NCBI GenBank assembly: GCA_951406725.2
Contig: OX597820.1
Location: forward strand, 14,508,001 to 14,572,000
DNA length: 64,000 nucleotides
Origin: Octopus vulgaris
Lineage: Eukaryota
Direction of reading: 5' to 3'
The stretch's first letter is position 1; the number at the start of each line of letters is the position of its first letter. Positions 1-64,000 of the stretch are shown in pieces. The notes under the pieces were generated by a model. It was given only the letters and a program-made list of their open reading frames with translations, did not search any database and was not told the origin of the DNA. The position numbers were made by a program, and so were the translations under genes.

Positions 1-24
1 TCCCTTGTTTCTCTCTTTTTTTTT

Positions 25-162
25 TTCATTATTAAAGCTGGTGTTTAGAACAAAAATTGGCATGAAATTTCAATGGAAGGTCTTAATTCAGATCCTTTTG
101 AAACAAGGAGTCTGAATCATAGAACTAGAGGCGATCTCAGAAAGGTTGGTATCAGAAGGGTT
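25..162 (-). mobile_element. Partial, diverged piggyBac-type MITE (family E-related)
   Basis: Aligns by eye to the reverse strand of MITE E (cattattaaagctggtgtt...ggttggtatcagaagggtt); ends in an AAGGGTT terminus. Confidence 0.5.
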
Positions 163-937
163 GATAGGTTGTCCGGTTGCTTCTCTCAAAGTCTCTCGTT
201 TTATTCTTTCACCGATTCTATTTTTGCTGCGAGCAAATTTAAAAGCAATGGAATTTTTATCTCTTCAACAATATGCAATGCCATCTTCAGCCACTACTTG
301 TATCAATTCAGACTCAACCAGCTGCTGTGTCTCCCAGACAAATAGAAATAAATCCATTTTACCATTTTCATCTGGCTTCATAAAACTTAGGGTATCTTTT
401 GAAAACTGATAATATATGAATGGCCCCTGCAGAATTCTCATTTAGCACAGAGGGGTTATTTCTTATTATTAAGGGCTTGCGTTGGTTTTATAGTACCTTG
501 TCAAGTGTGAAAACTATTGTGATGTGTAATTTCAGGGAGTGAATATTCTAACTGTAGATGTGTTTCACACTTCAGAAGTTGTTGAATAACAAAGTTGTAT
601 GGATGATAAATGGGAAAATTGTTCTACTACAGGCCAGTACACGTAAGCATATGGAACCACCATGGTCTCGTATAATTTTACTGTTAGGAAATTATAGAAT
701 ATCTAATGCAACATGTGTGCATGGGGGTGAGGGATGGATGTGTGTCTGTCACTGTAGCAACCAGACTGGATATTGTTATACACTGTTGGTCACAATGTGC
801 TTCTTTGTATTGGTGTACCATTTCGAATGATGTCAGGCCTCACTGACTAAGCAGCTGGGTGTATGTATGTATGTATGTATGTGTGTGTGTGTATGTAAGC
901 CGACTCAAGAAATCTCTAATGAGACTTGATATTTTTT

Positions 938-987
938 GTACCTGAAGAGTCCCAGAACGGGTGGAAACGTGTGTTGTACCCAATAAA
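938..987 (+). ncRNA. Decayed minimal type I hammerhead-like motif followed by AATAAA
   Basis: GTAC-CTGAAGA(942-948)-gtCCC agaac GGGtg-GAAAC(964-968)-gtgt-GTT-GTAC, then AATAAA at 982-987. The base of stem II is mismatched. Confidence 0.4.
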
Positions 988-1149
988 GTCTATTACACAT
1001 TCCCCTCTCCTATTTTATTAATACTGCTACCCCAACTGCCACTACGAAGTTCCTGCAGTGAATCTATGGATAACAGCTGGTAATCAAAACTGTGCAGGTG
1101 GTAACTTATAAGAATATCTGAATGTGTGTGTGTGTGTGTACCGCTATGT

Positions 1150-1325
1150 TTTGACACGTGATGGCTGTAAACAAAGCATCACAGTCATGCAAGCAGTGTC
1201 GTCAATTTTCAATCTTCCATGAAAACATGTCCAGTCATGAGGAAGTATTATGAGGGTTGGCAACTGGAAGAGCATCCAGCTGCACAAAATTTGCACTAAT
1301 TAACATTATGCGAGCATGGAACCAT
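1150..1325 (+). mobile_element. SINE 3' module (family J), diverged
   Basis: gtgatggctgtaaac...aaaacatgtc...gagggttggc..ggaagagcatccagc; related copies at about 30900-31165, 42345-42585 and 60190-60420. Confidence 0.6.
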
Positions 1326-2163
1326 CAGTGTTTCGGAATTTAAAAAAAACGGTAAATTACTGATACCATTTTTTTTATCTGAATTTGATTCCAATGCACA
1401 CATGTGTGTGTGTGTCTGTGTGTGGCTATCAATCTATGAAAGTTGCTCTGTGATACTAGTGAAGCTAAGTTCTGTGTCTATACATTATAATAACCAATTA
1501 TCTATTCTGTATGTCTGAAAAGTACTACATTAGAAGTCTTTTAAGATTAAACTTAAAACTTTAGTTCCTAACTTAGTATTCCCGTATAAAACAGGTTTTT
1601 ACTTCAGTATAATGACATGAATTTATAATACTCCTATATTGTTTTTTTAGAAAAAAAAAACCCAAAGAAAAACTATAATTATTTTAGTTTTGAAGTTTAG
1701 TGTATGTGTGTGTGTGAAGATGTGATTTTGAGAGATTGTTAGGAACAGAATAGTGTCGATGATGAAATATAGCACCTGAAGATGGTTGGAGAAAAGACCA
1801 ATTAAATACAGTATAAATCTTAAACATGAGAGTAGATGATTTTAATAGCCTAATAATTCATACTATTTTAACAGATTTATGCTCTATTGTTGTTGTTTTT
1901 TAGACTAATGAAGTAGTCCTCTGGTTTTTCACAAATGGTGATTAATGAGAAGATAACCCAAGAAAAAAAAAGCTATTTTGGTTAAGATTTTGTACAAGAT
2001 TTCACATTCTAAGAATCCTAATTGGAATGTGTTTGACTGAAGTGTTATAAATATTGCTGTTAAGTGACTGGGTGGATAAGGAAACCAAGACCATGGGTCC
2101 CAAGTTCAGTTCTTATTGTGTCTTATCTTTTGGTGATTTTCTGAATTCCTCTTCATTGATATA

Positions 2164-2795
2164 AGTGCAGGAATGGTTGTGTGGCAGGAAGTTTGCTTCC
2201 CCTGGTTTTGGGTTCAGTCCCACTGCATGGCACCTTGGGCAAATGTCTCTGAGCTGAACAAAGCCTTGTGAGTGTATTTCATAGATGGAATCTGGAAGAA
2301 GCCCATTGCATATATATATATATATATATAAATAAATATACACAAAGAGGAGACCATTGACAGGATTCCTTACATGCTAAAAAGGCCAGTTAAAACCCAA
2401 ACTAGCCTTTTTAGCATGTAAGGAGTCCTATCTTTGTGTATAAAAATATTTTACACATTCTTATATTTTTAAAAATATATTGTCTTATGACTTGTATTTA
2501 TACATGCTAAACACTGGTAATAAATCATGTTAATTTATTACCCTCATATTTATGATATAAGATATATGTATATATCCATGTGTGTGTGTCTGTTTGTCTC
2601 CTCCCCCCATCATCACTTGAGATGTGATGTTAATGTGTTTACGTCCATGTAACTTAGCGGTTTGGTAAAAGAGATTGATAGAATAAGTACTAGGCTTACA
2701 AAGAATAACTCCTGGGGTGGATTTCTTTGACTAAAACCGTTTAGGCGGTGCTCCAGCATGGCCACAGTCAAACGACCGAAACAACTAAAGGAATA
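2164..2795 (+). mobile_element. tRNA-derived SINE family B (CORE-like), interrupted in its central microsatellite
   Basis: A/B-box-like head (tggttgtgtggc...gggttcagtccc), CORE-like accttgggcaaatgtc, central (TA)n/(TG)n, tail ggtgctccagcatggccacagtcaa. Confidence 0.8.
2337..2442. repeat. Long inverted repeat (fold-back hairpin)
   Basis: 30-bp arms 2362-2391 and 2400-2429 with 2 non-Watson-Crick positions and an 8-nt loop; outer perfect 12-bp arms 2337-2348 and 2431-2442. Confidence 0.9.
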
Positions 2796-3261
2796 AATAA
2801 ACAAAACTAAATGTTAACAATATTTGGAGATTTACACATGCATAATACACATACCGCATATGGCTTGGACATGTTTTCCCCACTTGTGTATAAAAATCCT
2901 TTTAGTGTGCCATCTTCACTCGAAACGCTGTTTCCTTTTGTTGACTTAGATGTCTTTGATAACTTCGTTACTCTGTCATAAGCTGACACCTTCCGGATAA
3001 CAAATGTTAAATCATTAAGTTGGTATTGAACCTGGTTTTCATTATAACAGCAGCAAGATTTTTTTTTTGCTTCTTAAAAGTCATGTCCTGTTGACACTGA
3101 CACTTCAATATTATTTGCCAGTCACCATCTGTTCACCAGACCTTTTCCATTTTTTTACCATATGGGCAAAGAACCAGAAATGGGAGGCTTTATATAAATT
3201 GCTCGGCCTACTAGAAATAGCAGTTGAATCTCGCTTTAAATCATACCCTACTGTCTGAAAA

Positions 3262-3620
3262 TGAAGGCACATGGCTCAGTGGTTAGAGCATTGGGCTTAC
3301 AATTATGAGGTAGTGAGTTCAATTCCCAGTCTGGGCTGTGTGTTGTGTTCTTGAGCAAGACACTTTATTTCATGTTGCTCCCGGTCACTCAGCTGTAGAA
3401 ATAAGTTGGGATGTCACTGGGGCCAAGCTGTATCGGCCCCTTTGCCTTTCCCTTGGATAACATCAGGAGCATGGAGAGGGGAGGCTGGTATCCATGGGTG
3501 CCTGCTGGTCTTCCATAAACAACCTTGCTTGGACTTGTGCCTTGAAGGGGAACTTTCTTGTCGCAGTCCCATACCCATTCATGACCGATGGTCAGTCATT
3601 ACCGAAAGGGGTCTTTATCC
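3262..3620 (+). mobile_element. tRNA-derived SINE family C
   Basis: Head gaaggcacatggctcagtggttagagc (A box) ... gagttcaattccc (B box), then gtgttcttgagcaagacacttt; flanked by a short tactgtct duplication. Confidence 0.85.
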
Positions 3621-4074
3621 TTTTTTACTGTCTTAAATAATTAAAAAAAAAACAAAATATGAAAAACATTTTGGATAATGTAGTCCTAGATACACACTGT
3701 CTTAAAATATAATGGGATGGTCATGGCTAGAGTGCTTTTGATCAAAGATTTGCTTGTTCAAGTCTAATGTGGAGCTAAACAACAAACATCATGTGAGTGA
3801 AATTGTCTAAATCAGAAAATAAAATAGAATTTTGGGTTTTATTTATTGTTTTTATTTTTTGACTATATGATTAAGAAGCTTACTTTGTAACCACATGGTT
3901 CCAGGTTCAATCCCACTGGACAACTGCCTTGTATTATAGCCCTTGGTTTATGTGAATGAATTTAGTTGACAAACTGCATGGGAGCCTGTCGATGTATGTC
4001 CCCTGCCACTGCTTGACAAGTGGTTTGGCAGAAGAGACAGAATTACCTTTTGTTGCAGTTAATTTGAAAATATT

Positions 4075-4495
4075 TTCTACTCTAGGCACAAGGCCCGAAA
4101 TTTTTGGGGAGGACACCAGTTGATTAGATTGACCCTCAATACACAACTGGTACGTAATTTATCAACCCCGAAAGGATGAAAGGCAAAGTCAACTTTGACA
4201 GAATTTGAATTCAGAACGTAAAGACAGATGAAATATCACTAAGCATTTCACTCAGTGTGCTAATGTTTCTGCCAGCTCGCCGCCTTAAGATAATCTTTTG
4301 TACTCTAGGTACAAGGCCTGAAATGGTGGGGGCAGTCGATTAGATATGCAACTGGTACTTAAATTTATTGACCCTGAAAGGATGAAAGGCCAAGTCAACC
4401 TCAACGGAATTTGAACTCAGAATGTAAAGTCGAAAAAAAAAAAACCGCTAAGTGTTTTGCCCAGTATGCTAACATTTCTGCCAGCTTGGCACCTT
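4075..4495 (-). mobile_element. Head-to-tail dimer of SINE family A inside one 18-bp target-site duplication (TSD)
   Basis: Two copies (about 4075-4288 and 4295-4495); agttaatttgaaaatatt (4057-4074) and agttaattttaaaatatt (4496-4513). Confidence 0.85.
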
Positions 4496-4873
4496 AGTTA
4501 ATTTTAAAATATTGAAGAACTTAGTAAAATTACTTTGTTATTATTAATCCCAATTTTACTGCAGAAGTCAGATGTATCTACTCAAAATTCCATTAATTAA
4601 CTGTGGAAAGCAGTTTTATATACCAGTATATCTTTTGATGAGGAATGTCATGTTTGAAGCTATCTTCTGTTGAGACACCTCAAGTTCACTGACACAAAGT
4701 GACTTGAAGAATGCACCAATTCTGGGTTTTTTTTTTTTGTTTTTGGTAGATATTTAACATCATTACTGGAATAACCATGAAATTTAATTTTGCAGTTGAA
4801 AGGTTAAGCTGGTGTTTGGTGCATAAATCAAGATGAAATTATGATGGGAAGTTTTTAATTTAGATAACTTTAA

Positions 4874-5096
4874 TCCTTTCATTACTGTATTTGTTTTGAG
4901 ATGCTCTGTGTTACTTTCAATTAATTTTAAATATAACAAAGAATTTAGTAAAATAAACTTAGTTATCATTAAGCTGGTGTTAGGAATATAAATTGTGACT
5001 AAGGTTTGATGGAAGATTTTAATTCTGAACTTAGGAAAACGAGACATTTGTATTACAGAGCCAGAGGCTGTTTCAGCTGGGTTGGTATCAAAAAGG
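4874..5096 (-). mobile_element. piggyBac-type MITE family E
   Basis: TTAA at 4870-4873 and 5097-5100, degenerate CCCTTT/AAAGGG termini, body matches 23775-23994. Confidence 0.8.
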
Positions 5097-5266
5097 TTAA
5101 ATATGATATATTTCATTTATGCCTCTTAAAGTTTCTAAATTCTTATGAGATAAACAATACACACACACACTCACGTATATATGTATGTATAAGTTTGGTA
5201 ATTCAAACAGGAAAACAGAACTCAAAACTTGAGTATATATAGTTTTTTTTTTATAATTAATAATTG

Positions 5267-5365
5267 GCAAAAGTTACAGAGTGACTCAAGGACTGAGAGT
5301 TTCATGCGTTTGGTAAGTACCAACACATGAAACTCTCAGCCCATGAGTCACTCTGTAGCTTCTGC
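5267..5365. repeat. About 100-bp near-perfect palindrome
   Basis: gcaaaagttacagagtgactcaaggactgagagtttcatgcgtttggta versus the reverse complement of taccaacacatgaaactctcagcccatgagtcactctgtagcttctgc; 2-nt centre. Confidence 0.9.
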
Positions 5366-5579
5366 TGGTTATTTATTGATAAAATACACACGCACACACA
5401 CACACACACACACACAATTATATTACCATCGTCATTTAATGATAGACTTACATACAAATTCTACCCCAACGGCCCAGATCCAGCAAAGTTATGAACAAGG
5501 AGTTCAAATCATAACCACCCCCTCCCCATTTGGTTCCTCTCTGGGTACAGCACATACACCTGGTACCACATTATGAAAC

Positions 5580-5954
5580 ACTAGCAGTATCGCCCGGCGT
5601 TGCTTGGGTTTGTAAGGGAAATAACTATATAAGCATTTTTAGAGATGTAAAGTATAATGGGGGTGTTACTGTAACTTTTTACGTTCTGAGATTTAATAAT
5701 ACATTTTTAGAGAGTTACTTCCCTTATATAATAGCAAAAAAATGCATTAAAAATGGGAAAAAATGATGGTAAATTTTTTTAAAATTGTAGACTCATCGTA
5801 GACGCGCGCTAATACCCAGAAGGGCTCTATATGAATCACGACTATAAGATACCCGCTTTTGGTTAAACTGCACCGCAAAATGTGGGAGTAGTTAGGAATC
5901 TAAATCATAGGAGACAGACACTCACACAACTTCACTTTTATATATATAGAAGAT
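5580..5954 (+). mobile_element. Non-autonomous Helentron-associated-like element (HINE/DINE-1/Lep1 architecture)
   Basis: Starts actagcagtatcgcccggcgttgcttggg (terminal hairpin), has a short gacagacactcacaca microsatellite near the other end, ends ttttatatatatagaagat; no TSD. Confidence 0.65.
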
Positions 5955-6521
5955 ATCCTTCTCAATTAGGATATGACTAAAGAGAAATATCACTTCTACT
6001 CAATCAAAACTGGCAGCTATTGAACAAAAACTTGTATATAGTTGCTAGAAAGAGAAGGCAGATGTGAAGCAATAGAAATCTGGCTGCTATTTCTGGCATA
6101 TTGAACAACTCCTTAGAAGTCCATCCCAGCCACTCACTGACTCAAATGTAACAGGACAGTGTAAACTCAAAACCACACATCACCCTGGTGTGTGTGTGTG
6201 TTTGTGTGTATGCGCGTATACGCAACTTGGTTCTAATTGTCTGTCGTAGACAGTTTCTTTTGTAGCCTCTAATGTTCTTTGAAACATCAAACAATCTTAT
6301 TTACCATCTCCAATAAATCTAAGGTCTTTTATTTACAATGGAGCATTATTAACCTTCACAGCAAGACTTTGTGTGTCTTATATATAATATACTGTCATGA
6401 GCTGTGTGTGTGTGTGTGTGCGTGTGTGTGTGTGGGAATATAATTCAAATGATGTTTGACAAATCATTGCTATTTCCAAAGATTCTCAAGTATGTGTTCT
6501 TTTATTCTGTTATTCCTTTAA

Positions 6522-6742
6522 CCCTTCGGTATTCAGATTACTCTCTCAAATATAATGCTTATTAATTCACATTGCTTTGAACTAATCATGCATTATCTTT
6601 GTAGTTTTGAGATTTTGATGAGGTAACTGTTTATTTTTAGTATTACCCTGCAAGGTTGGAGTGAGATGCAGGACCTGGCCAGTTTGAATATAAAACAGGT
6701 AGAATATTTGGGGATAGATATGGCCTGCATAAATGCTAAAGG
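6522..6742 (+). mobile_element. piggyBac-type MITE family F
   Basis: TTAA-CCCTT start; body matches 47297-47519; right end decayed. A reversed copy lies at about 49385-49592. Confidence 0.7.
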
Positions 6743-6877
6743 ACCAACCCTTTTTTGATGCTAACCTGCCTGAAACAGCTTCTGGCTTTTCTTTAAAGGC
6801 TTGATTAGAGTATGGTTTTAATACAAGAAACAGAACTTAATCCTTAGTAGAATAGTGTTTAAAATTAGTTCCAGTTA

Positions 6878-7543
6878 AGGCAGCAAGCTGGCAGAATCGT
6901 TAGCATGCTGGATGAAATGCTTAGCAGTATTTCGCCTGTCGCTACATTCCGAGTTCAAATTCCACCGAGGTCAAATTTACATTTCATTCTTTGAGGATCG
7001 ATAAATTAAGCACCAGTCAAACACTGAGATTGATGTAATCGACTAGTCCCCTCTCCCCAAATTTCAGGCCTTGTGCCTTTAGTAGAAAGGATTATTAGTT
7101 TCAGTTAAGGCAACAAGGAGCCAGAATCGTAAGCACATTGAGCTAAATGATTGGCAGTATTTCGCCCCTCTTTGCATTGAGTTCATATGCCATTGAGGTT
7201 AATTTTGTCTTTCATCCTCTCAGGGTCGATGAAATAAGTACCAGTTAAGCACTGGGGTTGATGTAATCATATTACCCCCAACCCCAAAATTGCTGGCCTA
7301 GTACCAAAATTTGAAGTCATTATTAGTTTCAGTTAAGGTGCTGAGCTAGCAGAATCATTAGCACACCAGGTGAAATACATTTCATTTGTCTTTGCATTCC
7401 GAGTTCAAATCCCACCAAGGTCAACTTTGTCTTTCATCCATTTGGGTCAGTAAAGTACCAGTTGAATATTGGGGGGTCAATGTAACTGAGTTACCCCCTC
7501 CCCCCAAATTGCTGGTTTCATGCCTATAGATGAAAAGATTATT
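6878..7543 (+). mobile_element. Three head-to-tail SINE family A copies
   Basis: About 6878-7095, 7107-7323 and 7336-7543, each preceded by ttagtt(t/c)cagtt; B-box-like gagttcaaat(t/c)cc and central cttt catcc...gtaccagt block. Confidence 0.85.
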
Positions 7544-7685
7544 ATTTCAGTGATTATTATTTCAGAGCCTTTAACTTAATTTGCTGCTCAACTGCTCAGT
7601 AAATGAGACAGAAACAATTGATCACTTTTGATACTCACCTGCCAGAAACTGCCCCGGGTTCCAAAATATAAACTTTTTGTTTTAA

Positions 7686-7901
7686 CTCTTTCAGTACCAA
7701 CCAGGCTGAAACCACCTCTAGCTCTGTAGTATAAATGTCTTGTTTTCATAAGTTCTAAATTAAAATCTTCCACCAAACCTTAGTCACAATTTATGTTCCT
7801 AGCTTAATGATAACTAAGTTAATTTACTAAATTCTTTGTTATATTTAAAATTAATTGAAAGAAACTTAGAGCATCTCAACAGAAATATGGTAACAAAAGG
7901 G
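7686..7901 (+). mobile_element. piggyBac-type MITE family E, followed by a linker and the start of a second copy
   Basis: TTAA at 7682-7685, ends aacaaaaggg; then aatatataatagagaaacaattc-TTAA-cccttttgatacc. Confidence 0.8.
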
Positions 7902-7943
7902 CTAAAATATATAATAGAGAAACAATTCTTAACCCTTTTGATA

Positions 7944-8208
7944 CCGCTAAGTTATGGGGATGTAAACACACCACCATCAGTTGTCAAGCGATGGGGGGGG
8001 GGGACAAACACAAACACATACACACACATACATACATATATATACGACAGGCTTCTTTCAGTTTCCCTCTACCAAATCCACTCACAAGGCTTTTGGCAGC
8101 CCGAGGCTACAGTAGAAGACACTTGCTTAAGGTGCCATGCAATGGAACTGAACCCGGAACTATGTGGTTGGTAAGCAAGTTACTTACCGCACAGCCACTC
8201 CTGCTCCT
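7944..8208 (-). mobile_element. SINE family B, tail missing
   Basis: Reverse complement of the family B head and central microsatellite. Confidence 0.8.
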
Positions 8209-9769
8209 AATGAAATTTTTCTTAGAATATTTGGAAAATAATATATTACACACACACACACACACACCGACAACAACAAAATAGCAAAAATAGTACTAAA
8301 AATATGGAGAAACAAAATTGCAACAAAATTTTTTAAAATATCTTATATATTGCTAAACAGACTCCTCAATCACCAGGATTTTTTAATCTATCAAAATGCT
8401 GGCAGAACCATTAAGCACAGTGGACAAAATGCTTTTCAACATTTCACCATTCTGAGTTAGACTGGCTTTACCTTTTATCCTTTCAGGGTTGATAGAATAA
8501 ATACCAGTGGGGTCAATGTAATTAACTGACCCCTTGACCCTATAGTAGAAAGTTTTATTTATAAGCTTAACCGACATCGAGTTTCTCTATTAACCCTTTT
8601 GTTACAGTATTTAGTTTGAGATGCTCTGTGTTTCTTTCGATAGAATAAGTACTAGGCTCCCAAAGAATAAGTCCTGGGGTCGATTTGTTCAACTAAAAGG
8701 TGGTGCTCCAGCATGGCCGCAGTCAAATGACTGAAACTAGTAAAAGAGTATCAAAAGAGGAGAGAATATTCATTAAAGATGGCACGATATAATGGTATAA
8801 TCCCATTCCAATGTAATGGTAATCCTATTTGTTTGGATTTACCTGCTTCAACTAGCTGGGGTAATCCAGGCGGCTGACAGTAAGGATTGCTGGAGAGTAG
8901 AATAGCTATCCTGGAATCCCTGAGCCATGGCAGTCCATGGGGTGGGAGTGGGGTAAAGTTTCAGGGGTTAAAGTGAGCAGGTTAATGAATGAATGAATGG
9001 ATGCAGTAGGGAATTGGATAAAAGGTGTAATGTGAGGTGGAAATGTGAAGAGGGAAAGAGAGCGAGGTGAAACAAATGAGAAAGAGAGGGATGGATGCTC
9101 CACGGACTTCAGTCGTGGATCAGTCAGTTTATATTAATTAAAGCCAAAGATAATTAACTAAGCAAAACCGTTAATAAGCTGTTTCAGCCATCTTCGTTTA
9201 TGTTTTATTCGAAGCATTCTATCCAAAGACAACATAATGCAATATTTTTCTTCTTCTTTTTGCGATGCTATAGCGAGAATTGGCTGTTGTTTTTAGCAGC
9301 CCGACTGACCACATTAACACTTCCCCTCCCCCTCATGGTGTGTGTCTATAAGATTGCGCATATATATTTTCCGTATAAAAAGTAAACGAGGCAAAACATT
9401 TGCATGCACATGATGCGTGTATATATATATATGTAGGTACATATATATATATATATACATACATATATTCATATGCATATAGGCATATGCAAAGCATATC
9501 TATATTTCCCGCCTCTCCTTCCCCTCTTCCTCCTCCACCTCTATCGTGGTTTTTTTCTTTTTCTTTTTTGTTTTTTTGTTTTTGTTTTTTAGTCTAGTGT
9601 ATTTTATACTCGCTTCTATTATCTTTATTTGGCCTCCAACCAATGTAAACAGATTCCAGATAGCTGTGAACAACAATATACTACATCTGTTACTCATTTT
9701 CTGGCAGCTATCTGACTAGGCTCCAGGGAATCTTGATCTTTTGCCAGTCAGGCTTTCAGTTCAGACCTT

Positions 9770-11045
9770 CTCTTTCTCTCTCTCTCCCTCTCTTTCTCCT
9801 TCTCCCCCCCTCTCTCTCTCTGTCTCCTTCTCACTCATTTGCTAACACAAATACTCACTCGCACACATGCGTATCTCTCTCTCTCTCTCTCTGATACACA
9901 TGTACTTTCGCTTTCTTTTTACTCCTCATTTTTCATCTACGCTCACACGCATACGCACACACACACGCACGCACGCGCACGTTTACTTTCTCTTCTCCTT
10001 CTTCGCACTCTCTCTGATTCTCTCTTTCTTTCTAAGCTCACACCCATTCACACACTCACGCGTATCTCTTCTCCTTTCTCTGTTTCTCTCCCTATTTTTT
10101 TCACTATATGCACACGCACGCACACACGCATACACTCGCATACACACACACACACACGCACACACACACACTCGCACACACACAGGGTTCCCTCTCTCCC
10201 TCCACACACATATTCTCATACACGTTCGCCCCATCTCTACATACACATGCAAACAAAATTTTGTTTTAATCAATCGCCTCTCTCTCTCTTCCCCCCTCTC
10301 TTCCTTTTTCGTTTTATAACCTTTTCCTTTAATTCTCCACCTTTTTTCTTGTTTTTTCATTGTTCTTTTTCCTTATTCATCATCTTGTCTTAATTTTCCT
10401 TTTCTCATCTGCGCCACCCACTCCCCCCTCTCTCAGTTTTTCTTCAAGTTTTTCCTTTTTCAATATATCTTAATTTTCTTTTATTTCCAACTCTCTCTCT
10501 TTCTCTTGCATTGTCTCTTACTCTCTCTTTCTTTCTCTCTCTAAAATAGATATGCTTCTCAATTTAGATATCTTTATACTCTGCCGTAGCTGATGATGAT
10601 GATGATGATGAGGCTGAAAATATATCTGTATTCAAGGTTATGGATACTTCCTTTCTTAGTACTGTGAACATTGTTGGGTCTGTGTAATTGCTATTACAAT
10701 TAGAGAGGGGGAGTGAGAGAGTTAATTAATAGATAGAGACTAAGGTAGGAAGACGGAGAGAGAGTTACATGAATAGAGTGAGGAACGAAGGGAAGGGGGG
10801 TAGAGGGAGAGAGAGAGAGAGAGAGAGAGAAATGAGTGAGGCACGAAGGGGAGGAAGGTAGAGTGAGAGAGAAATGAGTGAGGAACGAAGGGGAGGGAGG
10901 TAGAGACAGAGAGAGAAATGAGAGAAGGAAAGAGAGAGACTTACATGATTAGTGAAGGAGGAGGGGAGAAATAAAGAGAAAGTTACATAGACAGAGAGTG
11001 AAAGAGAGAGAGAGGAACGAAGGGAGGTGTAGTGGGGGGGGGGGC
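9770..11045. repeat. CT/CA-rich tract followed by an opposite-polarity GA-rich tract
   Basis: Pyrimidine-rich 9770-10540, purine-rich 10700-11045. Confidence 0.85.
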
Positions 11046-12193
11046 AGACCTAACTTAATACTCGTTTCTTATGGTTTATGGTTTATTTCATCTGTTTCGT
11101 TCTTATTTATATAGGATCTTTGCCCACTGCTAATATCTCAGCAGTTTTTAATGAAAAACTAAAACTGCCACAGGCTAAAAGGTGAAATATGAACAAGAGA
11201 GAGAAATGTATTTTTGTTTTTCCTGATCTGTGTGGTCCCACCAGGGAAGGTGGAGCCGAACTCCCTTCCCCCCCTGTATAAACACTTCACCCCTACCTCG
11301 ACTCCCTCCGTGTTTCCTTCCTCGCCACCATCGTTAATCACTGGATCACTGACTCCAGTCTCGTCAGACCTTCCCCCCCCCTAACACTCTATCTATCGCT
11401 TTCTTTCTTTCTTTCTTTCCCCCGGTGTATGCGTACATAACAATACAATTGCATTCGGAAACAGGTACATCGGCATAATAATTATTCATTAATTCATGCC
11501 CCACATGCTTAAAAACTGGCGCGCTCATGCATGTACACACGCACAATCGCTTCTAAAACAATCGTACGCGCACTTTGCAGACGCAAACGTAAAAGACCTC
11601 ACACAGAATAACAGAGTTTAACAGGAACAAGTGTACAGGTTTTCAAATAAATAAATGTGCAGAAAGCACATGATCGTACGTACATAAATTGCAGAGGAAC
11701 ATGGCATATGATTTCACAATTAAACACCGAAACTCGTTAAAAGCTATTGCGATATTTCAATACTACACACACATGCAAACATTATTTGAGCCAAACAGGA
11801 AGTCTCTGTGTGGTCGTTCGTCCTGTTAGAAATAACAGCCAAATCGCTCGACGAATTTTTGGTTTGTTTTTTTTAAAAGACGTGTATGTCACAATTGGAA
11901 CGCTTTTGATTATATAGTCTACGGGTTTTCAAATAAATAAATAAATGTGCAGGAGTACATGATTGTACTTGCAAACAGCCAAATCTCTCTGAATTCGCTC
12001 AACGAATTTTTGGCTTTATAAAAAAGACGTGTATGTCTTTGAAGAAGATCGTCACTTTCCGTAAAATTTTTATTTTCTATATATGTGGGGTTATGGTTTG
12101 GAGTGGGGGGAAGGGTGTCTTTTTTCTTCAGAAATATAAATAAACTCACGTGGGTTTATAAGTGACAGTTATGTTACTAGTACCGAATGATCG

Positions 12194-12230
<37 letters not shown>

Positions 12231-12233
<3 letters not shown>

Positions 12234-12553
12234 CATGGCTCGGTGGTTAGAGCGTCGAGCTTACGATAGTGAGGTTGTGAGTTTGATCCCCGTATTAGGC
12301 TGCGTGTTGTGTTCTTGAACAAGACACTTTATTTCACGTTGCTCCAGTTCACTCAGCTGTAGAAATGAGTTGCGATGTCACTGGTGCCAAGCTGTATCGG
12401 CCCCTTGGATAACACTGGTGGCTTGGAGAAGAGAGGCCGGTATGCATGGGCAACTGTTGGCTTTCCACAAACGACCTTGCCTGGACTTGTGCCTGGGAGG
12501 GTAACTTTCTAGGTGGAATCCCATGGTCTGTGTCGTGACCAAAGGAAGTCTCC
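12231..12553 (+). mobile_element. SINE family C inserted in (TA)n
   Basis: Matches 3262-3620; (TA)n on both sides. Confidence 0.85.
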
Positions 12554-12558
12554 TCCTC

Positions 12559-12597
<39 letters not shown>

Positions 12598-12804
12598 TGA
12601 GTCATTATTTCACAGATGCTCTTGTTGCTCATTTTGGCATGTTTTGCCAGGAAGTGATCTGTTATCTTACATGTCTGAAAAAGCACAACATGAACAAAGG
12701 TGCAAATGAGCGGCTGGCAGATGTTACAATGACAATGCTTACAGTGACCAACACTTGCAGAGCACAAATGTGGAGAGACACTTGAACACTGACGCACATT
12801 CAGT

Positions 12805-13033
12805 TTCTTATTTCTTTACTACCCACAAGAGGCTTCACACAGAGCGGACAGACAAACAAACAGATTAAGTCGATTTATATCAACCCCAGTGCGTAACTGG
12901 TACTTATTTAATCGACCCCAAAAGGATAAAAGGCAAGGTCGACCTCAGCGGAATTTGAACTCAGAACGTAGCGGCAGACGAAATACTACTAAGCATTTCG
13001 CCCCGCGTGCTAACATTTCTGCCAGCTCGCCAC
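12805..13033 (-). mobile_element. SINE family A (long-tail subfamily)
   Basis: Reverse complement of 20889-21117; ttcagtttct on both flanks. Confidence 0.85.
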
Positions 13034-14067
13034 ACTTTCAGTTTCTGTCTAGCAAATTTCCACTTGTAGGGCTTTGGTTGGCCTGGGGCTATAACAGAAG
13101 ACACTTGCCCATGGTGTCACGCAGTGAGACTGAACCTGAAACCATGTGATTTGGAGCTGCACTTTTACCTTTGGTGATGGAATCAGATATGTTGTAAGTC
13201 TGGTTTTAGACCTAATGCAAGTTGTAGTTGATGGTGATGATAACTATGATGATGATGATAATGGCGATAATGATTATGATGATGATGTTTGGCTTTATTG
13301 ATCCAGATAATTGGGGAAGCAACTTCAAAAAAATTAGGCTTCAATTTTTCTTGTCAGAGAATCAACATTCAGGTGATCCAGCTAAGCTTTATCTTTGTTC
13401 TGATGGATCTTAATTAACTTCTAATTAACTTTAACAATTCATGCTTTCACGATTCTCGTTAATTTTCATTCACACTTTGATTAAAAATCTCAATGCGTGA
13501 CAAAACTGACTAATGAAATTTTAAACAAATATACTCAATGAGAGTGTCAATCACCGCACTAGTTGTTATGCGGTTTGCTTCTGAATGAATGTGACCCTAT
13601 GAAGGAGGTGCCCAGGGACTCTGCTCTGACAACCCTGCTAGAAATAGTGTGCAGAAAATATGGATGGATGGACACTTTGTATAGATACAGGTGAAAACTT
13701 TGTCTTCATACACAATATCTCATAGTTTGGAAAAATGGGATCGACTGGACTAGTTTCAAACCTCTCTTGGGATTTCCTTCATAGAAGGATGTACCTTGGG
13801 CATCCTTCCTAAAGTATGGTCAACATTCTGATGGAGGTCAGTTAGAATGTGGGTGTGGGTGTTTATGAACGTAGGACACTGACCATGGAACTATATATGT
13901 GCCATGTTTGTATCCTGTCTGATTCAAGTGTAAATGGTAAAACAGGGTTAAAACCATTTTGGTGTTTTGTCTTCTTTCTGTCCATGAAAATGTGTGTGTG
14001 TATGTTATATATAGCTGTTTGAAAGAGAGAATGAAAAAAGACATGTAGATTTAGCGGTCAAGCATGG

Positions 14068-14205
14068 CAGTTGGCATTAAGAAGGGCATCTAGTCATAAA
14101 ATTCATGTCAAATTAGACTAGAGTCTAGTACAGCCTTCCAGCTTGCCAGCCCTGGTCAAACCGTCCAACCCATGCCAGCATGGACAATGGACGTCAAATG
14201 ATGAT
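14068..14205 (+). mobile_element. SINE/retroposon family D 3' fragment
   Basis: gttggcattaagaagggcatc...aaaccgtccaacccatgccagcatgga...(tga)n tail. Confidence 0.7.
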
Positions 14206-14280
14206 GGTAGTAATATATATACATACACACATGTATATATGCGCGTGCGCACACACACATACACACACACACACACACAC

Positions 14281-14480
14281 ATTATTTACATTTGACGGAT
14301 ATTTGTCCTCATCTTGTTTGTTGTTAGCATAACGTTTCGGCTGATATACCCTCCAGCCTTCATCAGGTGTCTTGGGGAAATTTCGAACCTGGGTTCTGTA
14401 ACAACAAACAAGATGAGGACAAATATCCATCAAATGTAAATAATGTACATAATTCCTCATCTCTTAAATACAAAACTGTA
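14281..14480. mobile_element. Short Penelope-like repeat (family P) with an inverted partial duplication
   Basis: 46-bp inverted arms 14281-14326 and 14399-14444 enclose a hammerhead-like core; same family as 15850-16026 and 28600-28780. Confidence 0.65.
14326..14371 (-). ncRNA. Minimal type I hammerhead ribozyme motif
   Basis: Minus strand: GACAC-CUGAUGA-A-GGCUG gaggguauau CAGCC-GAAAC-GUU-AUGCU; intact core and 5-bp stem II, palindromic ACGU in place of stem III, stem I with 2 mismatches. Confidence 0.7.
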
Positions 14481-14481
14481 T

Positions 14482-14516
<35 letters not shown>

Positions 14517-14809
14517 TACACACACACATACACTTATGAAGAGGCAGTTCTAGTCTCTCTTAACCAACTTTAAACTCTACCATAGTTTTGTTGAAGCAGA
14601 GATGACAGCGTCACTAAGCAGATGCACCGTAATGCAGACGATTAGAATTTAGTGAATTCTAGAGAAATTGAAATGACTGAAGGGCATGAAGAACAATAGC
14701 TAAACGAGTGTTTGCCTTCGTTAATCTAGTGAACATTAAAAAGCTAATTAGAAATAATTCTGTTGTGAAGCACAGAGAATATTAGTTCCTGCTTTAAGAT
14801 AAGCCTGTA

Positions 14810-15816
14810 CAGGGATCCCTCGTTTATCGCGGTAGATTGGTTCCGAGACCAACCGCGATAACCGAAGTTTTGTGAAGCAGGGACACCATATTTACTGTAT
14901 TTATTTAACGTGTATTTGGACTTTTAAATCCCTCCTTGTACTCTTAACAACCCACCCATTACAGTAGTCTATTAATAACAAGGGCAACTGTTAAGCAATA
15001 ACACTTTAGATTTAAAAAAATAAAGATTGTTACTGCACTCAACACGAAAGAAGTTGAAAGTAAAATTTGAATGATGATGGTGATGAATTTGCTGTGCAGT
15101 AGAAATGATGATGATGAAGCTCACGGCAGTGCCCTTTCCTGGGACACCTCTTCCACTTCTTCCAAAGGTGCAACTGCAGTAGTAGCAACAGGACTTATTA
15201 AAGGTGGTGGCAGCCGTCTTCTTAATGTTAGCCTCGTCCTTCTTAATGTAGCGAATGGTGGATTTGTTCACGCTAAAATGGTGGGCTACGGCAGCGAAAG
15301 TTCTCCCTTCCTTCAACATATCCAGAAGTTTCACCTTCTCAGCGATTTTCATCATTCTTCGTTTGTGTTTAGGCTCAGTACCAGCCTTGGAAGAAGCAGC
15401 AGATTTGGGAGCTAATGAAGGGGAGGAAAATGCAAAGTTCAATGCAGAGAAACAAAACAAAAAAAAAAAAAATCACACACAGCATAGCATAAAGTAGTAC
15501 AGTAAACCACTCGGTCAGAAAGCTTGAAGCGAAATGGCCACGAGAGAGACGAGGGAAGATAGTGTGGATCTGAGCATCGGTCAAAACCCCAATCACAGGC
15601 CAGATTAGAAAATAGAAAGTTGTGATTCGTCGTCTCCCTCCGTTGCACCAATCACAGCCCGTACTAAGTTCAAATACCCCTGTATATGCATTTTTGCTAT
15701 TTAACGCTTGTTTTGTTGTTCCTAGATGAGGAAATGATATTTATTATTAATATTTTAATGGATTTAATGAAAAATTTTAGGTGTTCATATAAATATATTT
15801 TAAAAATCTGCGAAGC
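14810..15816 (-). mobile_element. Internally deleted Tigger/pogo DNA transposon
   Basis: TA + CAGGGATCCCTCGTTTATCGCG terminus (Tigger-like terminal inverted repeat, TIR) at 14808-14831; transposase remnants inside; the other TIR is not seen, and the element is cut off next to the family P repeat. Confidence 0.8.
15121..15415 (-). pseudogene. Tigger/pogo transposase remnant (CENP-B-type N-terminal helix-turn-helix joined out of frame to a probable acidic C-terminus)
   Basis: LAPKSAASSKAGTEPKHKRRMMKIAEKVKLLDMLKEGRTFAAVAHHFSVNKSTIRYIKKDEANIKK; after about 15193 another frame reads PVATTAVAPLEEVEEVSQERALP*. No DDE domain. Confidence 0.85.
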
Positions 15817-15849
15817 CTTCATAATAATAATAATAGTAATAATAATATG

Positions 15850-16026
15850 GAAAAATACCTTAGGAATGAGAGCTCAGCTTTGAAATTTCCCCAAGACACC
15901 TGATGAAGGCTGGAAGGTATATCAGCCAAAACGTGTTAACTACAAACAAGATGAGGAAAAATATCCGTCAAATATAAATAATGAAAATCATGTGCATAAT
16001 TCCTCATCTCTGAGATATAGAACTGT
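15850..16026 (+). mobile_element. Short Penelope-like repeat (family P) with a mutated hammerhead core
   Basis: gacacCTGATGA(15900-15906)aggctg...cagcc-AAAAC-gtgtt (G12 changed to A); preceded by (TAA)n. Confidence 0.65.
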
Positions 16027-16439
16027 ATCGTTTTCTGCTATTTGGTCCAAGCGTGGGTTGGATAGATCTGCATTATGTGTGGTCTTCAAATTTTTTCAAC
16101 CCTATTTCATCACTTTTCTTTTCTGTATTGTTTTGCAATATGTTTTCAAGCGCACAGTTATAGTTACATAAGCTGTCATCAAACAGCTTGTCTGGATGGG
16201 CCTTGCTGTTAGACATCACAGATAAACCTTGCTATTCGAGGGGTTGCATAGATAGAGCCTGTTTATTGTGAGGCCCTGTGAGGGTGCTCCCCATAAAGTA
16301 AACAAAATTAAACTACAAAAACAAATGCAGACAGATTTTTCTTGATATAATATTTATTTTGTATTGTAGCTAAAAGATAAGCAGAAACACACACACACAC
16401 ACGGATTGATAACTGATATTTGAATTATAGTGTTAGAAT

Positions 16440-16681
16440 ACACACATGCACACACGCACATAGATACACACTCACACATGCACATACATACATGTGTGTG
16501 TGTGTGTGTGAGTAATATATATATATATGTATATATATATGTGTGTATATATGTGTGTATATATATATATATGTGTGTATATATATGTGTGTGTGTGTAT
16601 ATATGTGTATATATATATTTGTGTGTGTATATGTGTGTGCGTGTATATATATATTTATGCTTGTGTGTGTGTATATATATA

Positions 16682-16712
<31 letters not shown>

Positions 16713-16885
16713 TTATGTATATATATGTGTGTGTATATATATATATATATATTTATGTATAATATGTGTGTGTGTGTGTATATATTTATATATATATATA
16801 TTTATGTATAATATGTGTGTGTGTATATATATATATATATGTATATTTATGTATATATTTTCATGTGTACATACGTGCATATATG
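16440..16885. repeat. Cryptic (TG)/(TA) microsatellite
   Basis: Alternating purine-pyrimidine tract. Confidence 0.95.
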
Positions 16886-17294
16886 CTGCAGCTCTCTTTT
16901 AGATCTCTGTCTCTGTTCAGGGGATTTACCACCCACAGTAAACTTTGATAATGGTATGCCACCCCAGTGCATAATGTGTTTTGAGTACAAGGGTAGCAGG
17001 AACCTTGCAGCTTTGCTGTTCTTTTATATCAGATTAAAATATTTATTCTCAGGAAAGGGCTATGACTTCAGTGTGTGCTCAAGTTAAAAGCTAACGAGCT
17101 GAATTATCTAGATGAGAGGCTTAACTTGGTGATAAAGAGATAGACTCGGATTAGGTAAAAATGTTCTGAGATTTAAAATTCTTTAAACGTATGTAACTTG
17201 GAATTACTTTTTAAGAGTTTCAGAAGTGTTTGTCTTTGTTTTTTTCTTCCCCACCACTACCGCTTTTTTTTTTTTTTTGCTACTGCTTGTATTT

Positions 17295-17910
17295 TTTACT
17301 TGATTCACTCATCAGACTGTGGCCATGTGGGAGCACCGTCTTATAGAATTTTAGTTGAACAAATCAACCCCAGCGTTTTTTGTTTTGTGAAACCTGGTAC
17401 TTATTCTGTCCATGTCATTTGCTGAACCACTAAGCTATGTTGGATGTAAACACACCAACACCAGTTGTCAAGCAGTGTGGGGGGGGGACAATCATGCATA
17501 TACACGACAGGCTTCCTTCAGTTTCTACCTACCAAATCCACTCACAAGGTTTTGGTCAAAGGTGGCGAGCTGGCAGGAACGTTAGCACGCCGGGCGAAAA
17601 GTTTATCGGTATTTCACCTGCTGTTACGTTGTGAGTTCAAATTCCGCCATGGTCGACTTTGCCTTTCATCCTTTCGGAGTCAATAAATTAAGTACCAGTT
17701 ACGCACTGGGGTCGACGTAATCGACTTAATCCGTTTGTCTGTCCATATTTGTCCCTTCTTTCAGTTTCTGTCTACCAGATCCATTCACAAGACTTGGTCA
17801 GTCTAAAGCTGTCAGAGGAAAGCACTTAGCCTAAATACTGCACAATGAGAATGAACTCGGGAGCACATGGTTGGGAAGCAAGCACCTTAACCATACAGCC
17901 ATGCCCGTGC
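17295..17910 (-). mobile_element. SINE family B sequence interrupted by a family A copy
   Basis: B tail from 17295, A copy at 17561-17757, B head resumes; about 45 bp of B sequence is present on both sides of A. Confidence 0.7.
17561..17757 (+). mobile_element. SINE family A
   Basis: ggtggcgagctggcagg...gagttcaaattccgcc..gtcgactttgcctttcatcc. Confidence 0.85.
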
Positions 17911-18614
17911 CAGTGTGTCTCGGTACTCTTATTCTCTCAGGACTCTCCGCATCTCGACACAAGCTAAAAACAGCGTGTCGGCTAATAAAGTGTGAAATAT
18001 GAAGGCTGTTGTTCAATTTGTTTTTAAGATGGAAGCGTAGCAAATGAACAATCACTAACCGTGTTACGAAACAAATATACTGAATAAGATATTATTTCTT
18101 ATTTCTTTTAAAGTCTGGCAATTTTACGTCTGGGCGAAAACGATTGAACAATCTGTCTAGACAAAAATAATATAAGCCTTGCTGCAAGGAAATCGCACAA
18201 GGGTGTCTTGTGTCGTAGATCATTTGGTACATTAACTATATTAAGAGAAAAAGGAGAAAAATGAAGAAGAAAATTCTAGAAAACTGAAAGAACCCTTTGA
18301 AAACAAAAACAGTGCAAAACAAAACCGAAAATGCAATTGCTATTGTAGTATACAGCACTTTGGTGTTTTTAATGGAAAAATGGAACATCAGACATGTAGA
18401 TAAAGAAATTGCATCTTTGATATTTTTTTTTCTTTTACTCCATCCCATCCCAGTGCATCATTGTTTTTTGTTTGGTTGTTTTTTTTTTGGTGGGGGGTTT
18501 TGTTGTATTTTTTATTTATTTATTTATTTATTCATTTGTTTGTTCAGTGACAGCTCTGCAGCAAATACAGATGACTGAAGCAATTAAATGTATTAATTTT
18601 TGTTGACTTTGATA

Positions 18615-18925
18615 GTAGCAGTGGTGGTGATGGTAGTGGTGGTGATAATAGCGGTGGTGGTGGTGGTGGTGGTGGTAGTAGTAGTGTATATGTGTGAGTG
18701 AGTGTGTGTTGAGGGGGGACTGTATGGTTGAGTGTGTGTGGGTGGTTGTATAGTTGTGTGTGTGTGTGTGGGGGAGTTGTATGATTGTGTGTGTGTGGGG
18801 GGGCTGTATGGTTGTGTGTGTGTGTGGGGGGGAGCTGTATGGTTGTGTGTGTGTGGGTGGTTGTATAGTTGTGTGTGCGGAGCTGCATGGTTGTGTGAGT
18901 GTGTGTGTGTGTGTGTGGCTGTGTG
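18615..18925. repeat. (GTG)n tract plus G-rich minisatellite of about 29 bp
   Basis: Repeated (gt)n-gggggg-(a)gctgtatggtt units. Confidence 0.85.
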
Positions 18926-19524
18926 TGAGCTTAGGAACTGTTTCTGCTTTCCTTCACCACGATTCCACTCTCCATTATCATCTTTAACTCTGGGAATACC
19001 AGAACCGTTTGGCACTGCTGTAAACATTGTTTGTATTTCACTCGCTTCTTGTGAACCGTCATCATTCTGTTGATAGGTTTCCTCTCTTCTCTTCCATGGC
19101 AACCGTGGAATAGATCTGAGATCTGAGGCAAAGCAGAGAGAGAACAATCATTGGAAAGGTTTTAGAACAGTAACTAAATTGCTTCTCTGTGTGTTGGGCA
19201 TGGCTGAGTGGTTAGGGAGCTTGCATCCCAACCATGTGATTTTCGGTTTAGTCCCTATTGTGTGGCATCTTGGGTAAGCGTTTTCTCCTATGGCCTCAAA
19301 ACTGGCTAATTGCCTTTTCAGTCAGTTCGGTATGGGAAAGCTGTGTGGAAACCCATTATATATATGTGATATATGTGTATGTGTGTGTATTTGTATACAT
19401 GTGTGTGTGTGTATGTGTGTTTATATATATATATATAGGGGCAGGAGTGGCTGTGTGGTGAGAAGCTAGCTTCCCAACCCCATGGTTCTGGCTTCGGTCT
19501 GAGCAAGTATATATGTCATCATTC

Positions 19525-20040
19525 ATGGCCGTGTCGTGAGTAGTTTCCAGATTCAGTCCTGCTGCATGGCATCTTGGACAAGTGTGTCTTCTGCTATAGC
19601 CTCAGGCCGGCCAAAGCCTTGCTAGTGGATTTGGTAGATGGAAACTGAAAGAAGCCCATCGTACGTATGTGTGTGTGTGTGTGCGTGTGTGTGTGTGTAT
19701 TTGTGTATGTGTTTGTCCCCCTGACCATCGCTTGACAACCAATGCTGGTGTGTTTATACACATGGGCATATGGCCTAGTGGTTAAAAGCGTGGTCTACTA
19801 TCCCCAAGATTCCAAGTTTGATTACAGGCAGTGACCTGAATAATAATAATAATGATAATAATAATAGTAATATTGGTTAGTTCACATCCTTGTAACTTAG
19901 CAGTTTGGCCAAAGAGACTAATATAATACATACCAGACTTAAAAAAGGATGTCCTGGGGTTGATTTGTTTGACTAAACCCATCAAAGCATTGCCCCAGCA
20001 TGGCTACATTCCAATGACTTAAGCTAGTTAAAGATGAAAG
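19525..20040 (+). mobile_element. SINE family B with a nested short tRNA-like insertion
   Basis: B head, (TG)n and B tail; interrupted at 19763-19870. Confidence 0.75.
19763..19870 (+). mobile_element. Short tRNA-derived retroposon with a (TAA)n tail
   Basis: gggcatatggcctagtggttaaaagcg (A box) ... agtttgattac (decayed B box) ... tgaataataataat. Confidence 0.6.
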
Positions 20041-20888
20041 TTAAAATATATAACAGTACAAATGAAATGGGTGATAAACTATTGAACTATAAACTCACAC
20101 ATCATGAGTTCAAATCTGCCTTGGGCATTTTATTTTACTTATAAACAGATCACTTTTCTTGAAGTGGTATATAGTTAAGAATAGGCACCAAATTGGTTAG
20201 CGTTGTTACCTGCATTATAAGCCTTAGATGCTAACTCTGGGAATAGCGGTTTTGTAATTTCTTCCATTTCCTATTATGCAACTGAGGCAAAGATTAGAAA
20301 AAGATTTTTCACTCCATGTGATGGAGAAGGAATTTCTTTTATTTGTTTATTATGTTGCCGATTTAAAAAAAACAAAAAAACTATCAGCTTTAAGCTAATT
20401 AAATGGATTTCTATGGCTTGTTGGTTTTAATTTATTTTATTTTTAGTAAATATAATTTTTCTTGATTGTTTTGATAATTAGAAATAGTTGAGAAAAAAAT
20501 AACTAAGTTATCAACTTGACCAAATCAAATTAAGATTTAGCCTCAGGGTTCCGCTCACTGTTGGTTTCTTTTCTGTTTTGTTTTTTTTTGCTGATGTAAA
20601 AACTTGGAATTTAAAAAAGAACAAACAAAAAAAAAGAAGAAAACCCAAAAAGGAATGGCTTCAAGATTCACCACCATTATTCAGTTTCTCTTAATCGTGT
20701 TTGCCTCAAACCCTTCAGTCATGCAAGGAACAAAACAACTCCCTCTCTCCTTCTCTCTCTCTCCTTCCCTTTCTTGCTCTCTCTCTCTCTGTCTCTCGTG
20801 CTCTCTCTCTATTTCTCTATGTCTCTCTAGTCTAGTGCTGATGCCACAATAAAGATCACCCACAAGTTTATATGATATGGTTGACATA

Positions 20889-21117
20889 GGGCGGCGAGCT
20901 GGCAGAAACGTTAGCATGCCGGGCGAAATGCGTAGCCGTATTTCGTCTGCCGTTACTTTCCGAGTTCAAATTCCACTGAGGTCGACTTTGCCTTTCATCC
21001 TTTCGGGGTCGATAAATTAAGTACCAGTTACGCACTGGGGTCGATATAATCGACTTAATCCGTTTGTCCTTGTTTGTCCCCTTCTGTGTTTAGCCCCTTG
21101 TGGGTAGTAAAGAAATA
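20889..21117 (+). mobile_element. Full-length young SINE family A with a perfect 18-bp TSD
   Basis: tatatgatatggttgaca at 20869-20886 and 21118-21135; CpGs retained. Confidence 0.9.
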
Positions 21118-21702
21118 TATATGATATGGTTGACAAACATAGGCAAACAATCTTATGACGGAGAAGCCTCTTCAGTTGTGTCAAATACATGGCAACCCTT
21201 CTAATGCTGGTGCAACGGTAAAATTGTACCCAATACGCTCTACAAAGTGGTTGATGTTAGGAAAGGTATCTAGTTGTGGAAACCCTGCCAAAAGTGGAAT
21301 ACACAAATAAGAAATGGTCCTTTTGATTCATCTTGGAGAGGATTAACTCTGAACAAGAACTGATATGGATCATAGCAACAATGATCCTGCTTCTTCAGCA
21401 TATGAGCAAACGTAAAATAATGATGGTTGACTCCTCATTTATTCTATCAGGGCAGTGGATTGGCTGAGTCTGTAGAGTATCTGCTGAAGTGCTTTGCTGT
21501 AATTGTTGTGGTTCTTTAGGTTTTGAGTTCAAATGCCACTAGTGCTTTGGAGGCATTCACATTGTCAATATGTATGTTATTATACATGAATGTCCTTGTG
21601 TTAATATCCACTTTTCTGTGCTTGTGTAGGTCTGATCGAATTTGTTGAAGTGAATTTTCTACAGCTGGATACCCTTCCTGTTGCCAACCCTCACCTGTTT
21701 CA

Positions 21703-22000
21703 ATCATCATCATTTAATGTCCATTGTCCATGCTGGCATGGGTTCGATGGTTTGACCAGGGCTGGTATGCTGGAAGGCTATGGCAGGCTCTAGCCTGATT
21801 TGGCATGGTTTTCTACGGCTGGAGGCCCTTCTTAATGCCAGCCACTCTGAGAGTGTAAAGGGTGCTTTTACGTGCCACTGGCATGGGTGCCATTTGCTGA
21901 CACTGGTATCTGCCATGACTGTGGTTTTGCTCAGCTTGATGGGTCTTCTTCTCAAGCACAACATAATGCCAAAGGTCTTGGTCACTGCCTCCATGAGGGC
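21703..22000 (-). mobile_element. SINE/retroposon family D
   Basis: (cat)n-ttaatgtccattgtccatgctggcatggg...gggtgcttttacgtgccac. Confidence 0.7.
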
Positions 22001-23309
22001 CAACAGAGTGTTTATAATAACCCTATCTACTATTGGCACAAGGCGCACACACATGACTGGCTTCTTTCCGTTTCTGTCAACCAAATCCACTCACAAGGCT
22101 TTTGGTTGGCTTCAGGCTATAATAGAAAACGCTTGCCTGCCATGCAGTGGGACTGAACCCGAAACCATGTGGTCGGGAAGCATGCTTCTTACTGCCTGCA
22201 CATGCATGTAAATTTTCTGGCTGTGTTCTCCCATTCAGTTGCTTTTACTTTCTTCTGCCGTTCTTCGTTGCCTTGGTGCTGCCAACATTTTCTGCAAACT
22301 TGCATTGAACAATAAGGAAATATATTTCCTTCCTTCAGCTGCCATAACGTATTTGACAACCAATGGTAATGCACATCAGCTTTCTCCTTCTTTGTCAGCT
22401 GCTTTGAAGAGTTCTGGCATCGGTTTGGAAATTCTGACAACCTTCATTTGAGCATCTCTTTCTTCCAGCTTCATCAATAGATTTTCCTCTCAACTTGGAA
22501 GATTTCTTTTTTTTTTTTTTTTTTCAAATATTAAAGTCAATAGTTCTTTAAATTCTCTTTGACGTTAGAATAGTTCCAAAATTGGTTCCTCCCTCCCCAC
22601 CTCTTCTGTTATAATGCATTTTGAAAAATTCTACGAAGTGACAACCTATCAACTGGGTGTATAAAGTGTAAATTCCTATCGATTTTCAGTGACCCTTTTC
22701 TCTTCTTTTTTTTTTTAAAAATATTTTTTTTTCCATCCAAGTACTTATTTTTCACACAACTGACTCTGCAATTTTGAAATAATATTTAGTTTCTAATTTC
22801 ATTTTCTGATATCGTCATCATCATCACCTCTACTATCATCACCACCAACTCCAGCACCATCATCACTACCAACATCACCACCACCACCACCCATCTTCAT
22901 CACCACCACCATCATCATCAATCATTGTCATCATCATCATCTTCTTACACCACTATGTCGAATCTCTTGTCTTTCTTATGTTTCGGTCACAGGATTGCAG
23001 CCATGCTGGAGCACCACCACGAAGGGCATAGTTGACCGAGTTCAGCCCCAGTACTTATTTATTATCCTGTGTACGTAAGCGAAAGCAGGGTATTGTAATC
23101 ACTCGGCTTTGTATGTTTGTCTGTGTGTTTGCAAAATTCCTGGAAAATGGTTCAACAGATTTTCACCAAATTTGGCAGAAATACTCATTGGATGAGTGGC
23201 TCAAAATGATGAAAATTTGGTTTGATTATCTTCAAGCATACATAGATATGTGACTCCGTGCGTGTGTGTGTAGAGTAATTGATTTGAGCATTTCATTTAG
23301 TTATGAGTT

Positions 23310-23730
23310 CATCATCATTATCATCATCATTGTTTAACGTCCGTTTTCCATGCTAGCATGAGTTGGACAGTTCGACTGGGGTCTGAGAATCCAGGGGGCT
23401 GCACCTGGCTCCAGTCTTATCTGGCAGTGTTTCTATGGCTGGATTCTCTTCCTAACACCAACCACTCCGTGAGTGTAGTGGGTGCTTTTTACGTGCCAGG
23501 GGAGGCTAGCAACAGCCACAATCAGTTGGTGCTTTTTACGGTCATGCAAATGGCACCCATGCCACCTGTGCATCCATTACACTCATGGAGTGGTTGGCGT
23601 TAGGAAGGGCATCCACTCTTAGAAAACTATACCAAATCAGACAGGATCCTGGCACAGCCTTCCAGTGTGCCAGCCCAGTCAAACCGTCCAACCCATGCCA
23701 CCATGGACAGCAGATGTTAAATGATGATTT
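23310..23730. mobile_element. Inverted (head-to-head) pair of family D copies
   Basis: About 23310-23500 on minus and 23560-23730 on plus. Confidence 0.8.
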
Positions 23731-23774
23731 CTTCATTTCACTGGAATGTAAATACCTATAATGGTGATGCTTAA

Positions 23775-23994
23775 CCCTTTCATTACCAACCCAGCTGAAA
23801 CCGGCTCTGGTTCTGAGTTCAAATGTCTTATTTTCATAATATTTGAATTAAAATCTTCCACCAAACCTTAGTCACAACTTATGTTCCTAACACTAGCTGA
23901 ATGATAACAAAATTATTTTACCAAATTTTTTGTTGTATTTAAAGTAATTGAAAGAATAACAGAGTATCTCAAAATAAATACAGTAACAAAAGGG
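23775..23994 (+). mobile_element. piggyBac-type MITE family E, intact
   Basis: TTAA-CCCTTTcaTTAC ... GTAAcaAAAGGG-TTAA; 220 bp. Confidence 0.9.
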
Positions 23995-24908
23995 TTAAAG
24001 AACAAAATTTCCGATCATCAAGTTTAGTCAAACCCTTCCGAAGCTTAATTCAGTTCAATTAAAAAACATGGGTAAGCAAAACAATTTATCTACACGCAGG
24101 GTGTGCATTGCTCCCTCCGATACCATTTTTACCATTAACTCTTTTTCTTACCCTATCAAACTCTTTTGCGAAACTGTTAAGTCACAGAGACACAAACAAA
24201 CTCATACCTGCACTCAAGATACAGGATAGATATATATATAGATATGTTCATCAGCTGTAAGCAAATGGAATAAACATCCACTGACTCACCTCGTGTCTCT
24301 CATATTTTCTATTTATATACATTCTCTCTACGATTGGATTGCTTGGATTTTCAGAACAATGCTAAGGTTAACCTAACCTCTATCACAGGTCGTCCTTGTT
24401 AGCCGTGCACCTGGCAGCAAGTTTAATGTGAAATCTGTTTGATTCTTTCAAACCCTATTACTACTATGATATGTGTGTGTGTGTGTGTGTGTAGGTATGT
24501 ATGACTTGGAAGGGTCATTATGCCAATAATAACACACACACACTGGTTCATATCACTTCTTTACTGTTAGTCAGTTGGTTAAATATCTAACCAACTAATT
24601 AATTGATCATTTGCTTAATGTGCTAGATATACAATTACACACACACACACACACACACATACATCCTTTCTTTTGCTCAGTCATTTGACTGTGACCATGC
24701 TGGGGCACCACCTTTAGTTGAAACAGATCGATCCCAGGACTTATTCTATGTAAGCCTAATACTTATTCTATTGGTCTCTTTTGCTGAGCTGCTATATATA
24801 TATATATATATATATATCACTTTTTTACTGAGCATATAACTAATACATTCCATGTTCACATCCTCTTGTTTGTTATTCTTATTTTCAATGTTTGATTTTT
24901 CGATTAGA

Positions 24909-24952
<44 letters not shown>

Positions 24953-25358
24953 GTGTGTGTATGTATATGTTCTAATTACTAATAAGCCACCCTTCTTAAT
25001 TTGTTGTGTTTTAATTATATATATATATATAATTAAAGGATATACTAAGGATGTCTACCTGCTGGAAATAACAGTCAAAACTCTTATTTAAATCTCCAAA
25101 ATACACTGATAATAACTACTACAGAAATCAACTGTCAGAAGGCAAAGGGGCCAAGACAATCTCCCAGCATACATTCAAGTATTTGATATTTTATATATGT
25201 ATATATATATATGACAGGCTTCCACACAGTTTCTGTCTATCAGATTCACTCAAAGGCACTGATTGGCCCAGAGCCATAAGTAGAAGGTAGTTGCCGAAGG
25301 TGCTACACAGTGGGACTGAACCTGAAATCACCTGGTTGCAAAGCATTCACTTTCATTT

Positions 25359-25395
<37 letters not shown>

Positions 25396-25799
25396 TCACA
25401 TTTCTGTATTTGTCTTCTATTAAACCTTCTTGTCCTTAGCTCCTCCTCCTCCTCCTCTTCCCATTACCCTTCTCCTTCCTTGTTTCTTTCTTTCTACCCC
25501 ACCCCCAAATTCCCACCCTTGGTTTCTCCCTTCAACCAAACATTTCCTGTCCCACCCCCTTTTCTCATAAGGTGACAGGGAAACAGTATATTGACAGGAC
25601 TGTTTTCTAAGTACTATTTAGTTGGAAAAGAGCCTGATTGTGTAGCAGCAGATAAATATTTCCTGTGTAGGACCATGGTGGGAGGAGAAACCAACAAGGT
25701 GAGATGATTCAGGTGGTGGGGGGAGGAAGAGAGAGAGAGAGAGACAAGCAAATAGTGTTTGCATGTATAGCTATTTAGAGCCTTAAAGGTTTTGTGTTA

Positions 25800-26370
25800 T
25801 TCTTTTATTTGTTTTGGTCATTTGACTGTGGCCATACTGGAGTATGGCCTTTAATCGAACAAATCGATCCCATGACTTATTCTTTGGAAGCCTAGTACTT
25901 ACTTTATTGGTCTTTTTGTTGAACTACTAAGTTACGAGGATGTAAACACATTAACATCAGTTGTCAAGCGATGGGGGACACACACACATCCATGCTTACA
26001 CGACAGGTTTCTTTCAGTTTCCATCTGCCAAATCCACTTACAAGGGTTTGGTCAGCCTGAGGCTATATAGTAGAAGACACTTGCCCAAGGTGCCATGCAG
26101 TGGGACTGAGCATGGAACCATGTGGTTCATAAGCACTACTAACCACACAGCCAATCCTATGCCTATATATATATATATATATAATATACATGCACACACA
26201 TACACGATGGGCTTTTTTTAGTTTCCATTTACCAAATCCACTCACAGGGCTTTGGTTGGCCCGAGGCCATAGTAGAAGATACCTGACCAAGGTGCCACAC
26301 AGTGAGACTGAACCCAGAACCATGTGGTTGATAAGCAAACTACTTACCACACAGCCACTGCTGTGCCTAT
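25800..26370 (-). mobile_element. SINE family B: full copy plus an adjacent head fragment
   Basis: About 25800-26165 and 26200-26370. Confidence 0.8.
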
Positions 26371-26479
26371 AGCCACGAGACAATTCTGTTTCATTTCCTT
26401 CTGAATGGGTTACTTTTGGCGCTAGTGAGTGGATTGGTAGGTCCATCTTTTGGCGGGTAGATGTCTACTTCTAAGTGTG

Positions 26480-26935
26480 TGGGTACGCATATGTAGATCG
26501 GTATTGGTGTGTATATGTTTGTCTACATCCACCTGTGAATGCATACGTAGGTGTGTGTATGCATAGATCAATATTTGTGTGCATATGTGTGTGTGTGTGT
26601 GTGTATCAACGTGTGAATGAATACCTGGGTGTCTGGGTATGTGGTCTACATGGGTATGTTTGGTTTTACATGTGTGTATGTATATAAGAGGTGTATATAA
26701 TTTTGCGCATGTCTGTAAGATTCTTTGTGAATCTTAATGTGTATGTGTATAATTGTATGTATGTATGTATGTATGTGCATATGTATGTATATATGTATAT
26801 GTGTTTGTGTGTATGTGTGCATGTATGTATATATGTGTGTGTATGTATATGAACGTATGTATCTATATGTATGTATGTGTGTATGTGTATATGTGTGTGC
26901 GTATATGTGTGTGCGTCTATGTACACACACATAGG
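26480..26935. repeat. Cryptic (TG)/(TATG) microsatellite
   Basis: Low-complexity tract. Confidence 0.9.
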
Positions 26936-27355
26936 TATTTGTCTAAACAAATCTTACCACACCCAATAATATAGAGAACCTGTTTCCATTCTTCCCTTCA
27001 TTCTCTCTCTCTTTTTCTCACCTATCATTTTTATATATTTTTTTTTTTCACCTTTTGTTCAGGGAAAGTTTGCAAATGGTTTGTTTATTCATCGACTTTT
27101 TCTCTATTTCTTTTTTCTTAGATTTTATTTTCTTACACCTGTTTTGACCCCACCCCACCACCACCTGCAACGCCACCAACCAACCAACCAACCACTGCTA
27201 ACAAAAATATCCTCCTTTTCTATGTATGTATGTTACCTGTTCAACTCATTTTAAAATTGATAACAACATAAATATATAATTAACCAGCTATACAAATGCC
27301 ATCTGTTTAGCTAAATTTCATGTGACACTGGGAACAAAATTTAAATTTCTTTTAC

Positions 27356-27394
<39 letters not shown>

Positions 27395-27395
<1 letters not shown>

Positions 27396-28022
27396 GACAT
27401 TCCGTCTGTTTTTATGTTCTATGTTCAAATTCCGTTGGTGTCGACTTTGCCTTTCATCCTTTCAGGGTCGATAAATTAAGTACCAGTGAAACACTGGGAG
27501 CTGTGTGTACCTGACTAGTCCTCCCCCCCAAAAAAATTTCAGGCCTTGTGCCTTTAGTAGAAAGGATTGGCAGAAAACGTTAGCATGCCGGGCGAAATGC
27601 TTTGCAGTATTTCGTCTGCCTTTTATGTTCTGAGTTCAAATTCTGCCGAGGTCGACTTTGCCTTTCATCCTTTCGAGGGTCGCTAAATTAAATACCAGTT
27701 GCATACTGGAGTCAATCTAATTGACTGGCCCACCCCACAAATTTCGGTCCTTGTGCCTTGAATAGAAAATATTAATATTATTATTATTATTATTATTATT
27801 ATTAAGATGGTACACTGGCAGAATTGTTAGCATACCATGCAAAATGCTGAGTGGCATTTTGTCCATCTTTGTGTTCTGAGTTCAAATCCTGCTGAGCTCA
27901 ACATGGGTCTTTCATCCTTTTGGGGTTGATAAAATAAGTACCAGTTAAGCACTGGGGTTGATGAAATTGACTTACCCACTCTCCACAAAGTTCAGGCTTT
28001 GTGCCTATAGTAGAAAGGATCA
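27395..28022 (+). mobile_element. Three head-to-tail SINE family A copies in (ATT)n context
   Basis: About 27395-27567, 27568-27770 and 27803-28022; a fourth at about 28390-28595. Confidence 0.8.
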
Positions 28023-28024
28023 TT

Positions 28025-28364
28025 GCTGAGACCCCCTTCGGTCATGACTGACCATGGGATTGGATGTATAAAGTTCCCCTCCCAGGCACAAGTCCAGGCA
28101 AGGTTGTTTTATGGAAGACTAGCAGTCACCCATGCATACCAGCCTCTCCTCTCCACACCACTGATGTCATCCAAGGGAAAGGCAAGGGCTGATTCAGCTT
28201 GGCACCTGTGATGTCGCAGCTCATTTCTACAGCTGAGTGAACTGGAGCAACGTGAAATAAAGTGTCTTGCTCAAGAACACAACATGCAGCCTGGTCCGGG
28301 ATTCAAACTCACAACCTCATGATTGTAAGCTCGACGCTCTAACCACAGAGCCATGTGCCTTCAC
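28025..28364 (-). mobile_element. SINE family C with an 11-bp TSD
   Basis: aaaggatcatt at 28014-28024 and 28365-28375. Confidence 0.9.
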
Positions 28365-28599
28365 AAAGGATCATTATTAAGGTATTATTAAAGTGGTGTG
28401 CTGGCAAAATTGTTAGTAGCATTTCATCTACTTTTACATCCTAAGTTCAAATTACTCTGAGTTCAACTTTGCATTTCATCCTTCTAGGGTTGATAAACTG
28501 AGTCCAAGTTGAGTACCAGGGGCTGATGTAATTGATTAGCAAGCACCCTCGCTTCAAAATTTCAGACCTTGTACCTGTTGTAGAAAAGATCATTATTAT

Positions 28600-28788
28600 T
28601 CAGTTCTATATTTAAGAGATGAGGAATTATGTACATTATTTACATTATTTACATTTGATGAATATTTGTCCTCATCTTGTTTGTTGTTAACACGTTTCAG
28701 CTGATATACCCTCCAGCCTTCATCAGGTGTCTTGGGGATATTTTGAACCTGGGTTCTCATTCCTAAGGTATTTTCTGATGTTATTATA

Positions 28789-28822
<34 letters not shown>
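28600..28822 (-). mobile_element. Short Penelope-like repeat (family P) with an (ATT)n flank
   Basis: Reverse complement of 15850-16026. Confidence 0.65.
28689..28731 (-). ncRNA. Minimal hammerhead ribozyme motif (family P)
   Basis: GACAC-CUGAUGA-A-GGCUG...CAGCU-GAAAC-GUGUU; stem I intact, but the GUU triplet present in the 14326 copy is missing. Confidence 0.55.
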
Positions 28823-28823
<1 letters not shown>

Positions 28824-28877
28824 GCCATATGCCTGTGGGCATATGGCATAGTGTGGTTGGTAAGCAATATATATACT

Positions 28878-29288
28878 ATTTTTTACTCTTTTACTTGTTT
28901 CAGTCATTTGACTGCGGCCATGCTGGAGCACCGCCTTTAATCGAGCAACTCGACCCCGGGACTTATTCTTTTTGTAAGCCCAGTACTTATTCTATTGGTC
29001 TCTTCTGCCGAACCACTAAGTAACGGGGACATAAACACACCAGCATCGGTTGTCAAGCAATGTTAGGAGGACAAACACAGACACACACACAACACATACA
29101 CATATATATATATACATATATACAACGGGCATCTTTCAGTTTTCCGTCTACCAGATCCACTCACAAGGCTATGGTTGGCCCGAGGCTATAGTAGAAGACA
29201 CTTGCCCAAGGTGCCACGCAGTGGGACTGAACCCAGAACCATGTGGTTGGTAAACAAGCTACTTACCACACAGCCACTCCTGCACCTA
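28878..29288 (-). mobile_element. Full-length SINE family B
   Basis: Complete head, microsatellite and tail; inserted in (TA)n. Confidence 0.9.
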
Positions 29289-29840
29289 TATATATATATA
29301 TATACACATATGTATTTTATTTTATCGTATTTTATTTTTATGCTGCTGGAACCTTTGGGTTTCAGATGACATTGAATCATTATCAATGAAAGGGATTTTT
29401 GAATGGTGTGTCGTTTCTGGACTGTTCCTTGTTGCCTGAAGACTGGTTCATTATCTCTGTTGTTTTAAAATCTTGGTTCCCACCCAACAAAGTCATCCTT
29501 TGTAGAAAACTTTCTTATGACAAACAGACAGACAATGGGTGTGAAAACTGCTCTCCTCACCTCCCCCACCTCTTGTTTCTCATGGTGGGTGTGTGTGTGT
29601 ACGAGAGAGCATGTGAGAGAGAACATGTGTGTATATATTCGTTTGTGCACGTGTGTAGAATATATTTGTATGTATGGAAATGTATTTGCATAGATATGTG
29701 TGTGTGTATATGTATGTGTGTTATATTTGTGCGTAATTGTGTGTGCGTGCATATATTTGTGTATGTCTGTTATATTGGTATATGTGTGTATAGTTATGGA
29801 TAGATGTATGTCTCTCTCTTTCCTCTCCCTCCCTCCCTCC

Positions 29841-29883
<43 letters not shown>

Positions 29884-30237
29884 CCTCTCCTACAAACTAC
29901 AGAGATTAAAGGAAGCAAAGCATTCACCAAAAATGAAAGAGCTTCAGACATGATCAATTGACTTTGCCATCACTTTTTGCAACTCTGGGAAGGAAACGAT
30001 ATGCCGCCATAATACATGACAGATTCTCAAAGAGTCTTGTTCCAAACTTTGACATACAAGACAAAAAGCACAAAATGGATGAGATACACTGTCAGGTTCC
30101 AGGACTTCTCTTTCTATAACTTTTGGCTTAAAAAACGTATGCATCAAGAATTTGTCATTTTAAGGTTCCCAACAGTTTCCCAGAAACTGTTGTCTTCCAG
30201 AGGGATTGCAAACAATGACCAAGATTTTTTCATTAGG

Positions 30238-30846
30238 GTGCATGCCTGGTTGTGTGGTTAAGAATCTTTTCCTGACCATGTGGTCTTGGGTTCAGTCCCA
30301 CTGCATGGCACCTTGGGTAAGTGTTTTATGCTATAGTCCCCAGGTCCATGAAAGCCTTGTCATGACCATGTGGTCTTGGGTTCAGTCCCACTGCGTGGCA
30401 CCTTGGGTAAGTGTTTTATGCTATAGTCCCCAGGTCCATGAAAGCCTTGTCATGACCATGTGGTCTTGGGTTCAGTATACTGCGTGACACCTTGGGTAAG
30501 TGTTTTATGCTATAGTCCCCAGGTCCATGAAAGCCTTGTCTTGACCATGTGGTCTTGGGTTCAGTCCCACTGCGTGACACCTTGGGTAAGTGTTTTATGC
30601 TATAGTCCCCAGGTCCATGAAAGCCTTGTCATGACCATGTGGTCTTGGGTTCAGTACCACTGCGTGACACCTTGGGTAAGTGTTTTATGCTATAGTCCCC
30701 AGGTCCATGAAAGCCTTGTCATGACCATGTGGTCTTGGGTTCAGTCCCACTGCGTGACACCTTGGGTAAGTGTTTTATGCTATAGTCCCCAGGTCTATGA
30801 AAGCCTTGTGGTTGGATTTGGTAGGTAAACAGACCCTGACAGAAGC

Positions 30847-30882
<36 letters not shown>

Positions 30883-31165
30883 ATGTATCCTTGTCTTGTC
30901 ACCTTGTGATGGTTGTAAATGATGATGGTGATGATGATGATGCTGATCATCATTGTCGTCGTTGTACACATGATCTTGTTCATTTTTAGTCTTTCTTGAT
31001 AAACATGTTTGGCCGTAGGGAAATATTGCCTTGCTTGGAAACAGGTAAGGATTGGAAACAGGAAGAGCATCCAGCCATAGAAAAGCTCTGCCTCAATAAC
31101 ACACTCTTGTCTAACAGATGCAAGCATGGAAAGTGGATGTTAAATAATAACGATGATGGTGATGA
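30238..31165 (+). mobile_element. SINE with family B head and family J tail, internally amplified
   Basis: Head at 30238, tandem array, (CT)n(GT)n, then the J module ending gttaaataataacgatgatg. Confidence 0.7.
30273..30808 (+). repeat. 90-bp tandem repeat x6 derived from the SINE B head
   Basis: Units start at 30273, 30363, 30453, 30542, 30632 and 30722. Confidence 0.95.
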
Positions 31166-31200
31166 CTTACAAAGGGTTTCTTGATGTTCTTCTCTCTAAT

Positions 31201-31580
31201 ACATCATCATCAGCATCATTGTTCGACTGTGGTTGAGACAATGGAATTTACCATGCTACGCCAGACTTCACGGTCCATCATGGCATTACGGAGGTCCTGT
31301 TGCTGGATGCCTGTATCCCTGGAGATTACATCAGGGTAGGAGAGTGTGCGCCCTCTGGTATCGCAAGTCGATGGCTTCCAGAGGAGAAGAGTAGAAATTA
31401 CTTCTTTTTCAGCTCTACAACAATGTCCAGCAAACTGGACTCTCCTACCTTTCACAGGAGATGACACAGGTGGTAGTTTCCCATATATTTGCATTTTGGT
31501 TGGATGGCGCTTCCACGAGAGATTTTGAGCTCTCATAAGGAGGCGAGTGTAGGTTCCATCCAACTGCCTCTCAAACTTCT
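31201..31580 (-). mobile_element. 5'-truncated RTE-clade-like LINE 3' end
   Basis: Open frame LDGTYTRLLMRAQNLSWKRH...RRVQFAGHCCRA...LLLWKP...AMMDREVWRSMV* typical of the post-reverse-transcriptase C-terminus of RTE/RTE-X ORFs; the stop is followed directly by a (TGA)n tail. Confidence 0.85.
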
Positions 31581-31688
31581 ACTATATGGCTCTCTAATGC
31601 ACAAGATCAGCCATCTTCAAAAACAACTGTTAGGCCGAAGCAGAGCTGCAGGCACCATTTCATTGATCTGCCAATTCAAGATATCATC

Positions 31689-33180
31689 TGCCCTGAAATA
31701 CTGAACAAAAATATTGCCCCCCACCTCCACTTCCTGGGCATAAAAGAATATTCAATTTTATGAGCCGTGCTCTAGCATGGCCTTCAATGCCATGTGCCCT
31801 GAAATACTGAACAAAAATATTGCCCCCCACCTCCACTTCCTGGGCATAAAAGAATATTCAATTTTATGAGCCGTGCTCTAGCATGGCCTTCAATGCCATG
31901 TGCCCTGAAATACTGAACAAAAATATTGCCCCCCACCTCCACTTCCTGGGCATAAAAGAATATTCAATTTTATGAGCCGTGCTCTAGCATGGCCTTCAAT
32001 GCCATGTGCCCTGAAATACTGAACAAAAATATTGCCCCCCACCTCCACTTCCTGGGCATAAAAGAATATTCAATTTTATGAGCCGTGCTCTAGCATGGCC
32101 TTCAATGCCATGTGCCCTGAAATACTGAACAAAAATATTGCCCCCCACCTCCACTTCCTGGGCATAAAAGAATATTCAATTTTATGAGCCGTGCTCTAGC
32201 ATGGCCTTCAATGCCATGTGCCCTGAAATACTGAACAAAAATATTGCCCCCCACCTCCACTTCCTGGGCATAAAAGAATATTCAATTTTATGAGCCGTGC
32301 TCTAGCATGGCCTTCAATGCCATGTGCCCTGAAATACTGAACAAAAATATTGCCCCCACCTCCACTTCCTGGGCATAAAAGAATATTCAATTTTATGAGC
32401 CGTGCTCTAGCATGGCCTTCAATGCCATGTGCCCTGAAATACTGAACAAAAATATTGCCCCCCACCTCCACTTCCTGGGCATAAAAGAATATTCAATTTT
32501 ATGAGCCGTGCTCTAGCATGGCCTTCAATGCCATGTGCCCTGAAATACTGAACAAAAATATTGCCCCCCACCTCCACTTCCTGGGCATAAAAGAATATTC
32601 AATTTTATGAGCCGTGCTCTAGCATGGCCTTCAATGCCATGTGCCCTGAAATACTGAACAAACACACTACCTCCCACCTCCACTTCCTGGGCATAAAAGA
32701 ATATTCAATTTTATGAGCCGTGCTCTAGCATGGCCTTCAATGCCATGTGCCCTGAAATACTGAACAAAAATATTGCCCCCCACCTCCATTTCCTGGGCAT
32801 AAAAGAATATTCAATTTTATGAGCCGTGCTCTAGCATGGCCTTCAATGCCATGTGCCCTGAAATACTGAACAAAAATATTGCCCCCCACCTCCACTTCCT
32901 GGGCATAAAAGAATATTCAATTTTATGAGCCGTGCTCTAGCATGGCCTTCAATGCCATGTGCCCTGAAATACTGAACAAAAATATTGCCCCCCACCTCCA
33001 CTTGCTGGGCATAAAAGAATATTCAATTTTATGAGCCGTGCTCTAGCATGGCCTTCAATGCCATGTGCCCTGAAATACTGAACAAACACACTACCTCCCA
33101 CCTCGTGGACATAAAAGATAGAATATTCAGTTTTGAGGGCTGTGCTTTTCACATGACCTTTGACATAACGACTGAAACAT
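31689..33180. repeat. 106-bp tandem satellite: 13 near-identical units plus one diverged terminal unit
   Basis: Units start at 31689, 31795, 31901, 32007, 32113, 32219, 32325, 32430, 32536, 32642, 32748, 32854, 32960 and 33066. Confidence 0.97.
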
Positions 33181-33974
33181 ATTAACATAGCTATCATCAT
33201 CATCATGGCTGTGTCATTAAGAAGCTTGATTTGCAACCACGTAGTTCCATGTTCAGTCCCACTGCACAGCACCTTTGGCAAGAGCCTTCTACTATAGCCC
33301 TGGACCAACCAATACCTGGTGAGTGTATTTGGTAGAGGGAAACTGTGTGGAAGACCATTATTGTGTGTGTGTGTCTCTATGTTTGTCCCCACTGCTTCGA
33401 AGGATTTAGCTGACCAAATAAACCTCAGTACTTATTTATTATCAAGTCTGGTATTATTTTAGCTGACTCTTTTGGAATGTAAACAAACCAACATTGGCTG
33501 TAAAGTAGTGGTGATGGGGACAAACACCACACATACACACACACACACAGGCTTTCTACACTGTTTCCATCTACCTAATTCACTAATTCACTCGCAAACG
33601 CTCTCAAAGTGTGCAAGGCCCGGGGCTACAATAGAGGACACCCGAGGTGCTTCACAGGGGGGCTGAACCTGAAACCACACAGCCATTTCTTCTTTCTTCC
33701 TCAGCTCCCCTGATGTTTTCTGTAAAGTGGTTCAGACCTCTTAAGCCAAGCTCTCTCTTTCTCTTATTTTTCATTTTGTATTTTTCCATTCCTCTGGCAT
33801 CCTTTATCTCTTTTGTTGTTGTTGTAATGAACTGAGGTCCCTGATCCTTCGGTTGTTCCCCACCCCACCGACACACTTCACATTTGAGGAGGTGGGGTTT
33901 CTCTGCTGTTTCTTTCTTACTTCCATCTCTCTCTAACTATGACCTTTTCTTTGTGGATCTACTTTTTTTATTTT

Positions 33975-34490
33975 GCACACATACCTCTACACACACACAC
34001 ACACACACATATACATATGCACGCATAAATGTATACATACACATACAAGCACACACACACATATATATATATATATACATGCGCATACATGCATGCATAC
34101 ATATATATGTATACACACATACATGCAAGCATACATATATATATATACACACACACACACGCATATATATATATATATATGCATAAATACATTATATATG
34201 CACATTTTATACATATATATACATACACATACAAGCATACATATACATACATACATATATATATATATACATACATACATACAAGCACACATGTACATGC
34301 ATTCATACATACAACCCTATACATACACATACATACATATGCATACACAAGCATATACACACACACACACACACACATATTTACCTGCATCTGCGAGTGT
34401 GTTTGTATCCCCCCCACACTCACACACACACACACATATCTACCTGCATCTGCGAGTATGTTTGTACCCCACCAACACACACACACTGAC
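33975..34490. repeat. Cryptic (CA)/(TA) microsatellite ending in a 59-bp duplication
   Basis: tacctgcatctgcgagt(g/a)tgtttgta at 34382 and 34441. Confidence 0.9.
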
Positions 34491-36837
34491 AAATTCAGTA
34501 ATCCCGCTCTCCTTTTAATTCCTCTTTTGTCCTCCGCAATTTCTATGCCACAGTTTTGTCAAAATGCTTGCTTTATATTTGACCACCTCCTTTAAACGCT
34601 TGCTTTATTTTTACAATATTCTTGAGAGCTTTGATTCTTGGTCCAACCTACCTTCCTTCAATCTCCCACCACCTTGCCACTTCTTTACCTGCCTCTATTT
34701 TTTTCTATTTAATCCTTCTTCAATGCCCCTGGGTGGTGGGTCTGATGGTCACTATAGCAGTGGTGGAGGCGGAGGTGTAACTGCAAAGAGAGGTTGACTA
34801 GAAGGGAGATAATTGGGAGAATGAAATGTGTTTATTTTCTAATGAAATATATAAATATACAAATAAATCTGGGGTGTAATCCAGGTTAAGATTATTTTCC
34901 AGCCAGGCTTCTCCTTAGAGGAGGGGATTGTAGAGGTGAAAGGTTATCGTTGGTTATCTCCCTACTCAAAATAAAGTAAAAATACAAACTGGAAGGGAGC
35001 AGAGGAGATGTTTGATCCCTGCTTAATCTCTTACCCCTATCCCTTGTATTACCTTTCACAGTGACCTCTCCACCATACAACTTATGTTTTGAGATGTTAG
35101 TGTTTGTTGCTTTGTTTTGTATGAGACTGGAATTGTTGAATGATGTTTAGTAGAGAATGGGTGAAATGGGGTGGGGGGAAGAGAGGAAGAGAGAAAGAGA
35201 GAGTTGAAATGAGGGAGAGGGGGGTGTTGGTTCTTGCAGCTGAGTTTGTTTCCACCAATTTTGTTCACTATCCAAACCACCATATATCTATCTATCTATC
35301 TATTAGTGAAGTGGAGCAGGTGTGCTGTAAAAACATTCTCCTATATATTATAATAGTTTGTGATTCAGATGTTTTTACAGCAGGATTACCATTTACTAAA
35401 AGATAAAGAAAAGAAAACAAAAAAAAAATGAATAAATAGAATAAAAAAGAAAACGGGGGGGGGGATTTTTTTGGCAAATAGACTCAGGAATATTAATTAA
35501 GAATATTCTTACATGCTTTGTCATTAGAATCTCCATTTTTGATGTCATGCATCAGCTTTGTTATCAGTATGAGGGGAATTTGGCTGCTGTTTCTATTTAG
35601 TCAAGCAATCATATATTCCTTATTGACATAGAGCTCTCTTTTTTTTTTTTTTGTTTTTGCTGGTGTTGGTGGTGGTGATGAGGATAATTTTAGCTGGATG
35701 AGTCAGAATACAGATTTGTTTATTACTGTTGCTTGCTGTGAAGGCACTTTTTGCCCAGTGGATAGGGTGCAACACTCTTGGCCTTACAATCGTGGTTTCG
35801 GATCCTAGGCAAGGCATCTTTATGATAATCCTTCGGTGTGGTTGAACAACCAATCCCAAACCAGTTCGATCAACTGCCACACCACTTCGGATCATCGGTG
35901 CTTATTCATCCTTTTGATTACTGAATACGAAAACGTAGCTAAAGAGACTTCTGTTTGGGCAATTTTCTTGAGCCACCATCTCACCCTTGTAACTTGCTTT
36001 CATTTTGTTCATCTTTTCACATACAAGATAGTACACATATGTACTTGCTCAATCACTCCCTCCTTCACACACTCACTCTCACTCACATTCACTCTCACTC
36101 GCATTCATTCTCACTTGCATTCATTCTCACTCGCATTTACTCTGTCTCACACTCTCATCCTCATACACACTCACTCACAACTCTCACTCACTCACCCACT
36201 CTCACCTGCACTCTCACCCAACTCTCACTCACTTTCTCTCACACTCTCTGACATTCTCACTCGTACTCACTCTTTCACACTCTTTCTCGCCCTCACTCAA
36301 CTCTCTCCTATTCACACACACAACATTGGATGGTCATTGGCTTTCCAATAATCACCCCCCCCCTTCAACCAAGCAAGGTTGGTGTGAGGTTGTCAGTTTA
36401 GTCAGCTACCAGTAGTGTACAAGAGTGACTCAGCATCCTGGCCCAGGCAGTGCAATGTATCCTCGTGCAAAACTCTTCATTTCATCTTGCTCCAGTTCAC
36501 TCAGCCATAAATGAATTCCAAGACTAGCTGGGAAGTTAACCCCTTCAATGGACTGGGATCCCATCCAGTGGGAAGTGTTGTAATCTCAGTTATACATCAT
36601 GGAAACTGGGCTAAGCGTTGGCCTTATGAGCCCTAGGGGCTTGTGGCAAACCTTGAAAAATTGCTTTTTAATTATGCAATTTTAAGTAAGCAATTTTTAA
36701 TTGAATTCAATAATTTGAAAAATGTTATTTATAGGTGCAGGAGTGGCTGTGTGGTAAGAAGCTTGCTTCCCAACCACATGGTTCAGGTCTCAGTCCTACT
36801 GTGTAGCACCTTGGGCAAGAGTCTTTTATCATATCCT

Positions 36838-37318
36838 ACTGCATAACTTATGTACTTCTTATGTCTGACCTTTGTACTCTTTCTTTTGTCTGACCGTTGT
36901 ACTCTTTCTTAGGCTTAGCTTTTCCACTCCTTAGATGCGCTCTTTATGACTGCATAACTTATGTCTGACCTTTGTACTCTTTCTTATGTCTGACCTTTGT
37001 ACTTTTTTTTAGGCTTAACTTTTCCACTCCTTAGATGCACTCTTTATGACTGCATGACTTATGTACTTCTTATACCTAACCGTTGTACTCTTTCTTATGT
37101 CTAACCTTTGTACTCTTATGTCTAACCTTTGTACTCTTTCTTATATCTAACCTTTGTTCTCTTTCTTAGGCTTAGCTTTTCCACTCCTTAGATGCGCTCT
37201 TTATGACTGCATAATTTATGTACTTCTTATGTCTGATCTTTGTACTCTTTCTCATGTCTGAGCTGTCTACTCTTTCTTAGGCCTAACCTTTGTACTCTTT
37301 CTTAGGTCTAGCTTTTAT
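36838..37318. repeat. Nested higher-order minisatellite
   Basis: About 25-bp cttatgtctgacctttgtactcttt subunits in variable number, separated by aggcttagcttttccactccttagatgcgctctttatgactgcat blocks at 36911, 37011 and 37168. Confidence 0.9.
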
Positions 37319-37954
37319 TTGACTGTATTCCTGTACATTTTTCTCTTCTTTTCTTTTATTATTTCTTCCTTTTTATTCGTTTTGTTTCTTCTGAATTTTA
37401 TTTCCCACTTTTACGTCTCACAATACCAATGTTTGTCTATTTATTTCTTATTCATCTTTTGTCAAATCCCTTTCATATACTTCCGTCACTCATCACTCGA
37501 TTGTCCATTCTTTTCATAACCATTGTTTCACTGTTCACATTTCAAAATTCTTTGGAAAACCAAAAAATTTTCTTCATGAAAATGTTTGTTTTTTTTAACC
37601 TTTTTTCTTTTTTATTACCATTTTTCTCATTTTGAAATTTATTTTTAATTAATAAGTTTCTTCAACTTGGCTAGATTACACTGAATTTTTCTTTGTTGTA
37701 TTTTAATGTCAAGCCATTATTTAAGAATTGTGTTGTAAACAGAAATGGCAAGGTATGTGTGTGTGTGTGTGTGTGTGTGAAGAAAGATTGATGAGAACAA
37801 AAGAAAAAAAAGATAGGGTTTCATTGTCTTCAATATAATTTGCAAGAATCATTAATAATTTAGGTTCCAATGCAAAATAACAAAGTCATCATTTGGTGAT
37901 AGTTGTGTACTAACACTCAGGTACCTAACACACACAGACATACGCACACACCGT

Positions 37955-38165
37955 TTCATTTTTCTTTTATTTGGACTGTGGCCATGCTGGAACGCTGCTT
38001 TATAATCTTTAATTACAGAAATTGACACCAATTCTTTTTTTTTTTTTCTGTTAAGTCTGGTACTTATTTTATTGATCTCCTTTTGCCAAACTGCTAAGTT
38101 ACAGTGATTTAAGCAAACCAGCATAAATTGTCAAGCATTGGTATGCAAAAGATGGAAAAACACAA

Positions 38166-38222
<57 letters not shown>

Positions 38223-38360
38223 GCTTCTTACAGTTTCCCTCTACCAAATCCACTCAGAAATTTTTTGTTAGCCTAGGACTATAGTTGAAGTCACTTATCC
38301 AAGGTGCTACACAGTGGGACTGAACCCAGCACCATGTGGTTTGGAAGCAGACTTCTCACT
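37955..38360 (-). mobile_element. SINE family B, diverged
   Basis: Tail, (CA)(TA)n and head in reverse. Confidence 0.75.
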
Positions 38361-38386
38361 ACCCTTCCTGCACACACGTGTGTGTG

Positions 38387-38580
38387 TGTCTGTCTATGAG
38401 TTATATCAGCCCCTCAACTGGAGGTCTCTGCATTGCTCCAAAAGTCCTACACCTCTGTCTAGAGCGAGGACCAGGTACCACAATGTCTGTCTATGAGTTA
38501 TATCAGCCCTTCAACTGGAAGTCTCTGCATTGCTCCAAAAGTCCTACACCCCTGTCTCGAGCGAGGACCAGGTACCACAA
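38387..38580. repeat. 97-bp tandem duplication
   Basis: Copies start at 38387 and 38484, with few substitutions. Confidence 0.95.
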
Positions 38581-39052
38581 TAGCTTAGGATTCAAAGGTC
38601 CATAGCTATGTAATATCTTGATAAAATATTTGAGAGATCTACACAGAATTGGGGTAGCTGTTTCCGAAACAACAACTTGACCTGCTATCCAAGATCCCAA
38701 ATAAACCTACATTTCAGCTAAAAACTCAAAGTGGGTACCAATATCGAATTCCCACCTTCACTAAAAGCCAATCACAAAAGAATGGCCATTGAAGAGGTGA
38801 TAATTCTAGTGGTGCCCCAGCATGGTCAGCTGATATGCTTGGAGATTTCATTGCTGTTTCTAGTCAATCAAGTTATTGTGTTTGATTGTTGTTTTTGCTG
38901 TGGGCACATCATCACAGTAGACATGATGCATTGTTATGAGGGGTGTCATTTTAAAAGACACTTAAAGGTTTTATTTTATTTTGTGAGAGATTTGGCTTCT
39001 ACTACAAGCATATCAAGCAACTACATACAAACCCAATCACTGTTGACGATAT

Positions 39053-39447
39053 AGGTGCAGGCATGACTATGTGGTAAGTAGCTTGCTTACCAAACACATG
39101 GTTCCGTGTTCTGTCCCACTGCGTGGAAACTTGGGCAAGTGCCTTCTTCTATAGCCTCGGGCTGACCAAAACCTTGTGAGTAAATTTGGTTGACGGAAAC
39201 TGAAAGAAGCCCATCATATATATATATGTGTGTGTATGTTTGTGTCTGTGTTGTTTCCTACCCCTGCCCATTCGCTTGACAACTGATGTTGGTGTGTTTG
39301 CGTCCCCGTAATTTAGCAGTTTGGCAAGAGAGACCAATTGAACAAGTACTAGTCTTACAAAGAATAAGTCCGGGGGGTCATTTTGTTCAACTAAAGGCGG
39401 TGCTCCAGCATGTCCGCAGTCAAATGACTGAAGCAATTAAAAGAATA
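39053..39447 (+). mobile_element. Full-length SINE family B
   Basis: Complete head to tail. Confidence 0.9.
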
Positions 39448-39634
39448 ATGATGTTGAATATAAGCAGTGCTGCTTTTCCTTGTAGGTTTATCTCTTTAGG
39501 TTTGTATTTTATTCTTTTATGACCGAGTGCAACTTGGAGTTTTAACTGCTATTTCTAGCCAATACCAATTAATGACTGTATTTGATCACTGTCTCACAGT
39601 AGCATTATACACTGTATTTAGGGTCAAAAGCACA

Positions 39635-40035
39635 CTCTTTTACTTGTTTCAGTCATTTGACTGTGGCCATGCTGGAGCACCGCCTTTAGTCGAGCAAATC
39701 GACCCCGGGACTTATTCTTTGTAAGCCTAGTATTTATTCTATTGGTCTCTTTTGCCGAGCCGCTAAATTACGGGGGATGTAAACACACCAGCATCGGTTG
39801 TCAAGCGATGTTGGGAGACAAACACAGACTCACAAATGTATACACACACACACACATATATATACATATATACGATGGGCTTCTTTCAGTTTCTGTCTAC
39901 CAAATCCACCCACAAGGCTTTGGTCAGCCCGAGTCTATAGTAGAAGACACTTGCCCAAGGAGCTATGCAGTGGGACTGAACCTGGAACCATGTGGTTGGA
40001 AAGCAAGCTACTTACCACACAGCCACTCCTACATG
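39635..40035 (-). mobile_element. Full-length SINE family B (inverted partner of 39053-39447)
   Basis: Complete, reverse orientation. Confidence 0.9.
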
Positions 40036-41204
40036 TAAGGGATGTTAATTTAAAAGACAGGACTTTGAGAGATTTGGCTTCTACTTTGAGCACATCAAAC
40101 CACATAGAAACCCTTTCACTGGTTTGCAAAGGACAATGACGACGATGATGATGATGATGGTGATGGTGGTGGATATATGTGCTGGTGCTTTTCTTTTTTC
40201 CTTTCTTTCATTTTTTTTTTTTAAAGATCAATTTATCTTTATACTACTCTCTGTTCCCCACTGTCCTGTGTAACTATGGAATGAGAGTCTAGAATCTTGT
40301 GACATCTGTTTTGCCTTAGAATACTAATGGTATTGGTAACAGAAAATGTTTTCTCCTTCCCCTTCTCATTCTTTTCTCTCCTTCTTCTTCTTGTTTTTCT
40401 TTTCTTCTCCTTCTTTTCCTTCTTTTCATTGCAATTTGAAAAGGAAAGATGGAGAAACTAAAAAAGGGGTAGTGATAGTTTAGCTGATCAATATGTTTTG
40501 TTGACAGCCATTCAAACTCTTCTGTCCATCTGTTGTCATTAAGTTTCCTTTCAGTTTCTCTCTCTACTCCAACCTATTCTTTATAGGTTTATTTACTTAT
40601 TTTCAGATATCAACCACCTTGCTTGAGCATTGATTGTCTTTCTTCTTTTCTTTCTCTTTTTCTTTCTTCTTTCTTTCCATCCTTTATTCAACTTTCTTTC
40701 ACAAACAAGTGACATTTCTTTTTCAAAGCTGTTCTGTCTCTAATCTCTTCTTCTTCTTCGGAAAAGTTCACACACATGTCCTACTTTCAAAACCTGGCTG
40801 TTTTTCTCACTGATTCCAGTCGTTACACAATGTGCTGTATTAACTTTGGACATTGGACATTTCTGATTATTCACTCTAACGTGTAACTCTATCTTATGTA
40901 CATCGTACGCACCACCTGTCTGTCAAAGGGTAATTGCTTGCTAAGATGTGTTGGTTTAGATAGCTCACCTGTATTTTGTGCTCAAAGGAATCCATTTGTA
41001 TATGTTTGACAATGTGGTTGCAAAGCCCAGCTGCGGCTACACTGATTGGATATTGCTTCATTTGAGTGTTCGGATGTTCAATCCCCACTCATGCCACTTT
41101 GGCCAAGTGTCTTCTATAGATCTCGGGCTGACAAAAGCCTTGTGAGTGGGTTTGATAGGTGGAAACCGAAAGAAGCCTGTCATACACATACACACACATA
41201 TATC

Positions 41205-41236
<32 letters not shown>

Positions 41237-41420
41237 CGTCATTTAACGTCCGTTTTCCATGCTAGTATGGGTTGGACGGTTCGACTGGGGTCTGGTAAGC
41301 CATGGAGGCTGGACCAGGCTCCAGTCTGGTTTGGCAGTGTTTCTACAGCTGGATGCCCTTCCTAACACCAACCACTCCGTGAGTGTAGTGGGTGTTTTTC
41401 ACGTGCCACCAGCACAGGGG
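41205..41420 (-). mobile_element. SINE/retroposon family D with a long (CAT)n tail
   Basis: Matches 23310-23500. Confidence 0.8.
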
Positions 41421-41790
41421 CCGGAGATGTTTTTAAGGAATTAATGAATAAGGAGTTTGTTAATTAAGTGACTTAACAATATTACATGGAATCTTGCAGT
41501 TTGGACATTTGGAAAATTGAGTCTTGCATCTGAAACAATTTGTCAGATACAATAATTTTTGAACATAATTTGAGGCAATTTGTCAGATATAAAGGATTTT
41601 GAAAATATTTTTTAACGATAATGACTTCAATTTGATAATATGTAGGTATAGTTTTTAATAGAAGAGAATATGTGAATGTTTAATAATTAAATTCTGGAAG
41701 TAAGTTTAAGGATTAATAATATGTTGAGGTGATATATACGGTCACTTTGATGTTTTGTCCCTTGTTTGAGTTTGATCCAACTGATTTCTG

Positions 41791-41828
<38 letters not shown>

Positions 41829-41976
41829 GTATATATACACACATACATATAAGAGGAGTGGACACTACGTAAACATCCATTATGCTAGAAGTAGATTCGC
41901 TATGGTCTTACCACTAAAAAAGTTATGTTCATATATATATATAGTGTGTGTGTGTATGTGTTATGTATCTGTATAT

Positions 41977-42342
41977 ACTCTTTACTCTTTTACTTGCTTC
42001 AGTCATTTGACTGTGGCCTTGCTGGAGTACCACCTTTAGTCGAACAAATCAACCCCAGGACTTATTTTTGTAAGCCTTGTACTTATTCTATTGGTCTCTT
42101 TTGCTGAACTGCTAAGTTACGGGGACATAAACACACCAGCATCGGTTGTCAAGCAATGTTAGGGGGATAAACACACACACACACACACACGACAGGCTTC
42201 TTTCAGTTTCCGTCTACCAAATCCACTCACAAGGATTTGGTCAGCCCTAGGCTATAGTAGAAGACACTTGCCTAAGGTGCCACGCAGTGGGACTGAACCC
42301 GGAACCATGTGGTTGGTAAGCAAGCTACTTAGAACACAGCCA
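41977..42342 (-). mobile_element. SINE family B
   Basis: Near-complete copy; followed by a J module on plus (42345-42585). Confidence 0.85.
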
Positions 42343-43334
42343 GTCTTGACATTACATGATGGTTGTAAACGAGCTTCACCATCATACAAGCGAGGTTGTT
42401 TGTTTCCAATCTTCTGTAAAAGACATGTCTTACTGCAGGGGAAATATTACTTTGCCTGAAAGTAGGTGAGGGTTGGTGACATAAAGAGCATCCGGGCTGT
42501 CGAAAGTCTGCCTCAACAAATTCCATCTGCTTTGCAAACGCATGAAGAATTGGGTGTTAAGTGATGTTGCTGATGATGAGGATGATAGAAATTAGAACCT
42601 GTGTTGTGAAATCCATCAGTTGGAACATTCCTGTAACAGACATTTCCACCACTTATTGTGTGTTGTTGAAATCATAAGTAATTAAGAGAAAAATTGACGA
42701 TCATATCTGAAGATGATAATTAATTCTCCTATTATTATATTTGGCTTAATGGCTGCAAATTATAAATGGTAGTGCACTGGATTAAATCGCCTAAGGATTA
42801 TCTTTTTTTCTTCTGGTTTGTAACATTTTCGCCTCATTCCTCCAGGATTAATAAAGTAAATACTATTTATAGACTGAGATAGATTCATTTGAATTTCCAC
42901 CTTCCTTACAAACACTTTGTACCAATTTGGAAAATTTGTGATTTCTCTTGTGTTCTAAAAACTATTGGAAAGCATGCGTCACCAGTTTCTGTTGTCCTCT
43001 GATAGAAATCCTCTACCGCTATTATGCCTTGTATATAAAACAGTGAGCTTGGCAGTATCATTAGCACACTGGAAGAAATGCTTGATGGCGTTTCGTTTTG
43101 AGTTCAACTGCTTTTCATCCTTTCTGGGTCAATGAAATGAGTACCAGTTATGCACTGGGGGATGGGGACAATGTAATCAACTATCCCTCTCCCAAATTTC
43201 GAGCTTTGTGCTTGTAGTACCTTGTATAAGGAAAGCAATGATGTCCAGTCTTCAGTTATTTTGATGATATTAGAGAAAATACACGACTTTTGGGATTGTC
43301 TTTCTTCAGATGCTAGACTGAATGATTTTGATAT

Positions 43335-43945
43335 TTATTTCTTTATTGCCCACAGGGGGCTAAACATAGAGGGGACATACAAGGACAGACAAAGGGATTA
43401 TACATTGACCCCAGTGCATAACTGGTACTTATTTTATTGACCCTGAAAGGATTAAAGGTAAAATGGACCTAGGTGGAATTTGAACTCAGAACATTACAGC
43501 AGGCAAAATACCTATTTCTTAACTACCCACAAGGGGCTAAACACAGAGAGGACAAACAAGAACAGACAAATGGATTAAGTCAATTATATCAACCCCAGTG
43601 CGTAACTAGTACTTATTTAATCTACCCCGAAAGGATGAAAGGCAAAGTCGATCTCGGCGGAATTTGAGCTCAGAACGTAGCGGCAGATGAAATACCGCTA
43701 AGCATTTCGTCCGGCACGCTAATGATTCTGCCAGCTCGCCAAATAATTTTAATATTGCTTTTGATTGCAGTTAAGGTGGTGCTGGCAGGATTTTTGGTAT
43801 GACAATGGAATTTCTCCCAGTTTTACATTCTTTGCTCAACCCCTGCTGGGGTTGATTAAATAAATACCAGTTAAGCACAGGGTTGATGTAATTGACTTAC
43901 CCCCTCCCCTAAAGTTGCTGGCCTTGTGTCAAAATTTGAGACCAT
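43335..43945. mobile_element. Cluster of SINE family A copies (two minus, one plus)
   Basis: About 43335-43500 (-), 43505-43740 (-) and 43773-43945 (+). Confidence 0.8.
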
Positions 43946-44410
43946 TTTTGACCCCAGCTCATCCTCAAGCATTTAGATGTTTCATCATAAAATTTCAGTT
44001 TCCAATGTTTAGCAGGAGTCTTGCAACGAGGTCAGAGAGAAAAGAATTGGACAATGGAAATCTTCATTGTTACGAAGACTTGAAACGACATTGCTTTGCT
44101 GTTTGTCTCTTTATCTGTGACAACATCTGTGAGTAGGATGGCTGTCCCGACTTGTTTGCCGTCTTTGGAATTAATCCCTGTCAGAAACATTAAATGAAGG
44201 TGTCATACTTTGCTGTATTGGAAATTAATAAAAGTGGCCACCAGTGAAGTAATTTAATGAAAAATAAAATAAGACCTAGACTTCTTGTGGTGCCATCAAC
44301 AAAAGCAGCCTATCTCAAGTGAGAGAGATAGGTCTTTCAGCTTCTGTTGTTGATTTTGATATCAAATAAGTGATTTGATATTTATTCCTTTAGTATCTAA
44401 ACCAGTAGGT

Positions 44411-44890
44411 GAAGGCGCCATGGCACAGTGGTTAGTGTTCATCTCATGATCATAAGGTCATGGGTTCAATACCCGCCATTGTAGTTGTGATACCCGTGTT
44501 GGTGGCATGTAAAAAGCATCATCCGAATGTGGCCAATGCCAGCGCCGTCTTGATTGGCTTCCGTGCTGGTGGCACATAAAAAGCACCAACTGATCGTGGC
44601 CGTTGCCAGCCTCCTCTGATCCCTGTGCCGGTGGTATGTAAAAAGCACCCACTACACTCACGGAGTGGTTGGCGTTAGGAAGGGCATCCAGCTGTAGAAA
44701 CACTGCCAGATGGGATTGGAGCCTGGAGCAGCCTTCTGACTTCCCAGATCCCGGTCGAACTGTTCAGCCCATGCTTTCATGGAAAACGGACGTTAAATGA
44801 TGATGATGATGATGATGATTTTGCACCTGGCCATTCAGCTGGCAAAAGTGAGTAGTACCTGTATTTCAAAGGGCCAGCCTTGTCACATTC
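44411..44890 (+). mobile_element. tRNA-headed SINE fragment with an inserted family D copy (44495-44818)
   Basis: Head gaaggcgccatggcacagtggtta...gggttcaatacc; the D copy has three internal gtg(c/t)tggtggca(c/t)gtaaaaagcacc-like repeats at about 44496, 44563 and 44625. Confidence 0.65.
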
Positions 44891-44924
44891 ACACACACAC
44901 ACATACACTAATGGTGTTATTCAA

Positions 44925-45486
44925 TCCTGTTGTTACCAAATCTCTGCCCTCGGTTCTATGACATAAATTCCCTGTTTTAAAGTGTTTTAAATTAAAACCT
45001 TCCATCAAAATTTCATGTTAATTTATGTTCCAAACACCAACTTTTAATCTGAGACCCACTTAGGTCACGACACAGACCATGGGATTGCACCTAGAAAGTT
45101 ACCCTTCCAGGCACAAGTCTGGGCGAGGTTGTTTATGGAAGAGCAGCAGTCGCCCATGCATACGGCCCTCCCCTCTCCACACCACTGATGTTATCCAAAG
45201 GAAAGTCAAAGGCCGATACAACTTGGCACCTGTGACATCACAGCTCATTTCTGCAGCTGAATGAACTGGAGCAACGTGAAATAAAGTGTCTTGCTCAAAA
45301 ACACAACATGGTCTGGGATTCAAGCTCACAATCTCATGATCGTAAGCTCGACGCTCTAGCCACTGAGCCATGTGCCTTCACACCAACTTAATAATGACTA
45401 AGTTATTTTACCAAATTCTTCATTGTTTCCAAAATTAATTTAAGCAAAAGGCAGGGTGTCTCAATAGACATACGGTAATAAAAGGG
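44925..45486 (+). mobile_element. MITE E-related element interrupted by SINE C
   Basis: Ends aaaggg-TTAA; body resembles family E. Confidence 0.65.
45048..45380 (-). mobile_element. SINE family C with a 10-bp TSD
   Basis: acaccaactt at 45034-45043 and 45380-45389. Confidence 0.9.
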
Positions 45487-45639
45487 TTAAATTTAATATA
45501 GACTTCATTAATTAAATGCTTGATTTTTTTTTTTTTTAAAAGTATCTGGGTAATTAATATACTTTTTGAATTCCAGTAGACAATAGACCAGTATGTGCAT
45601 GTGTGTGGTGGATGATGATGATAGAGATGATGATAAAAA

Positions 45640-46377
45640 TGGTTTCAAATTTTGGCACAAAGCCAGCAAGTTTGGGGGAAGAGGGGTAAGTTGATTATAT
45701 TGACCCAGTACTTAACTGGTACTTATGATGGAATTTGGACTTAGAACATGATGTCGGATGAAATACCGCTGCAAATGATCCTGCCTGCTCATCACCTAAC
45801 AATAATGATAATAATAATAATCCTTTCTACTGAAAACACAAGGCCTGAAATTTTGGGGGAGGGAGGGGGCTAGTCAATTACATTGACTCCAGTACTCAAC
45901 TGGTACTTAATTTATCGACCCCGAAAAGATGAAAGGCAAAGTTGACCTCAGCAGAATTTGAACTTGGAACATAACGATGGATGAAATGCCAGTAATGGTT
46001 CTGCCAGCTCACTGCCATAATAATAATAATAATCCTCTCTACTAAAGGCACGATGCCTGAAATTTTGGGGGAGGGGACCAGTCACTTGCATCAACCCCAT
46101 TGCATAACAAGTACTTAATTTATTAACCCCAAAAGGACGAAAGGCAAAATTGACCGTGGCAGAATTTTTCTACTAAGGTCACAAGGCCTGAAATTTTGGG
46201 GGAGGAGGACCAGTCGATTACATTGACCCCATTACGTAACAGGTACTTAATTTATCGACCCCAAAACAACGAAAAGCAAAGTCGATCTCAGCGGAATTTG
46301 AACTCAGGATGTAAGGACGGACAAAATGCTGTTGAGCATTTTGCCTGATGTGCTAACAATTTTACCAGCTCACCACC

Positions 46378-46380
<3 letters not shown>
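45640..46380 (-). mobile_element. Four head-to-tail SINE family A copies, mostly separated by (TAA)n
   Basis: About 45640-45800, 45818-46020, 46030-46165 and 46166-46380. Confidence 0.8.
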
Positions 46381-46411
<31 letters not shown>

Positions 46412-47296
46412 TGATAATAATGATAATAATAATAATTTTTCTATCTGCTTACCATCACAGTGTTGTTGTTCACTTATTCATTTTTGACTGTTTTGTTAAT
46501 ATACTTACCTACTTGGAGTGTTTATCCGAGCGGAAAAGAAGAGCTTTGGTACATTAATTATCAAAGACCATATTACTGCTTGTACTATCTTAAGTTTTGT
46601 TCTTTTCCATAGTGGTTGGTTACAGTCGGTCTAGCTCTAAACTTTTCACTGGGAATCATTATGTGATACACAGGTCCCACATTGTGTATGAGCAAGCATG
46701 TGTATATGTCTGTATGCGCGCGCGTGTGTTGGTATGTGTGTGTATCTGCGTAAAATCTCGAGAGAATAAATATCAACAATAATAGTGGTGTTATTTCGTT
46801 AATGCATGCGTGAATACGATATATTTTTTCCCCATGTCAAACCAGCTGGAGAAAGAGAGAAAGGCATTCAAGTGCATCGGTTTATAAACCTTATTATTTA
46901 ATGAAAGGAAAAATGAAGTCGGGAATCCTCTTATTTAACTATGCAATGACATACAAAACCATTGCTCATCTTGTCTTTGTAAAGCAGGACTTAATCAATG
47001 GAGCAGTTTGTCACACTCACTTATAATCATTTCCTGCCTTTTGGCACTTTTCTATTAGACTGGATTCTTCGTATTCCAGGCAAAGAAATGTGTTTTTAAC
47101 TCTATGTTTTTAACATAGCTTCAGTTAAAAGGAAGTCTGCATGGAATTAAATGATTATTATTTGCTAGATCAGTCGTAATACAAGCAAATCTAAAAGCAC
47201 CAACTTTGGTAATGTAACAGTTGTGATTTCTTGTATTGGTCGCAAGATTAACAAGTTCGGTTAATCAATTCCGGTAAATGATTGTTGTATCCTTAA

Positions 47297-47519
47297 CCCT
47301 TTAGCATTCAGATTACTCTGTCAAATGTAAAGCCCGTTTAACTATTACATTGTTTTAAATTAATTGTACAGCATCTTGTAACTCTGAGATTTTGATGATG
47401 TCCCTGTTTATTTTTAGAATGACTTTGTAGGGTAGGTGGGAGAGGTCAGAGCTGGCTGGTTTGAGCATAAAACAGGAAGACAATTTTGGCCTGATATGGC
47501 CAGTTTAAACACTGAAGGG
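47297..47519 (+). mobile_element. piggyBac-type MITE family F inserted in the 3' LTR
   Basis: TTAA at 47293-47296 and 47520-47523; CCCTTtAG...CTgAAGGG termini. Confidence 0.9.
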
Positions 47520-47809
47520 TTAAAATGTTGGATTGCTATAACGCCCACTTTGGTATACAGTATACTTAGAAAACCTGTAAAGTCTCTGACTGCCTACTAC
47601 CTACTCTCCCATACTGTCCTGTACTCTCCTATTTATATTGACTAACACATACCACTTGCACTGTGGGAGCGGTGTACCCTTATTCCTATCATCCCTATAA
47701 TATCTCCCCTTTTAACTTTTTCTTAAGAAATGTCGTTTAATGGCAATCATTTTTTGATCACCCCCACCTCCCTTTTTAGAGTCTTTTTTATATATTATTA
47801 ATTACACAT

Positions 47810-48258
47810 TTAATATTTTTTCCACTTGGCATCCACTTTGAAGAACTCTGTACATTTTCTTTTCCTTTCACTTATATGTCTGGGTTCAATCACCTGTAGT
47901 GTCATCTGTACCTGGAATGTATCCTATAACCATTCCATTGGTTCCTCCAACCTCTTGGGTTTGATCTACATGAATAATTTTTTCAGTTGGTTCATGTGTC
48001 TCAATATACACACCTTTTCTACTTTTCCCCCAGTACAGTATTTTCCTGATGCATTTTGTAATTACACTATCTTCCCAGCTCTGTTTTTCATTCTTATATT
48101 CCCACATGAACACCTTTTTTACCAATTTTAAAGAATCTTGCTATGTTTTCAGTGTCACTTTTTCTCTTCTTGCTTGGTAGCAATTTATTGAAAACTGATT
48201 TTACTTATCTCGCAAACATCAGCTCTGCAAGTGATCTACCTGCTGGTAGATTTGTTGG
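47810..48258 (-). pseudogene. Gypsy integrase C-terminal remnant with stops and frameshifts
   Basis: Hand translation: NLPAGRSLAELMFAR*VKSVFNKLLP...FFKIGK/VFMWEYKNEKQSWEDSVITK...RHMNQLKK...ERKRK...VDAKWKKY*, resembling the SPAELMF / F..G.KV / RH.NQL motifs of Gypsy pol C-termini. Confidence 0.75.
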
Positions 48259-48724
48259 CAAACCTGCCAACAAATTTCCCATACTTTTACAATTTTCCAT
48301 AAAATTCATATACCAACTTTGTGAGTTTATTAACTCCTCTGCGAATTTCTTAATTACTCCTCGTCTAATTTATTAATTCCTTGTGAGTTATTTAAAACCT
48401 TATCAAGTTTATTAATTCCTCATGCCCACTGTTATAATCGTTGAAAATGTTGGATTGCTATAACACCCACTTTAGTATAAAGTATACTTAGTAAAACCAC
48501 ATCTCTGACCGCCTACTACATACTCCCCTGTACAGGTTTGTACTCTCTTATTTATAGAGACCTTTTCATACTACTTGTCATGTGGGAGTGGTGTACCATT
48601 ATTCCTGTCATCCCTATAACAGATTGATACCTATTTTATGAACTTTGAAAGAGCGAAAATCAAAGCTGATCCCACTGAGATTCAAATTGGATGCAGCACT
48701 GATAACAGTAATCAGCAGCAGCAA

Positions 48725-49116
48725 GTGGCGGCACAATGGTCCAGTGGTTAGGGCAGCGGACTCGCGGTCAGAGGATCGCGGTTTCAAATCCCAGACTGGG
48801 TTTTGTGTGTGTTTATTGAGCGAAAACACCTAAAGCTCCACGAGGCTTAGGTAGGGGGTGGTGGCAACCCCTGTTGTATTCTTTCACCCCAATTTTCTCT
48901 CACTCTTTCTTCCTGTTTCTTGTCCCCGACTTCCTATGCAACCGCTGAGCCTGGGTGCGCATTCGTCCATCCGTTGATGCTCTCGGTGTCCTCCTTTCGG
49001 TTGACCTCCTTTCTCTTCTGCGGGTCTTACGAATAACAAAGGACCATGTTTCAGACTTCTCCCATCTTGTGAGCTCTGGGACGAAGACCGTTCGCTCAAC
49101 AGCAACAGCAACAGCA
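48725..49116 (+). mobile_element. tRNA-derived SINE, single-copy family in this window
   Basis: ggcacaatggtccagtggttagggcagcggac...ggtttcaaatccc head; (caacag)n tail; inserted at a (cag)n site. Confidence 0.75.
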
Positions 49117-51119
49117 TAAGAATAGCTGATGATTCTAACAGCGAATAGTTGCTTAAGTGTGTGGTCATGTGCTTAGTTTCACACTTTAGCATTTAGACTG
49201 GGTGATTACCAGCTCAGTCCTTGTTGCTCCACTCAGGTGAAGCACACAGGCTAAGGGTCAAAATGCTTGTGACTCTGAGATACCGGCTGACGATACAGAA
49301 AGGTTTCCAGCATTGCAATGTATTTAGAAAAGTTGGTGGTTTCTGTAGGAGGCAAAGCATCTCTGATATTCATTTCACCTCACCAGACTAGTCATATCTG
49401 GCTCAAATATTCTGCCTGTTTATGTTAAAATTGGCCACATCCAGCCTCTCACACCTATCCTACAATGTCATTCTGAAAATAAGCAGTCACATCATGCATT
49501 ATCTTGCAGCTGCAAGATTTCTATGATCAGTTCAAAACTATGTGAATGGATTAGCATTTCGCTTGACAGCGTAATCAGAATGCTAAAGAGTTAGTATTCG
49601 ACATGGCTACAGTCTCACACAAATGTGTAAAATAATTGAGGATGTGAGCAGATAGTCACCCGAGAATGCAGTTATGTGGTTGGTTTAGTAACCAACGTAG
49701 CTGCAGTCCCACAGATGTGGTACCTCTGATGTCAGGATCCATTATGAATGGGTTAGATAGATGACAGGAATTTTAATTAATGCTGAATGCATCACAAAAG
49801 CTGCTTTGTTAGGGACAGCTACACACTATAGGAAGGGGCGTTATTTTGGAGGAGGATGTAGTGGGAACATTAAACAGGATTAACACTACATGTAGTAGAA
49901 CCCCTCCCTCTCCTCTATGAAAAAAATTGCTTGTTGTAATTCATGCATAAAAAAGGCAATTATCTTTCATATGTCAGAACCTTATAACTATGAAAGGAAC
50001 AAATCAAAATGATAACAATAAGTTTACTTACTTTGGCTTGAGGCCCACACATCTGAAAGAGCATCACTGTGGTTGACTGAATATCTAGAAGTTGTGGTAC
50101 TTGATACCAGGAAAAAAAAAAAAAAGTTGACCTTGGTAAGGCTTGAATTCAGAATATAAATACAACTATGAGGTATTTCAAATGGCTGCGCCACCAGTTT
50201 TTCAATCCCACCATGACCGATATCCAAACTACAGTGGAGAAGGCTAACCACTGGATTTGATTAAAAAGAGACGATGAGCGATGGCGAGAAGAATATTGAG
50301 CTTTATTTAATAACCAGCTGATCTAGCAAGTGCACATTGATGCCATCGAGAGGTAGGCCCCAAAACAGCGCGCATTCTCTCCTGATGACCCCATACACAT
50401 GCTGGCTTCCGGTATGCGGAGTTTTTGACTGGTAGCACTTGCATGTGCAAGTTGTTTGCAAGACATCTTCTACTAGTGTTAGCATCAGACTAAGACTGGT
50501 TGTCATGCAGCGGTGTGAACAAACACACACATACACAAATATAGGTGTGTGCGCGTGCGCGTGCATGCATGTGTATAATCATCATCACCATAAACGTTTG
50601 ATGTCCACTTTCCATGCTGGCATGGGTTGGAGCAGCTTGACAGGAACTAGCAAGGCCAGGGTCCTGCACCAAGTTCCATGGTCTGTTTTGGTTTCATTTC
50701 TACAATTCGATGCCTTTAACGCCAACCACTCCACAGAGTGTACTGGGTGCCAGTCATTAAACTGTTGCCATGCTGGGGCACTGTCTTGAAGAATTTTGGT
50801 GAAACAAATTGAAAACGAATGGTTTGCTTAACGAACAAATTGCATAGTGAATAGTTCTCCTGAAGAAAATGATATTCAGCCAATGAGTTACAATTTGAGC
50901 TCCAAACCAAGAGTAGATTATGCAGACAGAAATGGTTGGGAGAACATTTACAAATGGTTCAATAGCATCTATGTACACCTTTCATGTTTGCTTTCCAACC
51001 CCATGGTTGTGGGTTCAGTCCCACACTGTGGCATGTCAGGCAAGTGTCTTCTACTATAACATCGGGCCTATCAAATCCTTGTGAGTGGATTTTGTAAACG
51101 GAAACTGAAAGAAGCTCAT

Positions 51120-51157
<38 letters not shown>

Positions 51158-51414
51158 GCAAATGGAAGATGGAATATATGAGAATTTATTGCCATGAACA
51201 TAACGATCACTGTGAAAGTGACTGTGCTCTACCAGTAAACTACCAGGTGTAAACCATTCATTTTATATGTGGTTGGTGTTAGGATGGGCATCCAGCTGTA
51301 GGAACTTTGCCAGATCAGATTGGAGCCTGGTACAGCCTCCTGGTTTGCCAGTCCTCAAGCCGTCCAACCCATGCCAGCATGGAAAGTGGACGTTAAAAGA
51401 CAACAATGATGGCG

Positions 51415-51460
<46 letters not shown>

Positions 51461-52013
51461 GCAGTCTATGCTGGGTTATATATGCAATGGCACATACTCT
51501 GTGCAACATAAACACATTGGTCATTTTAACCAATTAATTATGCTGTGTAACCAGCTGTAAATTTTGAAGAAAAATCTGATGGTGTCCCAGTCTCCATAGT
51601 TCATCATTTTTAATGTTACGTGGAGAATAATTATATTCTACGTGTTTATGTGTATGCAATATAAAAAGAAAAAAAAAAAATTGAAGAATTTTCAAAGAAT
51701 GAATGTTCACATATCATAGTTCAACTAAAATTACGTTTGTGTCTGTAGTCTTCAGGTGAGTTTGACTTATATGGCAGTTCAGCAACAAAGACCAATAGAA
51801 CAGATACCATGCTTTACCAAAAAATAAGTTCTGGGGTTAATTCATTGGACTAAAATTCTTCAACCCAGTGCTCCAGCATGGCCACAGTCAAATGACTGAA
51901 ACGAGTAAAAGATGAGACAGATAACAAAAGTGAAAAGGACGGAAGGGAACAGCGATAAATAAGGGGTCACGTGTTGCTTTGAGTCTTTTGTATAGAAAAA
52001 TGTTTTAAGTGTA

Positions 52014-52375
52014 TTATTCTTTTATTCTTTTACTTGTTTCAGTCATCTGACTGTGGCCATGCTGGAGCACCGCCTTTAGTTGAGCAAATTGATCCCAGGA
52101 CTTATGCTTTGTAAGCCTAGTACTTATTCTATCAGTCCCTTTTGCCAAACTGCAAGTTACGGGGGCGTAAACACCCCAGCATCTGTTTTCAAGCGATGTT
52201 AGGGGGACAAACATATACACACGATGGGCTTCTTTCAGTTTCCATCTACCAAATCCACTCACAAGGCTTTGGTCGGCCTGAGGCTATAGTAGAAGACACT
52301 TGCCCAAAGTGCCACGCAGTGGGACTGAACCCGTAACCACGTGATTGGTAAGCAACACAGCCACTCCTGCGCCTT
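52014..52375 (-). mobile_element. SINE family B
   Basis: Near-complete; an inverted B tail lies at about 51760-51912. Confidence 0.85.
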
Positions 52376-53263
52376 ATTATATATATACTTTTGAATTTTG
52401 TGGCTGAAAGAGGCTTTTTTTTTGTAGTAGAAAATAATAGTCATATCTAACTGACCCGGATCTGGCTTTGCTGTGTGTGTGTATGTATGTATTTATTTGC
52501 ATTGGTGGATGGACAGGTAACCCTAACCCTCATTTCACACCTTTCTGTGGAGTTTAGGTGCGGCTTAGAACGGATCACCGCTGTTATTTATATGTATTTC
52601 AATTACTCATGTAACGAATGATTGGTTTTAACGAACAAGGCCCCATTACTGATTCTGATCCTCCATAGTGAGACCCCTCTATTCTTATTTTATTACATGC
52701 ATAAAACTCTCCCTTAATTTTATGTTGTTTAACCATAGCACAGAATAGAAATAAAACCAAAAATACTAATATTCAACCTTTTATTTATATTTTTATGCAG
52801 GTTATTAATTTTGTTTTTGTGTAAATGGTATTATTTAGTTATTGATTTTTTTTTTTTACTTGTTTTATTATTCTGCTTTTTTAGTTTTTTAAATATTTTT
52901 TCTGTTGCTTTTTTATGCTTTTGAAACCAAATACCAAGGCCTTGACATTCCTTATATTTCAATGAACTTGTGACTTTCATTTATCAAATACCAACTGGTG
53001 GTGGTGGTGTTGGTGGTGGTGGTCACTATGGTAGTTGTGATGGACAATAATGGAAAACTTGCTTTTTTTTCTTTCTTAATTATCTAATTGATTGACTTGG
53101 TCCTCATCAAGTGTGTGTGTGTGTGTGTGTGTGTGTATGGCTCTTGTGGTACTGTTAATTATTTGGAGAGGCTATATATATTGTCTGTCTGTCTGTCTGT
53201 AACCATGTTTGTATTCTACACTTATTATTGATTTGATAGCAAGCAAAACACTACGTATGTATG

Positions 53264-53305
<42 letters not shown>

Positions 53306-53310
53306 CACGT

Positions 53311-53341
<31 letters not shown>

Positions 53342-53413
53342 AAACAATGACTGAAACAAAAAGATTAAGAAGTAGGGGTGGGGGTAACTATTTCATTAGA
53401 TAATTAATATGGC

Positions 53414-53461
<48 letters not shown>

Positions 53462-54728
53462 CATGCATGCACACACACAAATGTGTGTGTACTTGTATAT
53501 GTATGTATATATCTAGGGAGGGTCATTACACCAATAATACATACAACAGCATCTATATATATATGTGTGTTTGTGTGTGTGTGTATGTATATATATATAT
53601 ATATTGTATGTATATATATATATTGTATGTATATATATATATGTATATATATGTATATTGTATGTATTTGTATGTATATATATTTATGTATATGTAAACA
53701 TATGTATATATATGTGTGTGTATCTATATGGACGTATCTCTATGTAATATTCTTTCTCTTCTCTCCTTCAGACTTTGGAAGACTTTATATCACGAAATTG
53801 GAATTGTTCCATGGAACTGTCATTGTGAGCTTATGAAAGGTCAGTTACTCTTACTACACATATTCTTTTTTTTTTTTGTCTCTTCTATATACTTTTTTAA
53901 TATTTTTGTTTTTGCTCCTAATTTATAAAAACCTGTAACACACACACACACACACACACACAATTTCCATTATTCACATGCTTAAAATTTTTGCATTTTC
54001 CACATATTCAGTGTCTTTCCAGACATATTTACACATCAATATAGATACGTACCTATACGATACAGACTTTTATGTAATCACGTGCTCACAGTTTATCCAC
54101 ATGCTATCAGCCGCAGGAGTGGCTGTGAGGTAAGACACTTGCTTCACCACCAAACGGTTTCAAGTTCAGTCCCACTGCATGGTACCTTGGGCAAGTGTCT
54201 TCTACTATAGCCTCAGGCCGACTAAAACCCTGAGAGTGGATTTGGTAGATGGAAACTGAAGAAGCCCAGTGTGTGTGTAATATATATATATTTATATATA
54301 TATATATATACATATTTTTTAACTTTTCCTTTTTTTTTTGTCATTGGACTGTGGCCATGCTGGGGCACCACCTTGAAGGGTTTTGTTGAGCAAATCGACC
54401 CTATTGCTTATGTTTTTTTTTTTTTCAAGTCTGGTACTTGTTCTCTGCCTTTTTTTGCAAGACCACAAAGTTATAAGAATGTAAACAAACCAACACCTGT
54501 TGTCAAGCAGTGGTTGGGGACAAACACACGCACACAGTAGGTTTCCACACAGTTTCCATCTACCAAGTTAACTCAATGCTTGATAAAATAAATACCAGTT
54601 GAACACTGAGGTCGATGTAATCAATTAACCCTACCTCCTCCTAAAATTGCTGATCTGGTACCAAAATTTGAAACAATAATAATAATTTTTATTATTATTA
54701 ATATTGGTTTCTAATTTTGGCACAAAGC

Positions 54729-54903
54729 TCGGGGAGCCCTGACTGTGGTCGATCCCCCTGAGTGGGCTTTCATGCGACTCAGGATGACCCACTGACATCA
54801 CAAGCCTCGGCTTCACGGTGGCCGAGGGTTCTGTTTCGGTATGTTTGGTTACCCTCGTACGGGAGGGACCTATGTTTGGTTACCCTCTTATGGGAGTGAC
54901 CCT
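54729..54903. other. GC-rich hairpin-dense segment replacing the middle of a SINE A copy
   Basis: SINE A (minus) sequence stops at about 54728 and resumes at about 54904; the segment has four hairpins and a 31-bp duplication (54840, 54871). Confidence 0.7.
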
Positions 54904-55009
54904 AAGGCAATGTCGACATGAGTGGAATTTGAACTCAGAACATAAAGACGAACAAAATTCCACTAAACATACCGTCCAGCATGTTAACAAATCTGCCAAC
55001 TTGTCATCT

Positions 55010-55044
<35 letters not shown>

Positions 55045-55080
55045 TAATTATTATTATTGTTGTTATTACTGCTTCGATTG

Positions 55081-55400
55081 GAAGGTGCAAGACTCAGTGG
55101 TTAGAACATCGAGCTTACGATTGTGAAGTTGTGAGTTCGATTCTCAGAGCAGGCTATGGTGTGTTCTTGAGCAAGACACTTTATTTCACATTGCTCCAGT
55201 TCACTCAGCTGTAGAAATAAGTTGCTACGTAACTGGTGCCAAGCTGTATCAGCCTTGGATAACATCCATGGCAAAGAAAGGCGTGGCTGGTATGCACGGG
55301 TGATTGCTGATCATTCCATAAACAACCATGCCTAGACTTGTGCCACATAGGGGAACTTTCCAGGTGCAGCCCCATGACTGAAAGGGGTCTTTGCTCCCTT
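55081..55400 (+). mobile_element. SINE family C
   Basis: Matches 3262-3620. Confidence 0.85.
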
Positions 55401-55725
55401 ATTCCTCATTTTATTTCTTAGATTGAGGAAGAGGAACAGTACTGGAAATCCCTTCTGGTTTATTTAGGATAATGCTATCAATATAATACATATACGCATA
55501 CATATAATATGCATGTGTATGTTTGAATATACAAACAAGAAGAAAACATACTCAGATATAATTAGAAATGTATTTCGTTTTGGGATTTGGTTTGCAAGAT
55601 TCTTTATATGAGTTCGTGTGTTGAAGCATATTCTGTTGTGTCTGGGGAGAGTCATTTTCTTTTTGTGCCTTATAATCTAACACACTCACCAGTAAAATTT
55701 CCACTTATTTCTTATTTTTATTTTC

Positions 55726-55762
55726 CTAAAATTTTCATTGCGTCTTGCAACCTTTTCAATAG
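55726..55762 (-). ncRNA. Minimal hammerhead-like motif with a U3-A8 core variant
   Basis: Minus strand: CUA-UUGAAAA-G-GUUGC aagac GCAAU-GAAA-AUUU-UAG, with AATAAA a few nt downstream (55722-55717). Confidence 0.5.
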
Positions 55763-56986
55763 CCTTGACCCTGTCCGTTATTTACACTGCGTTCCCTCTT
55801 GTTTGTTTGTGCTCATATGTGTGGGTCAGTGTGTGTGTGTGTGCATTTATACATGCATGAATGTACGTATGTATGTATGTGTGTGTTTGCATATGTATTT
55901 ATGTATATATGTGTGTGTATGCAAATGCATATTAGAAATGTAATTCCACTTCACTTTCACATATGCATATTAGAAATGTAATTATTTATTATTGCAAATT
56001 GGTGATTATTCTCTTCTGATGTTGCTCCAAGTTTTATGAGTATTCTTGCTGATCATTCCACTGGAAACTGAATTATTAAAGGAGGTTGTGTAACAAGTAT
56101 GCCTTTCTCATACTGGACTTCATGCTATTTCGCAGTGGTCAGGTTTATTATACTGTTAAACATTGTCCTTTGAGCTGGTTGGTAGTCTCATTGATATCTC
56201 CATACTGTAAGTTTCTATGAAATAACTTGAGAAACACAAACACACATGCATACGTACCCAATACAAATGTGTTTTTCAGCGAGTAGAGTCTAGCACTTTG
56301 TCTTTTGAGCTTCAGAGATCTTCTCTTCTGTGTTTGGTGAATGGTGTCTGTAAGCATAAATGTTCGCTATTCATCTCTCTGTGGCCTTAATCAGAAATGA
56401 ATTAAGCTGCATAAAGGACCTTTGTAAAGAAGTTTTGCTAAGCCAAGTATCTTGTATCAGATAGTTTTCTTATGTAAACTTTGCATTATTTATAGCAACA
56501 GGAAGGCGGCTTTGTTTAATATATATGGACGAAAGTAGAAGAAATACAAATGCTGTATAGATAGATGTGTCTGTGATGGGTGATGATGGCAGCGGAAGTG
56601 GTGGTGGTTGATAGAAACATGTAAGAGTGTGTGTTGCAGTTCCTGGCAGACAGAGGACAGACAGTGCATCTATAACTTTCTCGAGTGTCCAGAATGCATT
56701 GATGTAGTAAGAAATCTATTCAAGCAACCTTTAAATAAAGAAGAAAAGCAAACGAGACAGAGAGAGAGAGAGAAATAAAAGATGACCTGTATTTAATGGA
56801 TTTCTAGATGTTTGTAGATAAAGTTTTGTTGCCCAAGTGATTTAATTGGTGTGAGGATGGAGATGAAACAAAGCAGTGACATGAAGCTGCCGTTAAGTAG
56901 ATGCAAGTTCGTTTATATTTTGTCTGTCTAGCCAAGAGGTTAAATATGTATGTGTAGTGGTTGTCTGAAAAAATGTCTGGTTTCTA

Positions 56987-57199
56987 TACTCTTTTACTCT
57001 TTACTCTCTTTTACTTGCTTCAGTCATTCGACTGTGGCCATGCTGGAGCACCGCCTTTATTCGAACAAATCGACTTATTCTTTGTAATCCTAGTACTTTA
57101 TTCTATCGGTCTCTTTTGACGAACTGCTAAGTTACGGGGGATGTAAACACACCAGCATCGGTTGTTAAGCAATGTTGGGGGGGACAAACAGACACACAA

Positions 57200-57238
<39 letters not shown>

Positions 57239-57368
57239 GACTTGTTTTATTTATATTTCCTGAGCGCCATACTAATACAATTGTTTGTTTGTATTCCACC
57301 TGCCTTCGTCTTTTGTTTATTTCCGTAAACCTGCCTTCGTCTTTTGTCTATTTTCATAAAGCTTCCCG

Positions 57369-57414
<46 letters not shown>

Positions 57415-57556
57415 CGGGCTTCTTTCAGTTTCCGTCTACCAAATCCAATCACAAGGCTTTGGTTGGCCTGAGGCTATAGCAGAAGACACTTGCCCAAGGT
57501 GTCACACAGTGGGACTGAACCCGGAATCATGTGGTTCGTAAGCAAGCTACTTACCA
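56987..57556 (-). mobile_element. SINE family B with a foreign insertion (about 57236-57372) in its microsatellite
   Basis: Complete B head and tail; the insert carries a duplicated acctgccttcgtcttttgt. Confidence 0.85.
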
Positions 57557-59309
57557 CACAGCCACTCCTACGCCTATATATTTATTTATTTTTATTTTAT
57601 TACATTTTTTTTTTTTTTAGTGTATGACAAGGATGTTTGCTAATGTTAGCAGGTCCGGTCTGCAAAAATAAAATAAATAAATATGGAGAGAAATGTAAAG
57701 AGTAAATTATTTCACTCAGCCTTTTCTTTTTTTTTTCCTTCTATGTGATGCAAATCTGGAGAAGAGACCGAGTTTGGTTGTGTGAGCCGGTTGGTGTAAC
57801 CTAGGATCTAAAAGGCATCGAATGCGTTGCGTGTATGTGAAAGAGAAAGCTAAGAATAGAGGCAAGCGGGTAAGAAATGGGTGATAGACAGACACAGAAT
57901 GAACAAATGTGGTTAGGTCGGCTAGCAGGAAGAGCAGCTGAGACCGGTTGTGTAACACTTGAGAAGTGTTAGTTAATTGAGAGTGATGCAATAGAGAGTG
58001 AATTGGCACCGAGTTTAAACTGGTTAAAGTAATATGACGGTGTGCATGGGCAGGGGCAGGCGGGGTGTCTTGTCTATGGTGGTATTTATATGAAAATAAT
58101 TTGTTTTATTAATTTTTTTGTTTTTGGTATTTGAATTTTTTTTTGTTTTTCCGCGTTTTACTTTTATACTTTTATTCCAATGAATAATTTTAAGTATTTT
58201 GTGTTTCTATGAAATTGTTTTTATATAGACTGTTTATTGCGTTTTTCATGTGTATCTTTATAATATTTGCCTTTTGATGTTGCTAACTGTTGTTGGTTAT
58301 ATTAATGGCGAGTTAAATATAAACTATATAACAGCAATGTCACACACACACACACACACTTGATAAGCTCCATCCCCTGCTGTAAATGTAAATATCATCA
58401 TGTCTGTTGGTTTTTATTGCTGTCTGTGAAGGTTTATTATTATTAATTTTGTATTTTTTTATGTGTGTTGTTTAACTCGAGTGTTTTTTTTTTTTTTTTT
58501 TTTTTTTTGGTTTTTGTCTATATAAAAATGAGTAATAATCACTTAGCGATGAGGATTGTTAACATACTTCACACAAACGATGTTGTAAGAAATCGTAATT
58601 ATTTTTCATGGTTATTGTTGTGTGCATAACAGAAACGTGTTTATCACAAAGAGGAAATTAGTTTCAGTACAAATGCAATCCTGAGCTGCTGTTTTTTTTT
58701 GTTTTTTTTTTGCTTCTTATTTTTTTTATTCGTACGTTCCATCCTTACCTACCTACACACACATATATACATACAAATGCATGCACACTCACACACACAC
58801 ACACATATATATGGTTTTATTTTACTTTTTCACAGGCTGTATATCGATGTAGAATACAAAATTTATATCCACTAGGTGTGTCAAAGTTTCTAACTTAAGC
58901 ATTTTTCTTTTTAAATTGATTGTATTTGTTTTTTTCCCCCCATTTCTGGCTTGCTCGCTTGAAGGTAATTCGGCCTAGACAAGCCGAGTATCAAGCTTCA
59001 CAACATATCAAATAATAGTTTTAGATTTCACTTCAAACAAGACATACAGTATGCTTTTTATTTATTTGTTGTTTTTATTGTGTGTTACTTATGCAATGAT
59101 ATAATACCACCTTCTCAAATTTAGTGATCCATACTCTCAATGTTTGACCTAAGGTCACTCTATGCAGCTCCAGGTGGAAGCCTTGATTATGTTAACTTAT
59201 AAACAGAGGTGTCCCAGCTGTGACTAGTTCGTCTTTTTCCAGGTGTGTCTAAAGCAAGTACATTATTGATTTTCTGGAACCTTTGGCACCAAAGCCTTTT
59301 TGGGTTGCT

Positions 59310-59508
59310 CTTTTTCTCGTTTACTTGTTACAGTCATTTGACTGTGGCCATGCTGGGGCACTGCCTTTAGTCGAGCAAATCGACTCCAGGACTTATTCTT
59401 TGTAAGCCTAGTACTTATTCTATCGGTCTCTTTTGCCAAACTGCTAAGTTGCAGGGACGCAAACACACCACCATTGGTTGTCAAGCGATGTTGGGGGGAC
59501 AAACACAA

Positions 59509-59560
<52 letters not shown>

Positions 59561-59730
59561 GATAGGCTTCTTTCAGTTTCCTCTGCCAAATCCACTCACA
59601 AGGCTTTTTGGTAGCCCGAGGCTATAGTAGAAGACTATAGCCTCTGCCCAAGGTGCCACACAGTGAGGCTGAACCCGGAACTATGTGGTTGGTAGGCATG
59701 CTACTTACCGCACAGCCGCTCCTGCGCCTA
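59310..59730 (-). mobile_element. Full-length SINE family B
   Basis: Complete copy. Confidence 0.9.
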
Positions 59731-60595
59731 TATACTGTTTTTTTTATTTTTTGAAACGAGAGTTGGTGGTCATCTCAGTCGTCTCTCTCTCTCTAAATTA
59801 AACGACTATTCAGTTTAAATAATTAAATGAAATACAGGTACTTGTACACTAATGTAAATTAGTGCAGATTATAATGCATTCTGGACCATCAGTATCTGAA
59901 AAGTTGGTGTTTATACGTGTGTGTTGTTTGTGGGAAACTTAGCTGCTATTTCTAGCTGGCTGAGTGCTAAGTTTATTCAGTCACCTGTGCACTTCATTTG
60001 TGCACAGGGCTGCGTGCATACAAACACATGCATCCTCATACAAATGTACATGTATTGATGTGTCTATGCACATACACACACACACGTGTGTCTGTGTGTA
60101 TGTATATATGTATATGTATATAGATATGTATGTATATATATATATATAATATATATATATTGTGTGTGTGTATGCTTGTGTCTCTCTGCCTTGATGTTGT
60201 ATGACAGTGGTAAATGAGTATCACTGTTATACAGGCGGTGTCCTTTTGCAGTAATCTGTGAGAACATGTCTGGCAGTGAGGAAAGATTAGCGTTGCTTAG
60301 AAACAAGTGATGGTTTGTGACTGGAAGGGCATCCGGCTGTAGGAAGTCAGCCTCAATAAACTTCTTCTAACCCATGCAAGCACAGGAGAGGGACAGTTAA
60401 AATGAGGATGATGGTGATGATGATATTTGTGATGGTGAAATTTCCTCATTCTCCTCATTCCTGATACTTAAATTATTTCCACTTGACCACACTTGGGCTT
60501 CTTTTGTTAGTAAATTCCTTTCTGTCTCATATTCTTGTGACAGCTGACATTTAACTAACCAGACAATGGTGTATCTCAAATAGAGAGACAGACTG

Positions 60596-60905
60596 ATAGA
60601 TATGGATAGATAGATAGATAGATAGATAGATAAAGATAGATAGATAGAGATAGATAGATAAAGATAGATAGATAGATATAGATAGATAGAGAAAGAGAGA
60701 TAGATAGATAAAAATAGATAGATAGCTGGATAGATAGATAGATAGATAGATAAATATAGATAGATAGATAAAGATAAATAGATAGATAGATAGATAGATA
60801 AATATAGATTGATAGATAGATAAATATAGATAGATTGATAGATAGATAGATTGATAGATAGATAGATAGATAAAGATAAATAGATAGATAGATAGATAGA
60901 TAGAA
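60596..60905. repeat. (GATA)n microsatellite
   Basis: About 310 bp of imperfect TAGA repeats. Confidence 0.97.
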
Positions 60906-61918
60906 GCACTGTTTGATTGTAATTACATCTTGTTCTTAGACTTATGTATATCTGAGCGAGCTTTGCTGATCTCAGCACTGTCACTTACAGCTGTTCCTGT
61001 AGGAATGAGTGGGAAAAGTGGGCCACATCCAGTTATTGGCTATTTTTGAAGGGCATTGTTCTCCTGTATCTTGTTCAAGTTGCTGTTATTTATTTGCTGG
61101 CCGACATGTTGGAATAGATTTTTATAGACGAAAGAAAACTTGCTATATGCGAACAAATATTTGAATGCTTGAGGCTTTGTGTAATACTCACCTTTTTTTC
61201 CCCTCTCTACCCTACCTTGTGTTGTCTTCATTTATTGGACTGGGGCCATAGTGGGGCTCTGTCCTAAAGGCCTTAGTTGAGCAAATCACTGAAGGTGCAT
61301 AGCTTAGTGGTTAGGGTATTTGGCTTGCAATTGCAAGGTCGTGGGTTCAATTCTTGGTGGTATGTTGTATTCTTGAGCAAGATGTTTTCTTTCATATTGC
61401 TCTAGTTCACTCAGCTGGACTTAGTAGGATTTGAACTCAGAATGTAGAGTTGGAAGAAATGCTGCTAAGCATTTTGCCCAGCGTGCTAGCGATTCTGCCA
61501 GCTCGCCACCTTAACAATAATAATAAGTAAAGAAAGATGGAAAAAATAATTTCATACTACCATGAATAAAATATATGAAGATTCTCTTTATGTCTGTGAT
61601 TTAAATAAAATCAATGTTTATTGATTAACTACCAATAATATAGGTGGCAGTAGTGGTTATATGGTTAAGACGTTTGCTTCCTGATCATGTGGTTTCAGGT
61701 TCAGTCCTACTCCAGGCTATCTTGATCAAGTGTCTTTTACTATAGCCCTGGGCCAACCAAAGCTTTGTGAGTGGATTTGGTAGATGGAAACTGAAAGAAG
61801 CCCCTCGTGTGTGTTTCTCCTTATCTTGACATTGCATGATGGTCGTAAATGAGTGTTACTGTCACACAAATAATGTGGATCATTTCCTGTCTTTCATGGG
61901 AAAATGTCCAGCTATGGT

Positions 61919-62260
61919 GAAGGTGCATGGCTCAGTGGCTGGAGCATCGGGCTTAGAATCATGAGGTAGTGAGTTCGATTCCCAGACCAGGTTGTGTGTT
62001 GTTTTCTTGAGCAAGACACTTTATTTCATGTTACTCCAGTTCACTCGGCTGTAGAAATGAGTTGCGACATCACAGGTGCCAAGATGTATCGGTCTTAGCC
62101 TTTCCCTTAGATAACACTGGTGGCATGGAGAGGGGAGGCCGGTATGCATGGGCGACTGCTGGTCTTCCATAAACAACCTTGCACCGGCTTTTGCCTTGGA
62201 AGGGAACTTTGTAGGTACAATCCCATGGTCATATATGACCGAAGGGGGCCCTTTATCTTT
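61919..62260 (+). mobile_element. SINE family C (interrupting a B-head/J-tail SINE at 61645-61915)
   Basis: Matches 3262-3620. Confidence 0.85.
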
Positions 62261-62335
62261 ATCACTTTTATGGTGAACCACCAATTTCAGGAGCATAAAT
62301 ACTCCAACACCAATTGCCAAGTGGTGGTAGGGAGT

Positions 62336-62374
<39 letters not shown>

Positions 62375-63539
62375 AACAAACAAACTTACACGCATGTATA
62401 TATGATGGGCTTCCTTCAGTTTCCGTCTACCAAATCCACTCATAAGGCACAAGACTATAGTACAAGACACCTGCCCAATGTTTACTTGGTGGGACTGAAC
62501 CTGGAACAGTGAGGTTGTAAAGTGGATTTCCTATCACACAGCCATGCCTATATCTATATTTATTTATGTATATCAGATAAGACATGATTAATTCAAACCA
62601 ATAAGAATAAATAAGCTTTACATATGGCAGAGTAATTTGAATAGTAAAAGGTCAAAGGTACGCATGTCTGCGGAGTTCTCAGCCACTTGCATGTTAATTT
62701 CATGTGCAGGCTGTTCTGTTGATTGGATCAACTGGAACCTTCTTTGTAATAACCGATTACAGGAGTACCTGCACACACTTCCACACACACACATACACGT
62801 GTGTATGTATGTGTGTATATATATGTGTATGTGTGTGTGCATATATATATTTTATTATGTCACAAAAAACAGTGTCCTTCAATACATACCTGTATTAGTG
62901 ATATACAGAGTATATTATAAATATAGGTAAATATTAACATTTAAATAAATTGCTCTCACACACACACACACATATATATATATACACACACACACACATA
63001 TTATATACTCACACACACACATATGTATATATATATACACATGTGTGTGTGTTTAATCTGTAGCGATACTAGACTACTGAGCAAATATTAATATGTAGAT
63101 AGCACACCTTAGTTACAAAGAAAACACCACTTCCTGATTGCTCAGGGAAACCTGTAGGCAACAGTAGAATTCAAAGCCTGCGATAAGACCATCAATTATT
63201 CAACACAATATGAATCACATAATTTCTCTCTACTGTCGGATGATAACAACACTGGCTACTGTTAACCACTTGTAGATATTGATCAAGAAGTATTGATAGA
63301 CAGAGCAACTTAGAACTAATAAGAAAATATTTTTATAAAAATAAATTGCTAATTACCTACCAACCTAATCTGACCAAATGATTCCTCTGGACCACTTCTG
63401 TTAAATTCGTATTTCTGTAATTTAAGGGTTATGCCCTGACTCATCTTTGCCCCTGTTTTCTCCCTTCTTTTCCACCTGGGGTAACAATATATGCTCTTCT
63501 ATAGCAAGACACACATATCGGTGTCTCTATTCTACTTAA

Positions 63540-63747
63540 CCCTTTTGATACCAACCCAGCTGAAACTGCCTCTTGCTCTGTGGCACAAATGTCTTGTTTT
63601 CAAAAGTTCTGAATTAAAATCTTCACAATTTATGTTCCTAACACTAGCTTAATGATAACTAAGTTATTTTACTAAATTCTTTGTTATATTTAAAATTAAT
63701 TGAAAGAAACACAGAATATCTCAACAAGAAATATGGTAACAAAGGGG
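63540..63747 (+). mobile_element. piggyBac-type MITE family E
   Basis: TTAA at 63536-63539 and 63748-63751. Confidence 0.9.
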
Positions 63748-63780
63748 TTAAAATATATATAAAAGAGAAACAATTCTTAA

Positions 63781-64000
63781 CCCGTTTGATACCAACCCAG
63801 CTGAAACTGCCTCTGGCTCTGTAGTACAAATGTCTTGTTTCCATAAGATATGAATTAAAATCTTCCACTAAACCTTAGTCACAATTTATGTTCCTAACAC
63901 TAGCTGAATGATAACTAAGTTATTTTACTAAATTCTTTGTTATATTTAAAATTAATTGAAAGAAACACAGAGCATCTCAACAGAAGTATGGTAACAAAAG
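63781..64000 (+). mobile_element. Second tandem MITE family E copy (runs to the window edge)
   Basis: TTAA at 63777-63780; the window ends inside the right TIR. Confidence 0.9.

What the first reader, a model, noticed from the sequence alone, without database searches (positions are those of the whole stretch)
55700..55762. Unrelated repeat with a hammerhead-like core showing a compensated C3-G8 to U3-A8 change
Seen on minus: CUA | UUGAAAA | G | GUUGC aagac GCAAU | GAAA | AUUU | UAG, then AATAAA. The layout matches family P: one extra nucleotide after A9, a 5-bp stem II, a 4-nt palindrome (AAUU) in place of stem III, and cleavage after U. The core reads U3...A8 instead of C3...G8. Known: positions 3 and 8 form a Watson-Crick tertiary pair in the active hammerhead, so the double change keeps the pair, and searches requiring CUGANGA would miss it. 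Inference: a variant-core ribozyme family at the end of a Penelope-like repeat (about 55450-55762). Stem I is only 3 bp here and the sequence is AT-rich, so a chance match is possible.
Basis: partly seen in the sequence, partly recalled or inferred. Interest (0 to 1): 0.7.

Follow-up and report, generated by a model that had tools for sequence, protein, structure and literature searches.

The report
Penelope retrotransposon hammerhead, U3-A8 core
This is a short leftover of a very common octopus jumping gene whose end carries a small hammerhead-shaped RNA, predicted to cut itself only weakly and in pairs; its swapped core letters are real but already described in such elements, so it is an ordinary new example.

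Summary
The motif is real (55762-55726, minus strand; the only such hit in the window, none in 100 shuffles). It lies in a 358-bp, 5'-truncated copy (55573-55930, between 12-bp direct repeats) of a Penelope-like retrotransposon family with at least 5,693 genomic hits. Long copies encode reverse transcriptase plus a C-terminal GIY-YIG nuclease. The motif sits 73 nt upstream of the start codon, not at the element's end. U3 and A8 occur together in 52 of 52 sampled copies that span both; stem I stays 3 bp. Two sister families carry C3-G8 and G3-C8 at the same place, with compensated stems, so the fold was kept under selection. U3-A8 is not new: Perreault 2011 and Cervera and de la Pena 2014 report it, the latter with the same UUGAAAA core and 3-bp stem I in a Schistosoma Penelope element. 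Copy 5' ends pile up just upstream of the motif (38 of 97), not at the cut site (5 of 97, background), so uncut RNA likely is the template. This copy has a weakened stem II. Cleavage is untested. The scan reported this family and reading before on other DNA of this genome.

The parts
55573..55930 (-). 5'-truncated copy of a Penelope-like retrotransposon (family A): end of 3' UTR + pseudo-LTR + tail
   Evidence: 86-89% identical to longer copies over 376-395 nt; 93-96% to the 40 best genomic hits; long copies carry the RT-EN ORF upstream
55561..55572 (.). 12-bp direct repeat at the element's 3' end (likely target-site duplication)
   Evidence: identical 12-mer at 55561-55572 and 55931-55942; a third at 55969-55980
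55931..55942 (.). 12-bp direct repeat at the element's 5' end (likely target-site duplication)
   Evidence: homology to long copies stops at about 55932
55831..55930 (-). CA/TACA-rich part of the element's own 3' UTR
   Evidence: shared by long copies between the ORF stop and the pLTR
55770..55772 (-). Inferred 5' end of the template RNA (likely internal transcription start)
   Evidence: 22 of 97 sampled copies begin at 55770-55772, about 1 expected; 38 of 97 at 55762-55772, 5 expected; depth falls about 9-fold or more across it in four further runs
55760..55762 (-). Hammerhead stem I, 5' strand (CUA)
55752..55759 (-). Core U3-U4-G5-A6-A7-A8-A9 plus one extra G
   Evidence: U3 54/54, A8 56/56, extra G 54/59 in the sample
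55737..55751 (-). Stem II (5 bp) and 5-nt loop; this copy has U at 11.1 (55737) where the family has C
   Evidence: predicted pairing probability 0.3 in this copy against 0.98 in a C11.1 copy
55729..55736 (-). G12-A13-A14, palindrome A15.1-A-U-U16.1 in place of helix III, and U17; predicted cut between 55729 and 55728
   Evidence: same arrangement as the Crassostrea row of Figure S3 in PMC4209133
55726..55728 (-). Hammerhead stem I, 3' strand (UAG)
55573..55655 (-). First 27 codons of the element's ORF (ATG at 55655-55653)
   Evidence: continues into the RT ORF in copies with a direct 5' pLTR; 74% identical over 27 aa to the N-terminus of the intact sister ORF
55573..55627 (-). 'Tail': about 55 nt between the two preferred 3' ends (about 55628 and 55572)
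   Evidence: 47 of 97 copies end near 55628 and 35 of 97 near 55572; loose ends at 55571/55572 and 55628/55630 in other runs

Best explanation
This is a dead, 5'-truncated copy of an abundant Penelope-like retrotransposon whose pseudo-LTR carries a minimal type I hammerhead with a U3-A8 core, predicted to cut weakly and only as a dimer or with the element's protein. [quoted passage not shown] Inferred: transcription starts about 10 nt upstream of stem I; reverse transcription starts internally at two sites about 27 and 83 nt past the ATG (pLTR end and tail end), primed at AT-rich targets; most cDNAs run off the RNA 5' end, which gives thousands of short direct and inverted copies like this one; two RNA copies pair through the AAUU palindrome to form helix III; cleavage is slow and is not needed for insertion. 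This copy is probably weaker still (C11.1 to U).
For: Element identity: 665-aa stop-free frame with RYVDD, a C-x4-C-x2-C linker and YIGET, DKSG in another copy; direct 5' pLTR joined to the ORF in L079, L080, L083, L087, L091; inverted partial pLTRs, fixed 3' ends and (TA)n flanks. Copy number: 2,840 exact hits of a 34-nt core pattern and 5,693 of a 24-nt downstream pattern, reversed controls 0. Orthologues: families A, B, D are 54-61% identical in protein and form one branch (SH-aLRT 100, quick tree, 28 rows). B has C3-G8 (C3 47/49, G8 50/50); D has G3-C8 (93 of the first 100 of 7,360 hits). On 10 aligned motifs 93% of cells pair, 4 of 6 tested pairs have double changes, covariation 0.556 against 0.255 in shuffles (0/500) and at most 0.196 for slid partners. 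Stem I read by eye: CUA/UAG, CCA/UGG, and 7 bp in D. Precedent: U3-A8 natural (PMC3088659 section 8), about 1,300 hits in S. mansoni PLEs, same UUGAAAA core with 3-bp stem I; PLE hammerhead protein-assisted, dispensable for insertion, two internal RT starts (PMC11167929). No excess of 5' ends at the cut site: 5 of 97 against 5.5 expected; 1 of 51 in family B.
Against: No cleavage data. Stem I (3 bp) has predicted pairing probability 0.08 as a monomer, a competing hairpin from the leader covers U3-A6, and the AAUU duplex is unstable (+2.2 kcal/mol). The extra nucleotide is G, whereas the published consensus has H. The youngest sister family has lost A9 (C in 42 of 50) and two older D-like copies have G3-G8, which hints at relaxed constraint on catalysis. 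Invariance among family A copies is descent from one source, not selection. The covariation alignment has 10 hand-picked, related rows, and stem I and helix III were misaligned and left out of the count. Pfam matches are below cut-off (RVT_1 E 0.008, GIY_YIG_2 E 0.013). Family B lacks a 5'-end peak next to the motif (16 of 51 lie 40-70 nt further upstream).
Confidence: 0.72

Rival explanations
1. The fold is inherited from a working hammerhead but family A's version no longer cuts; it persists as a protein-binding or promoter element, or simply by descent.
For: Weak stem I and helix III and a competing hairpin; no copies enriched at the cut site; A9 to C fixed in the youngest intact sister family; hammerhead mutants did not affect insertion in vitro (PMC11167929).
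Against: The catalytic tertiary 3-8 pair is kept as three different Watson-Crick pairs in three expanded families, which a non-catalytic role would not obviously demand; 3-bp stems are the published norm.
Confidence: 0.2
2. The ribozyme cuts efficiently at both pLTRs; unit-length RNA is circularised and copied, so no cDNA ends at the cut site.
For: Model proposed in PMC4209133; every 3' end lies inside the ORF start, which a circle would allow.
Against: The strong pile-up of 5' ends just upstream of stem I (38 of 97) implies a linear template that still holds the whole uncut motif; internal RT initiation explains the 3' ends without a circle.
Confidence: 0.05
3. Chance resemblance in AT-rich DNA.
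For: AT-rich, 3-bp stem I, no Rfam hit.
Against: 0 hits in 100 shuffles; orthologous position before the ATG and compensated pairs in sister families.
Confidence: 0.03

Closest known systems
Minimal type I hammerheads of metazoan Penelope-like elements, including the U3-A8 form of Schistosoma mansoni Cercyon elements (Cervera and de la Pena 2014, PMC4209133; read: parts 1-2 of 4 of the main text, part 2 of 3 of supplementary file 2)
   Same: Position in the pLTR; UUGAAAA core (row S. mansoni(4) of Figure S3); one extra nucleotide after A9; G10.1-C11.1; palindrome in place of helix III (AAUU as in the Crassostrea row); cut after U; 3-bp helix I; thousands of solo and inverted truncated copies.
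   Different: Extra nucleotide is G, not H; host is an octopus, not listed in the supplement searched (0 hits for 'octopus'; file 1 could not be searched); sister families here add G3-C8 and C9 forms.
Natural U3-A8 hammerheads (Perreault et al. 2011, PMC3088659; read: section 8 and search passages)
   Same: Compensated C3-G8 to U3-A8 change, stated to be natural and active in vitro.
   Different: The passages read do not tie those examples to Penelope-like elements or to a dimer-dependent minimal form.
PAc (Poseidon) element of Anolis (Frangieh et al. 2024, PMC11167929; read: parts 1-2 of 4)
   Same: Hammerhead near the ORF start; two internal RT start sites giving pLTR end and tail; AT-rich targets; no sign that cut RNA is the template.
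   Different: PAc has a C3-G8 core overlapping the start codon and no Cys linker in its clade; here the motif is 73 nt upstream of the ATG and the tail is about 55 nt.
C-terminal-EN Penelope-like elements with a Cys linker (Neptune and Nematis clades; Craig et al. 2021, PMC8557442; read: search passages and part 54 of 59 of the supplement)
   Same: RT then GIY-YIG, C-xn-C-xx-C linker, (TA)n targets, direct and inverted pLTRs.
   Different: The short spacer after CxxC resembles the Nematis rows more than the Neptune rows; no tree with named references was built, so the clade is open.

Membership tests
Minimal type I hammerhead of metazoan PLEs | Core with a Watson-Crick 3-8 pair, GAAA and UH | tested here: met
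   U3+A8 in 52 of 52 copies spanning both; U16.1 and U17 72 of 72
Minimal type I hammerhead of metazoan PLEs | One extra nucleotide between 9 and 10.1 | tested here: met
   present; G in 54 of 59, whereas the published consensus letter is H
Minimal type I hammerhead of metazoan PLEs | G10.1-C11.1 opening stem II | tested here: met
   family: G 55 of 60, C 58 of 66; the window copy has G-U
Minimal type I hammerhead of metazoan PLEs | Palindrome at 15.2-16.2 and a short helix I | tested here: met
   AAUU and 3 bp; both occur in Figure S3 rows
Minimal type I hammerhead of metazoan PLEs | Located in the pLTR of a PLE | tested here: met
   found 3' of the EN domain and 5' of the ORF start
Minimal type I hammerhead of metazoan PLEs | Compensatory changes among homologues | tested here: met
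   4 of 6 counted pairs with double changes in 10 rows; stem I read by eye only
Hammerhead ribozyme | Self-cleavage after N17 | not testable with these tools
   no excess of copy ends at the cut site, which is neutral given PMC11167929
EN+ Penelope-like element | Single ORF with PLE-type RT and C-terminal GIY-YIG | tested here: met
   motifs DKSG, RYVDD, YIGET; Pfam only below cut-off
EN+ Penelope-like element | Direct and inverted pLTRs, tail, 5' truncation | tested here: met
Neptune or Nematis clade | Cys linker and phylogenetic placement | tested here: inconclusive
   linker present; spacing Nematis-like by eye; no named references in the tree
Non-LTR retrozyme | Non-coding unit with no ORF of its own | tested here: not met
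   long copies encode RT-EN and the short copies hold the ORF start

The most novel reading that the evidence does not exclude
One octopus Penelope clade has cycled the catalytic 3-8 pair through C-G, U-A and G-C (the last found only as a lab mutant in the papers I searched) and places the hammerhead in the first 45-65 nt of its transcript, so that protein-assisted cleavage removes the cap and acts as a feedback switch on translation rather than as a step in transposition.
Probability: 0.2. Interest if true: 0.6.

Novelty: new member of a known kind. Interest (0 to 1): 0.28.

Why it matters
The U3-A8 motif itself adds one host to a known class. The useful part is comparative: three expanded sister families with three different 3-8 pairs are natural evidence that the catalytic tertiary pair of Penelope hammerheads is under selection, and the copy ends map a likely transcription start just before the motif and argue that uncut RNA is what gets inserted. 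That makes the open question of what these ribozymes do directly testable with matched natural variants, one of them from a young family with intact ORFs.

Tried and rejected
Rfam at gathering threshold: no match. Type III or permuted wiring with a cut near 55770: rejected by eye, no helix III partner for the strand after GAAA. Longer stem I in full-length copies: not found. Pile-up of 5' ends at the cut site: absent in families A and B; not testable in D because that sample was chosen on stem I. A 3' splice site as cause of the 5' peak (both A and D peaks start at an AG, and D has a branch-point-like and pyrimidine-rich stretch before it): no shared upstream exon is seen in the junctions and the AG is usually kept, so a transcription start is preferred, but splicing is not excluded. 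A DPE-like AGACG (consensus recalled, not from a call) at +28 to +32 in loop II of family A: not kept at that spacing in B or D, so not used. Selection among family A copies: not testable, copies decay neutrally. Sequencing runs: no RNA holder listed, so expression and splicing at the GTGAGT motif (55689-55684) stay open. Pfam on the EN fragment gave only weak hits. The careful tree did not finish; the quick tree is cited. Literature searches; none listed a paper on octopus PLE hammerheads, and G3-C8 appeared only as a mutant (PMC11167929; PMC3884650 passages). PMC13282606 (passages only) has no mention of ribozymes. bioRxiv 10.64898/2026.07.22.740005: part 1 of 5 read, not used further. Unseen supplements (file 1 of PMC4209133; Dataset S1 and Figures S6-S7 of PMC3088659) could hold natural G3-C8 examples.

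Full report
Observation. A descriptor scan found this single hit in the window, and none for C3-G8 or U3-A8 cores in 100 blockwise dinucleotide shuffles. Rfam has no match at gathering threshold.

What it belongs to. The stretch is a repeat: 2,850 first-look candidates, the 40 scored 93-96% identical apart from the window itself; 2,840 exact hits for a 34-nt core pattern and 5,693 for a 24-nt pattern just downstream, reversed controls 0. The window copy spans 55573-55930 between identical 12-mers at 55561-55572 and 55931-55942, not 55450-55762. Longer copies extend 5' through a CA/TACA-rich UTR into an ORF. L042 holds 665 codons without a stop, with RYVDD, a C-x4-C-x2-C linker and a YIGET nuclease motif; DKSG is seen in L068. 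Pfam is only suggestive. In five loci the pLTR runs directly into the ORF, so the ATG at 55655 is the element's start codon and the motif lies 73 nt upstream of it. Among 97 distinct copies chosen only on the downstream pattern (90 loci covering most of the first 100 listed hits, all on contig C1), 47 end near 55628 and 35 near 55572: the pLTR end and tail typical of Penelope-like elements. A database protein labelled Octopus vulgaris matches the sister family at 100%, so the host is an octopus.

Conservation inside the family. U3 and A8 occur together in 52 of 52 sampled copies that span both, and 33 of these 52 keep all 11 core positions. This reflects descent, not selection. Stem I is 3 bp in ORF-linked copies as well. 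The window copy carries U at 11.1 where 58 of 66 copies have C; predicted stem II pairing falls from 0.98 to 0.3. In contigs of four further runs from four organism labels no core position shows 10% or more other letters; within the motif only 55737 and the loop position 55742 are listed.

Comparison with sister families, the decisive test. A young family B (intact 1,309-aa ORFs, copies about 99% identical) and a family D are 54-61% identical to family A in protein and form one branch with it (quick tree, 28 rows, support 100). Each has a hammerhead at the same place before the ATG. B has C3-G8 (47 of 49 and 50 of 50) but C at position 9 in 42 of 50, A in 7. D has G3-C8 in 93 of the first 100 of 7,360 hits, a 7-bp stem I and a 6-nt palindrome. 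A thinly sampled family C has C3-G8 (two copies). On 10 hand-picked motifs, the 3-8 pair and stem II pair in 93% of cells with double changes at 4 of 6 pairs; covariation 0.556 against 0.255 for shuffles and at most 0.196 for slid partners. Stem I and helix III were misaligned by MAFFT and read by eye. Seven degraded or redundant rows of the 17 were left out of the count; they include mismatched 3-8 states (G3-A8, U3-G8, C3-A8, G3-G8). The rows are related, so the shuffle figure is not a probability. Still, three Watson-Crick states at the catalytic pair in three expanded families show that the fold was maintained in the active lineages.

Where copies begin. 5' boundaries pile up at 55762-55772: 38 of 97 against 5 expected, and 22 at 55770-55772 against 1. 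At the cut site there are 5 against 5.5 expected. Depth in four other runs drops about 9-fold or more between 55740 and 55790, though two private changes in the window copy may sharpen that step. In D, 17 of 31 copies begin 12-18 nt before stem I, one true copy extends further, and 10 could not be extended. In B there is no peak next to the motif; 1 of 51 begins near the cut and 16 begin 40-70 nt upstream of the core. I infer that the template RNA starts just upstream of the motif and is uncut. No shared upstream exon is visible, so a transcription start is more likely than splicing.

Mechanism. Shown: element identity, position, covariation, end distributions. Inferred: an internal start at about 55772; reverse transcription initiating inside the ORF start at two sites and primed at AT-rich DNA, as demonstrated for PAc (PMC11167929); run-off at the RNA 5' end with fold-back or joining of two cDNAs to give inverted stubs; slow cleavage after U17 that needs two copies pairing through AAUU and probably the element's protein. 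Against strong activity: stem I pairing 0.08, a leader hairpin covering U3-A6, and an unstable 4-bp A-U helix III. Published minimal hammerheads are also nearly inactive alone.

Comparison with what is known. U3-A8 is described as a natural, active covariation (PMC3088659) and in about 1,300 S. mansoni PLE motifs (PMC4209133), whose Figure S3 lists a UUGAAAA core with a 3-bp stem I and cut after U. All testable defining features of that class are met; the G at the extra position departs from the H consensus. The clade (Neptune or Nematis) is not settled. Six paper searches listed nothing on octopus PLE hammerheads and showed G3-C8 only as a mutant; unseen supplements may hold natural cases.

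Earlier notes of this scan (and one search returned nothing) report the same U3-A8 family, the G3-C8 sister and the reading of copy ends on other DNA of this genome. I had reached these results; the notes are not independent support.

Verdict. A real, ordinary member of a known class, in a decayed copy. Novelty: new member of a known kind. Interest 0.28; the sister-family series and the start-site inference are the parts worth a bench test.

Noticed in passing
L124:742-790 and 7,360 genomic hits: Sister family D has a G3-C8 hammerhead core with a 7-bp stem I and an AAUAUU palindrome; two older-looking copies (L127, L130) have G3-G8.
   Followed up: partly
L105:2137-2183 and L105:2263-6198: Young, intact sister family B (1,309-aa ORF, copies about 99% identical, some in tandem on C19) has replaced the conserved A9 by C in 42 of 50 copies; older copies keep A9.
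   Followed up: partly
L124, about 15-40 nt upstream of stem I: Branch-point-like and pyrimidine-rich stretch ending in YAG exactly where family D copies begin; a possible intron end as in Drosophila Penelope, or an initiator.
   Followed up: partly
window 55684-55689 (minus): GTGAGT splice-donor-like motif between the hammerhead and the ATG, well conserved in family A; no nearby acceptor before the ATG.
   Followed up: no
   Followed up: no
window 55925-55983: A 21-bp stretch containing the target-site 12-mer is duplicated once more upstream of the insertion (55969-55980).
   Followed up: no
L031:6969-8292 in oriented coordinates: A 440-codon open frame with WD40-like repeats lies directly beside, and opposite to, a family A insertion.
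   Followed up: no
L033:2796-5931 in oriented coordinates: A 1,045-codon RTE-like LINE ORF without stops, inserted in a Tc1-like element.
   Followed up: no
L105:6675-6690: An AAAATGGC motif (YY1-like, recalled) lies where family B 5' boundaries are loosely clustered.
   Followed up: no
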